DNA of 64,000 bases from an uncultured Spirochaetota bacterium (GTDB lineage Bacteria; Spirochaetota; Spirochaetia; JAFGXN01), in NCBI GenBank assembly GCA_944390005.1, contig CALXOJ010000003.1, forward strand, positions 175,329-239,328. Reading direction: 5' to 3'. Both the position numbers and the translations under genes were made by a program. Position 1 is the stretch's first letter. Every line of letters begins with the position of its first letter. This document shows, piece by piece, positions 1 to 64,000 of this stretch. Under the pieces are notes generated by a model. The model was not told the DNA's origin, ran no database searches, and was given only the letters and a program-made list of their open reading frames with translations.

Positions 1-587
1 TGAGCGAACTTTACTACTCTTACGGCAACATCACTGCCGCTCCCGACCTGAAAGCGGAAAAAGCAGTCTCCGTCGATGCGGCATTTTTTTTCGACATTCT
101 TGACTCAATGGAGCTGACCGCCGGCACTTTTTGGCGGCGCGAGATCGACGCTGTTTGGTTTGATAACTCCACCTTTCGCAACCTGCCGGCAGCCGACTTT
201 ACCGGCGCCGAGCTCTCATTTCTCGGAGCCTGGCTCTTCGGACGCTATTCGGCCCTCGACCTGACGCTCAACTACGAACTCAATTACGGCCGTTACAGCG
301 ACGGCACTCCGTTTGATCTCAATCACCGTCACATTTTCCGTTCCGCTGTCTCCTATCGCTGCGGAGAATGGTTCGGATTTTATCTAAACGCCGACGTTTA
401 CTCCGGTTTTGCCGATATTCGTCCTTTCGTTGACCTGCGCGGCGGCGTTAAAGGTTCATACAAAGGATTCTTCATCGAACTCGGTGTCAAAAACCTCGCC
501 GACATGGAGCTGCGCTACCACAACTACACCTCCGTTGTTCCCCGTTCGTGGAGCTGCGCCGTCGGCTGGCGGGCTGAACGTTTTTGA
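1..587 (+). CDS. outer-membrane beta-barrel protein, C-terminal portion (5' end lies outside window)
   Basis: Reading frame 3 is open from nt 3 to the stop at 585-587, so the listed M at 108 is internal. Amphipathic alternation and the aromatic C-terminus ...GWRAERF are typical of OM barrel terminal strands. Confidence 0.4.
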   Translation, partial: SELYYSYGNITAAPDLKAEKAVSVDAAFFFDILDSMELTAGTFWRREIDAVWFDNSTFRNLPAADFTGAELSFLGAWLFGRYSALDLTLNYELNYGRYSDGTPFDLNHRHIFRSAVSYRCGEWFGFYLNADVYSGFADIRPFVDLRGGVKGSYKGFFIELGVKNLADMELRYHNYTSVVPRSWSCAVGWRAERF

Positions 588-772
588 GTTTGGGCGCGCG
601 CCCCTACGGGGCGCCGCGTCGACGGCGGGCACGGTCTGCCTTACGGCAGACTGCCTGCGGCACCCGCCGTGCCGCTCGCGCCTTCGCAATCCGTTGAGAT
701 CTTCGGTGAATCAAATTTCCGAAAAGAGAGAGTGCTCGTTCGTAGATTTTCGAAAAACGAGGCAGCGGCCTT

Positions 773-1384
773 TCATATGCGGCAGTCTCGGCCGGCAAAT
801 TCCCACAGATAAAACGAAGCAACGGTAGCGTACGGTGCAAATCGTTGGCGGAAGCCGTCAAAATCGCGGCGGGAGAGGTTTTTGCGGTCGCAGAGACGGC
901 AAAGCGCTGTTCGGATACCGCGGTCGCCGGAAATGAGGACGTTTTTCCGTTCGAAGCAGAAAATCAGCATCATCTCAGCCATCCATTTGCCGATTCCGTC
1001 GAGCATTTGCAGCCGAGCGCAGATTTCGGCGTCCGAAAGCGGCTGAAGGCTCTCTTTGGTCAATCCGTCTTCTGCCGCTTGGGCGATGCCGCGGATGTAA
1101 TTCAGTTTTCGCTGTGAAATTCCGCAGCAGATGAGTACTTCCGGATTTTCTGTTAAAAAGAGACGCGGTGATGGTTCGCCGAAACGGTTTATGACCCGAC
1201 TCCAAACGGTGCGCATAGCTTTAGTTGAAATTTGCTGACTGATAACCGCTTGCGCTAAAGCTGTAAACAAATCGGGCGTGGTTTCCCGCTTAATCATACC
1301 GAAGCGGTCGATGAAAACACTTAATTCGGGAGCTTGCCGGCGAAGTGCCGACAGCTCCGTCTCTCCGTATTCGAAAAAAGGCAT
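773..1384 (-). CDS. HhH-GPD superfamily DNA glycosylase (3-methyladenine DNA glycosylase II / AlkA-like)
   Basis: The translation shows a helix-hairpin-helix Gly/Pro-rich loop (LDGIGKWMAEMMLIF) followed by an Asp-containing segment. The ~200-aa size matches AlkA/Mag-type glycosylases. The gene ends 4 nt before cdr, suggesting co-transcription. Confidence 0.65.
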   Translation of the reverse strand: MPFFEYGETELSALRRQAPELSVFIDRFGMIKRETTPDLFTALAQAVISQQISTKAMRTVWSRVINRFGEPSPRLFLTENPEVLICCGISQRKLNYIRGIAQAAEDGLTKESLQPLSDAEICARLQMLDGIGKWMAEMMLIFCFERKNVLISGDRGIRTALCRLCDRKNLSRRDFDGFRQRFAPYATVASFYLWEFAGRDCRI

Positions 1385-1387
1385 CTC

Positions 1388-3109
1388 TCAGCGAAGCGGT
1401 GCGCCGCATTCTCCGCACAGACGATCGGCGTACTCCGTATTGCCCTCCATCGCCGATTTGTAAAAACGGTAGCCGCCGCTCAAATGCGAACAGTTCCATC
1501 CGAGCGAAGAGAGAATTCGGCAAGCAATATAACTGCGCAGCGCGCTTTGACAGATGACGTAGAGGTTTTTTCCCTTCGGAATTTCGCTCAGGCGGTCGCG
1601 CAGCGAGTCGACGGGAATATTAATGCTTCCTTTGATGCATCCGGCGGCGTATTCTCCCGGAGTGCGCACATCCAGGAAAAATCCGTTTTCGTCTTTTTGC
1701 AGACGGGGAACATCGTACCAATGAAACTGACTGACAGCACCGTTTAACACATTCGTTATCACGTAACCGGCGATGTTGACGGGATCTTTGGCAGAAGAGT
1801 ACGGCGGTGCGTAGGCGAATTCCCAATCGGTCAAATCGTCGGCGACGGCTTTGCAGCGAACAGCGGCAGCCAACACGTCGATTCGTTTGTCGACTCCCGC
1901 CGTTCCGGCAATTTGCGCTCCGAGGATTTGACCTTTTTTAAAGCGATCAGTCGCTTTCGGTGAAAAAAGTACCTTTACTGTCATATTTCCGGCGCCCGGG
2001 TAGTAGGTGGCGTGAGACGGAGAGAAGGTGACAGTCTTGTCAAATTCGATGCCGGCGCTGCGGGCGGCGGTTTCATTGAGTCCGGTCGCTGCAAAGGTCA
2101 TTTCAAACAGTTTCAAAATTGACGAACCCTGCGCGCCTTTAAACGTGCTGCTGCCTCCGCAGATGTTGTCGGCGGCAATACGGCCCTGTTTGTTGGCAGG
2201 CCCCGCCAGCGGAACCAATGCCGGAGCTTCGGTTACAAAGTTTCGGATCTCCGTCGCGTCTCCGACCGCGTAAATGTCGGGAACCGAAGTTTCCATTTTT
2301 TCGTTGACTTGAATGGCGCCTTTGGTTCCGGTCTTCAATCCGGCTGACTCTGCCAACGCGTTATCGGGCGCCACACCGACGGCCATGATGACTAAATCGG
2401 CAAACAGCGGCTCTTTCCCGCTGATTTGTACTTCCACTGAACCGTCAGCAGCGGTCGAGAATCCCGAAACACCTGCACCGAGAATCAGGTTTATGCCGTT
2501 GCGCTTCAATGTATCGTGTACAAACGACGCCATGTCGTAATCAAACGGAACAAAAACCTGCGGCAGAAGTTCGACCAGCGAAACCGACAACCCTCTGCGT
2601 TTGAGGTTTTCCGCTGTTTCCAATCCGATGAAACCGCCTCCGATAACGACAGCCCGTTTCGGTCGGTTTTCTTTAATAAATTCATCGATGGCAAAGGTAT
2701 TTTCGACGTTGCGCAGTGTAAAGATGCGCGGATCGTCTTTGCCCGGCAGCGGCGGAACAATCGGTTTAGATCCGGGAGAAAGCAGAAGCTTGTCGTAGCT
2801 CTCTTCAAAGGTTTCGTTTGTTTGCAGATTGACCACCGTGACGGTTTTTTGCTTCGCATCGACGGCAGTGACTTTGTGGTGAACTCGAGCCTGAATCCGA
2901 TATCGATTGAAAAACTGCTGCGGCGTCTGCAGTGTCAGAGCTGTGCGTTCGGTGATTTCTCCGCCGATAAAATACGGCAGTCCGCAGTTGGCGTAAGAGA
3001 TATAACCGCTTTGTTCAAAAATGATGATTTCCGCTTTTTCATCCAAGCGGCGAATGCGGGCTGCGGCCGTTGCGCCTCCGGCAACTCCGCCGACAATAAC
3101 GACTTTCAT
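1388..3109 (-). CDS. cdr: CoA-disulfide reductase with C-terminal rhodanese domain (CoADR-RHD)
   Basis: The N-terminus MKVVIVGGVAGGATAA carries an FAD-binding GxGxxG. A pyridine-nucleotide-disulfide oxidoreductase core has the redox Cys in SYANCGLPY. The C-terminal rhodanese fold has the active Cys in YVICQSALRS. ATG confirmed at 3107-3109 (cat on + strand). Confidence 0.85.
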   Translation of the reverse strand: MKVVIVGGVAGGATAAARIRRLDEKAEIIIFEQSGYISYANCGLPYFIGGEITERTALTLQTPQQFFNRYRIQARVHHKVTAVDAKQKTVTVVNLQTNETFEESYDKLLLSPGSKPIVPPLPGKDDPRIFTLRNVENTFAIDEFIKENRPKRAVVIGGGFIGLETAENLKRRGLSVSLVELLPQVFVPFDYDMASFVHDTLKRNGINLILGAGVSGFSTAADGSVEVQISGKEPLFADLVIMAVGVAPDNALAESAGLKTGTKGAIQVNEKMETSVPDIYAVGDATEIRNFVTEAPALVPLAGPANKQGRIAADNICGGSSTFKGAQGSSILKLFEMTFAATGLNETAARSAGIEFDKTVTFSPSHATYYPGAGNMTVKVLFSPKATDRFKKGQILGAQIAGTAGVDKRIDVLAAAVRCKAVADDLTDWEFAYAPPYSSAKDPVNIAGYVITNVLNGAVSQFHWYDVPRLQKDENGFFLDVRTPGEYAAGCIKGSINIPVDSLRDRLSEIPKGKNLYVICQSALRSYIACRILSSLGWNCSHLSGGYRFYKSAMEGNTEYADRLCGECGAPLR

Positions 3110-3135
3110 TGAGTCCCTCCGATGATTGATTGAGT

Positions 3136-4290
3136 TTAGTTAATATTAATATATTTTGTTAGCGGGTCAAAGTCAAACTTTTTCTTTGTTTTAAACGGAT
3201 AAAATTTCGGATGTACGGATTTCCCGGGGGTGACAAGCGGCGGTTTTTCGAGGAGAATGACTTTCACGGGGCGTTGTTCCTGCATGAAAATGAGCCGGTC
3301 GCCTCTCCGTTCAATGGAGACGGCGCCGATTGCTGTCTTTTCCAACGTGACGACGGTTTCGGATGGATGCATCGGTGTGCCGTCGGCATCGAAAAACGGA
3401 GGAAAGATGAACCGGTAATCGGCGAAGGTTGAAAATGCGTGTGAAAGCAGCGCTGTTCCGTCGACCGTTCGTTTTCGGCTGCGGCGGTTTCCGTCTTCGT
3501 CGCGGATTCCGGTTAAAACGGCGGCGAAGCGGGTGCCGTCACGCTCTGCCGTCAAAGCGACATTGTTGCCGGAAGCGTCAATGTATCCGGTTTTCAAGCC
3601 GACGGCGCCGGAAAACGCACCGATGATTTCGTTGTGGTTGATCTGTCGAACGAAGCCGTAAACGGCGGCTGTTCCGTTGAGGTTATGCGGCTGCGGATAC
3701 GTAAAAGAGGGGAGTGAAGCCGTTTCCGCAATAACGGGATATTTTTGAATCAGTTCGATGCAGAAAAACGCGAATTCCCGCGGAGAGATTCGGTTTTGCG
3801 GCGAATAACCGGAGGCGTCGGCAAACTGACAGTTGCCGAATCCGAGACTTTCCATTGTTCGATTCATTTCGAGAACAAACGCTTCCACCGAACCTACCGT
3901 CAGCAGTGCGACGGCAACAGCGGCATCGTTCCCGGACGGAACCATCAATCCGCAAAGCAACTCTTTCAGTGAAACAATTTGTCCCGCTTGCAGAAACATC
4001 AACGACGAATGCGGCGGTGCGGCGCGAAAGTCGGCTGCCGGCGGCACAAGAAAACGGCGGTCTAAATCCCATTCTCGGTTTTCCCACAACCGCATCGCCG
4101 TGTAAGCGGTAACCAGCTTTGTCATAGAGGCCGGAGGACAAATTCGTTCACCGTTTTTTTCAAACAAAACTTGTTTTGAATCGATGCCGACGAGAACGGC
4201 AGATTCGGCATTCAAGAGGAGTGTTTCTTCCTGTGCGAAAATCGGAGAGAGGAAAATCAACAACAGCGGAAGAACGGTTGCTCGTTTCAT
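3136..4290 (-). CDS. D-alanyl-D-alanine carboxypeptidase (peptidase S11, PBP5-like) with signal peptide
   Basis: SxxK (PASMTK), SGN and KTG motifs sit in the correct order. The start is re-placed at ATG 4288-4290 (MKRATVLPLLLIFLSPIFAQ signal peptide). The upstream extension to 4440 would overlap the hlyIII coding region. Confidence 0.8.
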   Translation of the reverse strand: MKRATVLPLLLIFLSPIFAQEETLLLNAESAVLVGIDSKQVLFEKNGERICPPASMTKLVTAYTAMRLWENREWDLDRRFLVPPAADFRAAPPHSSLMFLQAGQIVSLKELLCGLMVPSGNDAAVAVALLTVGSVEAFVLEMNRTMESLGFGNCQFADASGYSPQNRISPREFAFFCIELIQKYPVIAETASLPSFTYPQPHNLNGTAAVYGFVRQINHNEIIGAFSGAVGLKTGYIDASGNNVALTAERDGTRFAAVLTGIRDEDGNRRSRKRTVDGTALLSHAFSTFADYRFIFPPFFDADGTPMHPSETVVTLEKTAIGAVSIERRGDRLIFMQEQRPVKVILLEKPPLVTPGKSVHPKFYPFKTKKKFDFDPLTKYININ

Positions 4291-4297
4291 GATCGGA

Positions 4298-4954
4298 TTA
4301 TGCGGTCGGAAGGATAACGTAAAATAAAACCGCGAAATACTGCAAAACGGTTCCGGCAAGGACCCAAAAGTGCCAGATTCCGTGGTTGCAGGGAATCTTT
4401 TCGGATTTATAGAAGATAACGCCGACAGAGTAAGCCACACCTCCCGCCGCCGTCAATATCAATCCGACGGGATCAATCGATTCAATAAAAGGTTTGATAG
4501 CGATGATGATGCACCAACCCATTGCCAAGTACAGAAGAAGCGACAGTAAGCCCAATTTGTGTTTAAAGCAGATTTTGATAACGGTTCCGGCAAGAGTCAC
4601 TCCCCAGACAACTCCGAAAAGCGACCATCCCCACGGACCGCGTAACGTCACCAGTACGAACGGAGTGTAAGTTCCCGCAATCAGATAAAAAATCGAAATG
4701 TGGTCGATTAAATTCATGATATGGCGGACTTTTTCGTTTTTTGAGCCGTGGTAGAGAGCCGACGCCGAGTAGAGCAGTATCATCGATGCTCCAAAAACGG
4801 CAGACGAGACGATTTTCCATGGATCCCGCTGCAAAGCGGAGAAGACAATCAAAATGACCGTTCCGGCAACAGCAAAAAGAGCGCCGGCGGCATGGGTTGC
4901 AATATTAACTAACTCTTCTCCGCGTTGGTAGCGGTAAATTTTCAGTTTTTCCAT
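4298..4954 (-). CDS. hemolysin III / PAQR family 7-TM membrane protein
   Basis: 218 aa with 7 predicted TM helices. Conserved His motifs (ATHAAGA near the N-terminus, HGIWHFWV near the C-terminus) are characteristic of the HlyIII/YqfA family. Confidence 0.8.
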   Translation of the reverse strand: MEKLKIYRYQRGEELVNIATHAAGALFAVAGTVILIVFSALQRDPWKIVSSAVFGASMILLYSASALYHGSKNEKVRHIMNLIDHISIFYLIAGTYTPFVLVTLRGPWGWSLFGVVWGVTLAGTVIKICFKHKLGLLSLLLYLAMGWCIIIAIKPFIESIDPVGLILTAAGGVAYSVGVIFYKSEKIPCNHGIWHFWVLAGTVLQYFAVLFYVILPTA

Positions 4955-5092
4955 AGTCGATTCAGTATATCGAATGAAGAAAAAAGAATCAATCGAAAGT
5001 TAATTCGGTTTACCTCGTAAAATTTCGGATTCAAAAAGAGTCAGAGCGGCGGCAATGGCTCCCGATTTTTGTTTTACGACGCACTCTTTCAC

Positions 5093-7051
5093 TTATTTTG
5101 TCTCCAAAGCGGCGGCGTTTTCTCCTGCCTGAGCGGAGGCGAGACGGTTTTCCGTTTCTTCCCATTCGTCGGTCAGTTTTGCAATTTCGTCTTCGGTTTG
5201 TCTGACGGCTTCAGCGGCGGCTGCCGACTTTTGAGGATCGCTGTAGCACTCTTCACGGCTCCATTCGGCGTGCAGCTGCCTCAAACGCTCTTCAGCTGTT
5301 TCGATTGCCGACAGCAGCCTCTGCGACTCCTTTTGCAAGCGGTTGATCAGGTTGCGCGTCTCTTTTTGCCGTTTGTGATCGTTGTTGGCGGTCGTTTTTT
5401 CGATAGTGTGTTCGGGGGCTGCCGTACTTCGAGTTTCTGTTTGTGCGTCGGTTTGGGATTTTTTCCATAGAAAATAATCATAATCTCCGCCGTAAAAGCG
5501 GGCTCCGTTTTCCGTCAGATCGAGAACAGAATCGGCTAAATCTCGGATGAAAGCGCGGTCATGTGAAACAAAAATCACCGTTCCCGTATAGTTTTTTAAT
5601 GCCTCCAAAAGCACATCCTTTGAATGAAGATCGAGATGGTTTGTCGGTTCGTCGAGAATGAGAAGGTTGGACGGCTGCATCATCAGCTTCAGAAGGGTCA
5701 GACGATTTTTTTCGCCGCCGCTTAAAACGGAAATCGGTTTTTCGATGTCTCTATCGGAGAAGAGAAAGGCCCCAAGGAGATTGTTGACTTTCGGACGCAG
5801 TTCGGCCGGTGCGGCAGCGTCGGCTTCTTCTTTAACCGTCATTGAAGCGTGCAGATCGTGTTCGTAATCCTGCGCAAAATAGCCGATGCGGACGCCGCTT
5901 CCGAGTTTGACAGTGCCGGAGGTCGGAGTGTCCCGTCCGGATAAAATCCGCAGAAGTGTGGATTTTCCCGCTCCGTTGACACCTGTTACGGCAGTTTTTT
6001 GCCCCGCCCGGAAGGTCAGAGACAATTCGCGCAGGACTTCATGTGTTCCGTAGCTTTTTTTGAGATCTGTCAGCGTTAACGCATCTTTGCCGCAGCGGGG
6101 CGCCGGCGGAAAACGGAAATGAATTTTTTTGAGGTTTTCCGGAATTTCGATCGGCGTCATCTTTTCCAGCATCCGTTCGCGGCTTTTGACGGAGGCAGCC
6201 TTTGTCGCTTTTGCCCGAAACCGTTCAATGTACTGTTTGCTGCGTTCGATTTCTTCCTGTTGGATTTTCGCCTGTCGGATCAGTAAATCGATTTCTTCTT
6301 TACGCTGCTTTTCATATGCCGAATAATTGCCCTTGTACCGTTTCAGCCGGCCGTTAAAAAGTTCGTAAGTTTCGCCGACAGTTTCATCTAAAAACCATCG
6401 GTCATGTGAAATGAGTAAAATGCCGCCGTCGTATTTTTCAAGAAAACGGGCAAGCCATTCGCGGCTTTCAATGTCGAGATAGTTTGTCGGTTCATCCAAG
6501 AGGAGAATTTGCGGCTGCATCAGCAGGATACGCGCCAATGCAATACGCATCTGCCAGCCGCCGGAAAAGGAGGAGGAAGATTTTTCGAGATCAGAAGTTT
6601 TGAATCCGAGCCCTTTCAGTACTCGGTCGATGCGATCGCGTCGGTGGTGGTAGCCGCAGGCAAGAAGAATCTCTTCGATTTCGTGAATGCGGTGAGCTTT
6701 TTCTTCCCAGCCGGCGTCGTGTCCGTTCATCTGTGCTGCCAAACGCGTTTTTTCATCTTCAAGCAGTCGGAAGCGGTCAAAGGCATCTTCGACCTCTTCC
6801 GGAGGCGTTTTGCTGCCGAAAGAGATACCGGTTTGCGGCAGATATGCGGCGAGCGTGCCTTCGGATTTCGAAACGGTTCCGGTATCCGGCTGAATTTCTC
6901 CGACAAGGATTTTCATAAGCGTCGATTTGCCGCAGCCGTTAACGCCGGCTAAAGCGGCGCGCGTTTTGCCGTCAATTTGAAGAGAGACGTTATTGAGCAA
7001 ATCCCGGTCACCGTAGGCAAGACAGATGTGCGAAGCTTGCAGAAGAGCCAC
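5093..7051 (-). CDS. ABC-F family ATPase (two tandem ABC domains, C-terminal coiled-coil; Uup/EttA-like)
   Basis: Two Walker A motifs (GVNGCGKST; GVNGAGKST) and two ABC signatures (LSGGWQMR; LSGGEKNR). There are no TM segments. The acidic/basic coiled-coil tail is typical of Uup-type ABC-F proteins. Confidence 0.85.
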   Translation of the reverse strand: MALLQASHICLAYGDRDLLNNVSLQIDGKTRAALAGVNGCGKSTLMKILVGEIQPDTGTVSKSEGTLAAYLPQTGISFGSKTPPEEVEDAFDRFRLLEDEKTRLAAQMNGHDAGWEEKAHRIHEIEEILLACGYHHRRDRIDRVLKGLGFKTSDLEKSSSSFSGGWQMRIALARILLMQPQILLLDEPTNYLDIESREWLARFLEKYDGGILLISHDRWFLDETVGETYELFNGRLKRYKGNYSAYEKQRKEEIDLLIRQAKIQQEEIERSKQYIERFRAKATKAASVKSRERMLEKMTPIEIPENLKKIHFRFPPAPRCGKDALTLTDLKKSYGTHEVLRELSLTFRAGQKTAVTGVNGAGKSTLLRILSGRDTPTSGTVKLGSGVRIGYFAQDYEHDLHASMTVKEEADAAAPAELRPKVNNLLGAFLFSDRDIEKPISVLSGGEKNRLTLLKLMMQPSNLLILDEPTNHLDLHSKDVLLEALKNYTGTVIFVSHDRAFIRDLADSVLDLTENGARFYGGDYDYFLWKKSQTDAQTETRSTAAPEHTIEKTTANNDHKRQKETRNLINRLQKESQRLLSAIETAEERLRQLHAEWSREECYSDPQKSAAAAEAVRQTEDEIAKLTDEWEETENRLASAQAGENAAALETK

Positions 7052-7053
7052 AG

Positions 7054-8304
7054 TTACCTCGATAGGTAAAGTTTCAGCGGAGCGTTCGGTTGTCGGATAA
7101 CGGTGTTTTTTTCCACCAAATAATCGGGAATCATTGTCAATTCAAGGTTATTTTCGTCAGCGTTATACAGTGCGTAAACGGTCTTTCCCTGTGAAAACCG
7201 AAAAACAAGTCCGCCGGTGTAAGAGTCGCTCAAATCCGGACTTATGAACAAGTTGAACGAAACGGTTCCTTCGGTAAAATCGGGACTTGGAATGTAATCG
7301 GGTATCAGAATGCGGTTGCGGGTCCAAACGAATTTTTTGTCTTCGGTAATCGTCAGCCGTCCCGAACTGATGCTCGAAAACGAGTTTCCGTAAGCGATTA
7401 AATTTTCGAACAGTTCGTTTTGCCGATTTTGTTCGGCTTCGATAATTTTCGTCAGATCGGGAATTGGTGAGAAAAACTGTCCGTAATCGTTTTTCAGCGA
7501 AGTGTTGATGATAAGAATTTCGTTGGAATTCGGAAGGTTGACTTGAATCGGCGTGTCGGTGAACGAAACGGTTCTGCGGTCGCCTTCGATTCCCGAATAC
7601 GAAAAAACGCCTGAATAAAGTTTTGAGCGGATGGTGAGCACTTTTTTTTGCGGATCGACTTTGAAAAAGTAGTTTTTGGCAAACAGTTCCAAATCATAAA
7701 TTTCGTTGGCAATGTATTCTTTGTACTCCGACGGATAAAAAACTGTCGAAGTCAGGCGGTCGGCAGCCGCCTGGTACGGGTCCCGCTTTTCCGCTTCGGA
7801 AGCTCGGAATAATTCGAGGTTATGACCGTAGGACCAACCGGCGGTTCCCGTTTCCGTTAAAATGCGGTACCAATAATTTTGCGTCGATCCGATAGTGTCC
7901 ATCTCGTCTGATCGTTCGATGATTTTGATTTCCTCACCTTCTTTCAGTGTGTACAAAACCGATCCGAACGCATCGGCTGTCGCTCTGACAGCGTGGCGGT
8001 CGCGTTTGGCCGTTGCAAATGTATCGATAAACGGCAGATAGGATTCGCGAAAATTCTCCGCATCTCGTTTGCGTTTTTCGAAATGAAGCTGCCACTTTTC
8101 GTATTCAATACGGTTCCCGTCGATTTGAACGATGTATTTGTTGCGAAGTTTTGACTCCTGCTTGATTTTTACAAGCAGTCCGTTGTTTTGAGGGATTTGA
8201 AAATCCCAAAGTACAACTCCGTACCCGATTCGTTCCGGTATGATCAGAAGGATGAAGCTGATGAGAACGCACGATACAAGCAATCCGATGACAATTTTTT
8301 TCAT
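7054..8304 (-). CDS. hypothetical membrane-anchored protein with SH3b-like segment
   Basis: N-terminal TM helix MKKIVIGLLVSCVLISFILLII. The region ...YWYRILTETGTAGWSYGHNLEL resembles a bacterial SH3 domain. The rest has no recognisable family. Stop/start junctions with neighbours suggest an operon. Confidence 0.5.
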   Translation of the reverse strand: MKKIVIGLLVSCVLISFILLIIPERIGYGVVLWDFQIPQNNGLLVKIKQESKLRNKYIVQIDGNRIEYEKWQLHFEKRKRDAENFRESYLPFIDTFATAKRDRHAVRATADAFGSVLYTLKEGEEIKIIERSDEMDTIGSTQNYWYRILTETGTAGWSYGHNLELFRASEAEKRDPYQAAADRLTSTVFYPSEYKEYIANEIYDLELFAKNYFFKVDPQKKVLTIRSKLYSGVFSYSGIEGDRRTVSFTDTPIQVNLPNSNEILIINTSLKNDYGQFFSPIPDLTKIIEAEQNRQNELFENLIAYGNSFSSISSGRLTITEDKKFVWTRNRILIPDYIPSPDFTEGTVSFNLFISPDLSDSYTGGLVFRFSQGKTVYALYNADENNLELTMIPDYLVEKNTVIRQPNAPLKLYLSR

Positions 8305-8305
8305 T

Positions 8306-9184
8306 TTATTTTTCTAACGGCGCGGTTAAAGTCAGATTTAAATTTTCACTGTCACAGAGAATGTGAATTTTCCCGGTTTTCAACAATTCGATATTAGCGG
8401 TACGGCTCAGCAGTTTTTTCGCATCGTCGTTGCGAATGACAAGATCGGTGTGAAGTTCTCCGAATACAGCCGCCGCTAAAATCCGCAGCGGCCGCGTTCC
8501 GATTTCATGTTCGGTCAGTTCCGTGTCAGCAGGGTAGTAGGTCACATAACCGCGTTCGGTCAAAACAGCCGGATCGATATTTTCCTGCGACAGCAGCGTC
8601 TCCCCCGAATCGCTCAGCAGCTTTGGAAAAAGCGCCGGCTGCAAAGCGGCTGCCTCCGATTTTCCGAATACCGGCAGCAGTCCCGTTGCCACAATCACAA
8701 CGGCGCTGTAGTCATCTGCAGCAATATACCCCAAATGCGGACGGATGGGAATCGGCGTGTCATGCGTGACAAAAATTTTCGTAAAGTCGGAGTAGAGATG
8801 TACATTGTATTCACTGATTAATACATCAAGATTTTCGGAAAGGTAGAAATTTTCCTGAAATGCATTTTGACTCAACGATTCAATGACATTTAGATATGTC
8901 AAATCCGTTGAAATTAAGTCTTTTACCGTTTCTTTCGAATTAACGACAATCGGTTCGAGAGCCATTCGCAAAATGCGCGGAAATGCTTTTTCAATTTCCC
9001 GTTCAGCCTGCAATTTTGCCTCTTGAATAACAAAAATTTCAGGATTCAGAGCGTTTTCAACCCGAATTCGAAGGAGATCGCGTTCCCAACGAATATCGGT
9101 TTTAACTTCAAAAGTGTCGACTTGTGCCGGTATCATAACGGTACAAATGGTCAGCAGTAAAAAAACGATCGTCTTTTTTTTCAT
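8306..9184 (-). CDS. hypothetical secreted protein
   Basis: N-terminal signal peptide MKKKTIVFLLLTICTVMIPAQ. No recognisable motifs. Tightly packed between the MltD-like gene and the SH3b-like gene. Confidence 0.5.
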   Translation of the reverse strand: MKKKTIVFLLLTICTVMIPAQVDTFEVKTDIRWERDLLRIRVENALNPEIFVIQEAKLQAEREIEKAFPRILRMALEPIVVNSKETVKDLISTDLTYLNVIESLSQNAFQENFYLSENLDVLISEYNVHLYSDFTKIFVTHDTPIPIRPHLGYIAADDYSAVVIVATGLLPVFGKSEAAALQPALFPKLLSDSGETLLSQENIDPAVLTERGYVTYYPADTELTEHEIGTRPLRILAAAVFGELHTDLVIRNDDAKKLLSRTANIELLKTGKIHILCDSENLNLTLTAPLEK

Positions 9185-9195
9185 ATTTTCTCCGC

Positions 9196-10497
9196 TTAAG
9201 GAACATTTATGACAGTTCCCGTTTTCAGTATATCACGGTTTCCCATTTTATTAAAGTATTTTAATTCATCGACGGATACACCGTACTTTCGAGCCAGACC
9301 CCAAAGCGTGTCGCCTGCTTGAACGGTGTAGGTGCGGTTGAAATCCTTCCCTGAAAATTCGTCGGGAACCGTCGGATTTGATTTCGCTTTCGGCGGGGCA
9401 ACGTCCTTAAATGCAGGGATCATCAGTTTTTGTCCGATTTGAAGCGCTTGCGGTTTGACATTCGGATTGAATTGCAGAATGATGTCGATGGATACGCCGT
9501 AGTGAGCGCTGAGTGCGTAAAGAGTATCTCCCTGACGAATATTGTAAATATAGTAATTTAAAAATTCAGAATCATCGTTTTCCAGTGCGTCGATAATTTG
9601 TTCGGTGTACTGAGCCGGAAATTTCAGGTAATAGTTGTTTTTCGGCGGAGTAACGCGGTAGTTAAGTTCGGCGTTGGCTGCTTTTAACTCCGCAAATGGA
9701 ACGCCGGCTTTGGATGCCAGCAAAGAAATGTCGATCGGTTTTTCGATTTTGATCATATTCCATTCGGGCGGAGGGTTCCACGAGACATTGAGTCCGAAAT
9801 CTCGCTTGTTGGAACAGGCGTAGGCAACGGCAAAACACTTCGGAACATAATGAACGGTTTGCGATGGCAGAAGATGACGGCGAGCCATCGGCCAAAAATC
9901 ATTGAGACCGTAGGTTTTCATGGTGCGCGTTACGCGTCCCAATCCGCAGTTGTAGGCGGCCATCGCCAGCGCCCAGTCGCCGGTTTTTTCGTAGTTGTAG
10001 CTGAGTTTGTGGAGCGCGGCGTCAGTTGACTTCATGAAATCAAACCGTTCATCCGCCCATTCGGAAATCGAAATGTCGTAACCGCCGATGCTGTTCCTCA
10101 TAAACTGCCAGATTCCGTATGCGCCCGATCGTGAAACGGCGCGCGGTTTGAATTCCGACTCAATAAACGCGATGTAAAAAAGTTCCTGAGGAAGGTTCGC
10201 TTCGTTGATTTTTTCACGGATATATCCGATGTACGGTTGAGCAGCGTTCAATGTGCGGTTAATAGCTTCGCGAGAAAAGCGGTTTTTGTATTGAGCGAGC
10301 AGTTTTTCTGTTTCGGGTGCTATTTCCGGGTGGAGCGGCAGTTTGTTCTGAATAACCGGTTCGAGAAGATCGGGCAGAGCTTCGGATATTTCCGTTTTTT
10401 GTTGGCGGACGGCGTATCCGGTGAGCGTTTCGGTTGAAAACGCAAACCCTAAAAAAGAAACCGGAATAAGAACAAAAACCGAAAAAATCCGTTTCAT
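9196..10497 (-). CDS. mltD: membrane-bound lytic murein transglycosylase D-like protein (SLT domain + 2 LysM domains)
   Basis: The SLT catalytic motif is present (IAFIESEFKPRAVSRSGAYGIWQFM, with the catalytic Glu in ESE). Two C-terminal LysM repeats are present (YNIRQGDTLYALSAHYGVS...; YTVQAGDTLWGLARKYGVS...). A signal peptide is present. Confidence 0.8.
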   Translation of the reverse strand: MKRIFSVFVLIPVSFLGFAFSTETLTGYAVRQQKTEISEALPDLLEPVIQNKLPLHPEIAPETEKLLAQYKNRFSREAINRTLNAAQPYIGYIREKINEANLPQELFYIAFIESEFKPRAVSRSGAYGIWQFMRNSIGGYDISISEWADERFDFMKSTDAALHKLSYNYEKTGDWALAMAAYNCGLGRVTRTMKTYGLNDFWPMARRHLLPSQTVHYVPKCFAVAYACSNKRDFGLNVSWNPPPEWNMIKIEKPIDISLLASKAGVPFAELKAANAELNYRVTPPKNNYYLKFPAQYTEQIIDALENDDSEFLNYYIYNIRQGDTLYALSAHYGVSIDIILQFNPNVKPQALQIGQKLMIPAFKDVAPPKAKSNPTVPDEFSGKDFNRTYTVQAGDTLWGLARKYGVSVDELKYFNKMGNRDILKTGTVINVP

Positions 10498-11567
10498 GAA
10501 GCGTCTGCCGTCGATTCAAAGTGTTTGTCGCCAAAGTAAATTCCTGCCCACTCCCACTTTCCGTTCAGTTCGGGATCGGCCGGGTAATCGATTTTTGAAA
10601 AATAAAAGTACCACTTTCCGACTTGATACTGCCAGTTCCACGTTTCCAAATAGGCTTCCCGTTCGTTGGAAATCGGATCCAATTCGGCGTTGTAGCGGAT
10701 AGTCTGTCTTTGGAGGATGGTTCCCATTCCGAACTGAAAACTGTTTTCTGCTTCCACTTCGTCCTGAGCCCATGAATTGGCAAAAAACAAGGCCTGCGAT
10801 TGGCAACGCTGCAGCAGCCGTGAGTTTCGTGTTCGGATGGCGTATTTTATATCTGCTACAAGTTGATCCAAATTCTCATACGCCCAATCGACTCGGTTGA
10901 ATTTACTTAAACCGACTTTTTTAGCGGCGGATGAATAAGCGTTTGTGTCGTCATGAATCACAACATGCGGCGATTCAAGGAATTTTTCGTAGGCTTCCAA
11001 CGCAGCCTGCCACTCTTTTTTCTCTTCATAAGCTTTCGCCAGGCGGTAGTACAATTCGCTTCGGTCTTCGGGAACTTGGATGCGGGAAAGCGCCGTTTGG
11101 TATAAATCAATTCGGGCGTCGGCTCCGCCCGTCAGCGCCAAACACCGCTCCAACGCTCGATCGAAAAGGGACAATCCCTCCAACGTCAATTCAGGATATT
11201 CTTTTAAAATCCTCATATAGTGAATTTGCGCCGCCCCGTGGTTCTTTAAAGTTTCGCAGTTTTGAGCTCTCAGAAACAGATAATAAGCGTTAAACGGATC
11301 ATTCGGGTAGAGAAATGAAACGTGCTGCAAAAAGAGATCGAGAGCGATTCGGTTCTCGTTTCGTAAAATCTGTGCGATTCGGTTAATTAGAATGAAGCGG
11401 CCTTCCGCGGTTTCCGTATCGTTTAATGTCTCTCGGAGAATTTTGAGGTTTCTATCGACCTCCGGCTGCCCTGTCGTGAAAAGCGAAAAAGATCCGGATG
11501 CATTCCGGCATCCAAGGAGCGAAAGGGCGACGAATATCAAAATCCGATGGCGAGCTTTCATACGCAA
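10494..11567 (-). CDS. hypothetical TPR-like lipoprotein, first gene of the MltD operon
   Basis: Lipoprotein-like signal MRMKARHRILIFVALSLLGC. Helical TPR-like repeats (WQAALEAYEKFLE). Trp-rich C-terminal region. Overlaps the mltD start by 4 nt. Confidence 0.5.
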   Translation of the reverse strand: MRMKARHRILIFVALSLLGCRNASGSFSLFTTGQPEVDRNLKILRETLNDTETAEGRFILINRIAQILRNENRIALDLFLQHVSFLYPNDPFNAYYLFLRAQNCETLKNHGAAQIHYMRILKEYPELTLEGLSLFDRALERCLALTGGADARIDLYQTALSRIQVPEDRSELYYRLAKAYEEKKEWQAALEAYEKFLESPHVVIHDDTNAYSSAAKKVGLSKFNRVDWAYENLDQLVADIKYAIRTRNSRLLQRCQSQALFFANSWAQDEVEAENSFQFGMGTILQRQTIRYNAELDPISNEREAYLETWNWQYQVGKWYFYFSKIDYPADPELNGKWEWAGIYFGDKHFESTADAS

Positions 11568-11636
11568 CAGTCTATCACAGTTAAATATAAAAAAAAAGGG
11601 CTTGCCGTTTTATTTCAAAAAAATTATCATAATAAT

Positions 11637-11942
11637 ATGAAGTTGCTTGATCAGAATTCGTCCTCCCGTCGGAAAAAACCGACAGTACAGCAACCGCATC
11701 TTTATCACATTGTATGGATTCATTCGCTTGACGTCGACAGCCGCGATGCAGCGGAGTTGCTGAGGCTTTCGTTTCGCTTTCGAGAGGCGGATATCGATAA
11801 ATTAATAAAAAAAAGTCGGGATGGGGAGCGTACCGTTATCGGGACTTACTCGTTTGATGTAGCTCGATCCAAAATGGCAGCGGTCCGCGATACGGCGGCG
11901 GCGCTTCGCCTTTCGTTCCCTTTTTTAATGGAGAGAGAATAG
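11637..11942 (+). CDS. clpS: ATP-dependent Clp protease adaptor ClpS
   Basis: The 101-aa product matches the ClpS fold pattern (PHLYHIVWIHSLDVDS...ERTVIGTYSFDVARSKMAAV). It sits immediately upstream of, and abuts, clpA. The start is re-placed at ATG 11637. The longer ORF from 11547 would run into the divergent upstream gene's start. Confidence 0.7.
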   Translation: MKLLDQNSSSRRKKPTVQQPHLYHIVWIHSLDVDSRDAAELLRLSFRFREADIDKLIKKSRDGERTVIGTYSFDVARSKMAAVRDTAAALRLSFPFLMERE

Positions 11943-14269
11943 TGGATATTTCCGATGAACTGCAGCTGGCTTTAAACCGCTCTTACCGGATAGCAAAAAA
12001 AAATCGGCACGAATTTGTCACTCCGGAGCATATTCTTTTAGCGCTTTTGGAATACGATACGATCGGACGGCTGTTCGAGATTATGGACATTTCTGTTGAA
12101 GGTTTTGCGTGGGAGTTGGAGACGTATCTGGATGCAACAATGCCGACGGTTGACGGTGAAAATCCCACGGAGAGTATCGGTTTTAAAGAAATTCTGGAAG
12201 ACGCAATTCATTTTGCCCGTTATGCCGATGCGGAAGCTGTTGATATCGGCGATGTGTTAATGGCGATGATGGAGCAGGAAGAGTCATTCGCTGCGTATTT
12301 ACTCAGCCGCAACGGAATTACCGACCGTGCGTTTGCCGACGCCGTTGCCGCAGCGGATCGATTCGGATCCGGCAGCGTTTTCGGTGAAGGGTGGCCCTCT
12401 GATTTTTCGGATGAAGAAGACGGCGGATGGGAGCGTAAAGATGACAACGAAATTTTATCTGAGCTGACCGTCGACTTAACTGCTGCAGCTGCCGAACGCA
12501 AACTGCCGCCGTTTATTGGCCGAGAAGAACTGCTGCAAACGGTGCAGTCGATTTTACTTCGCAGCCGGAAGTGCAATCCGCTGTTAATCGGTGATCCCGG
12601 CGTCGGAAAAACGGCACTGGCGGAAGGGCTTGCGCAGCGCATCGTTCGGAAAAAAGTGCCGCCGTTTTTGCTCGGACGGAAACTCCTTTCCCTTGACGTC
12701 GGCTCCCTGGTTGCCGGGACAAAATACCGCGGTGAATTCGAAATGCGGATGAAACGGCTGCTCTCTGTGCTGGAGAAAGATGATTCAATTATTCTGTTTA
12801 TTGATGAAATTCATACGCTGATGGGGGCCGGTGCCGGTGAAACCAACAAACTCGATGCGGCCAATATGCTGAAAGCCAAATTAACCGGCAGCCGCCTGAT
12901 TTGTATCGGTGCGACGACTTTCGAAGAATTTAAAAAGAAGATTGAACCGGAAAAGGCATTCCTGAGACGGTTTCAGGTTGTCGAAATACCGGAACCGACA
13001 GCCGGCGAAACCGAAGAGATTGTAAGGCATATACGGACGCGTTTTGAACGGTTTCACGACGTACGCATTCCGATGAAAACCGCCCGCCGAGCTGTCGGGT
13101 TGACGGATCGGTGGCTTAAAGAGCGCAAACAGCCGGATAAAACCATTGATTTACTGGATACGGTGTGCGCTGACGTTCGTTTCAACGGGTACAAAAACGG
13201 CAAAAACGACGGTCTGATCGTTACGGATGTCGATTTGGAGCAGACGGTTGCCAAAATGGCAGGATTGCCGCCGGAAAAACTCGGAGAGTCGGACGAGCAG
13301 CGGCTGATGAAGTTGGAAACGGTCTTGAAAGCGTCGGTTTTCGGACAGGACGCCGCCGTGGAGACGGTTGCATCCGCTGTTAAACGGGCTTATGTCGGCT
13401 TCCGAAAGGAAAATTTGCCGATCGCCTCCCTGCTGTTTATCGGACCGACCGGCGTCGGCAAAACGGAGCTGTCGAAACAGTTGGCGTCGGCGCTCGGAAT
13501 CGATTTGATTCGATTCGATATGAGCGAATACCAGGAGAAGAGCTCTGTCGCCCGCTTTATCGGTGCGCCTCCGGGGTACGTCGGTTATCAGGAGGGAGGC
13601 GTTCTCATCGATGCGGTACGGCGTAAACCGAATGCGGTACTGCTTTTGGACGAAATCGAAAAAGCGTGTCCCGATATTTTCAACATGCTTCTGCAAGTGA
13701 TGGACTACGCCGTTTTAACCGATTCGCTCGGAAGAAAAGCCGATTTCAGCCGAATTGTGTTGATTATGACCGGTAATATCGGATCCGGTGATTGGGAGAA
13801 AAATGCCATCGGTTTTGAAAGCACCGCGGGAAACCGCACTGCCGAATCGTTGAAAGAAGTTTTTTCTCCCGAATTCCGCAATCGTCTCGATGGAGTCGTT
13901 CGATTCAATAAACTGACTGAAGAGCAAGTGCGGAAAATCATCCTCAGAGAGATTGACCTCTTTTCCGCTCAGCTGAAAAAACGCAGCGTTTCGCTCTCGC
14001 TCGGTAACGGCGTTGTCGATTGGCTGACAAAAAAAGGTTTCAGCAGGGAGTTCGGCGCCCGTCCGGCGGTTGGCGTTGTTGAAACCGAATTGAAGGCGCT
14101 GTTTCCCGACGAGATGTTGTTTGGCTTTCTGAAAAAAGGCGGACGCGCGCGTGTGGAAATGGAAAACGGCCGGCTGCGGATCAAGCCGCCCTCCGAAAAA
14201 TTCGATCTTTCACGGCTTTTAAAAGGAAAGAAAAATGACAAAGGGAGAGAAGGCGAAAGCGCGGTTTAA
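11942..14269 (+). CDS. clpA: ATP-dependent Clp protease ATP-binding subunit ClpA
   Basis: A ClpA N-domain precedes two AAA+ modules with Walker A motifs GDPGVGKT and GPTGVGKT. A ClpS gene lies directly upstream. 775 aa. Confidence 0.9.
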   Translation: MDISDELQLALNRSYRIAKKNRHEFVTPEHILLALLEYDTIGRLFEIMDISVEGFAWELETYLDATMPTVDGENPTESIGFKEILEDAIHFARYADAEAVDIGDVLMAMMEQEESFAAYLLSRNGITDRAFADAVAAADRFGSGSVFGEGWPSDFSDEEDGGWERKDDNEILSELTVDLTAAAAERKLPPFIGREELLQTVQSILLRSRKCNPLLIGDPGVGKTALAEGLAQRIVRKKVPPFLLGRKLLSLDVGSLVAGTKYRGEFEMRMKRLLSVLEKDDSIILFIDEIHTLMGAGAGETNKLDAANMLKAKLTGSRLICIGATTFEEFKKKIEPEKAFLRRFQVVEIPEPTAGETEEIVRHIRTRFERFHDVRIPMKTARRAVGLTDRWLKERKQPDKTIDLLDTVCADVRFNGYKNGKNDGLIVTDVDLEQTVAKMAGLPPEKLGESDEQRLMKLETVLKASVFGQDAAVETVASAVKRAYVGFRKENLPIASLLFIGPTGVGKTELSKQLASALGIDLIRFDMSEYQEKSSVARFIGAPPGYVGYQEGGVLIDAVRRKPNAVLLLDEIEKACPDIFNMLLQVMDYAVLTDSLGRKADFSRIVLIMTGNIGSGDWEKNAIGFESTAGNRTAESLKEVFSPEFRNRLDGVVRFNKLTEEQVRKIILREIDLFSAQLKKRSVSLSLGNGVVDWLTKKGFSREFGARPAVGVVETELKALFPDEMLFGFLKKGGRARVEMENGRLRIKPPSEKFDLSRLLKGKKNDKGREGESAV

Positions 14270-14702
14270 AGAGGGTTATAACTGTGCTCAGTCGGTTGTT
14301 GCGGCGTTCGCTCCGGAGATTTCTTTGGGTACCGGTCTGGATTCACAACGGTTGACGGCTGCCGTCAGCGGTTTCGGCGGCGGTATGGGGCGGATGCGTG
14401 AAGTGTGCGGCGCTGTCTCCGGAGCTGTTGCCGTTCTCGGCTTTTTGACCGGATATTCGGATCCGAACGATTCCGCTGCCAAAAAAGAGATGTACGGTCG
14501 GGTCCGCGAATTGATGAATGCCTTCAAAGATCGCAATGGTTCGTGCATTTGCCGCGAGTTGTTAGCCGGAACGAATGCCGACGACGGTTGCGTTCCGGAG
14601 GAGAGAACTGCCGAATACTACAGAAAGCGTCCGTGTGCCGATTTGGTTGAAACGGCGGCCGATCTTTGTGCGGAAATTTTACAAAAATACAACCGTTCTT
14701 AA
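14235..14702 (+). CDS. C_GCAxxG_C_C family putative redox-active protein
   Basis: The family's three signature elements appear in order: N-terminal GYNCAQSV, central CGAVSGA (C-G-A-x-x-G), C-terminal CICRE (C-x-C). It overlaps the clpA 3' end by 35 nt. Confidence 0.65.
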   Translation: MTKGEKAKARFKEGYNCAQSVVAAFAPEISLGTGLDSQRLTAAVSGFGGGMGRMREVCGAVSGAVAVLGFLTGYSDPNDSAAKKEMYGRVRELMNAFKDRNGSCICRELLAGTNADDGCVPEERTAEYYRKRPCADLVETAADLCAEILQKYNRS

Positions 14703-14767
14703 TAAAAAAGACTTTACTTTTCAAGTAACGGGGTATAAATTTACCTATCTGTCTCAAAGGAGCGATT

Positions 14768-16660
14768 ATGTCTCAATCCAAAAAAGTCGGCTTCTGGAAT
14801 TATGTTGCCTACGGAGCCGGAGATTTGTACGGCGGCGGGGCTTTTTTTATTGTCACCACTTTTGCCATGTATTATTTTGTTAATGTTGTCGGAATGCATC
14901 CGGTTCTGGCGGGTTTGATTCCCGCTATCGGAAAGATTTGGGATGCGATTTCCGATCCGATGATGGGATACATTTCCGATCATACTCCGCAGAACCGTTT
15001 CGGGAAACGGCGCGTTTGGTTTCTTGTCTCCATCGTTCCGATTGCTGTCTCTTTTGCTTTGATTTGGTTTCCGACATCCATTGCTACCCAAGCCGGAAAA
15101 TTCGCTTTTTACACTTTTGCTTACATTTTTTTCTTTACAGTTGCCACTATTTCTTATGTTCCGTACGCGGCCCTCAGCGCCGAAATGACGCGCGATTCCA
15201 AAGAGCGCAACTTTCTGAACGGAACCAGAATTCTTTTTTCATTCATTTCTACGCTGCTGGCGGGAGTGATTGCCAAACCGGTTATCGGACTGTTTGCGGA
15301 CGAAAAAACCGGATATTTCGTTATGGGAATCATCTTCAGTTTGATTTTTGCTCTTCCGTGGATCACGCTTTACTTGGGAACGTGGGAGTTGCCCGAGCTG
15401 CAGCGGCAGGCGAAAAAGAAAAGATCATTTTTTGCTAACTTTTTTTCGCTGTTCCGCAACCGTTCCTGCCGTATTCATATTTTAATGTATGTCGGTTCTT
15501 ACGGAACGCTTGACATTTTAATGTCGTGGTTCATGTTTTATTTGGTCGATTATCTCAATCGGGAAGCATGGTTTGTTATCGCTCAGGGCGCTCTTCTGCT
15601 GACAATGATCGGTATGTTGCCGGTATACGTTAAAATTGCCAATAAAAAAGGTCACGCCGTCGCCTACTTGATCGGATTGTCGCTCTTTGTCGCCGGAATG
15701 ATTTTTATGTCGTTTCAGACGCCGCAGACTCCCGTCGGTTTCTTAATTGCCAACGTGATTCTGCTTGGCTCCGGAATTTCTGCCGGCTGTTTAATTCCGC
15801 ATGCTCTGCTGCCGTTTGTTGCCGACATTGACCGGTTGATTTCGGGGGAAGAGCGTGCAGGAACGTATTCCGCTGCAATGACTTTGACCCGCAAGCTGTT
15901 TCTCGGTTTGATCATCATGACCGGATTGGGCGTACTGCTGGCGCAAATCGGTTACCGCAACCCGGTTCCTTACGAATTACCGGAAATACAGTACTCCGAA
16001 GTGTTTACCGAAATTCAAAATCGCACAAACGCTGTCGATACCGCTTACGTGTTTGACGAGGCCGCGCAAACCTATCGGTTGGATGTTCATCATAAAAACG
16101 CTGCGGTCGCCGAAGAAGCGGTGAAAAGCGGGGCTGCTCTTTCCGGTCGGGAGCTTGAAGATTGGAGAAATATTGCAGCCGACGACTTTAACGCATTTTC
16201 CGCTGCTGTCGAAAATGACTTAAAGGCCTGCGGGGAGAGAATTGCTGCTTCATACCGGTATTTACCCGAAACTCAGTCTTATCGGTTGATTTTGGCGGAA
16301 GGCGATATAACACCCGAAGCGCAGGCGGCTCAGGATGAGCGGCTGCGGACGCTCCGCGAAGATTTGGATTCTCTCGATTTTCAATACATCGGTTACGGAA
16401 ATCCTGTCAAGCCGAAGCAGACGGAATCAACTTTGGCTCAGCTGAAATTCTTTTTCATTCTGCTGCCGACTCTGATGTCTGTTATCGGGTTAATTGCGGC
16501 TTCCTTCTTTAGGGTGACGCCGAAAAACCACGGTATTATTCGGAAAGAACTGGATCGATTGGCAGGCGGCGGTTCCAAAGCCGATGTTGATCCCGAAGTC
16601 AAACAGGTTTGTGAAAAACTGACCGGATTGCCTTACGAGTCGCTCTATCCGGACGCATAG
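14768..16660 (+). CDS. MFS transporter of the glycoside-pentoside-hexuronide (GPH):cation symporter family, with a large soluble insertion
   Basis: The N-terminus KKVGFWNYVAYGAGDLYGGGAFFIVTTFAMYYF...GKIWDAISDPMMGYISDHT is the classical MelB/GPH signature. About 12 TM segments. A ~170-aa hydrophilic insert (aa ~400-560) lies between TM bundles. RBS AGGAG 7 nt upstream. Confidence 0.75.
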   Translation: MSQSKKVGFWNYVAYGAGDLYGGGAFFIVTTFAMYYFVNVVGMHPVLAGLIPAIGKIWDAISDPMMGYISDHTPQNRFGKRRVWFLVSIVPIAVSFALIWFPTSIATQAGKFAFYTFAYIFFFTVATISYVPYAALSAEMTRDSKERNFLNGTRILFSFISTLLAGVIAKPVIGLFADEKTGYFVMGIIFSLIFALPWITLYLGTWELPELQRQAKKKRSFFANFFSLFRNRSCRIHILMYVGSYGTLDILMSWFMFYLVDYLNREAWFVIAQGALLLTMIGMLPVYVKIANKKGHAVAYLIGLSLFVAGMIFMSFQTPQTPVGFLIANVILLGSGISAGCLIPHALLPFVADIDRLISGEERAGTYSAAMTLTRKLFLGLIIMTGLGVLLAQIGYRNPVPYELPEIQYSEVFTEIQNRTNAVDTAYVFDEAAQTYRLDVHHKNAAVAEEAVKSGAALSGRELEDWRNIAADDFNAFSAAVENDLKACGERIAASYRYLPETQSYRLILAEGDITPEAQAAQDERLRTLREDLDSLDFQYIGYGNPVKPKQTESTLAQLKFFFILLPTLMSVIGLIAASFFRVTPKNHGIIRKELDRLAGGGSKADVDPEVKQVCEKLTGLPYESLYPDA

Positions 16661-16669
16661 TGTAAAATC

Positions 16670-16698
16670 TTGACCTCTCTTCGGTTTTGGAGTAAACT
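16670..16698 (+). promoter_or_regulatory. putative sigma70 promoter of trkAH (TTGACC-17-TAAACT)
   Basis: TTGACC at 16670-16675, a 17-nt spacer, TAAACT at 16693-16698, 16 nt before the trkA ATG. Confidence 0.35.
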
Positions 16699-16714
16699 GA
16701 AAAGCAGGTTTTTT

Positions 16715-18064
16715 ATGAAGATTATTATTTTCGGATCCGGTGAAATCGGCGGACAGATTGCCGAAGCTTTTTTTGAGGAACATGATATTACCGTTATTGA
16801 CCGCGCCGAACGGTTGTTGGTAAATGTCAACAAGTTGGATCTCTCTGTCATCGCCGGGAATGCTGCCGATATTCGTGTTTTGGAAGAGGCCGGAATTAAA
16901 AACGCCGACCTCTTCATCGCTTGTTCTCACTCCGACGAAGCCAATATTATCGCGGCTCTGACAGCCAAGTTAATCAGCAACGTCAAAACAATGTGCTTTA
17001 TCAGCAATAAAGAGTATTACGAAAGCCTGAAAATGGCCAAAGAGAGTGAATACGAGGCGTTCAACATTGATAAAGTGGTGTGGCTTCAAGAGCTGCTGAC
17101 GCAGGATATTGTCCGCGTTCTGACAGTGCCGATTGCCATTGATGTGGAAGTTTTCCTTGACGGACGCGCCAATCTGATGGAGTACAAAATTGAAGAAAAC
17201 TCCGCGCTTTGCCGCAAAGTGATTCGCAACTGTCAGTTTCCGCCGGAAGTTCTGATTCTCGGAATCACCCGCAACAACTCCCTTTTTATTCCTAACGGAA
17301 ACACCGAACTGCAGCCGGAAGACCGTGTCATTTTTATGGGAAAAACCGGTTCTTTGGAGGCGTTGATCAATAAATTTTTTCGGAAAGCGGCCGCTAAAGT
17401 CCGCTCGGTTTTGATTCTGGGGGGCGGAACGATGGGGTACCTGCTGGCGAAAGCGTTGGAGGATATCGGGCTTCACGCGAAACTGATTGAAGCCGACGAG
17501 GAACGGTGCCGTTTTCTGGCAGCCGATTTGACTTCGACGCTGGTGATTTGCGGCGACGGCACTGATTTGAAACTTTTGCAGGAAGAGGAGGCGGGGTACT
17601 GCGACGTAGCGGTGTGTCTCACAGACAGCGATGAAAAAAATCTGCTCTGTTCGCTCTTTTCCAAAAAACTCGGAGTGGAAAAAGTCATTGCCCGTGCACT
17701 GAAATCGACCAACATTGACACGTTTGAACGCGCCGGTGTCGATATCGTGATTTCCCCGCGCGATGCGGTTTTGAATTCCGTGCGCAACGGTTTTCTGAAT
17801 CAGGACGGCAGTATTCTGCTCTCCGTCGGCAAGGGGCAGGGGGAAATTCTTCGTCTGAAAGTTCCGGCGGCGCTTGCCGGAGAGCCGATTAAAAATCTGC
17901 GGATTCCGGGAAACGGATTGATTGCGGCCGTCGAACATCGGAAAAAAGCGGTGATTCCCAACGGCGAAACCAAACTCTCAAAAGGAGATTCCGTTATCGT
18001 CTTTTCTATGCGGGAAAACAGCGACGCCGTACTCGATTATTTCAGCGAGGCTGCTGACGTATGA
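16715..18064 (+). CDS. trkA: Trk potassium uptake system NAD-binding subunit TrkA (two RCK domains)
   Basis: MKIIIFGSGEIGGQIA Rossmann motif. A second RCK_N domain (VLILGGGTMGYLLA) and RCK_C domains. Start placed at ATG 16715; the listed 16670 is a TTG. Confidence 0.85.
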   Translation: MKIIIFGSGEIGGQIAEAFFEEHDITVIDRAERLLVNVNKLDLSVIAGNAADIRVLEEAGIKNADLFIACSHSDEANIIAALTAKLISNVKTMCFISNKEYYESLKMAKESEYEAFNIDKVVWLQELLTQDIVRVLTVPIAIDVEVFLDGRANLMEYKIEENSALCRKVIRNCQFPPEVLILGITRNNSLFIPNGNTELQPEDRVIFMGKTGSLEALINKFFRKAAAKVRSVLILGGGTMGYLLAKALEDIGLHAKLIEADEERCRFLAADLTSTLVICGDGTDLKLLQEEEAGYCDVAVCLTDSDEKNLLCSLFSKKLGVEKVIARALKSTNIDTFERAGVDIVISPRDAVLNSVRNGFLNQDGSILLSVGKGQGEILRLKVPAALAGEPIKNLRIPGNGLIAAVEHRKKAVIPNGETKLSKGDSVIVFSMRENSDAVLDYFSEAADV

Positions 18065-19566
18065 GAATCCTCTATCTGCTGAAATCGCTCGGCTACATTT
18101 TGCGGTTGTTGTCGGCAGCGCTGTTTGTCGGATGTCTGGTTCCGCTGCTCTCCCGCGATTACGCCGGTATCGTTCCGTATCTGACCGCTTCTCTGCTCTG
18201 TTTGGCGTGCGCACTGCTGTTCCTTTTGATTACCCGCCGTGTAAAAACTCTTGATGACATTCGCAAAGTTGAATCGTTGTCGGTTGTCGCTCTCATTTGG
18301 ATTCTCTACGGTCTGTTTTGCGCGGTTCCGTTTCTTTTTTTTGAATTTTCGTTTTTGGATGCGTTTTTTGAATCGATTTCCGGATTGACGACGACCGGAG
18401 CTTCCGTTATCGTTGATTACAACGCCTATCCGCATTCGATTTTCTTTTGGCGAGCCTATCTCCATTGGCTGGGCGGAATCGGAATCGTGGTTCTGTTTGT
18501 CGGCGTTTTGCCTCAGTTCTCGGTTGCCGGACGGCAGCTTTTTTTCGCCGAATCGTCTGGTCCGACAGAAGAAAAGCTGACGCCGCGGATTCGGCAGACG
18601 GCGACGCTGATTTTTTTTGTTTACGGGTTTCTGACGGTACTTCAAATTTTTCTGTTGTTGATTTGCGGCGTGCCGCTTTTCGATGCTGTTTGCACATCAT
18701 TTTCGACCATGGGAACAGGCGGGTTTTCCATTTACGCTGACGGTCTGAGACCGTATAATTCGGTCGCCGTTGTCTGGATTGTCATCGTTTTTATGTTTGT
18801 CGCTGGTTGTAATCTTTCCCTGGTTTACCGACTGCTTTTTGGAAAACGGCACCGTTTTGCGATTTTTAAAAACGGGGAATTTCGTCTTTATGCGGCAATT
18901 GTATTGATTTTGTCCGCCGGACTGTTTGTTTCGCTGACAGTCAATCAAAAAATGTCTTCCGGTACAGCTCTGACCGAATCGGTTTTTCATATCGTCACAT
19001 TGATGACGACAACCGGATTTACGTATTCAAATTTCGAATTGTGGGACGCAGCTTCGAAAATCTTTTTGATTTTGGCAATGATGACCGGCGCTTGTGCGGG
19101 ATCGACAGCCGGCGGAATCAAAATTATCCGCATTCTCTACGCTTTCAAGCTGATTGCCCGTGAACTGAAACAGATGGTTCATCCGAATGCGGTGCTTCCG
19201 ATCAAAGTTGACGGAAAACCGCTTCCCGACGCGACGGCGCGGCAGGCGGCCTCTTTTCTTCTGCTTTATTTCATGTTGTTTCTTTTCGGCGCCATCGTCA
19301 TGACCGTCGTAGAGGGGAATTTGACGGTCGGATTGACAGGTTCGCTGACAACTCTTGGCAACGTCGGTCCCGGTTTCGGCATCATCGGTCCGTACGGTTC
19401 CTACGCCGAGCTGCACGCCGTTTCAAAAGCGGTCGCCATTTTCAATATGCTGATGGGGCGTTTAGAGCTGATTCCTTTTATGATTCTCTTTTATCCGAGA
19501 TTCCGTCTCCGTGGTAAAAACGCCGATTGGAGACGGCACCTAAAAAAAACCGCGACGGAAATTTAA
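18061..19566 (+). CDS. trkH: Trk/Ktr potassium transporter membrane subunit TrkH
   Basis: About 10-12 TM segments. Selectivity-filter-like glycine motifs repeat (TTTGAS, TMGTGGFS, TTTGFT, LGNVGPGF). Overlaps the trkA stop by 4 nt. Confidence 0.85.
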   Translation: MRILYLLKSLGYILRLLSAALFVGCLVPLLSRDYAGIVPYLTASLLCLACALLFLLITRRVKTLDDIRKVESLSVVALIWILYGLFCAVPFLFFEFSFLDAFFESISGLTTTGASVIVDYNAYPHSIFFWRAYLHWLGGIGIVVLFVGVLPQFSVAGRQLFFAESSGPTEEKLTPRIRQTATLIFFVYGFLTVLQIFLLLICGVPLFDAVCTSFSTMGTGGFSIYADGLRPYNSVAVVWIVIVFMFVAGCNLSLVYRLLFGKRHRFAIFKNGEFRLYAAIVLILSAGLFVSLTVNQKMSSGTALTESVFHIVTLMTTTGFTYSNFELWDAASKIFLILAMMTGACAGSTAGGIKIIRILYAFKLIARELKQMVHPNAVLPIKVDGKPLPDATARQAASFLLLYFMLFLFGAIVMTVVEGNLTVGLTGSLTTLGNVGPGFGIIGPYGSYAELHAVSKAVAIFNMLMGRLELIPFMILFYPRFRLRGKNADWRRHLKKTATEI

Positions 19567-19583
19567 TTTCCGTCGCGGTCCGC
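19541..19583 (-). terminator. Rho-independent terminator of gltX (hairpin shared with trkH 3' end)
   Basis: A perfect palindrome CCGCGACGGAAATT-TAA-TTTCCGTCGCGG at 19547-19583 contains both convergent stop codons. It is preceded by A8 on the + strand, which gives a U-run for the minus-strand transcript. Confidence 0.45.
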
Positions 19584-21062
19584 CGCGTTCAGCAGATCGG
19601 CGGCGGCTTTCACACGCGCACACACCGGTTCCGCTCCCAGCAGCCGCATTGTTTCAAATATCGGAGGAGAAACCGCTGTTCCCGTTACGGCTACGCGCAG
19701 CGGATGGAGTAAATCGCCGATTTTTACACCGCGCCGCTCCGCCTCTTCCCGCAGCGCCGCTTCGTTTTCTTCATCACTGCGGCCGAAAAACGCCTGCGTA
19801 AAACGATAAAGCCATTGCAGTGCTCCGGCTGTTGCTTCAACCGAACCGTTTTTCGGAATCAGCGAGGCGCTGTTGTTCAGATGAACGCCTTCAAACAGAA
19901 AGCGAATCATTTCAGGCGCATCGGCGAGCTTTTTCAGCCGTTCGCGGATTAAAGGAACGGCACCGGTTAGAATTTCATTTTCCTTTGCTGTCGGCGGATC
20001 GGAGCAAAGCTTCGCTTTTTGCAGAAACGGCAGCAGTCTGCGGCGGAGTTCTTCCGGCTGCAGTTTGCGTATGTACTGTCCGTTAAACCAATCCAGTTTT
20101 TTGTAGTCAAAAACGCCGGGAGCTTTGTTGATTTTTTCCAACGAAAAGACCTTCTTTAATTCGTCTTTTGTGAAAAATTCGGTTTTGTCGTCATAGGACC
20201 AACCGATCATCGTTACATAGTTGATAATCGCTTCGGGGAGATAACCGTTTTCACGAAATTCCCGCGCGGAGGTCGAACCGTGGCGTTTGGAGAGCTTTTG
20301 GCCGTCTTTTCCCATGACCATCGGTAAGTGGCAGTATTTCGGCACTTCCCAACCGAAGGCGTTATAAAGAAGAATATGCAGAGGTCCTGTCGGAATCCAC
20401 TCCTGCGCCCGCAGAATGTGGGTGATCTCCATCAGATGATCGTCAATGACATTGGCCAAATGATAGGTTGGAAATCCGTCGCTTTTCAGCAAAACCGGAT
20501 CCGGAGAAATGTCGCTGTTTTTGCGGGTGATCTTCCCGAAAAGCAAATCCTCCATGACGGTTGAACCGCTCAGCGGAACTTTAAATCGAATCACCGGGTT
20601 TTTTCCGGAGGCGCGAAATTCTTCCCGTTTGCGTTCCCGTTCTTCGGGAGAGAGGTCGCGGCAATGGCGGTCGTAGCCTTGGTGGCTGCTCTTTCCTGAT
20701 TTCTGTTCTTCCCGCAGCGACTCCAGCCGTTCTTCGGTACAGAAGCATTCGTACGCAAAGCCTTTTTCCACCAGTTCGCGCGCATATTTTTGATAAATGT
20801 CAAACCGCTGCGATTGAATGTAAGGCGCGTAAGGACCGCCTTTTTCCGGACCCTCATCCCAATCCAGCCCGAGCCAATCCATCGTATCGAAAAGATCTTG
20901 CAGGGATTCGTCGCTGTAACGTTCTCTGTCGGTATCTTCTATGCGGAGAATGAATTTTCCGCCTGTTGATTTTGCAAAAAACCAGTTGAAAAGCGCCGTT
21001 CTAACGCCGCCGATGTGCTGTAAACCGGTCGGCGATGGCGCATAGCGCACGCGTGTTGTCAT
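19563..21062 (-). CDS. gltX: glutamyl-tRNA synthetase
   Basis: The HIGH-type motif is in MTTRVRYAPSPTGLQHIGGVRTALFNW. The KMSKS-type motif is KLSKRHG. 499 aa. Confidence 0.9.
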   Translation of the reverse strand: MTTRVRYAPSPTGLQHIGGVRTALFNWFFAKSTGGKFILRIEDTDRERYSDESLQDLFDTMDWLGLDWDEGPEKGGPYAPYIQSQRFDIYQKYARELVEKGFAYECFCTEERLESLREEQKSGKSSHQGYDRHCRDLSPEERERKREEFRASGKNPVIRFKVPLSGSTVMEDLLFGKITRKNSDISPDPVLLKSDGFPTYHLANVIDDHLMEITHILRAQEWIPTGPLHILLYNAFGWEVPKYCHLPMVMGKDGQKLSKRHGSTSAREFRENGYLPEAIINYVTMIGWSYDDKTEFFTKDELKKVFSLEKINKAPGVFDYKKLDWFNGQYIRKLQPEELRRRLLPFLQKAKLCSDPPTAKENEILTGAVPLIRERLKKLADAPEMIRFLFEGVHLNNSASLIPKNGSVEATAGALQWLYRFTQAFFGRSDEENEAALREEAERRGVKIGDLLHPLRVAVTGTAVSPPIFETMRLLGAEPVCARVKAAADLLNAADRDGN

Positions 21063-21153
21063 TCGGAGACTCCTCTTTCTTCGGATTATATACTCAAATT
21101 ATATAAAAAACAAGTCGATAATAAAGAGAGAAGGCAGAATACCGAAAGATAAT

Positions 21154-22308
21154 ATGCATAAAGTTCCGATCGCTCAATTAAAAATCAATACTTATTACAC
21201 ATCTCCTCTCTTTTGGGATGGGTATATTATTTTATATCCCAATTTGCCGATTACCGAAGATCTGCTTAATCGGTTAAATCAGTGGCATTGTACAGAAGTC
21301 GAAACTTCCGGGTGGCCGTCCGAATCGATTCCGAGTTTAAAAATGGATCCGTTTTTGGAATCCGTTGTCGACAGCAGAGGGAAAGTTTTCAAGAAAGAAG
21401 GCGACGGACTTCGTTCAATTGAATCGGTGCTTTCACGTGTTTACTCTGTTTGCCGAGGAACAGAGAAGATTGACGTCAATGCCTTCTTCGAATTTGCCAA
21501 GGATTTCAGAGCGATGATAGCCGGTGATCTTTCTGTGTATCTGACGGTTCCGGTCTCCGATTTTGCGGAGAGTGACTATTTGATTGCGCAGTCTGTTCGA
21601 ACGGCTGTGCTTTCATTTGCCGTCAGCGAAGCACTGAAAATTCCTTTATACCGACAGCTGGAGTTGATTACGGCCGCTTTGCTGCATAAAATCGGAATGG
21701 TGAAAATTCCGAAGATCGTTTACTTGAAAGAAGGCACATTGAGCGAAAAAGAAACAGAATTAATTCGTTTTTATCCGGTTTTGGGTGCACGGATTTTGAA
21801 AGCGAACGGCTTTAGTAATGAAGTCATTCAAGGCGTTTTGGAGCATCAGGAAGCGTATGACGGTTCGGGATATCCGCAGCACTTGGTGGGAGAGGGAATT
21901 TCTCTTTTTGGTCGAATTTTGAATGTTGCTTCTTCGTTTTGCGCCATGACGGCATTTCGTCCGTATCGAAGCGAGATTAAAAACGAAAGCAGCAGTATTT
22001 TAAAAATTCTTCAAGGAGCCAAAAAAGAGTACGATCCGAACATTTGCCGCACTTTGTTGGGAATTCTTTCGCTCTATCCTATCGGAACGATGGTTTTATT
22101 GGCAAATAATTCTGTTGCGGTCGCCGTGAAAGTCAACCCCGATAATCCCAAAGCTCCTTATGTCAAACTGCTGACCGATTCATCGGGAAAACCTGTGATG
22201 AATGAGCAAATATTCGATACACAACGGGATGATTTTCAAATTATCCGCGTATTGACCGATGATGAAGCGCAAAATGTCAAAAATTTATTTGCGGAAAAGC
22301 GCAAATGA
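21154..22308 (+). CDS. HD-GYP domain protein with degenerate metal-binding motif (HK in place of HD), N-terminal domain of unknown function
   Basis: The C-terminal half matches HD-GYP (AYDGSGYPQHL...RILNVASSFCAMTAFRPYR). The canonical HD dipeptide reads HK (ALLHKIGM). The HHE triad reads EHQE. Confidence 0.7.
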   Translation: MHKVPIAQLKINTYYTSPLFWDGYIILYPNLPITEDLLNRLNQWHCTEVETSGWPSESIPSLKMDPFLESVVDSRGKVFKKEGDGLRSIESVLSRVYSVCRGTEKIDVNAFFEFAKDFRAMIAGDLSVYLTVPVSDFAESDYLIAQSVRTAVLSFAVSEALKIPLYRQLELITAALLHKIGMVKIPKIVYLKEGTLSEKETELIRFYPVLGARILKANGFSNEVIQGVLEHQEAYDGSGYPQHLVGEGISLFGRILNVASSFCAMTAFRPYRSEIKNESSSILKILQGAKKEYDPNICRTLLGILSLYPIGTMVLLANNSVAVAVKVNPDNPKAPYVKLLTDSSGKPVMNEQIFDTQRDDFQIIRVLTDDEAQNVKNLFAEKRK

Positions 22309-23939
22309 CTTTTTCTGTTGAATTCGAAAATCGAAGCGAAACGCTTTCCTCCATCGTCACTGCCGACGAATATTTGAAAACGAAGGGTGTTGAACAACCG
22401 CTTGCCGTTAAAATCAACGGCGTTTTGCAGCCTTTATCGGCGCCGCTTAACCGAAACTGTCGGCTGGAAACCGTTGCGCCGCCGTCGGCCGAAGCGGCAG
22501 CCGTGCTTCGGCACACGCTGAGTTTTTTGACGGCAGCGGTCTTTAAACGGCTTTTTCCCAAATCGAAAGCGGTGATTCAACGGTCGGTGCCGCTTGGTTA
22601 CGCGTATACGGTTGACGGCGAATGGAGCCGGGCGATGGCCGAATGTCTGTATCGTCGTTTGGATGAGGCAAGACGCAGCGGTGAACCGATTTCCGAAAAA
22701 ATACTTTCCTATGCCGATGCTGAGCGTCTCTTTGCCGACGGCAGCCTTGACGAATCAAGCCGCAAACTTTTTTCTTTTATTCCGTCCGACGAAATTGTTC
22801 TTCATGAATGGAACGGCATTCTTTTGTACTCGTTTCACGTTTTGGCGGCGAATGCGGCTTTTCTGCCCGACTTTGAGGTGATTTTTGAAGAGGGCGGCTG
22901 TGCGGTGCGTTTTTGCGCCGATCCTGAAACGGGGCGGCCGCTGCCTTATCAAGCCGGCAGCACTTTGGCCCGCGTTTACGGTTTGGGAAAACGGTGGTGC
23001 GCCGTTTCCGGCGTGAGCACCGTCGGCGACTTAAACGAATGCGTTCGCCGTAACCGCGTCGGCGATTTTATCCGCATTAATGAAACGCTGCAGGAGAACG
23101 CGTTGGCAGCTGCGGCGGCACAAATCCGGGAACGGGGTGAAATCAAAGCGGTTCTGTTAGCCGGCCCTTCGTCATCCGGAAAGACCACAACGCTGAAACG
23201 GCTTTGCACTCAGTTGGAGGTTCTCGGTTATCACACCGTGCCGCTGTCGCTCGACAATTATTACAAAAATCGCGAAGAAATTCCGAAAGACGAAAACGGA
23301 CAGTACGACTTCGAATGTCTTGAATCGATTGACGTCGGTTTGATTCGCCGTCATTTGACCGATTTCTTTGACGGCAAAACGATTGTACCGCCGGTCTTCG
23401 ATTTTGTTTTGGGAAAAAGCCGTCCCGGAAAACCGATTGAACCCCGTTCCGACTCGCTTGTTGTCATTGAGGGGATTCACGGCCTCAATCCGCAGCTTTT
23501 GCCGGAAACGGCGGCGGATCGGGTTTTTAAGGTCTACCTGTCGGCGCTGACGCAAATCCGCATTGATGACGCCAACCGCATATCGACAACCGATAATCGT
23601 CTGCTGCGCCGTCTGGTTCGCGACGCCAAATACCGCGGCACTTCCGCCGAACGGACCTTTTCAATGTGGCCGAAGGTGGTTGCCGGAGAGCGTCAATACA
23701 TCTTTCCGTATCAAAACGAAGCCGACGTCGCTTTCAACTCTTCTCTCGATTATGAAATTTCTGTCTTAAAAGTGTATGCCGAACCGCTTTTGAGATCAAT
23801 TCAGCCTGATAGTCCGTATTTCGATGCGGCAGGGCGGCTTTTGAAGCTGCTTTCACTCTTTTTGTCGATTCCGGCGCAGGACGTACCTCCCTTTTCACTT
23901 CTGCGGGAATTCATCGGAAACAGCGGTTTTTCCTATTAA
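22305..23939 (+). CDS. TGS-domain protein fused to a uridine kinase/phosphoribulokinase-family P-loop NTP kinase
   Basis: The N-terminal ~60 aa resemble a ThrRS-like TGS domain (AVKINGVLQPLSAPLNRNCRLETV). The C-terminal part has a P-loop GPSSSGKTT and PRK/uridine-kinase-like segments (DNYYKNREEIP...FDF). It overlaps the HD-GYP gene stop by 4 nt. Confidence 0.65.
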   Translation: MTFSVEFENRSETLSSIVTADEYLKTKGVEQPLAVKINGVLQPLSAPLNRNCRLETVAPPSAEAAAVLRHTLSFLTAAVFKRLFPKSKAVIQRSVPLGYAYTVDGEWSRAMAECLYRRLDEARRSGEPISEKILSYADAERLFADGSLDESSRKLFSFIPSDEIVLHEWNGILLYSFHVLAANAAFLPDFEVIFEEGGCAVRFCADPETGRPLPYQAGSTLARVYGLGKRWCAVSGVSTVGDLNECVRRNRVGDFIRINETLQENALAAAAAQIRERGEIKAVLLAGPSSSGKTTTLKRLCTQLEVLGYHTVPLSLDNYYKNREEIPKDENGQYDFECLESIDVGLIRRHLTDFFDGKTIVPPVFDFVLGKSRPGKPIEPRSDSLVVIEGIHGLNPQLLPETAADRVFKVYLSALTQIRIDDANRISTTDNRLLRRLVRDAKYRGTSAERTFSMWPKVVAGERQYIFPYQNEADVAFNSSLDYEISVLKVYAEPLLRSIQPDSPYFDAAGRLLKLLSLFLSIPAQDVPPFSLLREFIGNSGFSY

Positions 23940-24008
23940 AACGGGATCATTTTTCCGATTTTTTCACACGGACTTTCCCTGATTCGGGTTTTCTGATATG
24001 ATGAGTTT

Positions 24009-25361
24009 ATGAAACGGGAATACGATACGGAAGACGATATTGCCGCATTGGCAACGCCGCGGGCGGTCGGCGCGATAGCCGTAATCCGCACGTCGGGGAA
24101 ACGGTGTTTGGAAAAAGCGGCCCGCTGTTTTTCGCGGCCGAAAGCGTTGAAGGCGGTCGAAGGCGGCACTTTTCTTTATGGGAAAATTCTCCATCCGACA
24201 ACAAAAGAGCCGATTGACGACGTTATTGTTTCCGTTTCGCGCGCGCCGCGCAGTTATACCGGCGGCGACTGCTTGGAAATCAGCTGTCACGGAGGGATTC
24301 CCGGCGTCGATGCGGTTTTGGCGGCGTTGAGAGAGGTTGGTTTCCGCGATGCGGAACCGGGTGAGTTTACCATGCGCGCCTTTATCAACGGCAAACTCGA
24401 TTTGACTCAAGCGGAAGCGGTCGCTTCTCTCATAGATGCAAAAACGAAAGCGATGCATACGGCTTCTCTCCGAACGTTGGACGGCGCTGTTTCCCGTGAA
24501 TTGTCGGAAATACGGCGAATTTTGATTGATGTTTCGGCAGCGGTCGAGGTGCAGCTCGATTACGCCGAAGACGATTTGGACGACGCGGTTGTTGTTCCGG
24601 CTGCGGAGCTGGAAGAAGCGGCTCTCCGTTTAAGGCGGTTGTCAGATTCGTACAAAGTCGGCCGTCTGATGAGAGAAGGTGTAAAAATTGCGTTGGCGGG
24701 ACGAACAAATTCGGGAAAATCCTCGCTTTTCAATCGACTGCTCAACGAAGAGCGTTCCATCGTCTCCGATATTCACGGTACGACTCGCGATTATTTGGAA
24801 GAGAGTGTGACGATTGCCGGATTCCCCGTTGTATTATATGATACCGCCGGATTGAGGCGTTCCGATGATCGGATTGAGGCGGAGGGAATCGAACGTGCGC
24901 ACAGAATTCTTGACGCCTGCGATTTGGTTTTGTATGTTGTCAACGCTGTCGACGGTGAAACCGACGAAGACTGCCGCCGGTTGGAGCGAATTCGGACGCC
25001 GATTCTGAAAGTGATTAATAAAATCGATTTGAAAGCGCCGCCGGCCGGGTTTAACGGTATTCCCGTCAGCGCGGCAACCGGCGAAGGCCTTTCCGGTTTG
25101 ATCGAAGCCCTCGCCGACCGGCTGAAATCGGAGGCGGGAACGTCAGAGCCACCGTTTGCCGTCAATGAACGGCAGTCGCAGCTTGTGCGGCAAGCGCTGA
25201 CCGCGGTCGAAGCGGCATTGACTGACAACGGCGGCGCTGTCCTCGACGGCATTGCCATCGAACTTAAAGAAGCGCTTGATGCCGTCGGCGAGCTGACCGG
25301 CGAAACCGCCTCGCCCGACATCCTCGACGCCGTCTTTTCCCGTTTCTGTGTGGGAAAATAA
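24009..25361 (+). CDS. mnmE: tRNA uridine-5-carboxymethylaminomethyl modification GTPase MnmE
   Basis: N-terminal DDIAALATPRAVGAIAVIRTSG. G-domain motifs GRTNSGKSS, DTAGLR and NKID. C-terminal CVGK tetrapeptide, the MnmE hallmark. Confidence 0.9.
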   Translation: MKREYDTEDDIAALATPRAVGAIAVIRTSGKRCLEKAARCFSRPKALKAVEGGTFLYGKILHPTTKEPIDDVIVSVSRAPRSYTGGDCLEISCHGGIPGVDAVLAALREVGFRDAEPGEFTMRAFINGKLDLTQAEAVASLIDAKTKAMHTASLRTLDGAVSRELSEIRRILIDVSAAVEVQLDYAEDDLDDAVVVPAAELEEAALRLRRLSDSYKVGRLMREGVKIALAGRTNSGKSSLFNRLLNEERSIVSDIHGTTRDYLEESVTIAGFPVVLYDTAGLRRSDDRIEAEGIERAHRILDACDLVLYVVNAVDGETDEDCRRLERIRTPILKVINKIDLKAPPAGFNGIPVSAATGEGLSGLIEALADRLKSEAGTSEPPFAVNERQSQLVRQALTAVEAALTDNGGAVLDGIAIELKEALDAVGELTGETASPDILDAVFSRFCVGK

Positions 25362-25424
25362 ACCGTTAAAAACACGGCTGCCGCTAATTTATACAAAATA
25401 AAACATTTTTTCATTTAATTCTCT

Positions 25425-25451
25425 TGACTTCTCATTAATCTGTGTTATGAT
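25425..25451 (+). promoter_or_regulatory. putative promoter of the astacin-like gene (TTGACT + extended -10 TGTTATGAT)
   Basis: TTGACT at 25425-25430. TGn-TATGAT at 25443-25451. RBS AGGGGGAG 4 nt before ATG 25472. Confidence 0.4.
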
Positions 25452-25471
25452 TTCAAATACAGGGGGAGAAA

Positions 25472-28400
25472 ATGATTCGAAAGTGTTTTTTTGTTGCAGG
25501 AATTCTGTTTTTTATCGGATGTCCGGCCTCGGAAGCTCAATACATTTATTTTGTCAATCAAAGCGGAGTGATTCTGCAGAAAGTTGAAATTCAAAATATG
25601 CAAAATCCCGACGGGAACGGCATCAAATATGAGAATCTCGGTGTAAATGAAAATTTTTCTTTGGAAAAGATGGATCTCGGTTTTTATCAAATCATTGTCC
25701 GCAGTGAAAAGTATGTCGGAACTTACACTGTGCTGCTGTCGGAGCAGCGCCCTTCCGCTACCTGTTGCCTGACTCCCGATTTCCGGTTGACTCATTCCGT
25801 TTCCGATTCCGTGAGGTTTCAGTCGTCGTCAGCTCTGACCCGGTTAAGCGCTCGGATTGATACGGTTTTGGAAGAGAGCCGGCGTGCCTGTGAAGATGCA
25901 AAAAATAAATATGCCGGGTTGATTGCCGGTTACCTTCCCGGAGGAGTGAGGATCTTATTTAACGGAGCGGAACTGAATACAGAGGAAGCTGTATTTGAGA
26001 ATATCGAGCATTTCGGGGAGTTTGAGATAACGTATTCAAATGATATTATTAAAAACGAAATCAATGACGGATTTTCCGTAATTTACCGGGAGTTTTTAAA
26101 CGCCCGTCCGGATCCGTTACAAAATATGCTGGAAATAAACGGTTTGTGCGGCGCTTCCGAGGACGAGGAGTATCTTTATTTTGAAGGGAATGCGGTCAGC
26201 AAACTTAACTTCGGAGCAGCCGCTTTCATTAAAATGTTATGCGGAATTTCAGAGATAGATCCGCCAACCGTAAAAGGATATCGAAACGATGTCTCTCCGA
26301 TTTGGGAGGAGGGTTACCGATATGCGTTTAAAGAAAATTTTTCCGAATCCGAAAAAAACTTTTTCCGCGAACGGTTGGCAGAATGGATGGAGGTTATTGA
26401 TAACCGGAGTTACTCGGCAAGTCAAATTCAATCCGAGTTTGAAATTCCGGCAGGAACACATCAATATAATTTATGGCATATCGGATGCTATTATTTGGGG
26501 ATGATCTATAAAAAGGACAGAAAGGAGGATGATTACTACGACAGCGGAAGCGGATTGTCGGGATTCCCCGGGAAAATGCCTTGGCAATGGATTACTCTTT
26601 ACGGAAAGGGCGTAGAAAGCAAACGTATTGTTTTACACGAAATCGGTCATAATTTGGGATTGATGCACGAACATCAGCGGTGGGACAGCGTAAATCATTT
26701 GCTTGATACGGAGGATTCCGTGCAATGGACACGGCTTCCCGGAAATCAGAAAACCGGTTATGATATTAATTCCGTTATGCATTATACTTCCATTGACTCT
26801 GGGCGAACCTCCGTTCATGATATTCATGGAAATATTGCCGCAAATTCAGGCTATTTGTCCGAGCTCGATAAAATCTTTATCTCCCGCTTATACAACCCCC
26901 ATTATTCCGGAAATCAATACCAATCGCCGGTTCCCGTGGTTGACAGAATTTTAATAAAGGATTCGAACGGGAAAAATCTGGCTATTTTTCATGAGGAAAA
27001 TGTGACCGGAGAATCTTTTGAAATGAGCGAGCCGGCGTCACTGAAAGATGATGTCTGGTTTGAGAGTGACGGCGTGGTTGCTGATAAAAAAAGAATCAAA
27101 TTGATTGAAAAGGGGGCTTTGGAACTCCCCGGAGGAAATGATCAGCCGACTCTGCCAAGAAAAGAGTATAACCGGTACGGTTTTTCTTATCAATCGGGGT
27201 ATGGAGACAAAGTTTATTACGTCGACGCCCGTTATACGAACAAAGTTGATATTTATATCAGGAAATTTGAATGGCAGAAACTGTCAACCCCTTCTCCGTA
27301 CAAACTGTATCACGGCAGCGAGTACAGTATTATGACTGTTCCTTTAACCGAGGCTTTGAACCGGATAGAGATTGTTTCGACAACCGTAAACGGATATTCG
27401 GTCAAATATATTTTCAATATAATAAAGGAAGAACAGTCATTGGAGTCTGTCCGCGCGCAGCTTTCCGGAGAGACGGTTTTTGAAAAAGATTCCGATGAAC
27501 TTCATCTTTCCCGTGTTTTTTACCTGAACTATATTTATAACGGAACTCCGCTTACATTATCCGCAGGGACAAAAACCGGGCAGACTGTGACAGTGAACGG
27601 AGCGGCTCAGACAAGTTGCTCCCTCAATTTAGAAAAAAATGAGTCCCGTCGGATTGATATCGAAGTCGGCTCTCTTTTTTCGGAACAAAAAACAACCTAC
27701 ACTTTTTATATTCAATGTCTTGATGAAGTTGCCGTTCCCGAGTCGGTTAAAATAACGTCGGGAGACGGAACCGTACTGGCGCAGGAGTCCGATGTTTGGA
27801 AATATTTTGATAATACGACGACTGTTGAAATTTTAAAGTCACCGGCAGCGTCTACCGTGAATATTGACTTTACTCTAAAAGAAAATCAGAAGATTTTTTA
27901 CAGTTCCGACAGGCGTGACTATAAAGAAATGAACACAGCTTTTGAAATCAGTCTTCCGCAGGACGATTCCGTTCATGCCTTCCGTGTCGATTATGACTTT
28001 AACGGAATTGACGACTCAAAAATTTTTTATTTAAGGTTTCAGAAATATACATTTTATAATTGCCGTGTGACGGTTCGGCCGGGCGGTGCGGTTAAAATGG
28101 AGGATACGGTAATTACTTCCGGAAGCCGGAGTTTTCAATGTCAGTCAAACCGCGTATATACCGTTCAATGCCGGGGGGCAACGGGATTCCGTCCCGAGGT
28201 TCCGCCTTCTTTGACGGAAACCGTTTATGACGGTATCTACCGGTTTCAGTTTTCCGGCGACAGTAGTGTTACGGTGGATTTTCCGGCTGTTTATCCCAAT
28301 CGTTATGAACATAGCGCGACGCTCAATCCTAAGGGAGAAGAAATCGACTGCCGTACAATTATCGAAGGAAATGATCTGTCGGTCAACGGGAATACAATTT

Positions 28401-28666
28401 ACCTGAAAAGTCCTTCGTCGGGATATAAAGTCAGAATTTACAAAGAAGAAAAAGAAGGCGGATATTTGTATAAAAACGAACTTTGGCTTGAAGATAATTC
28501 CATTGTTTTGGCTAACAAGGGAGGGACCATGTATAACGGATGGGTTGAAAAGGAATTTTCCGGGAATAACGTTTTCCGCAGAAAACTGTACGCATTAAAG
28601 GCCGGTGAAAATTTATGGGATATTTCCGCTCCTGTTTCCGTATTTTACAGCGGTCCGGTTTTTTAA
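25472..28666 (+). CDS. astacin-like (MEROPS M12A-type) zinc metallopeptidase lipoprotein with ~600-aa C-terminal extension of unknown function
   Basis: The zinc site is HEIGHNLGLMHEHQRWD (astacin pattern HExxHxxGxxHE). A Met-turn SVMHY lies 45 aa downstream. An LSELDKIFISRLYNP segment follows, as in astacins. Signal peptide ends with lipobox-like FFIGC. Sampled 60-mers run 37-45% GC against 55-65% in core genes. Confidence 0.75.
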   Translation: MIRKCFFVAGILFFIGCPASEAQYIYFVNQSGVILQKVEIQNMQNPDGNGIKYENLGVNENFSLEKMDLGFYQIIVRSEKYVGTYTVLLSEQRPSATCCLTPDFRLTHSVSDSVRFQSSSALTRLSARIDTVLEESRRACEDAKNKYAGLIAGYLPGGVRILFNGAELNTEEAVFENIEHFGEFEITYSNDIIKNEINDGFSVIYREFLNARPDPLQNMLEINGLCGASEDEEYLYFEGNAVSKLNFGAAAFIKMLCGISEIDPPTVKGYRNDVSPIWEEGYRYAFKENFSESEKNFFRERLAEWMEVIDNRSYSASQIQSEFEIPAGTHQYNLWHIGCYYLGMIYKKDRKEDDYYDSGSGLSGFPGKMPWQWITLYGKGVESKRIVLHEIGHNLGLMHEHQRWDSVNHLLDTEDSVQWTRLPGNQKTGYDINSVMHYTSIDSGRTSVHDIHGNIAANSGYLSELDKIFISRLYNPHYSGNQYQSPVPVVDRILIKDSNGKNLAIFHEENVTGESFEMSEPASLKDDVWFESDGVVADKKRIKLIEKGALELPGGNDQPTLPRKEYNRYGFSYQSGYGDKVYYVDARYTNKVDIYIRKFEWQKLSTPSPYKLYHGSEYSIMTVPLTEALNRIEIVSTTVNGYSVKYIFNIIKEEQSLESVRAQLSGETVFEKDSDELHLSRVFYLNYIYNGTPLTLSAGTKTGQTVTVNGAAQTSCSLNLEKNESRRIDIEVGSLFSEQKTTYTFYIQCLDEVAVPESVKITSGDGTVLAQESDVWKYFDNTTTVEILKSPAASTVNIDFTLKENQKIFYSSDRRDYKEMNTAFEISLPQDDSVHAFRVDYDFNGIDDSKIFYLRFQKYTFYNCRVTVRPGGAVKMEDTVITSGSRSFQCQSNRVYTVQCRGATGFRPEVPPSLTETVYDGIYRFQFSGDSSVTVDFPAVYPNRYEHSATLNPKGEEIDCRTIIEGNDLSVNGNTIYLKSPSSGYKVRIYKEEKEGGYLYKNELWLEDNSIVLANKGGTMYNGWVEKEFSGNNVFRRKLYALKAGENLWDISAPVSVFYSGPVF

Positions 28667-28688
28667 CATACAGGAAAAGGAGGCGGAA

Positions 28689-30311
28689 ATGAAAAATGCG
28701 AATCTTTTATTGATTCTGTTGACTCTTTGCGGTTGCGGTATCCGGGTGGGAACACGGGAATATCTTCGCTACACGGTAGAAACTCAAACGCCGATTTATT
28801 ACTCGTTTAACGATCATCCGGATCGGATAAAATGGAAAGAACTGCCGGCAAACGGAAGTGTCGAATTTCGGGAAACCGGAGAATTGCTGCTGAGCCGCAG
28901 TACTGACAGCAAAGATATTTTTTACACTCTTTTTCTTCCTTTTTTTAATATGAAAGCGCTTGCGGGCGCCGAGAATTTTCTCCTGTCCAGATCGTCCCCG
29001 ACTTCGCCGCAGGAATACTATTACATGGAACGCATTCTCCTGAATAACGGCTGGGCGCGTTCCTATTCCCGGGAATCCGGACTTAATATTTATCGCTACA
29101 AGCTTACGGTCGATAAAGCGATGGCCGAAGGTCCGAGGACGGATGTGGACGATATTTTTTCCGATTATGTCGAACGAATTTCCGGTGAATACAGAAATGC
29201 TGTAGAATCCTGTATTCTGGTTTATATGATGGCCGATAACGATTTGTATCAGAAAGCTGTCGACGATATCAATCGACTGGAGAGTGCGTACAGAGGTGTC
29301 GGCGATATCTTGGTTCATTTTGACGGAGCCGTCGGAACTTTGTATTCGGAAGCGGTTTTGCTGCGTATCAGACACGACAAAACTCCCGAAATAGCAAGCG
29401 ATATTGTTATCCGTTACGGAGAAGCTGACTCCTGCAGTCGGGAGCATCTGAACAGAGTGCTGCGTGAGTCCAATGCGAGGGGACTTGTTCTTTGGGCTCA
29501 CGGAAGCGGATGGCTGCCGGCACTTTTGGAGAGCGAAGAGATGCCGGTGCAGGTGAATCCAACCCTTTCCCGTTCTTTGGGTCCGGATGAAGAAGCCGGA
29601 ACAGAGCTCGATACTTCACACTTTTTTAACGCTGTCGGCGATGTCGGACTGGAGTTTATTTTGTTCGATGCCTGCCGTATGTCCGGTGTTGAAGTTGTTT
29701 CGGAAGTGAATTCTCATACCAATATGATTGCGCCTGTTTTCGATATTCCTCCCGGCAGTTTTCCGTATGAGGAGGAGGCGTTCCTGAAGGCGTTGCTGCT
29801 CTACGATTGCCAGGCGATTGTTGATAAAATTGTCGGATATAATGAACTCGGCGGACGCGAGATTTTTATGACGTGGAAAAAAACGTATCCCGGTGAATTT
29901 TTGCCAACGGTTTTTGAGAATTTCCTGAAGGGCAAAGTGGCTTCCGACGGAACCAAAATTGATCTTTCCGTTATCCGCCCTAATGTCAGACCGGTTGTTG
30001 CGGCGCAAGCCGGTAATGCGGTTCTTTTCTATGATTTTTATGATTTTGTCAGGCAACTCAACGGCGGCGCCGAGGTCGATTCCGTCCGATCCTTTTTGAA
30101 CGAAAATTTTTACATGAAGTCGACTCCGACCGTTTTAAACGGCGAAACTTCTTCTGACTACTGCGGCCTTTCCTGTTATATTCCTTATCATCTGACAGAG
30201 ACCGACAATGCGGATTTACTGCAGCTTAACAGCGATTATCTGCAGACATGGTGGGCAAGAAAATCGAAGATTCAAGAATATATTTTGCCGGTTGTCGGCG
30301 AATCGCCTTAA
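28689..30311 (+). CDS. clostripain-like (peptidase C11 family) cysteine peptidase, secreted
   Basis: A VYMMADNDL strand is followed by a His in LVLWAHGSGW and a catalytic Cys in FILFDACRMSG about 55 aa later. This order and spacing are typical of C11/CD-clan peptidases. Start placed at ATG 28689 with RBS GGAAAAGGAGG. N-terminal signal MKNANLLLILLTLCGCG. Confidence 0.6.
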   Translation: MKNANLLLILLTLCGCGIRVGTREYLRYTVETQTPIYYSFNDHPDRIKWKELPANGSVEFRETGELLLSRSTDSKDIFYTLFLPFFNMKALAGAENFLLSRSSPTSPQEYYYMERILLNNGWARSYSRESGLNIYRYKLTVDKAMAEGPRTDVDDIFSDYVERISGEYRNAVESCILVYMMADNDLYQKAVDDINRLESAYRGVGDILVHFDGAVGTLYSEAVLLRIRHDKTPEIASDIVIRYGEADSCSREHLNRVLRESNARGLVLWAHGSGWLPALLESEEMPVQVNPTLSRSLGPDEEAGTELDTSHFFNAVGDVGLEFILFDACRMSGVEVVSEVNSHTNMIAPVFDIPPGSFPYEEEAFLKALLLYDCQAIVDKIVGYNELGGREIFMTWKKTYPGEFLPTVFENFLKGKVASDGTKIDLSVIRPNVRPVVAAQAGNAVLFYDFYDFVRQLNGGAEVDSVRSFLNENFYMKSTPTVLNGETSSDYCGLSCYIPYHLTETDNADLLQLNSDYLQTWWARKSKIQEYILPVVGESP

Positions 30312-30313
30312 AT

Positions 30314-30347
30314 AAAAGCCGGCGTCCGGTATACCGTTTCGGACGCC
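30314..30347 (-). terminator. putative Rho-independent terminator downstream of the EF-G paralog
   Basis: Hairpin CGGCGTCCG...CGGACGCCG at 30320-30348 is followed on the minus strand by CTTTTATTTA. Confidence 0.4.
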
Positions 30348-30361
30348 GCGACAGTCCCGCG

Positions 30362-32452
30362 TCAGGATTCCTCTTCGTCGGCACTCATGCGCGAACGGCC
30401 TTCTTCGATAACCGTTTCAGCCTGTTTGCCGGAAATTGGACTGTAATGGGAAAAGTCGATTTCGTAAGAGCCGGTTCCCGACGTCAGCGCCTTCAGTTCG
30501 ATGGCGTAACGCTGAATTTCGCTTTGAGGCACTTCAGCGTCGATTTGGGTAATTCCGCCGCCGATTGATTCCTGCCCCTGAATGCGGGCCCGTTTGGACG
30601 ATAGATTGGAGAGGATGTCGCCGATGTACGCTTCATCGGCAAAGACGTGCATCAGCATAATCGGCTCGAGCATCACCGCAGCGCCGTTTTTCATCGCTTC
30701 GCGCAGACAACCGCGCGCGGCCAGCTTAAACGCCATTTCGGAAGAATCGACCGGATGCTCTTTTCCGTCGTAAATTGTTGCCTTCAAATCGACAATCGGA
30801 TAGCCGGCCAAAAATCCCCGTTCCATCGCCTCCAGAAGTCCCTTTTCGATTCCGGGCATATAATTTTTTCCGACGGCGCCGCCTTTGATTTCGTTGACGA
30901 ATTCGAAATTCATTCCCCGTTCCAGCGGTTCGAATCGCATGACAACGCGGGCATACTGACCGTGGCCGCCGGACTGCTTTTTGTGCGTGTATTCGGCTTC
31001 GCACGGCTTGGTAATCGCTTCCCGATAGGCGATTTTCGGAATTTTGGTTTCATAAGCGATTTTGTTTTTATCGAGAGCGTTTTCCAAAATCATATTGAGG
31101 TGCATTTCGTCCATTGCGGAAATCACCGTCTCCTTCGTTTCGGCATTGTAACGCATGGTGAAGGTTAAATCCTGCTGTCCCGCTTTTTGTAGGAATTCGT
31201 TGAGTTTGTCTTCGTCTTTTTTATCTTTTGCGGTGACGGCAACCGAATAGGTCGGATGCGGCAGCCGAAGATTGTGGTAGCGGTACGGAAAACCGGCTTC
31301 AGCCAGCGTGTGATTGGTGGCAATTCCGTCGATTTTCGACAGCGCGCCGATAGCGCCTGCTGAAAGCAGATCCATCTCAATCAGCTTTTTCCCCTGTACG
31401 TTGTAAAGTTTACCGACTTTGATTTTAGCACCGGTATTGAGATCGATCAGCTCCGCATCGGGATGGATGACACCGCTCATCATTTTGATGTAGGAGAGCT
31501 TGCCGGCGAATTTATCGAATTTGGTTTTGATGACCATCAGCGACACCGGAGCGTCGGAGGAAATGGTCAGATCAACTTTTTGTCCTTCGCCGTCGATGCC
31601 TTTTTCACCGACCGCATCGGGAGAAGGTGCGACAATTTCCAAAAAATTCAGGAACGAAGCGATTCCATTATTCAGGACGGCGCTTCCGCACATCACCGGC
31701 ACTACGCGTGTGCTGCGGATGCCGAGTTTCAGTCCCTTGCGGATGTCGTCTTCGCTTAGCGTGCCTTCGTTGAAATATTTTTCAATCAAATCATCGGCGC
31801 CTTCGGCCGCCAATTCGATCATCTGTTCGCGCATTTCGGCGACCAAATCCTTCATTTCTTCGGGAACGGGTGAAGCGACGTCTTTTTTGCTTGGATCGTG
31901 CACTAAGTACGCTTTTTCTTCTATTAAATTAACGATTCCTTTAAAATCCTTTCCGGAGCCGATAGGAATGGTTACCGGAACGAAGTTTTTTTTGAATTTG
32001 GTTCGCAGATCTTCGATGACGGCAAAGTAGTCTGCGTTATCGATGTCCATTTTATTGATGAAAACAGCGCGCGGTTTTTCTCTTTGATTGAGCCGCCGCC
32101 ACAACTTCAGTGTTTCAATCTGGACGCCGCTTTTGGCGTCGATTACGACAAGAGCCGATTCGCATGCTCTTAAACCGACAATCACTTCGCCGACAAAACC
32201 GGCGGCTCCCGGCGTATCGAGAAAATTCATTTTATGCCGGTTCCACATTAAATGTGTAAACGACGTGTAAATCGAAAAGCGATGGTTGATCTCTTCTTCG
32301 GTGAAATCACTCATCGTTTTGCCGCTTTCCACCGATTCGGCCTTTGCGATGACGTCAGCGTTGAACAGCATCTGTTCCAAAAGAGTCGTCTTTCCCGTTC
32401 CGCCGTGGCCGACAATGGCGACATTTCTCAATTCTTTGGTGGCAAATCCCAT
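30362..32452 (-). CDS. elongation factor G paralog (EF-G2-type translational GTPase)
   Basis: G1 motif AIVGHGGTGKTTL, then DTPG, NKMD, and EF-G domains II-V. The N-terminal motif resembles EF-G2 rather than canonical FusA. Start re-placed at ATG 32450-32452 (MGFATKELRNV). Confidence 0.85.
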   Translation of the reverse strand: MGFATKELRNVAIVGHGGTGKTTLLEQMLFNADVIAKAESVESGKTMSDFTEEEINHRFSIYTSFTHLMWNRHKMNFLDTPGAAGFVGEVIVGLRACESALVVIDAKSGVQIETLKLWRRLNQREKPRAVFINKMDIDNADYFAVIEDLRTKFKKNFVPVTIPIGSGKDFKGIVNLIEEKAYLVHDPSKKDVASPVPEEMKDLVAEMREQMIELAAEGADDLIEKYFNEGTLSEDDIRKGLKLGIRSTRVVPVMCGSAVLNNGIASFLNFLEIVAPSPDAVGEKGIDGEGQKVDLTISSDAPVSLMVIKTKFDKFAGKLSYIKMMSGVIHPDAELIDLNTGAKIKVGKLYNVQGKKLIEMDLLSAGAIGALSKIDGIATNHTLAEAGFPYRYHNLRLPHPTYSVAVTAKDKKDEDKLNEFLQKAGQQDLTFTMRYNAETKETVISAMDEMHLNMILENALDKNKIAYETKIPKIAYREAITKPCEAEYTHKKQSGGHGQYARVVMRFEPLERGMNFEFVNEIKGGAVGKNYMPGIEKGLLEAMERGFLAGYPIVDLKATIYDGKEHPVDSSEMAFKLAARGCLREAMKNGAAVMLEPIMLMHVFADEAYIGDILSNLSSKRARIQGQESIGGGITQIDAEVPQSEIQRYAIELKALTSGTGSYEIDFSHYSPISGKQAETVIEEGRSRMSADEEES

Positions 32453-32611
32453 ATTCCGCTCCTTTGCCGCATCGGTCTGAGCGCCCGCTGCAGCTCCACT
32501 ATTTATTTTCAGTCCGACGGAAGCAAAAGTCAAGCGATTTTTTAAAGTCGAAATCTTGATTTTTATCGGAAATTTATATATCTTTAACAAGAAGGAAGAG
32601 TAAAAGATGTG

Positions 32612-32685
32612 CAACTCAACTCAACTCAACTCAACTCAACTCAACTCAACTCAACTCAACTCAACTCAACTCAACTCAACTCAAC
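32612..32685. repeat. pentanucleotide microsatellite (CAACT)14 + CAAC in divergent intergenic region
   Basis: A perfect run of CAACT units spans 32612-32681, plus a partial unit. The listed ORF 32607-32828 (NSTQLNSTQL...) is just its translation. Confidence 0.95.
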
Positions 32686-32840
32686 ATTTTTGTATAGTTC
32701 GATTTACGGACGAAACCGTCGGCGGCAAAATCGAAGACAGTTGCGGCGCGGTATTCGGATTACATAGCGTCGTTTCTGCTCCGTTCCGTGATTGCTGTTC
32801 GGCGATGACAATCTTGAAAAGATGTTAAGAAGGAGGCGTT

Positions 32841-33248
32841 ATGCTGCGGATTTTGCTTTTGTGTTCAATTGTGGTTCTTTCTTTCATCGGTTGTGAAGAA
32901 GTAAATGTCGGGGTGAAGGCAACGCCGGAAACCGCAACTGTTTCCATAGGGGAAGAGGTGACCGTTAAGGCGGAAATCGACAATCCGATGGGACTCAACG
33001 TTTCAGTGTATCGCTGGCGTGTCACTGTTGACGGAGAGAAAAGTGTAACGGTTGTGTTGGATGGAAAAATCGATTTGCAGGATTACGGGATTGATTATCG
33101 ATTTAATGACGATCAAACCGAATTGACAGTCGCCCACTCTCAAACCGGAATTTACCGCTATGAAGTGGAAATTGCCGTTAACGGTTTTGCCCGCAATTAC
33201 GGCATTGCTGACTCTGAAGTGACGGTTGTCGGCGAACAAATCGGTTGA
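32841..33248 (+). CDS. small hypothetical lipoprotein
   Basis: Signal MLRILLLCSIVVLSFIGC with a lipobox. 135 aa with beta-rich composition. RBS AAGGAGG before the ATG. Confidence 0.5.
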   Translation: MLRILLLCSIVVLSFIGCEEVNVGVKATPETATVSIGEEVTVKAEIDNPMGLNVSVYRWRVTVDGEKSVTVVLDGKIDLQDYGIDYRFNDDQTELTVAHSQTGIYRYEVEIAVNGFARNYGIADSEVTVVGEQIG

Positions 33249-33668
33249 TTTGGTTTTACCGACAGTGGTAATTCATACTCTCTTCCGCGCGCAGTTGATT
33301 CGGAGTTAGGCGGCTCTTCTGCGAATTCTTTAGAACGCGCCGTGCAGTAAGCCGCCGGGTTTGTTGCGTTCAGTCAATTTTTTACTGTTTAAAAGAGCTT
33401 ATTGCGGTTCTCGGGGTAGTTGCGTCCGAAATCCTTTGCCGGAAGCCGATCCTGCAAGGCGTGCGCCCCTTTTTCGGATCCGCCGCCTTCAACGCAGTCT
33501 CCTGTGCCTTTTGAACCGCCCACCGCCTCATTTGTTCTATTCTTTTGCTGCCCAAAAACGCATAAAAAAAAGAAAAAGTTTTTTCAAAAAAACCTCTTTT
33601 TTGACATTAATCATGATAGAGCGTATGTAAAAACTTCGCAGCAAAAGCCCCAAATCCGCGGAGGTGTT

Positions 33669-34451
33669 ATGAAAAACTACAGCGAACTGACCCTAACCGA
33701 CGACTACCTGTTCAGCCAAGTAATGAAAGACGAAAGCGTGTGCAAGCCGTTTCTGGAAATGCTTCTGGAAATCAAAATAGCCAAAATTGAGTATTTGCAG
33801 GAACAGAAAGAGTTGAACCTCTTCCCCGACTCCAAAGGCGTAAGGCTGGACGTCTACCTTGAAGGAGACGGAAAGGTGTACAACATCGAAATGCAGGCAG
33901 GACGCGATCAATACCTCATCTGCCGAATGCGCTACTACCGGGCGGCGATCGACATCGACATGATGATGAGAGGCAGCGGGTACCGGGAACTGAAACCCGT
34001 GTATATCATATTTCTCTGCCGATTTGACCCGATAGGGAAGGGATTGGCGAGGTACACGCTGAGGAAATACTGTGAGGAGACGGGAGAAAAAATCGATGAC
34101 GGACAGACGGAAATCGTGTATAATGTGAATGCGTATGAGAGAGCGGGGCGCGGGAAGGTACGGGAGCTTCTGAGGTATTTAGCGACCGGAGAGGCGCAGG
34201 AACCGGAGGTGAAGGAGTTTGCTAAGAAGATAGCCCGTTTTAAAGAGACGCAGCAGTGGAGAAAAGGAAACATGAAATACGAGTTAGATTTACAAGACGC
34301 CCGCATTGAAGGAAAGGAAGAGGGACGCAGTGAGACACTGCTGCTGATTATTGAGAATGGAGTGAAGCAAGGGTTAACGCCCGAGCAGACGGCGGCGCTG
34401 ACGGGGTTAACGGTTGACGAGGTGGAAGCACTGCGGAAGCGGATTCGGTAA
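33669..34451 (+). CDS. Rpn-family PD-(D/E)XK nuclease / 'putative transposase' (TIGR01784-like), copy 1
   Basis: The D...E.Q core is VRLDVYLEGDGKVYNIEMQ. The C-terminal low-complexity E/G repeat tail (EGKEEGRSE) and helix ...GLTPEQTAALTGLTVDEVEAL are typical of this family. The first 214 aa are identical to copy 2. Confidence 0.75.
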   Translation: MKNYSELTLTDDYLFSQVMKDESVCKPFLEMLLEIKIAKIEYLQEQKELNLFPDSKGVRLDVYLEGDGKVYNIEMQAGRDQYLICRMRYYRAAIDIDMMMRGSGYRELKPVYIIFLCRFDPIGKGLARYTLRKYCEETGEKIDDGQTEIVYNVNAYERAGRGKVRELLRYLATGEAQEPEVKEFAKKIARFKETQQWRKGNMKYELDLQDARIEGKEEGRSETLLLIIENGVKQGLTPEQTAALTGLTVDEVEALRKRIR

Positions 34452-34577
34452 AAACGATCGATTTTCAAATAAATCCGTTCTCGAAGCTCAAACCCGCCTT
34501 TACCCGCGCCCGGTTTTCCAAAGGCGTTTCGCTGCCCTAAACGGGAACGAAAGTTGCCTCAAAAGACACAAAACACC

Positions 34578-34860
34578 GCGTTAAAGACGACAGATTCTCA
34601 AACGCAACCCACCGCAGTCGAAGCTTAAAATATTGCGTTAAAATCCACTGATTCGCCAAAGAAACTCACAGCTATCGAAGTTTACCCACTACGTTAAAAT
34701 CCACCGATTCGCCAAAGAAACCCGCCGCAGCCGAAGCTCAAAATATTGCGTTAAAGGCCTCTGATTCGCCAAAGACATCAAACATTGCGAAGTCAAAAAA
34801 TTCCCTTTAAAGGCGGCAGATTCTCAAATAAAACCACAGCGGTATTAAATAAAGACGCAA
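34578..34860. repeat. tandem array of ~5 degenerate 56-57-bp repeats downstream of Rpn copy 1
   Basis: Units start at 34578, 34635, 34691, 34748 and 34804. The consensus is roughly GCGTTAAAATCCACCGATTCGCCAAAGAAACCCACCGCAGCCGAAGCTCAAAATATT. The same family lies at 39601-39815. Confidence 0.7.
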
Positions 34861-35741
34861 ACACGATTGTCTTGGAGTCGAGCGCTGTGACGGAGGGCTC
34901 AAACACGTATACGGCAACTTTATCCGCGTTCGGATACACGAATTTACAGTTGAGTTGGGCGAATGTAGAGATCGACAAAACCGCCCCCTTACAAATTCTT
35001 GGTGTTTCGTTTGATAGGACAGCGGATGGAACCTCTGTCACCGCTAACTGGACCTTGCCGAATGGACATGACATTGCCAAAGTCGTTTTCACTGAATTGG
35101 TCGGCAATGGAAATACTTCTTCAGACAGCGTAAATGCGTCGCACGTTACAGACAAAGAAGGCGGTATCGTTGCAGAATTTTCTATAACAGGGGCAAATGA
35201 AACCAGCGGTGTTATTGATGATTTAACAGCTGACGCCCCCTATTGGTTCATGGTTCACACTGAAGACGCGGCGGGCAACAAAAGCGTGCGCGCAAGGGAT
35301 AGCGTCGCCGGAACTGTTGCGCCGGACGACAACGGCTTCATGGTGCGGTTCACTTCATCTCAACTGGATGAAGAAGCGCCTTACATAACGAATGCAACCG
35401 GTTATTTTGACGGGACGCATTACATTTTTTCATGGGATAATCCGAACGGATACGACGTTAAGATTGCCAAAAAAGGTGCAAATTTGGCACTTGGAGAGAG
35501 CGACGGCAGCTCAGAAGGCATCGTTGAATGGATCACGGATGAAACCGACAGCAACAAGAAAATCGGCGCAAAAGTCAAACTGGGTGAGGTGACAAATTCC
35601 TACAATTTCCGTTTGATGGTTTACGCGACGGATTCAGATACGGCTTCAACCAATACACCTGATACAACCAATGACTTTCAAGCGTTCTGTCTTTTCTATT
35701 TCCCGGAAAATCAGGCCAATGAGGTTACGCCTGCAAATTAA
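34785..35741 (+). pseudogene. 5'-truncated fragment of a fibronectin-type-III-like surface protein gene
   Basis: The ORF starts at a TTG inside the repeat array, and its first ~25 codons are translated repeat sequence. There is no signal peptide. The downstream part shows two FN3-like modules (e.g. DKTAPLQILGVSFDRTADGTSVTANWTLPNGHD) and ends at a strong terminator. Confidence 0.35.
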
Positions 35742-35746
35742 CCATT

Positions 35747-35773
35747 GGCGTCCCTGCGGGGACGCTTTTTTTT
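35747..35773 (+). terminator. Rho-independent terminator
   Basis: Stem-loop GGCGTCCC-TGCG-GGGACGC followed by T8. Confidence 0.7.
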
Positions 35774-35810
35774 CTTTTGTCCCTCTTTTCAAAAAAAAAT
35801 AAAAAAAAAG

Positions 35811-35839
35811 TTGACAAATAGAGGGGGGGGGGGACAATA
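35811..35839 (+). promoter_or_regulatory. putative promoter of the sulfatase gene with the G11 tract in the spacer
   Basis: TTGACA at 35811-35816. A 17-nt spacer (35817-35833) ends in the G11 run. A weak -10-like ACAATA lies at 35834-35839. A9-T-A9 AT-tracts sit upstream (35781-35799). Confidence 0.4.
35823..35833. repeat. homopolymeric G11 tract
   Basis: Eleven consecutive G at 35823-35833, the only long poly-G in the window. Confidence 0.95.
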
Positions 35840-35876
35840 ATAGTAAATAGAAAAAAATTTTAAAAGAGGTATAATT

Positions 35877-38231
35877 ATGAAGAAGCGTAAATCAGCACTT
35901 TCTTTATTATCGGTAACAGCGGCGTTATTGGCGGGCGGCTGCCCCGAAACGCCGCCGATTGAGTCGCAGACGCCTGGAGGGGATACGGAAAATCCCGGAG
36001 GCGGCGGTACAGTGACGCCGTCCGGCCGCATGAATATCATTTTGTTCATGGTTGACGACATGGGGCTTAACGACTCGTCGGTTCAGTTTTTGGAGGGCGG
36101 TTCGAAATTGAACGAATATTACCACACTCCGAATATGGAGCGGTTGGCAGAAAAGGGGGTCCGCTTTACAAGCGCTTACGCCGCGCCCGTATCCTCGCCG
36201 ACGCGCATTAGTTTGATGACAGGTTCCAACGCAGCGCGCCACCGCGTGACCAACTGGACACTGAATCTCAATGACAACACTGATGCCTCGTTTCAAAATA
36301 ATTTGGCAGGACAGCCGTGGAACTGGAACGGTATTTCTCCCGATGTTAACGGTGACGTAACCTCAAACAACATTTATGAAACCACAACATTCCCACAGAT
36401 TTTACAAAAAAACGGGTACCGCACCATCCACCTCGGAAAGGCGCACTGGGGGGCTATCAGCACAAAGGCGGCTGAACCGCTGAACCTCGGTTTTGACGTC
36501 AATATCGGCGGGGCGGCGCCGGGAGGTCCGGATAACTATGCCCTTACTAATGCTTCACAGGAGTACACCGGTTTTCAAATCCCATTTCCGCGTCTCAATG
36601 AATACGCGACAGCCGAAACAAATTACCACATTACCGACGCGATTACCAACGCCGCGCGGTCGGAGATTGACCGCGCCGTCGAGGACGGAACGCCGTTTTA
36701 TATGTACATGTCGCACTACGCCGTCCATTCGCCGTATACTCAGCCAGATGAGCGCTTTTACAAATTCTACGAGGGTAAATCAACAGCTGACCAGACGATT
36801 TACGGAACGAGGAACAAGAACTACGGAACGCTGGTCACCGGTATGGATAAATCCCTCGGCGAGCTGATGGATTACTTGGAAGAAAAAGGGATTGCCGATA
36901 AAACCATCTTGATTTTTATGGCTGACAACGGCGGACACCATGATAACAAAAATACGCCGCTTAGAGGCTCAAAAGGATCGATGTGGGAAGGCGGTATTCA
37001 TGAGCCGATGATGGTTTACTGGCCGGGCGTGACCGATGCTTATGCCGGTCAAAAGAATGATTCGCCTGTCATAATTGAAGATTTTTATCCGACAATTTTG
37101 GAAATGGCAGGCGTCGCTCCCGGAAGTTACGACAGCGAACTGAAGCAGACTGTCGACGGCAAGAGCTTTGTATCTGCGTTAAAAGGCAATAAGCCCATCA
37201 ATACCGATCGCGCACTCTATTTTCATTATCCGAACAAGTGGGGGGAGGCAACTACTCTGAATAGTGATCCCGTCGGTTTTCCGTCAAGCGCCATCATCAA
37301 AGACGGATGGAAGTACATTTATTTCTACGGCACCGGTAAAGAATATCTCTTCAATCTGACAGCAGACGAAATTGAAGAGACAAATTTGGCAGAGACTAAT
37401 GCCGAGAAAAAAGCAGAATTGGCGAAAGATTTGTCCGATTACCTGAAATCGGTCGACGCAACCATGGTTTATGACAGCACTTCGGGAGTGATTACTTATC
37501 CGGACGGCACAACGGATAATGCATTTACATACAAAGTGGGAGACGACAATGTCTTTTACATCGATATCAACGATCAAAACGGATCGGTAGAGAATGAGCC
37601 GTTAGCCGGCCGCGGTGCACACACTGGTGCGGTAACAGAAGAAGACAACTTCACGATTTCTTTTGAAGATGGAACAGAAGTGACCGGTTCGATAGCGTGG
37701 ACCGGCACTGTAAAACCCAACGGTGACAACGGAAGGTTTGCTTCTGTGGAAGAAGCCAATGCGTTCGGCAGCCTGTTCTCCGGTTTCACAAAAGAAGAAA
37801 CTTTAAGCAATGCTCTGCTTCCTGTTTGGGCGGATGCGGTAACGCTGGAGACGGATAGTCCTTCGGCTGTCATTCTATTGGAAGGCCTGCCTGAAGGAAC
37901 ATACGAAATCGGTTTGCTGAGTGTGCGCAATAACAGCTACTACGGAACGAACAACGGCAGTCTGATTAAAAACGCTGTTTACGACATAACCACCGGAACC
38001 GTAAGCGAGGCACAAGCTTTCGGAACCAAGAAAAACGTTGCCGACAGCAATTTGACAGATAAAGCGGTGCTGTCTGAAACCGATAAGTTTACCGTGAATC
38101 AAGACGCCGGTACGGACTCCGAAGTGTGGGGTTTCCGTTTCAGCTGGACAGTGACTCCCGAAAATGAAAGGATTGAAATCACTGTTTCCGGAACCTGCTC
38201 CTTGAATGCGTTGAGAGTCGAAAAACGTTGA
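35877..38231 (+). CDS. Ser-type sulfatase lipoprotein with ~230-aa C-terminal module of unknown function
   Basis: Lipoprotein signal MKKRKSALSLLSVTAALLAGGC. The sulfatase signature S-S-P-T-R-ISLM-TG has Ser at the formylglycine position. The metal-binding DDMG is near the N-terminus. A C-terminal extension from ~aa 553 is homologous to the C-terminus of the 62082-63764 protein. Confidence 0.85.
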   Translation: MKKRKSALSLLSVTAALLAGGCPETPPIESQTPGGDTENPGGGGTVTPSGRMNIILFMVDDMGLNDSSVQFLEGGSKLNEYYHTPNMERLAEKGVRFTSAYAAPVSSPTRISLMTGSNAARHRVTNWTLNLNDNTDASFQNNLAGQPWNWNGISPDVNGDVTSNNIYETTTFPQILQKNGYRTIHLGKAHWGAISTKAAEPLNLGFDVNIGGAAPGGPDNYALTNASQEYTGFQIPFPRLNEYATAETNYHITDAITNAARSEIDRAVEDGTPFYMYMSHYAVHSPYTQPDERFYKFYEGKSTADQTIYGTRNKNYGTLVTGMDKSLGELMDYLEEKGIADKTILIFMADNGGHHDNKNTPLRGSKGSMWEGGIHEPMMVYWPGVTDAYAGQKNDSPVIIEDFYPTILEMAGVAPGSYDSELKQTVDGKSFVSALKGNKPINTDRALYFHYPNKWGEATTLNSDPVGFPSSAIIKDGWKYIYFYGTGKEYLFNLTADEIEETNLAETNAEKKAELAKDLSDYLKSVDATMVYDSTSGVITYPDGTTDNAFTYKVGDDNVFYIDINDQNGSVENEPLAGRGAHTGAVTEEDNFTISFEDGTEVTGSIAWTGTVKPNGDNGRFASVEEANAFGSLFSGFTKEETLSNALLPVWADAVTLETDSPSAVILLEGLPEGTYEIGLLSVRNNSYYGTNNGSLIKNAVYDITTGTVSEAQAFGTKKNVADSNLTDKAVLSETDKFTVNQDAGTDSEVWGFRFSWTVTPENERIEITVSGTCSLNALRVEKR

Positions 38232-38252
38232 CAGCAGCCGATTGGCTCTTTT

Positions 38253-38277
38253 GGCGCCCCTTTTGGGGCGCTTTTTT
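38253..38277 (+). terminator. Rho-independent terminator of sulfatase gene
   Basis: GGCGCCCC-TTTT-GGGGCGC followed by T6. Confidence 0.65.
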
Positions 38278-38643
38278 GTATTTCGGGCGCGTGCGCGCCG
38301 CAAGCGGCGCGCACCGGGCTTTCCGCTGCAATTCGCAGCCTCCCGCGCCTTTACCGAGGCAAAGCTGCCGCTTTGCCCTGCGCCATCTCTCCGTCGGCAG
38401 CTCATTTCCGCTCCAATCCCTCGCGCCTTCGAAAGCGTGCGCCCCTTTTTCGAATCCGCCGCCTCCAACGCAGTATCCTGTGCCTTTTGAGTCTCATACA
38501 GCCTCATTTGTTCTATTCTTTTGCTGCCCAAAAACGCATAAAAAAAAGAAAAAGTTTTTCAAAAAAACCTCTTTTTTGGCATTAATCATGATAGAGCGTG
38601 TGTAAAAACTTCGCAGCAAAAGCCCCAAATCCGCGGAGGTGTT

Positions 38644-39474
38644 ATGAAAAACTACAGCGAACTGACCCTAACCGACGACTACCTGTTCAGCCAAGTAATG
38701 AAAGACGAAAGCGTGTGCAAGCCGTTTCTGGAAATGCTTCTGGAAATCAAAATAGCCAAAATTGAGTATTTGCAGGAACAGAAAGAGTTGAACCTCTTCC
38801 CCGACTCCAAAGGCGTAAGGCTGGACGTCTACCTTGAAGGAGACGGAAAGGTGTACAACATCGAAATGCAGGCAGGACGCGATCAATACCTCATCTGCCG
38901 AATGCGCTACTACCGGGCGGCGATCGACATCGACATGATGATGAGAGGCAGCGGGTACCGGGAACTGAAACCCGTGTATATCATATTTCTCTGCCGATTT
39001 GACCCGATAGGGAAGGGATTGGCGAGGTACACGCTGAGGAAATACTGTGAGGAGACGGGAGAAAAAATCGATGACGGACAGACGGAAATCGTGTATAATG
39101 TGAATGCGTATGAGAGAGCGGGGCGCGGGAAGGTACGGGAGCTTCTGAGGTATTTAGCGACCGGAGAGGCGCAGGAACCGGAGGTGAAGGAGTTTGCTAA
39201 GAAGATAGCCCGCTTTAAAGAGACGCAGCAGTGGAGGAAAGGAAACATGAAATACGAATTAGACTTACAAGACGCCCGTGCGGAAGGCATTGAAATCGGA
39301 CGAAGCGAAGGGCTGGAAGAAGGATTGGAGAAAGGCCATTCCGAGGGACGTTATGAAATGGCTGTCCTTATCACAGAAAATATGATGAAGCAAGGATTAA
39401 CGCCCGAACAGACGGCGGCGCTGACGGGGTTAACGGTTGACGAGGTGGAAGCACTGCGGAGGCGGATGCGGTAA
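38644..39474 (+). CDS. Rpn-family PD-(D/E)XK nuclease / 'putative transposase' (TIGR01784-like), copy 2
   Basis: Identical to copy 1 over the first 214 aa. It has a longer C-terminal E/G-repeat tract (AEGIEIGRSEGLEEGLEKGHSEGRYEMAVLITENMM), 16 aa more than copy 1. Confidence 0.75.
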   Translation: MKNYSELTLTDDYLFSQVMKDESVCKPFLEMLLEIKIAKIEYLQEQKELNLFPDSKGVRLDVYLEGDGKVYNIEMQAGRDQYLICRMRYYRAAIDIDMMMRGSGYRELKPVYIIFLCRFDPIGKGLARYTLRKYCEETGEKIDDGQTEIVYNVNAYERAGRGKVRELLRYLATGEAQEPEVKEFAKKIARFKETQQWRKGNMKYELDLQDARAEGIEIGRSEGLEEGLEKGHSEGRYEMAVLITENMMKQGLTPEQTAALTGLTVDEVEALRRRMR

Positions 39475-39600
39475 AAACGATCGATTTTCAAATAAATCCG
39501 CTCTCGAAGCTCAAACCCGCCTTTACCCGCACCTGATTTTCCGAAGGCGTTTCGTTACCCTAAACGGGAACGAAAGTTGCCTTAAAAGACCCAAAACACC

Positions 39601-39815
39601 GCGTTAAAAGCGACAGATTCTCAAATAAAGCCACAGTTGTCGAAGCTCAAAATATTGCGTTAAAATCCACCGATTCGCCAAAGAAAACCACAGCTGTCGA
39701 AGTTTAACCACTGCGTTAAAAGCGCCCGATTCTCCAAAGAGCCCCACAGCAGTCGAAGCTCAAAATACTGCGTTAAAATCCACCGATTCGCCAAAGAAAC
39801 CCACCGCAGCCGAAG
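39601..39815. repeat. tandem array of ~4 56-57-bp repeats downstream of Rpn copy 2
   Basis: Units start at 39601, 39657, 39713 and 39770. Same family as 34578-34860. Confidence 0.7.
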
Positions 39816-39952
39816 GCGCGAGCGGCACGGCGGGAGCCGCAAGGCTGCCTGCCGTCAGGCAGGCCGAGCCCGCCGTCGACGCGGTGCGCGCTCGGCGCGC
39901 ACGCGCCCAAAAGAAGAGTCTTGGGATCGAAAGGAGGCGAGCCGATTTTTTG

Positions 39953-39981
39953 TTGACAATGCGGCGGTAATAGGCTAAAAT
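39953..39981 (+). promoter_or_regulatory. near-consensus sigma70 promoter of tetR-family gene (TTGACA-17-TAAAAT), predicting a leaderless transcript
   Basis: TTGACA at 39953-39958, a 17-nt spacer, TAAAAT at 39976-39981. The ATG at 39988 lies 7 nt downstream with no room for an RBS. Confidence 0.5.
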
Positions 39982-39987
39982 CGTAGC

Positions 39988-40605
39988 ATGTACGAGGAGA
40001 AAGCCGGCGATTCCCGCAGAAACCTCATTTATAAAGAAGCCGTTCGGATGATTGCCGAGCGCGGATTTGCGGCGACTTCGGTTCGTGATATTTGTAAAGC
40101 GGTCGGAATTAAAGAGAGTTCGTTCTATATCTATTTTTCAAAGAAAGAAGAGATTCTCAGCGAGGTGTTTTCTGAATTCGAGGCGTTGTTTTTGAAAGCT
40201 CCGGTTTCTGACGAACAAATTGCGTCATTAACCGATGAGTTTTCCCCTCGGCGGATTCTGGTTGAAGCGCTTTCGCTTTGTTTCGGCCGGCTGCGTGATG
40301 AGTCGGTGCGGCGGCTTTGGCGTGTGGTGATTGTCGAGCAGTTTTGTGATGAGCGGGCGGCGTGTGCATTGCGCAGTGTCAATCGGCGTTTGGCGGAGAC
40401 GGCAGGCGGTTTGTTTGCACAGTGGCGCAGGCGCGGGTTTCTCGATAATCCTGAAGCGGTGGTTCCGGCTGCAGAGTTTTTTGCTGCTTCTGTGAGAATG
40501 CTTTTTTACGATTGTCTTTCGCGCGGAGGGGGAACGCCGCCGCCGGAGGAGATTGAGAGATTGGCGGCTTTTTTTCTTTCTGTTCTGAAGGTTCGTTTTG
40601 TGTAA
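39988..40605 (+). CDS. TetR/AcrR family transcriptional regulator
   Basis: N-terminal HTH IYKEAVRMIAERGFAATSVRDICKAVGIKESSFYIYF matches the TetR_N signature. 205 aa. Confidence 0.8.
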   Translation: MYEEKAGDSRRNLIYKEAVRMIAERGFAATSVRDICKAVGIKESSFYIYFSKKEEILSEVFSEFEALFLKAPVSDEQIASLTDEFSPRRILVEALSLCFGRLRDESVRRLWRVVIVEQFCDERAACALRSVNRRLAETAGGLFAQWRRRGFLDNPEAVVPAAEFFAASVRMLFYDCLSRGGGTPPPEEIERLAAFFLSVLKVRFV

Positions 40606-40617
40606 ACGGAGGTTTTT

Positions 40618-41331
40618 ATGGGGAAAAATTTGACTGTATTTTTTACAGGGTTGTTTTTGGCTCTCGGTATTGCCGCGGCTGGCGGAGCTGTCTGTTACGG
40701 TTTGATTGCAGGAAAACAGGCTAACCGGACGGTAAGTGTTCGCGGTTTAGCCGAGCGTGAGGTTGATGCCGATCTGGCGGTGTGGCCGTTGAAGTTTACC
40801 GTCGCTGCCGATGATTTGACTTCTTTAAACGAGGCGGTCAAACGCGATTCGGCTATAGTCGAAGCGTATCTGGCGAAAAATAACGTCGGCAAGGCTGATA
40901 TTGTCAAGCAGTCGATCAATGTCGACGATGAAGCGCAGAGAATGTATGCCAATTCTACGCCGCGTCCGTACCGTTACATCGGGGAGGTGACTTTCTTGAT
41001 TCGTTCTGTTAACATTGAAGCGGTTAAAGCGGCCGACCGCAATTTGAGGGATTTGATTGCGCAGGGGGTGCTTTTGTCGAATAATTACGGCGCTTCACAG
41101 GCACAGTTTCTCTTCAACGGATTGAACGACATTAAACCCGATATGATTGCCGAAGCCACTGTCAATGCGCGGGCAGCCGCCGATCAATTTGCTAAAGATT
41201 CAGGCAGCCGTGTCGGACGCATTAAAACGGCGACGCAGGGACTTTTTTCGATCACCGATGTTAACGAAGCGATGCCGGAGAAGAAAATCGTTCGTGTGGT
41301 TAACACCGTTGAATACTTTTTGACGGATTGA
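40618..41331 (+). CDS. SIMPL (DUF541) domain periplasmic protein
   Basis: An N-terminal TM/signal precedes RTVSVRGLAERE, the first beta-strand of the SIMPL fold. The C-terminal pattern A...AAADQFAKDSGSRVGRI fits this family. Confidence 0.5.
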   Translation: MGKNLTVFFTGLFLALGIAAAGGAVCYGLIAGKQANRTVSVRGLAEREVDADLAVWPLKFTVAADDLTSLNEAVKRDSAIVEAYLAKNNVGKADIVKQSINVDDEAQRMYANSTPRPYRYIGEVTFLIRSVNIEAVKAADRNLRDLIAQGVLLSNNYGASQAQFLFNGLNDIKPDMIAEATVNARAAADQFAKDSGSRVGRIKTATQGLFSITDVNEAMPEKKIVRVVNTVEYFLTD

Positions 41332-41342
41332 GGCCCGGAAAG

Positions 41343-42854
41343 ATGAAAAATCAGTTGCTTTTCGGGTTTTCGATTATCACGACGGGAGTGTTTGCTCAGG
41401 CGAATGATCGTCCGAACGTGGTTTTTGTCGTTGGGGATGATGTCGGTTACGGCGATTTGAGTTGTTACGGTGCAGAGAAGATTCAAACTCCGAATTTGGA
41501 TCGGTTAGCGTCGGACGGCTGCCGTTTTACGGCGGCTCACAGCTCGGCGGCAACTTCGACTCCGGCGCGGTATGCGCTGCTTACGGGGACTTACGGATTT
41601 CGTTCGGGAATGGATGTTTTGCCGGGAGATGCGGCGATATCGATTCCCGAGGATAAAATGACGCTTCCGATGGTGTTTCAAAAGGCCGGTTACGAAACGG
41701 CAGTTGTCGGAAAGTGGCACTTGGGTTTGGGACGAGGAAAAATCGATTGGAATCAGCCGATTTCTCCGTCGCCAAATGACGTCGGTTTCGACTACAGTTT
41801 TATTATTCCTGCCACCAACGATCGGGTACCGTGCGTTTATGTACAAAACGGTTCGGTTGTCAATGCGGATCCCGATGATCCGATTACTGTCGATTACAAG
41901 AATCCGATTTTGGGAAGCGAATATCCCGACGGCCGCCGTCAACCGGAGACGATGGCGGAATATCCAAGCAGTCACGGTCACAATATGTCGGTTATTAACG
42001 GAATCGGACGAATCGGTTACATGAAGGGTGGAAAAAAGGCTTTGTGGAACGATGAAACCATTGCCGACACTTTGCTTGGAGAGGCAGTCGATTTTATCGA
42101 AAAACACCGAACGGAACCTTTTTTTCTAATGTTTAACTCCAACGATATTCACGTGCCGCGAGTTCCGCATCCGCGCTTCCGAGGCGTATCGCAGCACGGT
42201 TTGCGCGGCGATGCTATGGTTCAGTTGGACTGGTGTGTCGGTGAGTTGATGAAAACATTGGATCGTTTCGGATTGACGGAAAACACGATTTTCATCTTTA
42301 CTAGTGACAACGGTCCCGTTTACGACGACGGTTACCGGGACGGATCGACCGTTCATCTTTTCAGTAAAGAGAATGACAATGGACATGATGCCAGCGGTCC
42401 GTGGTTTGGTGGAAAATACGATATGCGCGAAGGCGGTACCTGCGTGCCGCTGATTATCCGCTGGCCGAATCGGGTAAAACCTGCTTCCGAATCCGATGCA
42501 TTGGCAGCGCAAATCGATTTCCTTGCAACCTTTGCCGATTGGTTTTCTGTTCCGCTTTCCGATGATGAGGCTTTGGACAGTGTCGCGCGTTTTGATCTCT
42601 TTTTCAACAATGCGCCGGCGAAAGAGCCGCAAGTTTTGATTGAAGAGAGCTATGATCGCCTTTCACTTCGCTGGGGCCAATGGAAGTACATGGAAAAAGG
42701 AAAGAAGCTGTTTGATTTAAACGAATCGCTTGAAGAAAAGAAAAATCTTCGTTTTCAAAACCGAGACGAGTATGAATTTGCCTCCGAGACTTTAAAGACA
42801 TTAAAAAAGATCGGTGTGCGCGAATGGATGAAATCTGTAGAGACTCTTGAATAA
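41343..42854 (+). CDS. Ser-type sulfatase (arylsulfatase family), secreted
   Basis: Signal MKNQLLFGFSIITTGVFAQA. GDDVGYGD metal site. Signature S-T-P-A-R-YALL-TG has Ser at the formylglycine position. Start placed at ATG 41343; the listed 41328 is a TTG. Confidence 0.85.
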   Translation: MKNQLLFGFSIITTGVFAQANDRPNVVFVVGDDVGYGDLSCYGAEKIQTPNLDRLASDGCRFTAAHSSAATSTPARYALLTGTYGFRSGMDVLPGDAAISIPEDKMTLPMVFQKAGYETAVVGKWHLGLGRGKIDWNQPISPSPNDVGFDYSFIIPATNDRVPCVYVQNGSVVNADPDDPITVDYKNPILGSEYPDGRRQPETMAEYPSSHGHNMSVINGIGRIGYMKGGKKALWNDETIADTLLGEAVDFIEKHRTEPFFLMFNSNDIHVPRVPHPRFRGVSQHGLRGDAMVQLDWCVGELMKTLDRFGLTENTIFIFTSDNGPVYDDGYRDGSTVHLFSKENDNGHDASGPWFGGKYDMREGGTCVPLIIRWPNRVKPASESDALAAQIDFLATFADWFSVPLSDDEALDSVARFDLFFNNAPAKEPQVLIEESYDRLSLRWGQWKYMEKGKKLFDLNESLEEKKNLRFQNRDEYEFASETLKTLKKIGVREWMKSVETLE

Positions 42855-42892
42855 TTCCGAAGAAAATTATAAATTCGACTCAGGAGAAACAA

Positions 42893-43123
42893 ATGAAAAA
42901 GCCTTTGATTTCTGTCGAGAAGTGTAAAGGGTGCGGATTGTGTATCGGTGCGTGCCCTAAAAAGATTTTGGAAATGTCTTCGGCTTTCAATAAACAGGGT
43001 GTCAATTATCCGAAGTGCAAAGACGAGCCGTCTTGTATCGGATGTAAATTTTGCGCAATGATTTGTCCCGACTGCGTTATTGAAATTGTCGAAACGGATG
43101 AGCCGGGAGGGAAAAATGGGTGA
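42893..43123 (+). CDS. korD: 2-oxoacid:ferredoxin oxidoreductase delta subunit (2x[4Fe-4S] ferredoxin)
   Basis: Two CxxCxxCxxxCP clusters (CKGCGLCIGACP; CIGCKFCAMICP) in 76 aa. It sits directly upstream of the alpha/beta/gamma subunit genes. Confidence 0.75.
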   Translation: MKKPLISVEKCKGCGLCIGACPKKILEMSSAFNKQGVNYPKCKDEPSCIGCKFCAMICPDCVIEIVETDEPGGKNG

Positions 43124-44165
43124 ACGTGTTTTACTAAAAGGAAACGAAGCGGCCTCCGAAGCGGCGTTGATCGCCGGTTGTACGCACTATTTTGCGTATC
43201 CGATTACGCCTCAGAACGAAATTTCAGCTTATATGGCGAAACGGATGCCGAAACTGAATCGAACGTTTTTGCAGGCGGAGAGTGAAATCGCGGCGTGCAA
43301 TATGGTTTACGGAGCGGCTGCAACGGGCGCTCGGGCGATGACTTCGTCTTCATCACCCGGAATCGCATTAAAACAGGAGTCGTTCGGTTATATTGCCGGA
43401 GCAGAGGTGCCGGCTGTCGTCATCAATATGATGAGGGGCGGTCCCGGATTGGGAAACATCTCCGGTTCTCAAGGCGATTACAATATGTGCGTCAAGGGGG
43501 GCAGCAACGGTGATTTTCACAATCTCGTGTATGCGCCTGCAACGGTTCAGGAGTTGGCTGATTTAACGCTGAAGGCGTTTGATGTGGCGGAGAAGTACCG
43601 CATTCTGACGTTGATTTTGGGCGACGGCTATCTGGCACAGATGTCGGAACCGTGCGTTTTGCCTGAACCGTCGGGATTCAAGGCAGAGAAACCGTGGGCG
43701 CTTACCGGCGCTGAAGGCCGCCCTGCGCAGGTTATCAATTCGTTAAGGTTGGCTGACGGCGTTTTGGAAGTGCACAACCGTCATTTGGAAGAAAAGTACA
43801 AGGCGATTGAGGCGGCTGAAGTGATGTTTGAAAATTTTCATTGTGACGACGCCGATTTTGTATTGGTCGCTTACGGAACGGCTTCCCGCGTCTGCAAGGC
43901 AGCTGTGATGAATTTGCGTAAACAGGGAATCAAGGCCGGTGTTTTCAGACCGATTACGCTGTGGCCGTTTCCTTCCGTTGCGCTTGCCGCGGCGGTTGCC
44001 GGAAAGAAGCAGGTTTTGACGGTGGAGATGAGTTTGGGGCAGATGGTGGCGGATGTCAGACTGGCAGTCAACGGTGCGGTTCCGGTCGATTTTCTCGGTC
44101 GTCCGGGCGGCGCCGTTCCCATGGTGGATGAAGTGACAGAGAGGGTGCTTTCGTATGGCAGATAA
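43116..44165 (+). CDS. korA: 2-oxoacid:ferredoxin oxidoreductase alpha subunit
   Basis: Its start overlaps the korD stop (ATGGGTGA). The translation shows a transketolase-like pyrimidine-binding domain typical of KorA/PorA/VorA. Start placed at ATG 43116; the listed 43080 is a TTG. Confidence 0.85.
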   Translation: MGERVLLKGNEAASEAALIAGCTHYFAYPITPQNEISAYMAKRMPKLNRTFLQAESEIAACNMVYGAAATGARAMTSSSSPGIALKQESFGYIAGAEVPAVVINMMRGGPGLGNISGSQGDYNMCVKGGSNGDFHNLVYAPATVQELADLTLKAFDVAEKYRILTLILGDGYLAQMSEPCVLPEPSGFKAEKPWALTGAEGRPAQVINSLRLADGVLEVHNRHLEEKYKAIEAAEVMFENFHCDDADFVLVAYGTASRVCKAAVMNLRKQGIKAGVFRPITLWPFPSVALAAAVAGKKQVLTVEMSLGQMVADVRLAVNGAVPVDFLGRPGGAVPMVDEVTERVLSYGR

Positions 44166-44922
44166 AATTTTATACACAAGCCCGAAATCGGTTCGGGATG
44201 TTAAAAGTCATTACTGTCCCGGATGCGGACACGGAATCGTTCATAAACTCATCGGCGAATGTCTGGATGAAATGAACTGCCGGGAAAAAACCATTCTGGT
44301 TGCTCCGGTCGGCTGCGCTGTTTTGGCGTACAACTACATTGATGTCGACGGCATTGAAGCTCCGCACGGAAGAGCGCCCGCTGTTGCGACCGGCGTCAAA
44401 CGCGCACAAAAAGATAAGCTGGTTATCAGTTACCAGGGCGACGGCGATTTGCTGGCTATCGGAACAGCCGAAACCATCCATGCTGCCAACCGAGGAGAGA
44501 ACATCACCGTAATTTTCATTAACAACGCGATTTACGGCATGACCGGCGGGCAAATGGCGCCGACGACAATGGAAGGGCAGGTGACAAAAACCACTCCGTA
44601 CGGCCGCGATGTTCACGACGTCGGTTACCCAATTCGCGCCTGTGAACTGCTGAATACGCTGGTGGCGCCGTATTACATTGAGCGGGTGTCGGTTCACGAT
44701 GTGCCGCACATTGTTAAAGCCAAAAAAGCGATTCGCCGCGCGCTGCAGAATCAAATTGACGGAAAAGGGTACTCGTTTATCGAAGTTCTTTCTATGTGTC
44801 CGACTAACTGGGGCGTTGATGCACAGACCGGCGCCGACTGGGTTCGCGACGTTATGCAGCCGTATTACCCGCTGGGGGTTTTTCGCGACAAAGATGCGGA
44901 GGAGGCTTCCCGTGTACAGTGA
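44155..44922 (+). CDS. korB: 2-oxoacid:ferredoxin oxidoreductase beta subunit (TPP-binding)
   Basis: TPP-binding GDGD motif (YQGDGDLLAIG). Conserved Cys near the N-terminus (HYCPGCGHG). Confidence 0.85.
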   Translation: MADKILYTSPKSVRDVKSHYCPGCGHGIVHKLIGECLDEMNCREKTILVAPVGCAVLAYNYIDVDGIEAPHGRAPAVATGVKRAQKDKLVISYQGDGDLLAIGTAETIHAANRGENITVIFINNAIYGMTGGQMAPTTMEGQVTKTTPYGRDVHDVGYPIRACELLNTLVAPYYIERVSVHDVPHIVKAKKAIRRALQNQIDGKGYSFIEVLSMCPTNWGVDAQTGADWVRDVMQPYYPLGVFRDKDAEEASRVQ

Positions 44923-45451
44923 AATTTTATTTGCCGGATTCGGCGGACAGGGTGTTATTTTAGCCGGGAAAATTTTGTGTATTGCCGCTATGCATGACGG
45001 CAAAAACGTTTCTCATATTCCTTCTTACGGGGCGGAGATGAGAGGCGGAACGGCAAACTGCTGCGTCGTTATCTCCGATGGACTGATTGCTTCACCGGTG
45101 ACGCCGAAGTACGATATTGCTGTTGTTATGAACACGCCGTCGTTGCTGAAATTTGAGAGCGCCGTACGGCCGGGTGGAAAATTGTTGGTCAACAGCTCTC
45201 TCATTGACGTTGAACCGACGCGGACCGATATTGAAATCATCAAAGTTGACGCCAACGACATCTCTGAGAAGGCCGGATCTCATAAAGCCGCCAACATGGC
45301 TATGTTGGGGAAACTGATTGCCGTCGAACCGGAGCTTTGTTCGCCCGAATCGCTTTACGCCGCATTGGATGTGGCTATTTCGGAGCGCAACCGGAAGTTC
45401 AATCCCGTCAACATCGCCGTTATGAAAATTGGCGGAGGAATTGACGTTTAA
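44912..45451 (+). CDS. korC: 2-oxoacid:ferredoxin oxidoreductase gamma subunit
   Basis: A GTG start at 44912 is preceded by GGAGGAGG. The N-terminus is M(V)YSEILFAGFGGQGV. The longer ORF from 44678 is an out-of-context extension. Confidence 0.7.
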   Translation: MYSEILFAGFGGQGVILAGKILCIAAMHDGKNVSHIPSYGAEMRGGTANCCVVISDGLIASPVTPKYDIAVVMNTPSLLKFESAVRPGGKLLVNSSLIDVEPTRTDIEIIKVDANDISEKAGSHKAANMAMLGKLIAVEPELCSPESLYAALDVAISERNRKFNPVNIAVMKIGGGIDV

Positions 45452-46035
45452 GGCGAAAGAATGTAGTTTTTAAACGCAATCAGTCGGTTCCGCAGCGACT
45501 GTTCCGTTCGTTTTTTTGAAATGATGCGAATCGGATCGCGGGCCAATCCGAGACACTCGACCGAGAGTCGGGTGTCTTTTTTTTTGATATTCAGAACAAT
45601 CTCCAACGCGCCCTCTGCTGCGGCTTCGATTCCGATAAACCGAATCGGCGTGATGCTCGTCATCTTCATCGAAAGGACGCCGTCTGTACAGATGATTTCT
45701 CCTGCCCATTTCATATCTCCAAAAGAGGCGTCTTTCAGGAAAAGCTCAAACTCATAACGCGGAGCGTAAGCTTCACCGCTGTCAGGCAGCGGCGGTTCGA
45801 TCGAAAGGAGGGCGGCTTCTTCAAACAAAATGCGTTCCTTTTTTCGCCGTTCGGAGTAGTAAGTCATGGTTGTAAACGACGGCACGTCGGTCAGTTTTTC
45901 GATAACGCGGTTCAAATCGGCGGATGACGCAGTCTCTCCTGTTTCTCTGACGGAAAGATACGGCTGTTCGGCGTCTTGAGCGGAGAGTGAAACACCGCAG
46001 AAAACGAGAAAGATTGACAATAACGATTTTCTCAT
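45448..46035 (-). CDS. hypothetical secreted protein
   Basis: Signal peptide MRKSLLSIFLVFCGVSLSAQ. 195 aa with no recognised motifs. Convergent with korC. Confidence 0.5.
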   Translation of the reverse strand: MRKSLLSIFLVFCGVSLSAQDAEQPYLSVRETGETASSADLNRVIEKLTDVPSFTTMTYYSERRKKERILFEEAALLSIEPPLPDSGEAYAPRYEFELFLKDASFGDMKWAGEIICTDGVLSMKMTSITPIRFIGIEAAAEGALEIVLNIKKKDTRLSVECLGLARDPIRIISKKRTEQSLRNRLIAFKNYILSP

Positions 46036-46072
46036 ATAAAATAATTTATATCACAAACGAGGTTCGGTCAAG

Positions 46073-47158
46073 ATGCAAATTGCTTTTACCGGAGGCGGTA
46101 CCGGCGGTCACGTGTTCCCGGGAATTGCCGTCATTAATGCGCTGGAAAACTCCGGTATCGGAAAAGACGCTTTTGTGTGGATTGGTTCAGGTAAGGGAAT
46201 CGAAAAGGAGATTGTTTCCCGTTTCGGTTATCGTTACCGTTCGATTCCGTCGGGTAAATGGCGCCGCTATTTCTCTATCGCTAACTTCTTCGATTTGTTT
46301 AAAATTTTTGCCGGATTTGTTAAAGTCTTTTTTCTGTTTTTATTTCACCGTCCTGTTTTGCTTTTTTCGAAGGGCGGATACGTCTCGGTGCCGCCGGTGT
46401 GGGCGGCGCATCTTCTGCGCATCCCGGTTTTGACGCACGAGTCGGATTTGACGCCCGGTTTGGCGACGCGGCTGAACGCCCGTTTTTCCGATAAGATTTT
46501 TGTTCCTTATGAAGAGACAAAAAATGCTCTGAAAAAATACGGAGCGAAAGTGGTCGTTTCGGGAAATCCGGTGAGGCCGGAGATTTTCCGCGGAGACGCT
46601 GCCAAAGGACGGAAAATCTCCGGTGCGCCCGACGGCGTACCGCTGATCTTGGTTTCCGGCGGCAGTCAGGGGGCGGCCGTTATCAACGCGGCTGTCGTCA
46701 ACGCTCTCGACAGGTTGTGTGCGCAGGCGTTTGTCGTTCATCAAACCGGTTCTTCGGGAGAGGAGATTGCGCATTCGAATTATTTCTCTCGTCCTTTTTT
46801 TCACGAAGAATTTCCTCATTTGCTGGCAGCCGCCGATGTTACCGTTTGCCGCGCCGGAGCCGGAACATTGTGGGAGAACGGAGTGACCGGAACTCCGGCG
46901 GTACTGATTCCGCTGGGGCACGGTACGAGAGGCGATCAAGCCGTTAATGCGCGTCTTTTTGAACAGCACGGCGCGGCGGTTGTCGTAACTGAAGATGAGC
47001 TTTCTAATCCGGAGTGGGTGAAAGCCGTCGAATCGCTTCTTTTGTCGCCGAATTTAAAAGAAAATATGAGCCGTGCCGCCCGCGAGCTTTGCCGTCCCGA
47101 TGCGGCGGAGTTTTTGGCTGCCGAGATTCAATCGGTTCTGAAAAGGAGAAAAAAATGA
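46073..47158 (+). CDS. murG: UDP-N-acetylglucosamine--N-acetylmuramyl-(pentapeptide) pyrophosphoryl-undecaprenol N-acetylglucosamine transferase MurG
   Basis: MQIAFTGGGTGGHVFPGIAVINAL G-loop 1, and the GT-B C-terminal motif (VSGGSQGA...). Confidence 0.9.
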   Translation: MQIAFTGGGTGGHVFPGIAVINALENSGIGKDAFVWIGSGKGIEKEIVSRFGYRYRSIPSGKWRRYFSIANFFDLFKIFAGFVKVFFLFLFHRPVLLFSKGGYVSVPPVWAAHLLRIPVLTHESDLTPGLATRLNARFSDKIFVPYEETKNALKKYGAKVVVSGNPVRPEIFRGDAAKGRKISGAPDGVPLILVSGGSQGAAVINAAVVNALDRLCAQAFVVHQTGSSGEEIAHSNYFSRPFFHEEFPHLLAAADVTVCRAGAGTLWENGVTGTPAVLIPLGHGTRGDQAVNARLFEQHGAAVVVTEDELSNPEWVKAVESLLLSPNLKENMSRAARELCRPDAAEFLAAEIQSVLKRRKK

Positions 47159-47688
47159 CAGGATTCAATCTTCTCGATATTGTATTTGCGGTTCTTCTTT
47201 GCGTTTTTATTTTCCGCGGCATCCGTAACGGAATCATCAAAGAGGTCGGAATGATCGCGGCTCTGGTTTTGGGGCTGCTGTGCGCCTATCTTTTTTTTCA
47301 GCCGGTGGCGCAGCTGTTCATTTCATGGGGATTGAAATTTGCCGCTCCCGTGGCGGCGTTCGCCGCCGTATTTGCCGCGACTTACTTGGTGGTTACGATA
47401 GCGGCTCATTTTCTGAAAACGCTTGTTGACAAAATTCAGTTGGGATCTTTGGATCATATTTTCGGCGGCGCTCTCGGATTTCTGGAAGGATTTATCATTG
47501 TTTACGTTTTCATGGTTCTGATTACCCTTCAGCCTCTTCAGGGGCTGAAAGAAATGCTGGACGCTTCGTTTTCAAAAAACATTGTCGACAATAACCTCTA
47601 CAGCCTGACAGCCTATCTGGATGAGGTTTACCGCCGTCTTGTCGAAACGGTTTCGGATGCGGTTGCGGAGAAACCGGCCGATGTTTGA
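47155..47688 (+). CDS. cvpA: CvpA family membrane protein
   Basis: Start ATG 47155 overlaps the murG stop (ATGA). About 4 TM helices (MTGFNLLDIVFAVLLCVFIFRGIRNGIIKEVG...), typical of CvpA. Confidence 0.7.
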   Translation: MTGFNLLDIVFAVLLCVFIFRGIRNGIIKEVGMIAALVLGLLCAYLFFQPVAQLFISWGLKFAAPVAAFAAVFAATYLVVTIAAHFLKTLVDKIQLGSLDHIFGGALGFLEGFIIVYVFMVLITLQPLQGLKEMLDASFSKNIVDNNLYSLTAYLDEVYRRLVETVSDAVAEKPADV

Positions 47689-48874
47689 GAACATCATCGG
47701 CAATCGATCGATTGCTGCGCGGCTCGAACGGGAAATTCGGACAGGAACGCCTGCGCATGCTATGCTCTTTGTCGGAAACGATTTCTCCGGAAAAATATCG
47801 TGTGCATTAGAAACAGCACGGGCGTTAAACTGCTCGGAGGGCGGCGAATGGAACTGCGGCTGCCGTTCCTGTGTTCAATCCCGTTTTTTGAAAAATCCAT
47901 ATCTATTTTTAACCGGTCCGTACTCCGATTTTTACGAAATTCGCCTGACTGCCGAACTCCTGAAAAACCGCGGCGATCTTTCTTCGCTGATTAAATTCGT
48001 CCGCGCTCTGCGGAAGCTGGCAATGCGGTTCGATAGCCGTATTTTAACCGAAGAAGATGCGAAAAAAATCGATAAAGAAGCGTTGCTGTCTATCGGAACG
48101 GGAGCGGAACGGTTGATTGTCGGTGATTTTTCTTCCGAAGAGCAGCGGCTTTTGCAAATCGATGAAGCGGTTACGGCGGCGGAGAGACTTGCTTCGCAGG
48201 CGCCTGCTTCCTTTTCCGTTCATGCGGTACGCAATCTGATTTCCGAATCGTACATCGGCACAGAGGGAAAGAAGATTATTATTATCGAAGCGGCCGATAC
48301 GCTCTCGGTCGCCTCTTCGAATGCGCTGTTGAAAATTTTGGAAGAACCGCCGGTCGATACGTATTTCATTTTGACGGCGGTTCGTCAAAGCGCCGTTTTG
48401 CCGACGGTGCTGTCGCGGCTGCGTATTTATGCCTTTTCCGACCGCAGTCGGGAAGAGGATCGGCTGCTGCTTAAACTCTTTTTCGGATACGAAGGCGAAC
48501 TTTCCCTTGGTGATTTTATCTTGAAACATTCAGGAACGAATTTGGAGGAGATCAATGCGGCGGTTGACGATTTTTTTGCGGCGTTGATTGACGAAAACGG
48601 ATGGAAGCGTTTTTACTCTGTTGCGCTGTTTAAAACTTCAGATCGACGGCTGTTTACGCTTTTCTGGCGGCGGTTGTCGCAAACCGCCGCTTCCCGTTTT
48701 GCGGCAGAGATAAAAACGGATCCTGTGAGGCAGATGCTATACGCCCGAATTCAGCGTGTCCTGAATGAGGGATTGACAGCGCTGACGGAGGCGCATCAAT
48801 CGCCCGAAGCGGTCGCCGAAACCTCCTTTATCAAAATTAAAAAAATTCTTTCGGATCGGGAGTCGTCGGCATGA
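47681..48874 (+). CDS. holB: DNA polymerase III delta' subunit-like clamp-loader protein
   Basis: AAA+ degenerate P-loop (HAMLFVGNDFSGK). Zinc-module Cys cluster (CSEGGEWNCGCRSC). Arginine-finger SRL region (LPTVLSRL). Overlaps cvpA stop. Confidence 0.7.
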   Translation: MFENIIGNRSIAARLEREIRTGTPAHAMLFVGNDFSGKISCALETARALNCSEGGEWNCGCRSCVQSRFLKNPYLFLTGPYSDFYEIRLTAELLKNRGDLSSLIKFVRALRKLAMRFDSRILTEEDAKKIDKEALLSIGTGAERLIVGDFSSEEQRLLQIDEAVTAAERLASQAPASFSVHAVRNLISESYIGTEGKKIIIIEAADTLSVASSNALLKILEEPPVDTYFILTAVRQSAVLPTVLSRLRIYAFSDRSREEDRLLLKLFFGYEGELSLGDFILKHSGTNLEEINAAVDDFFAALIDENGWKRFYSVALFKTSDRRLFTLFWRRLSQTAASRFAAEIKTDPVRQMLYARIQRVLNEGLTALTEAHQSPEAVAETSFIKIKKILSDRESSA

Positions 48875-50031
48875 GTTCGTTTTATCAAAAAGCCCTTGGA
48901 AAGGCGGAGCAGTCGCCCGAAAAGCTGATGACGGTGGCCCGTTCAATGCTTGACCGCTGTCGGCTGGCAGGGACGGTTTTCGCTTCGCTTTCGACAGCGT
49001 TGATTGTTTTTGATAAAGATGGTTCGATAGTTGATTTTAATCGGCAGGCTCAACGATTTTTTCCTGCACTGAAAACAAGAGTAAAAAGTATGGAGACCGT
49101 TTTTACGCTCTCTGATTTGGCAAAGTTTTTCAAAGAGACTCTTTCCGGAGAGCTCAGTTATCAGTGCCGTTCATTCTCCGTCCGCAGGGAAGGGGAGACT
49201 CCCGTCGTTTTGGAAGTGCTGTGTGATCCTTGGATCGAAGACGGAAAGATTCTCGGCATGGTGGCGCAAATCCGCGATATTTCTGAGCGGGAGTCGGAAC
49301 AGAAAAAAAACGACGTCACTGAGCGCCTCAATTCGTTGGTCTCCATGACGGCGGCAGTTGCACATGAAATCAAAAATCCGTTGGGAGCCATGTCGCTTTA
49401 CGTCGATATTCTCAAAAAACGGATGAACAAGCTTTCTCTTGACGATGAAAAACTGAAGGAGTGCTCTGACGTTCTTTCTGAAGAGATTGAGCGGCTGAAC
49501 GCAGTTGTCTCTTCGTTTCTGATGACGCTGCGGCCGCTGGATTTATCCTCAGAACCTGTTTCTCTGTCCGTCGTGGCGGAAGATGTGCTTCGTCTGGTTC
49601 GTTACGATTTGGAGAAGCACCGCATCGAGGCGGTTTTAAAAAAAGAGGATGATGTTCCCGCAGTCATCATCGATGTCAATAAAATGAAACAGGTGCTGCT
49701 GAATTTGATTAATAATTCGATGCACGCTATGCCGGACGGAGGCCGTTTAACGCTGTCGTTAGCGGTCCGCGACGATCGGGTTGCCTTGTCGGTGGCTGAT
49801 ACGGGCAAAGGAATTCCGGAACGGTTGCTGCCGCGGGTTTTCGATCCCTATTTTACGACGTCGGCATCGGGAACGGGTTTGGGGCTGACAATCGTTTATC
49901 AAATCATGAAGAGTCACGGCGGAGGCATCGCTGTTGACTCCGAAGAGGGGCGCGGAACTGTCTTTACGCTTTTCTTCCCGATTCCGCAGAAAGAAATTTC
50001 GCTGATTCCCGGAGAGTGCTCATGCCGGTGA
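48871..50031 (+). CDS. sensor histidine kinase (PAS-like sensor + HisKA + HATPase_c), NtrB/AtoS-type
   Basis: H-box MTAAVAHEIKNPL, N-box LLNLINNSMHAM and G-boxes (DTGKGIP; GTGLGL). No TM segments, so cytoplasmic. Overlaps holB stop by 4 nt. Confidence 0.8.
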   Translation: MSSFYQKALGKAEQSPEKLMTVARSMLDRCRLAGTVFASLSTALIVFDKDGSIVDFNRQAQRFFPALKTRVKSMETVFTLSDLAKFFKETLSGELSYQCRSFSVRREGETPVVLEVLCDPWIEDGKILGMVAQIRDISERESEQKKNDVTERLNSLVSMTAAVAHEIKNPLGAMSLYVDILKKRMNKLSLDDEKLKECSDVLSEEIERLNAVVSSFLMTLRPLDLSSEPVSLSVVAEDVLRLVRYDLEKHRIEAVLKKEDDVPAVIIDVNKMKQVLLNLINNSMHAMPDGGRLTLSLAVRDDRVALSVADTGKGIPERLLPRVFDPYFTTSASGTGLGLTIVYQIMKSHGGGIAVDSEEGRGTVFTLFFPIPQKEISLIPGECSCR

Positions 50032-51389
50032 TTTTGATTGTTGACGACGAAAAAAACATCCGTTCGGGATTACGTTCTCTGTTGGAGGATGAAAATTACG
50101 ATGTGCTTGAGGCGGCTGACGGCGAAACGGGACTGAAAATTTTAAAAACGACCCCCGTCGACGCTGTTATCAGCGATTTGCGATTGCCCGGTATCGGCGG
50201 CGAACAGGTTGTCGAGACCGTACATAAGATGTATCCGGCGATTCCGGTGATTGTACTGACCGGGCACGGCAGCGTCGACGCTGCCGTCGACTGCATGCGC
50301 AAAGGAGCTTACGATTTTTTAACCAAGCCTTTGAACTTTGACCGCCTGCTGCTTTTAATTGAGCGGAGTTTGGATAACCGCCGGCTTTTGACCAAACAGG
50401 CAGAGCTGACGAAAGAGTTGGAGCGGTTCAGGAAGCAGAACCGTTTTGAAAAATTAATCGGTCAAAGCGCGCCGATGCGTCATATCATGGAAATAATCGA
50501 ACAGGTGGCGCCGACCAAAGCGTCGGTACTGATTACCGGCGAAAGCGGCGTCGGGAAAGAGCTGGTCGCACAGGCGATACACGCTCTTTCCGATCGCAGC
50601 CGAAAAGAGATGATTTCGGTTCACTGCGCGGCTTTAAGTGAATCGCTGTTGGAAAGCGAGCTTTTCGGTCACGAAGAGGGCGCTTTCACCGGGGCGGTCT
50701 CCAAACGGAAAGGGCGGTTTGAGTTGGCTGACGGCGGTACTCTTTTTCTTGATGAAATCGGCGAAATCAACCAAAGCATTCAAATTAAGATTCTGCGGGT
50801 TCTTCAGGAACGATCGTTTGAGCGCGTCGGAGGAGAGAAGACGATTCACACCGATGTTCGGCTCATCGCCGCCACCAACCGCGATCTGCCGGAAGAAATC
50901 AAAAAAGGGAATTTCCGTGAAGATCTTTACTACCGGCTCAATGTGGTTTCGATTCATGTTCCGCCGCTTCGTGAACGCGCGGATGATATTCCTTTATTGG
51001 CGCTTTCGTTTTTGCGGGAGCTGAGCCGCGAAAACGGTAAAAAAATTGACGGATTCGATAAAAAAGCGCTGTCGGCGTTGTGCCGCTATCGGTGGCCGGG
51101 TAACGTGCGCGAACTTCGAAATGCGGTTGAAAGCGCCGTCGTTTTCTGCAAAGGTGCAGCGGTGAGTCTATCCGATTTGCCGCCGCAGATTCAGGGAGAG
51201 TCAGCGGGCGAAAGCGGAGTGGTGATTCCGCCGGGAACCTCGCTGTCCGACGCTGAAAAAGAGGTGATTCTGTATACGCTGTCGCAGTGCGGAGGCAACA
51301 AATCGAAAGCGGCGGAGGTGCTTCGAATCGGACGAAAAACCCTCCACCGTAAACTGACCGAATACGGAATCGGCGGCGCGGAAACCTAA
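50022..51389 (+). CDS. sigma-54-dependent Fis-family response regulator (REC + AAA+ sigma54 activator + HTH)
   Basis: REC domain (ILIVDDE...D at ISDLRLPG). Walker [15 protein letters not shown] motif and [16 protein letters not shown]-terminal Fis-type HTH. Confidence 0.85.
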
Positions 51390-52723
51390 CCGAAAAACGC
51401 TTTGTGGAGCGAAATAATCGCTTCGTTTAATTTTCCGTTTGGAACCAATGCGCTTAGATTGGTATCCGAAGCGCCGAGCGAAATCATCCGAATATTGGTG
51501 CCTTCCAAAGCGGCAAACGCCTTGGTAACGTTGCGCGAATCTTTCCAGATCCCTTTGCCGACCAGACAAACGATTGCTTTATCGGCCTCGACCGAAACCG
51601 AACCCAGTTTTTCCAGATCGGCGGTAATTTCCGCCAGTTTATCGGTTTTATTAATGGTCATTGAGACGGAAACTTCGCTGGTGGAAACCAAATCGACCGA
51701 TGTGTTGTGTTCGCGGAAAATCTCGAAAAGATTCGCTAAAAAGCCGACTGCGTTCATCATTCGTGACGAAACGACGGTCAGAAGCGTTACGTTTTTCTTT
51801 CCCGAAATTGCTTTCAACCCTTCGTAAGCGGTTTTCTCCGAGATGCGGGTAAAAATTCCCTCCGGATCGCGGGTATTGAGAACGGTAACAGGAATTTTTT
51901 TCGCGACGGCCGGCTGAATCGTTGCCGGATGGACGACTTTTGCTCCGAAAAATGCCAGCTCGGCGGCTTCTTCGTAGGAGATCTCGTTAACGGTCTTTGC
52001 TTCGGGGACCAATCGCGGATCGGTCGTCATAATACCGTTTACGTCCGTCCAGATTTGAATCTCCTCCGCATTAAGGATTGAACCGAAAACGGCGGCTGTA
52101 TAATCGGAACCGCCGCGGCCGAGGGTCGTTGTCAGTGAATTTGCATCGCTGCCGATGAACCCCTGTGCAATAAAGAGTTTGCCGGCGGCGGGAGTGACCG
52201 CTTTGCGGATGGCAGTCTCCGTTGCTTTAAAATCAACTGCCGCTTCTCCGTAAGTGCTGTCGGTTTTGATCAATTCACGGGAATCGAGCCAAACGGCATC
52301 AATTTTCCGCTCCCTTGCCCGCGCATGAAGCAAAACGGTTGAAAGAAGTTCCCCGCAGGAGACGACTGCATCGCAGCTTTGCGGTGTACATTCTTTCAAG
52401 TAGACGCAGCCGCGCAGAATCGAACGCAGTTCCGTCATGATTTCGTTAATGCGGGTAACGGCATAGTTGAGGTTTTGTCCTTTCAGAAATTCGTAAGCGC
52501 ATTTGATGTGACGTTCTTTAACGGCGTCAAGCAAAGAGGCAACCGCTTCGCCGTCTCCGGCAACTGCCGCATCAGCGGCGGCAATTAACGAATCGGTAAT
52601 CTTTGCCATTGCCGAAGAGATTAAAACCGGTGAACGTTCCAATCGCTCAAATGTGATGTCAAGAGCCCGATCCATGGCGGCGCTGTCCTGAACGGAGGTG
52701 CCGCCGAATTTCAGCACAATCAT
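51386..52723 (-). CDS. lysC: aspartate kinase
   Basis: N-terminal MIVLKFGGTSV. Amino-acid kinase fold. C-terminal ACT domains. Confidence 0.85.
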   Translation of the reverse strand: MIVLKFGGTSVQDSAAMDRALDITFERLERSPVLISSAMAKITDSLIAAADAAVAGDGEAVASLLDAVKERHIKCAYEFLKGQNLNYAVTRINEIMTELRSILRGCVYLKECTPQSCDAVVSCGELLSTVLLHARARERKIDAVWLDSRELIKTDSTYGEAAVDFKATETAIRKAVTPAAGKLFIAQGFIGSDANSLTTTLGRGGSDYTAAVFGSILNAEEIQIWTDVNGIMTTDPRLVPEAKTVNEISYEEAAELAFFGAKVVHPATIQPAVAKKIPVTVLNTRDPEGIFTRISEKTAYEGLKAISGKKNVTLLTVVSSRMMNAVGFLANLFEIFREHNTSVDLVSTSEVSVSMTINKTDKLAEITADLEKLGSVSVEADKAIVCLVGKGIWKDSRNVTKAFAALEGTNIRMISLGASDTNLSALVPNGKLNEAIISLHKAFFG

Positions 52724-53772
52724 TTTGCCTTCCCCTCATTCAAATAACCAAGCGCCACCAACGTCTCGGCATTCAGGATGGCGGCTCCGGCGGCGCCGCG
52801 TACCGTATTGTGCCCCATCACCGTCATCTTAATGTCGAAAAGCGGACACTGTCGGATACGACCGACACAGGCAGACATACCGTTTTCCTTCCACGCGTCG
52901 CGCGCCGGCTGCGGCCGATTCTCTTCCTCAAACACAAGAATCGGTTGTTTCGGTGCGAACGGCAGCTGTTTCTCCTGAGGAATCCCTTTAAACGCGCGCA
53001 GCGTCTCTTTAACCCGGTCAACCGTCGGCTTATTTTTGAATAAGATCGAAACCGATTCGGTGTGACCGTCAAATACAGGCACACGGTTGCAGTGAGCGCT
53101 GATAACAAACGGAGCGGGAATCAGTTCGCCGTCCTTCATTTCGGCAAGAATCTTTTGCGCCTCGCACTCCATCTTTGCCTCTTCGCCGCCGATGAAAGGA
53201 ATGACGTTTCCCAGAATATCCATGGAAGCGACACCGGGGTAACCGGCGCCCGAAACTGCCTGCATCGTCGTCACAAAAACCTTTTCGACGCCGAATGCCT
53301 TGTGAAGCGGCGCCAGCACCATTGCCAGAAACATGGTTGAGCAGTTGGAGTTGGTGATAATCGCGCCTTTGTACGGCTGCGCCTTGATCATTTCAAAGTG
53401 GTCGGAATTGACTTCCGGAATAATAATCGGGACGGTTTTGTCCATACGGTGGTTTTTTGAGTTGCTGATGACAAAGTGTCCCCGTTCGGCATACGCTTCT
53501 TCCGCCGGACCGGCAACCTCGGCGTCCATACCGGAAAAGAGAATACGGCTCTCCAATTTATCATCCGTTGTTTTAACAATCAAGTCTCCGACCGTTTCGG
53601 GAATAAACCGATCCTGTTTCCAGCTGACGGCTTCCCTGTACGGTTTTCCCGCACTGCGCAATGAAGCAACAAGTTCCCGCACTTCGAAAAATGGATGATT
53701 CTCCAATAAAGTGATGAATTTTTGACCGACCGTTCCGGTGGCGCCCAATACGGCAACCGAAATCTTTTCCAT
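52720..53772 (-). CDS. asd: aspartate-semialdehyde dehydrogenase
   Basis: MEKISVAVLGATGTVGQ NAD-binding motif. Catalytic Cys in SNCSTM. Overlaps lysC start, giving an asd-lysC operon. Start at ATG 53770-53772. Confidence 0.85.
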   Translation of the reverse strand: MEKISVAVLGATGTVGQKFITLLENHPFFEVRELVASLRSAGKPYREAVSWKQDRFIPETVGDLIVKTTDDKLESRILFSGMDAEVAGPAEEAYAERGHFVISNSKNHRMDKTVPIIIPEVNSDHFEMIKAQPYKGAIITNSNCSTMFLAMVLAPLHKAFGVEKVFVTTMQAVSGAGYPGVASMDILGNVIPFIGGEEAKMECEAQKILAEMKDGELIPAPFVISAHCNRVPVFDGHTESVSILFKNKPTVDRVKETLRAFKGIPQEKQLPFAPKQPILVFEEENRPQPARDAWKENGMSACVGRIRQCPLFDIKMTVMGHNTVRGAAGAAILNAETLVALGYLNEGKAK

Positions 53773-53794
53773 AGACTGCCTCCATTTTGTCTTT

Positions 53795-53822
53795 ATTGTA
53801 GCGAAAAAACGGAAAAAGTCAA
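53795..53822 (-). promoter_or_regulatory. putative promoter of asd-lysC (TTGACT-16-TACAAT on minus strand)
   Basis: Reverse complement shows TTGACT (53817-53822) and TACAAT (53795-53800), about 22 nt upstream of the asd ATG. Confidence 0.4.
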
Positions 53823-53850
53823 TCAACCGTTCTTTCGCGCTCGAAGATAC

Positions 53851-53880
53851 AAAAAAGGCTGCCGCAAACCGCGACAGCCG
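53851..53880 (-). terminator. putative terminator following tRNA-Pro(CGG)
   Basis: An imperfect GC hairpin is followed by U6 on the minus strand (A6 at 53851-53856 on +). Confidence 0.35.
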
Positions 53881-53883
53881 CTG

Positions 53884-53955
53884 TCGGAGTGGCGAGACTT
53901 GAACCCGCGACTTCTGCGTCCCGAACGCAGCGCGCTACCACTGCGCTACACCCCG
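53884..53955 (-). tRNA. tRNA-Pro (anticodon CGG)
   Basis: Hand-folded cloverleaf. Acceptor CGGGGUG/CACUCCG (one G-U). D-stem GCGC. Anticodon stem CTGCG/CGCAG with loop TTCGGGA. T-loop TTCAAGT. 72 nt, no encoded CCA. Confidence 0.8.
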
Positions 53956-54142
53956 AAATCATCGCCATTATATCCGAAACCGCGCTTTTAATCAAGCGGT
54001 TCAATGAAATTTTTATTTTTGGGCGTCCCGGCTTCGCCGTCGGCGCCCTCCGAGCTCGGTCTGCCCGCGCCTGCCGGCGGGCAGACGGCCTGCGGCCCTC
54101 TGCGGGCGCCTGACGCGCTTACGGCTGCGCTGCGCCCTCTTC

Positions 54143-54171
54143 TTGACAGAGATTCTTTCCTCACGTATAAT
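54143..54171 (+). promoter_or_regulatory. consensus sigma70 promoter (TTGACA-17-TATAAT) of FGE-like gene copy 1; identical copy at 55830-55858
   Basis: Perfect -35 and -10 hexamers with a 17-nt spacer. A ~150-nt leader follows, containing a UUCCCC-AA-GGGGAA hairpin and a U-run before the RBS GGAGG. Confidence 0.55.
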
Positions 54172-54328
54172 AAAATTATGAACGACGACAGAAGCAAGCA
54201 AGCAGTATCTTTATGTAACAAATCAGAAAAGTCCTCATTCGGTAACAAAGGGCGGTGTTTTCCCCAAGGGGAAATGCCGTCTTTTTTTATATTCCCACAA
54301 ATTTATTAAAAAGATGGAGGAAAGAACG

Positions 54329-62081: not shown

Positions 62082-63764
62082 ATGGCGCGCCGTTTTTTCG
62101 TTTCCTTTTTGATTTTGATTTTTTTTACCGGATGTCAGACGATCCGCATTTCCCGGGCGCAGTACGCGTCGGTTTACTTCAATTTGGCTAACGCTTACCG
62201 TGAACTGGAAAAGACGGATGATGCGTTAAAGGCGTACTATGAAGCACTGCGGGTGGATCCGTCACTGACACGAAATTCCTTCAATTTTTCAAAGCTTTTA
62301 ATCGAAAAAAAACGTTACGACGAAGCGCTGAAACTTCTGATTCCGATGCATGACGCCTCTCCTCAAAACACAATGATCCTCGAAGTTTTGGCTTATGTCT
62401 ACTATTTGAAAGGCGACTACACCGAGGCGGCCTCCTGTTATAAAACGATTCTGACCATCGATCCCCGTCACGAAAACGCACTCTTCAATTCGGCATTGCT
62501 TTACGAGGCGTTGGATATGCCGCGCGAGGCTTACGAGCGGTTGATCGAAACGCTTCCGTTTTTGGAAGATACGACCGACGCGCTGAAGAAAATCGCGCTG
62601 CTTGCCTATGATATCGGAGAATACGAGGATGCGCTGAAGTACATGAACGACTATTTGGCGAAGAAGAGCGACGATACGTCGATTGAATGGGAGTATGCGC
62701 GTATTTTGGCGAAGAACAAAGATTTTGAAAAGGCAGCCGAAATTTACGATAAATTGGATACAGACGCCAATACAAATGCCGAATTGACATTCGAACGAGC
62801 GGAGGTATATCTGCTCGGAATGGAGTCGTTTGAAAAAGGAAAAGAGATTTTAGCGAGGGCGATTGAAAACGGATTTTGGGAGACAGATCGGCTGTACGCG
62901 CTGGCGACAGCGCCCGATTTTCTCTATGGCGAGGAAATTACTGCTTATTTAAAAGAAGAAAATCTCTTTTTCAATCCGGAGAAAGAACGGTTGGCGGCGG
63001 CGCGTGCTGTTGAACGGCGCCGCGCGGCCGCGGAAGAGGCGAAGAAGGAAGCCGAAGCGGAAGAGGCCGGCGAAAGTGCGGGCGCTTCTTACGAAATCGG
63101 CGATGACAACGTTTTCTATGTCGATTTTAACGATCAAAAGGGAACTGTCGAAGACGAACCGGTTGTCGCGAGCGGCGGAAATGCGGATGCGCTTTCGGCC
63201 AGTGAGTCTTTTATTGCGATTTTTGACGGCGGAGATGAGGCGCTTGTTTCCGTTTCGTATTCAGGAACGGTGAAGCCTTCTTCTTCCGGAGGACTGTTCA
63301 ACAGCGTTTCGGATGCCGAGTCGTTCGGCAGCCTTTTCGGCGGATTTATGCGTGAAGATCCTCTGTCGAAAGACGGTTTGCCGATTTGGAGCGATTCCGT
63401 TTCGCTGGAATCGGAGTCATCGTCGGTCGTTCTCCGTCTCGAAAATCTGCCCGCCGGCACATACGAAATCGGTTTGCTGAGCGTCCGAAACGATACCTCC
63501 GTCGAAACGGATGCAGTCTTTGATGTGACCGTCGGCACGGTCAGCGGTGAACCGTCGGCAGTCGGTTTTACGGAAGACGGCGGCAGCGCTCCCGACGACG
63601 CCGTCCTGTCGGAAACGGACAAGTTTACCGTTTCCCGCAGCAGCGGCTCCGAAGCCCGCGGTTACGCGTTCATCTGGACGGTTGAGCCGGAAGACGGCGT
63701 TGCGGAGATTACCGTTTCCGGTACCTGTGCTTTGAACGCCGTTCGCGTTGAAAAGACCAATTAA
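62082..63764 (+). CDS. TPR-repeat lipoprotein with the same ~230-aa C-terminal module as the 35877 sulfatase
   Basis: Signal/lipobox MARRFFVSFLILIFFTGC. About 8 TPR repeats, then an A/E-rich linker. From GDDNVFYVDFNDQKG (nt ~63099) to the end it is homologous to sulfatase aa ~553-784. Confidence 0.65.
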   Translation: MARRFFVSFLILIFFTGCQTIRISRAQYASVYFNLANAYRELEKTDDALKAYYEALRVDPSLTRNSFNFSKLLIEKKRYDEALKLLIPMHDASPQNTMILEVLAYVYYLKGDYTEAASCYKTILTIDPRHENALFNSALLYEALDMPREAYERLIETLPFLEDTTDALKKIALLAYDIGEYEDALKYMNDYLAKKSDDTSIEWEYARILAKNKDFEKAAEIYDKLDTDANTNAELTFERAEVYLLGMESFEKGKEILARAIENGFWETDRLYALATAPDFLYGEEITAYLKEENLFFNPEKERLAAARAVERRRAAAEEAKKEAEAEEAGESAGASYEIGDDNVFYVDFNDQKGTVEDEPVVASGGNADALSASESFIAIFDGGDEALVSVSYSGTVKPSSSGGLFNSVSDAESFGSLFGGFMREDPLSKDGLPIWSDSVSLESESSSVVLRLENLPAGTYEIGLLSVRNDTSVETDAVFDVTVGTVSGEPSAVGFTEDGGSAPDDAVLSETDKFTVSRSSGSEARGYAFIWTVEPEDGVAEITVSGTCALNAVRVEKTN

Positions 63765-63780
63765 ACCGTTCGGCAATCCG

Positions 63781-64000
63781 ATGAAGAGGCGAAAAAATCA
63801 AGCAGCAACATTCGGTGAATCCGCAATGCGGTTCTTAAAACGCCGATTTCTTCTTGTTGCGGCGCTGACAGCGGCGATTCTCTCCTCGTTTTTTGTAAAG
63901 CCTTCAATGCAGCAGCTTTTTGAAGCGGTTGATTTTCGCGTTTTGGGGCTGCTGTTTGCGCTGATGGCGGTCATTCAGGGGTTCCGCAGCGCTTCTGTTA
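63781..64000 (+). CDS. membrane permease, N-terminal fragment (3' end outside window)
   Basis: An open frame runs from ATG 63781 (or ATG 63826) to the window end. The hydrophobic TM-like segments RFLLVAALTAAILSSFFV and AVDFRVLGLLFALMAVIQGF resemble the N-termini of ArsB/NhaD-superfamily permeases. This is a weak call. Confidence 0.3.
   Translation, partial: MKRRKNQAATFGESAMRFLKRRFLLVAALTAAILSSFFVKPSMQQLFEAVDFRVLGLLFALMAVIQGFRSASV

Follow-up and report, generated by a model that had tools for sequence, protein, structure and literature searches.

Genes of the rpn family, which occur in several copies per genome, carry the annotation 'putative transposase', yet the reference study reported variable ends and could identify neither inverted repeats nor target-site duplications around rpn genes (PMC10400941). 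In that study, RpnL and RpnS form a gene-within-gene toxin-antitoxin pair that acts in phage defence and includes RpnA-E of E. coli and the plasmid-borne RpnP2 (Zhong et al., PNAS 2023, PMC10400941), and no autonomous transposase with the PD-(D/E)XK fold is known (PMC10400941). The window analysed here, a stretch of 64,000 nucleotides from an uncultured Spirochaetota bacterium, contains an rpn gene that lies between two exact inverted copies of a 15-mer, and the initial annotation described gene and repeats together as an autonomous DNA element of 1.6 kb. The question is therefore whether the 15-mers are the ends of a transposon. Overall, the gene is an ordinary member of the described RpnL/RpnS system, and the reading of its surroundings as transposon ends is not upheld. 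The coordinates of the features are listed in Table 1.

Table 1. Features of the rpn locus, of its paralogue, and of the related GC-rich repeats in the 64-kb window.
Feature	Position	Strand	Remarks
Paralogous Rpn cassette (copy A, locus A)	33460-34840	+	near-identical second copy in the window
Copy A, upstream region	33460-33668	+	
Copy A, ORF	33669-34451	+	260 aa
Copy A, array	34578-34835	+	
Sulfatase intrinsic terminator	38253-38279	+	8-bp stem with 7 GC pairs, then TTTTTGT
GC_long subfamily 1, REP/BIME-like repeat	38285-38462	+	head is the left 15-mer; hairpin 1 at 38291-38314
Upstream region common to all Rpn copies including copy A	38436-38643	+	promoter-like element and GGAGG ribosome-binding site
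rpnL, full-length Rpn-family PD-(D/E)XK nuclease gene	38644-39474	+	276 aa
Putative rpnS, in-frame internal ORF from Met202	39247-39474	+	75 aa; proposed antitoxin product
Hypervariable 4-aa repeat block, G-[LI]-[EA]-[EK] type	39280-39342	+	begins at residue 213, 11 residues past Met202
Conserved downstream region	39475-39591	+	hairpin at 39550-39575
Array of four 56-57-bp direct repeats	39592-39815	+	behaves as a variable-number tandem repeat
GC_short, second GC-rich hairpin repeat type	39811-39908	-	head is the right 15-mer, 39894-39908
15-nt tail AAAAGAAGAGTCTTG	39909-39923	+	common to loci B and D beyond the right 15-mer
Solo GC_short-type element	592-686	+	head hairpin with another stem, GGCGCCCC-TAC-GGGGCGCC
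GC-rich module X, third family of the same kind	54021-54138	+	head GGGCGTCCC
Solo GC_long subfamily 2	57801-57952	-	third exact 15-mer at 57938-57952

The assignment of the gene to the Rpn/TIGR01784 type was correct. Its product matches TIGR01784 with 122.3 bits against a cut-off of 52.1, covering profile positions 1-272 of 273, and PF12784 (PDDEXK_2) with 45.7 bits against a cut-off of 27.4. Residues D61, E74, and Q76, the latter two in an NIEMQ motif, do not vary among 10 homologues, the most distant of which is 38% identical, and by analogy with the PD-(D/E)XK fold they may be the catalytic residues. No match was obtained with the PADLOC 2023 models, and a sequence search of the PDB returned only a designed HTH repeat protein.

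An internal ORF begins in frame at Met202, whose conservation is 90% or higher among homologues reaching down to 38% identity, and GGAGGAAAGGAAAC precedes its ATG as a ribosome-binding site of its own. The C-terminal stretch also occurs, together with 27 nt of its leader, as separate genes (L004:367-654, 95 aa, and L039:6958-7197, 79 aa); such stand-alone genes lie downstream of rpn in some strains only. Members of the cluster measure 260, 272, 276, 280, 284, or 288 aa, with an invariant N-terminus and indels in steps of 4 aa. Together, these features are hallmarks of the RpnL/RpnS toxin-antitoxin defence system (PMC10400941), in which the 4-aa repeats differ from strain to strain and start 8-20 residues past the internal methionine (11 residues here). 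The likeness includes the PD-(D/E)XK N-terminal domain with a conserved internal start for a small C-terminal protein, the strain-variable repeats, further small homologues that stand alone downstream of the gene in part of the strains, the presence of several copies in a genome, and region ends that vary without a target-site duplication. Unlike the E. coli Rpn proteins, the product matches TIGR01784/PDDEXK_2 and not the Transposase_31 branch, and its C-terminus has no match to DUF4351 (PF14261) even at E <= 10. A single-sequence model of RpnS consists of one long and two short helices (pLDDT 71), and a Foldseek comparison of this model with the PDB gave weak HTH-like matches only (E > 0.9), none of them significant.

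From family membership, the long ORF would encode RpnL, a toxic PD-(D/E)XK DNA endonuclease in an abortive type of anti-phage defence. Its final 75 codons would also be translated from Met202 to give RpnS, which would bind and block RpnL, and the number of 4-aa repeats in the helix shared by the two proteins may decide which RpnS matches which RpnL.

The regions on both sides of the gene differ in part from their first description. The promoter TTGACA-17-TATGTA that had been placed in the unit is not there; the quoted hexamers sit in the paralogous copy A (33601-33629), and the unit itself has a promoter-like TTGGCA-17-TGTGTA at 38576-38604. Neither of the two was called by a promoter scan. 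Downstream, the four 56-57-bp repeats are present as annotated, and the fixed architecture ascribed to them is not, as anything from 0 to about 9 copies can be present, depending on strain and locus and even at the same locus in different strains. Positions 39467-39515, that is, the final 8 nt of the gene with the stop codon and 41 nt beyond it, amount to a degenerate 'zeroth' repeat of the 57-bp unit; the array is probably a tandem amplification of the 3' end of the gene with a variable copy number. Iterons or binding sites, as had been suggested, would go with a fixed number and spacing of repeats; the reading as iterons was rejected because the copy number is unstable, and distant homologues also lack the array. 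A structured RNA was rejected as well, because the array shows no excess folding (z = -0.7).

The inverted 15-mers themselves are real. GGGCGCGTGCGCGCC is found exactly at 38285-38299 (+) and 39894-39908 (-), and the inverted match extends to 19/20 nt (38281-38300 and 39893-39912). Each copy lies within a GC hairpin, as the initial annotation had it: the left stem pairs 38291-38301 with 38304-38314, and the right hairpin is GTGCGCGC-TCG-GCGCGCAC. The left end does lie directly 3' of the sulfatase terminator (38253-38272 plus the T-run). The span of 38253-39915 given to the unit therefore begins too early, with a terminator that is outside the repeated unit; homology between Rpn loci begins only past it, at TTTC/GGGCGCG. 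Three exact copies of the 15-mer occur in the window against 0.51 expected, an expectation that allows up to 2 mismatches, and a chance origin of the pair was thereby ruled out. The 15-mer is nearly palindromic, so that the 'inverted' orientation is less informative than it looks.

Each of the two 15-mers forms the head of a GC-rich hairpin repeat of a different kind, here called GC_long (left) and GC_short (right); the two repeats lie in opposite orientation, and members of their family are found without Rpn as well. This follows from the position of the GC blocks outside the cassette shared by copies A and B, from the existence of solo copies, and from strains without Rpn, in which the same site next to TetR is occupied by a GC element too. 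Only the termini of GC_long and GC_short are alike. The core of GC_long ends in ...CTCGCGCCTTCG (38431), and a solo copy without Rpn (L044:980-1151) places the end of the repeat at about 38462; diverged solo copies are present in the window (57801-57952) and at about L001:9793-9925. The inner end of GC_short is also CTCGCGCCTTCG and is fused to the final unit of the array. The tail AAAAGAAGAGTCTTG beyond the right 15-mer is likewise found upstream of TetR in strains that have no Rpn there.

Seven GC elements were found in the 64-kb window, all of them intergenic and all beginning with a T-run followed by GGGCG. Five of the seven have no Rpn neighbour, and one of these five, which adjoins two tRNA genes with no Rpn gene close by, carries the third exact 15-mer (57938). 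Module X occurs a second time in identical form (55708-55825) and once truncated (57605-57670). The head hairpin stays in place even where its stem has another sequence, and the left head abuts a T-run at a sharply defined position in at least six contexts. At two loci, the modules form inverted pairs X(+)/subfamily 2(-) without a gene, and the spacers of these pairs are unrelated. GC_long and GC_short fold modestly better than shuffled sequences, with z about -2, which is weak for GC-rich sequence. Rfam, at gathering thresholds as well as at a permissive setting, reported tRNAs only and nothing on the GC blocks or the array, and a scan of JGI metagenomes, from which the species is absent, with a 23-mer of GC_long gave 0 matches. 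Seven matches to a head pattern in viral contigs were judged to be due to chance, as they lie in unrelated GC-rich contexts; no relative of Rpn was found in the viral contigs.

REP, BIME, and REPIN sequences of Proteobacteria are short GC-rich imperfect palindromes that are only intergenic and exist in many copies and sequence subfamilies. They have a conserved head followed by a hairpin with a variable stem, and they occur singly or as mosaics of alternating orientation, often after gene ends. The GC elements share with them the intergenic GC-rich palindromes, the subfamilies, the conserved head, the variable stem, and the mosaic clusters. They can accordingly be called REP/BIME-like, as they are present in many intergenic copies, singly or clustered in alternating orientation, and combine imperfect GC-rich palindromes with a constant head. 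Unlike REP and BIME, the elements are longer (about 100-180 bp) with several hairpins each, their host is not a proteobacterium, and the GC pair at the present locus brackets a 1.4-kb gene cassette.

On metagenome contigs of the same species, the number of Rpn loci recognized is at least five, two with both GC elements (B and D), two with the left head only (C and E), and one with neither (A), in a sample that is biased because the majority of loci were fetched via Rpn. All of these comparisons come from metagenome contigs; these tend to end at such repeats and could be chimeric there. Locus B, the unit at 38285-39908, lies between the sulfatase and TetR genes. Locus D shows the full layout again, with the same end sequences, between an M50 peptidase gene and gcpE; the order at both is GC block, Rpn gene, 57-bp array, and inverted GC block. 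Since the full layout with the same ends is found at two unrelated loci, at least one copying event has involved the 1.6-kb block as a whole. The conclusion that this is not a solitary domesticated nuclease gene is thus confirmed, by the dispersed multi-copy cassette as well as by the recurrence of the full layout at locus D. The second Rpn copy at 33460-34840, which has a 57-bp array of its own and lacks GC-rich flanks, had been missed.

Copy A is intact without GC_long, without GC_short, and without the 15-mer, and the N-terminal part of its coding sequence is 99-100% identical to that of copy B. From the alignment of A and B, the part common to all copies begins within the left GC block or after it and stops in the array. 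Between loci, the N-terminal coding DNA is 98-100% identical and the C-termini are mosaic; among Rpn contigs, one and the same left flank occurs with different right flanks. Every locus that has a junction of GC_long with the cassette shows the same one, and this holds also for the junction of the array with GC_short; separate insertions of the GC elements at the individual Rpn loci were therefore rejected. At four loci, GC_long subfamily 1 has been inherited jointly with the cassette. In a diverged lineage, locus C has GC_long beside an rpnS-only remnant (L075:3846-4070) that belongs to a different Rpn subfamily. In a genome collection from which the source species is absent, a scan with the Rpn protein found 23 loci with 28-60% identity over the best-matching segment (28-48% for matches of more than 100 residues), and none of these distant homologue loci has the GC elements or the 57-bp array.

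The ends of the unit do not behave as those of a defined element. The same inverted termini do not surround every intact copy, as both heads are present at B and D only; the left head of locus D is without the 15-mer, which recurs at the right end of D and at the left ends of B, C, and E. Bracketing of Rpn paralogs by heads on both sides is accordingly limited to two of the five loci, and the third 15-mer in the window has no Rpn gene near it. The segment shared by B and D overshoots the right 15-mer by 15 nt. No target-site duplication was found at the flanks of locus B (…GTATTTC / GGATCGA… or AAAAGAAG…) or of locus D (…GATCTTTC / TTTATTCGG…). Precise empty sites were sought via TetR, sulfatase, a 135-aa gene, GcpE, and DeoC, and none was found; alleles that lack 38285-39908, which the initial annotation had proposed to look for, were thus not seen in related contigs. 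At locus B, sulfatase contigs always run into Rpn or break there, and strains without Rpn also lack the sulfatase and retain a GC element there. Locus A likewise yielded no empty site. At locus D, a sister species has a different synteny, and homology with it resumes exactly where the 15-nt tail ends. Presence/absence polymorphism was not detected in about 20-30 contigs per locus. The literature on ISPlu15 offered nothing usable.

In the autonomous transposon of the initial annotation, the Rpn protein would recognise the 15-bp inverted repeats or their hairpins and move the 1.6-kb unit. The extended inverted match, the recurrence of the 15-mer at several locus ends, and a multi-copy gene family annotated as 'putative transposase' are in keeping with it, but an intact and nearly identical copy A without inverted repeats, the left head of locus D without the 15-mer, the third 15-mer with no Rpn gene near it, the lack of target-site duplications, the search for empty sites that found none, and the two GC blocks that have only termini in common argue against it. 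Distant homologues without this architecture, and a published family analysis that saw variable ends and neither inverted repeats nor target-site duplications (PMC10400941), point in the same direction. With both GC blocks at two of five loci, no target-site duplication, and a shared segment that runs 15 nt past the right 15-mer, the 15-mers are not supported as ends of an autonomous element, and this explanation is highly improbable. A different enzyme may instead have moved the block from GC_long to GC_short: machinery of the GC repeats, e.g. a RAYT-like enzyme encoded elsewhere, with Rpn as cargo and copies lacking one or both ends as decayed forms. This would account for the full block with the same ends at loci B and D, the sharp abutment of the left head on the T-run, the gene-less inverted pairs of modules, and the homology with the sister species that restarts at the end of the tail. 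It is nevertheless unlikely, given that target-site duplications are absent, that about 20-30 contigs per locus showed no presence/absence polymorphism, that the right end of the shared block is asymmetric (15 nt past the head), that the spacers between paired modules are unrelated, and that no candidate enzyme was identified.

Alternatively, GC_long may be a functional cis element of rpn, either an insulator or attenuator that shields the toxic gene from read-through or a structured RNA, with GC_short acting likewise on the other side. Its position between the terminators or T-runs upstream, which it directly follows, and the rpn promoter, with one fixed junction at four loci, would suit such a role, as would the retention of hairpin 1 despite changes in its stem, the modest excess of folding, and the presence of GC_long beside the rpnS remnant of another subfamily. 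However, copy A lacks GC_long and is otherwise intact, solo copies of GC_long exist, there is no Rfam match, and the folding excess is weak for GC-rich sequence, with too few independent sequences for covariation; a cis element is thus improbable. The evidence as a whole favours an RpnL/RpnS-type dispersed cassette that lies in REP-like repeats and was spread and homogenised by recombination, not by cutting at the 15-mers; this is probably the correct explanation, and recombination is the most likely means of spread and homogenisation. Gene conversion between copies would be a likely route by which the cassettes are kept uniform, and illegitimate joins of the microhomology type, possibly aided by the nuclease, would be the other. 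Counted against this explanation are the copying of the 1.6-kb block as one piece and the rpnS remnant of another subfamily beside GC_long, the latter hinting at a link tighter than neighbourhood. The negative results with PADLOC and DUF4351 and the uninformative fold search also count against it.

Compared with insertion sequences and MITEs, the block has identical inverted termini of 15-20 bp, multiple copies, and gene-less relatives. It differs from both in that there is no target-site duplication, the ends differ between copies, the two end blocks are different elements, and solo copies have one head and not two; it differs from insertion sequences also in that its protein has a fold without a known autonomous transposase (PMC10400941). 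Unlike the published RpnL/RpnS loci, most copies here are joined to an upstream GC-rich hairpin repeat and two also to an inverted one downstream, and the gene is followed by a variable-number 57-bp array that probably derives from its 3' end. It is because these hairpin repeats flank the copies that an inverted repeat of 15-20 bp can be identified here at all.

In this species, the published picture largely holds; what is added is that most copies are tied to GC-rich hairpin repeats and that two have both ends exactly in common. It is a doubtful but conceivable proposal that a REPIN-like mobile unit able to carry cargo has the GC hairpin repeats as its ends. Such a unit would extend from TTTC/GGGCGCG… to …CGCGCCC(AAAAGAAGAGTCTTG) with rpnL/rpnS inside; that it was copied between the sulfatase-TetR and M50-gcpE sites can be suggested only tentatively. 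If true, an Rpn defence cassette would for the first time have element ends of a definable, hairpin type, and it would provide a concrete substrate for testing the action of the Rpn nuclease, or of an enzyme in trans, on hairpins. The locus is also a natural system in which to ask whether repeat-mediated recombination spreads and homogenises Rpn defence cassettes, and it gives a population-level picture of 4-aa repeat variation and antitoxin-only derivatives beyond model organisms.

The transposon label has been given to related genes elsewhere. 'PDDEXK2 transposons' adjoin cif genes in Wolbachia and Rickettsiaceae (PMC12445526), where the name appears to be based on annotation and co-phylogeny; a term search of that paper found no occurrence of 'inverted repeat'. 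These elements occur in different hosts and in a different genomic context, and they share with the present genes the Pfam family, multiple copies, and rearrangement-prone, laterally transferred regions (PMC12445526).

The 15-bp inverted repeats on either side of the Rpn gene at locus B are exact: GGGCGCGTGCGCGCC is present at 38285-38299 (+) and at 39894-39908 (-), and the inverted match between the two ends extends to 19 of 20 nt. As the initial annotation described, each 15-mer is held in a GC hairpin, the left one follows directly on the sulfatase terminator, the ORF at 38644-39474 encodes an Rpn-family protein, and four direct repeats of 56-57 bp occupy 39592-39815. The protein matches PDDEXK_2 and TIGR01784, the latter over its whole length (122 bits). 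The promoter TTGACA-17-TATGTA that it assigned to this unit is absent from it; these hexamers are at 33601-33629 in the paralogous copy A, and the promoter-like sequence of locus B reads TTGGCA-17-TGTGTA (38576-38604). The window contains three exact copies of the 15-mer vs 0.51 matches expected with up to two mismatches allowed, which rules out a chance origin of the pair. The 15-mer is approximately its own reverse complement, and its third exact copy (57938-57952) adjoins tRNA genes, with no Rpn gene near.

Copy A has neither the left nor the right GC-rich block. When A and B are aligned, homology begins at GCGTGCGCCCCTTTTTCG (33460 / 38436), and both GC-rich blocks flanking copy B fall outside the common cassette. 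Identity is near 100% in the promoter region and stays so over the initial two-thirds of the ORF; it falls in the C-terminal portion, where there is a 48-nt indel, and dies away in the array.

Contigs of the same species were retrieved from many metagenome samples by exact-protein look-ups. The source species itself is absent from the searched genome collection and from the JGI metagenomes; the nearest named protein relatives are from MAGs of Spirochaetia (49% identity) and Treponemataceae (37%). There are at least five Rpn loci (A-E) in the species, with N-terminal coding DNA 98-100% identical between them, and samples combining A+B+E, B+D, and A+C suggest that they coexist in one genome. At locus C, no GC_short was present in the 190 nt remaining on the contig.

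Positions of repeats, genes, and Rpn loci (L-numbers are metagenome contigs; other positions refer to the window)
Feature	Position	Left flank	Content or relation	Right flank
GC_long (left block)	38285-38431		86% identical to reverse complement of 57801-57952	
GC_short (right block)	39811-39908			
Module X (third type) at 54021	54006-54152	tRNA gene		
Module X at 55708	55693-55839	FGE-sulfatase-like gene 54314-55666		
Module X at 57605, truncated	57590-57686	56001-57563, paralogue of FGE-sulfatase-like gene		
Copy A Rpn gene	33669-34451		260 aa, near-identical to gene under study	
Copy A 57-bp array	34578-34835			
Locus A	33460-34840	135-aa gene	Rpn, no GC elements	284-aa gene
Locus B		sulfatase	GC_long, Rpn, array, GC_short	TetR
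Locus C		thymidine phosphorylase	GC_long, Rpn, one repeat, poly-C tract	beyond contig end
Locus D		M50 peptidase	GC_long, Rpn, array, GC_short	gcpE
Locus E		Big_2 gene	GC_long, Rpn, 0 or ~8 repeats, no GC_short	221-aa gene or Fe-hydrogenase
Locus C site, diverged lineage	L075:3846-4620 (also L076-L078)		beside thymidine phosphorylase gene	
Stand-alone C-terminal gene	L004:338-654		gene 367-654, 95 aa	
Stand-alone C-terminal gene	L039:6929-7197		gene 6958-7197, 79 aa	

One left flank may be joined to differing right flanks, and the reverse is also seen (L036, L038, L042, L044 vs L045). Locus E, for instance, continues into either of two genes, and L042 joins an unidentified left flank to the right flank of locus D. 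All population data come from short-read metagenome contigs, which frequently end at the repeats and may be chimeric across them (e.g. L042, L036); such swaps reflect true rearrangement at the cassettes or else chimeric assembly.

GC_short and GC_long have only their two termini in common, the head GGGCGCGTGCGCGCC and the inner end CTCGCGCCTTCG, and in a relative of GC_short at 592-686 the stem of the head hairpin differs. The window contains seven intergenic GC islands, each opening with a T-run and then GGGCG; two flank Rpn copy B and five do not, a count that is unbiased for the window only, most other loci having been fetched through Rpn. The elements had no match in Rfam, and their folding exceeds that of shuffled controls only modestly (z about -2). 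They show REP/BIME-type features: a conserved head, a changing hairpin stem, subfamilies, and single or alternating-orientation use. A gene-less GC_long is found on L044 (980-1151), with the next 31 nt of 'cassette' sequence attached. The three copies of module X agree exactly over their first 68 nt, and the module also forms an inverted pair, module X (+) and GC_long subfamily 2 (-), at two unrelated loci (L001:9598-9925 and window 57596-57952); with unrelated spacers and no gene inside, the pair is a BIME-like mosaic. Seven viral contigs (L068-L074) contain the 15-mer plus GNNNGCG within unrelated GC-rich sequence, most likely by chance in high-GC phages.

The initial annotation took the 15-mers as the ends of an autonomous DNA element, a reading that the comparison of loci does not support. 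The full block with both GC elements does recur at locus D with the same junctions as at B, and in each context the join between the T-run and the left head is sharply defined. However, the ends are not alike across the five Rpn loci; the left head at D is GGGCGCGTGCCCCTGCGGGGCAC, hence no 15-mer, and no target-site duplication was found at B or D. B and D also have 15 further nt in common past the right head (AAAAGAAGAGTCTTG), a tail seen on no other GC element. In strains L001 and L002 this tail is found ahead of the TetR promoter as well; Rpn and sulfatase are both missing there, and a different GC element, GC_long subfamily 2, takes the same position. On the simplest reading of these sequences, the B region was copied to D together with a short piece of its flank.

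A precise empty site was sought for loci A, B, C, and D in the metagenome contigs, and none was found. In a diverged lineage (DeoC 92% identical), locus C retains GC_long, two partial copies of the upstream region, and only a stand-alone C-terminal gene (74 aa) that belongs to another Rpn subfamily; it resembles an old locus in gradual decay more than a recent insertion. This rpnS-like gene matches the C-terminus of a subfamily ~49% identical to the one studied and is a putative antitoxin-only remnant. Overall, the repeats and the multi-copy cassette are real, and the 15-bp inverted repeats are the heads of independent hairpin repeats and probably not the ends of an element. Copying of the full block between B and D would also fit a mobile cassette bracketed by REP elements, the main rival reading, which appears improbable.

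Locus B is a member of an already described system, RpnL/RpnS, in which an internal start gives a small protein that blocks the toxic nuclease, 4-aa repeats start 8-20 residues past the internal Met, extra small homologues lie downstream, copies are multiple per genome, ends are variable, and target duplications are absent (PMC10400941). Here too there are a conserved internal start, small downstream genes, multiple copies, and variable ends, and the 4-aa repeats begin 11 residues after Met202; a search for DUF4351 gave no hit. In homologues down to 38% identity, D61, E74, and Q76 do not vary and Met202 hardly does. The 90%-identity cluster has 99 members (listed lengths 260, 272, 276, 280, 284, and 288 aa); in the alignment the N-terminus is invariant through R212, after which G-[LI]-[EA]-[EK] units are gained or lost in four-residue steps and the C-termini are mosaic. 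Some strains have an extra gene between the main Rpn gene and the 57-bp array; it begins with the same leader and Met202 and has more repeats. This structural variant is seen at both B and D, which suggests exchange between loci. A PADLOC search gave no match, and a fold search with the three-helix model (moderate confidence) gave nothing informative.

The 57-bp array, previously regarded as fixed architecture, varies from 0 to about 9 copies at one locus in different strains and is missing from relatives at 28-48% identity, in which the only repeats seen were 24-nt ones inside the gene and a single 243-bp duplication at the C-terminus. It is not a constant component across the family. Since a degenerate unit at 39467-39515 comprises the last 8 nt of the ORF, with the stop codon, plus 41 nt beyond it, the array probably arose by tandem amplification of the 3' end of the gene. 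Folding revealed no excess structure in it.

By analogy with the described system, RpnL would be a toxic endonuclease restrained by RpnS, and the pair may serve phage defence. Rpn copies may swap sequence via gene conversion, and new arrangements could arise via illegitimate, microhomology-type joins, such as …GTTGCCTTA/AGAGACGCAG…, which would create the stand-alone small gene. The GC repeats would supply homology or insulation, not cleavage sites.

Two simple repeats in the region also vary among contigs. A perfect (CAACT)14 microsatellite between an EF-G-like gene (-) and the 135-aa gene (32612-32685) has 11 to 16 units. An 11-G tract (35823-35833, within 35811-35840) follows a TTGACA hexamer in promoter-like sequence 5' of the sulfatase gene and has 9-13 G; G12-G13 tracts also lie upstream of other genes (L044:1230, L045:1272, L038:4264), and such promoters are candidates for phase variation.
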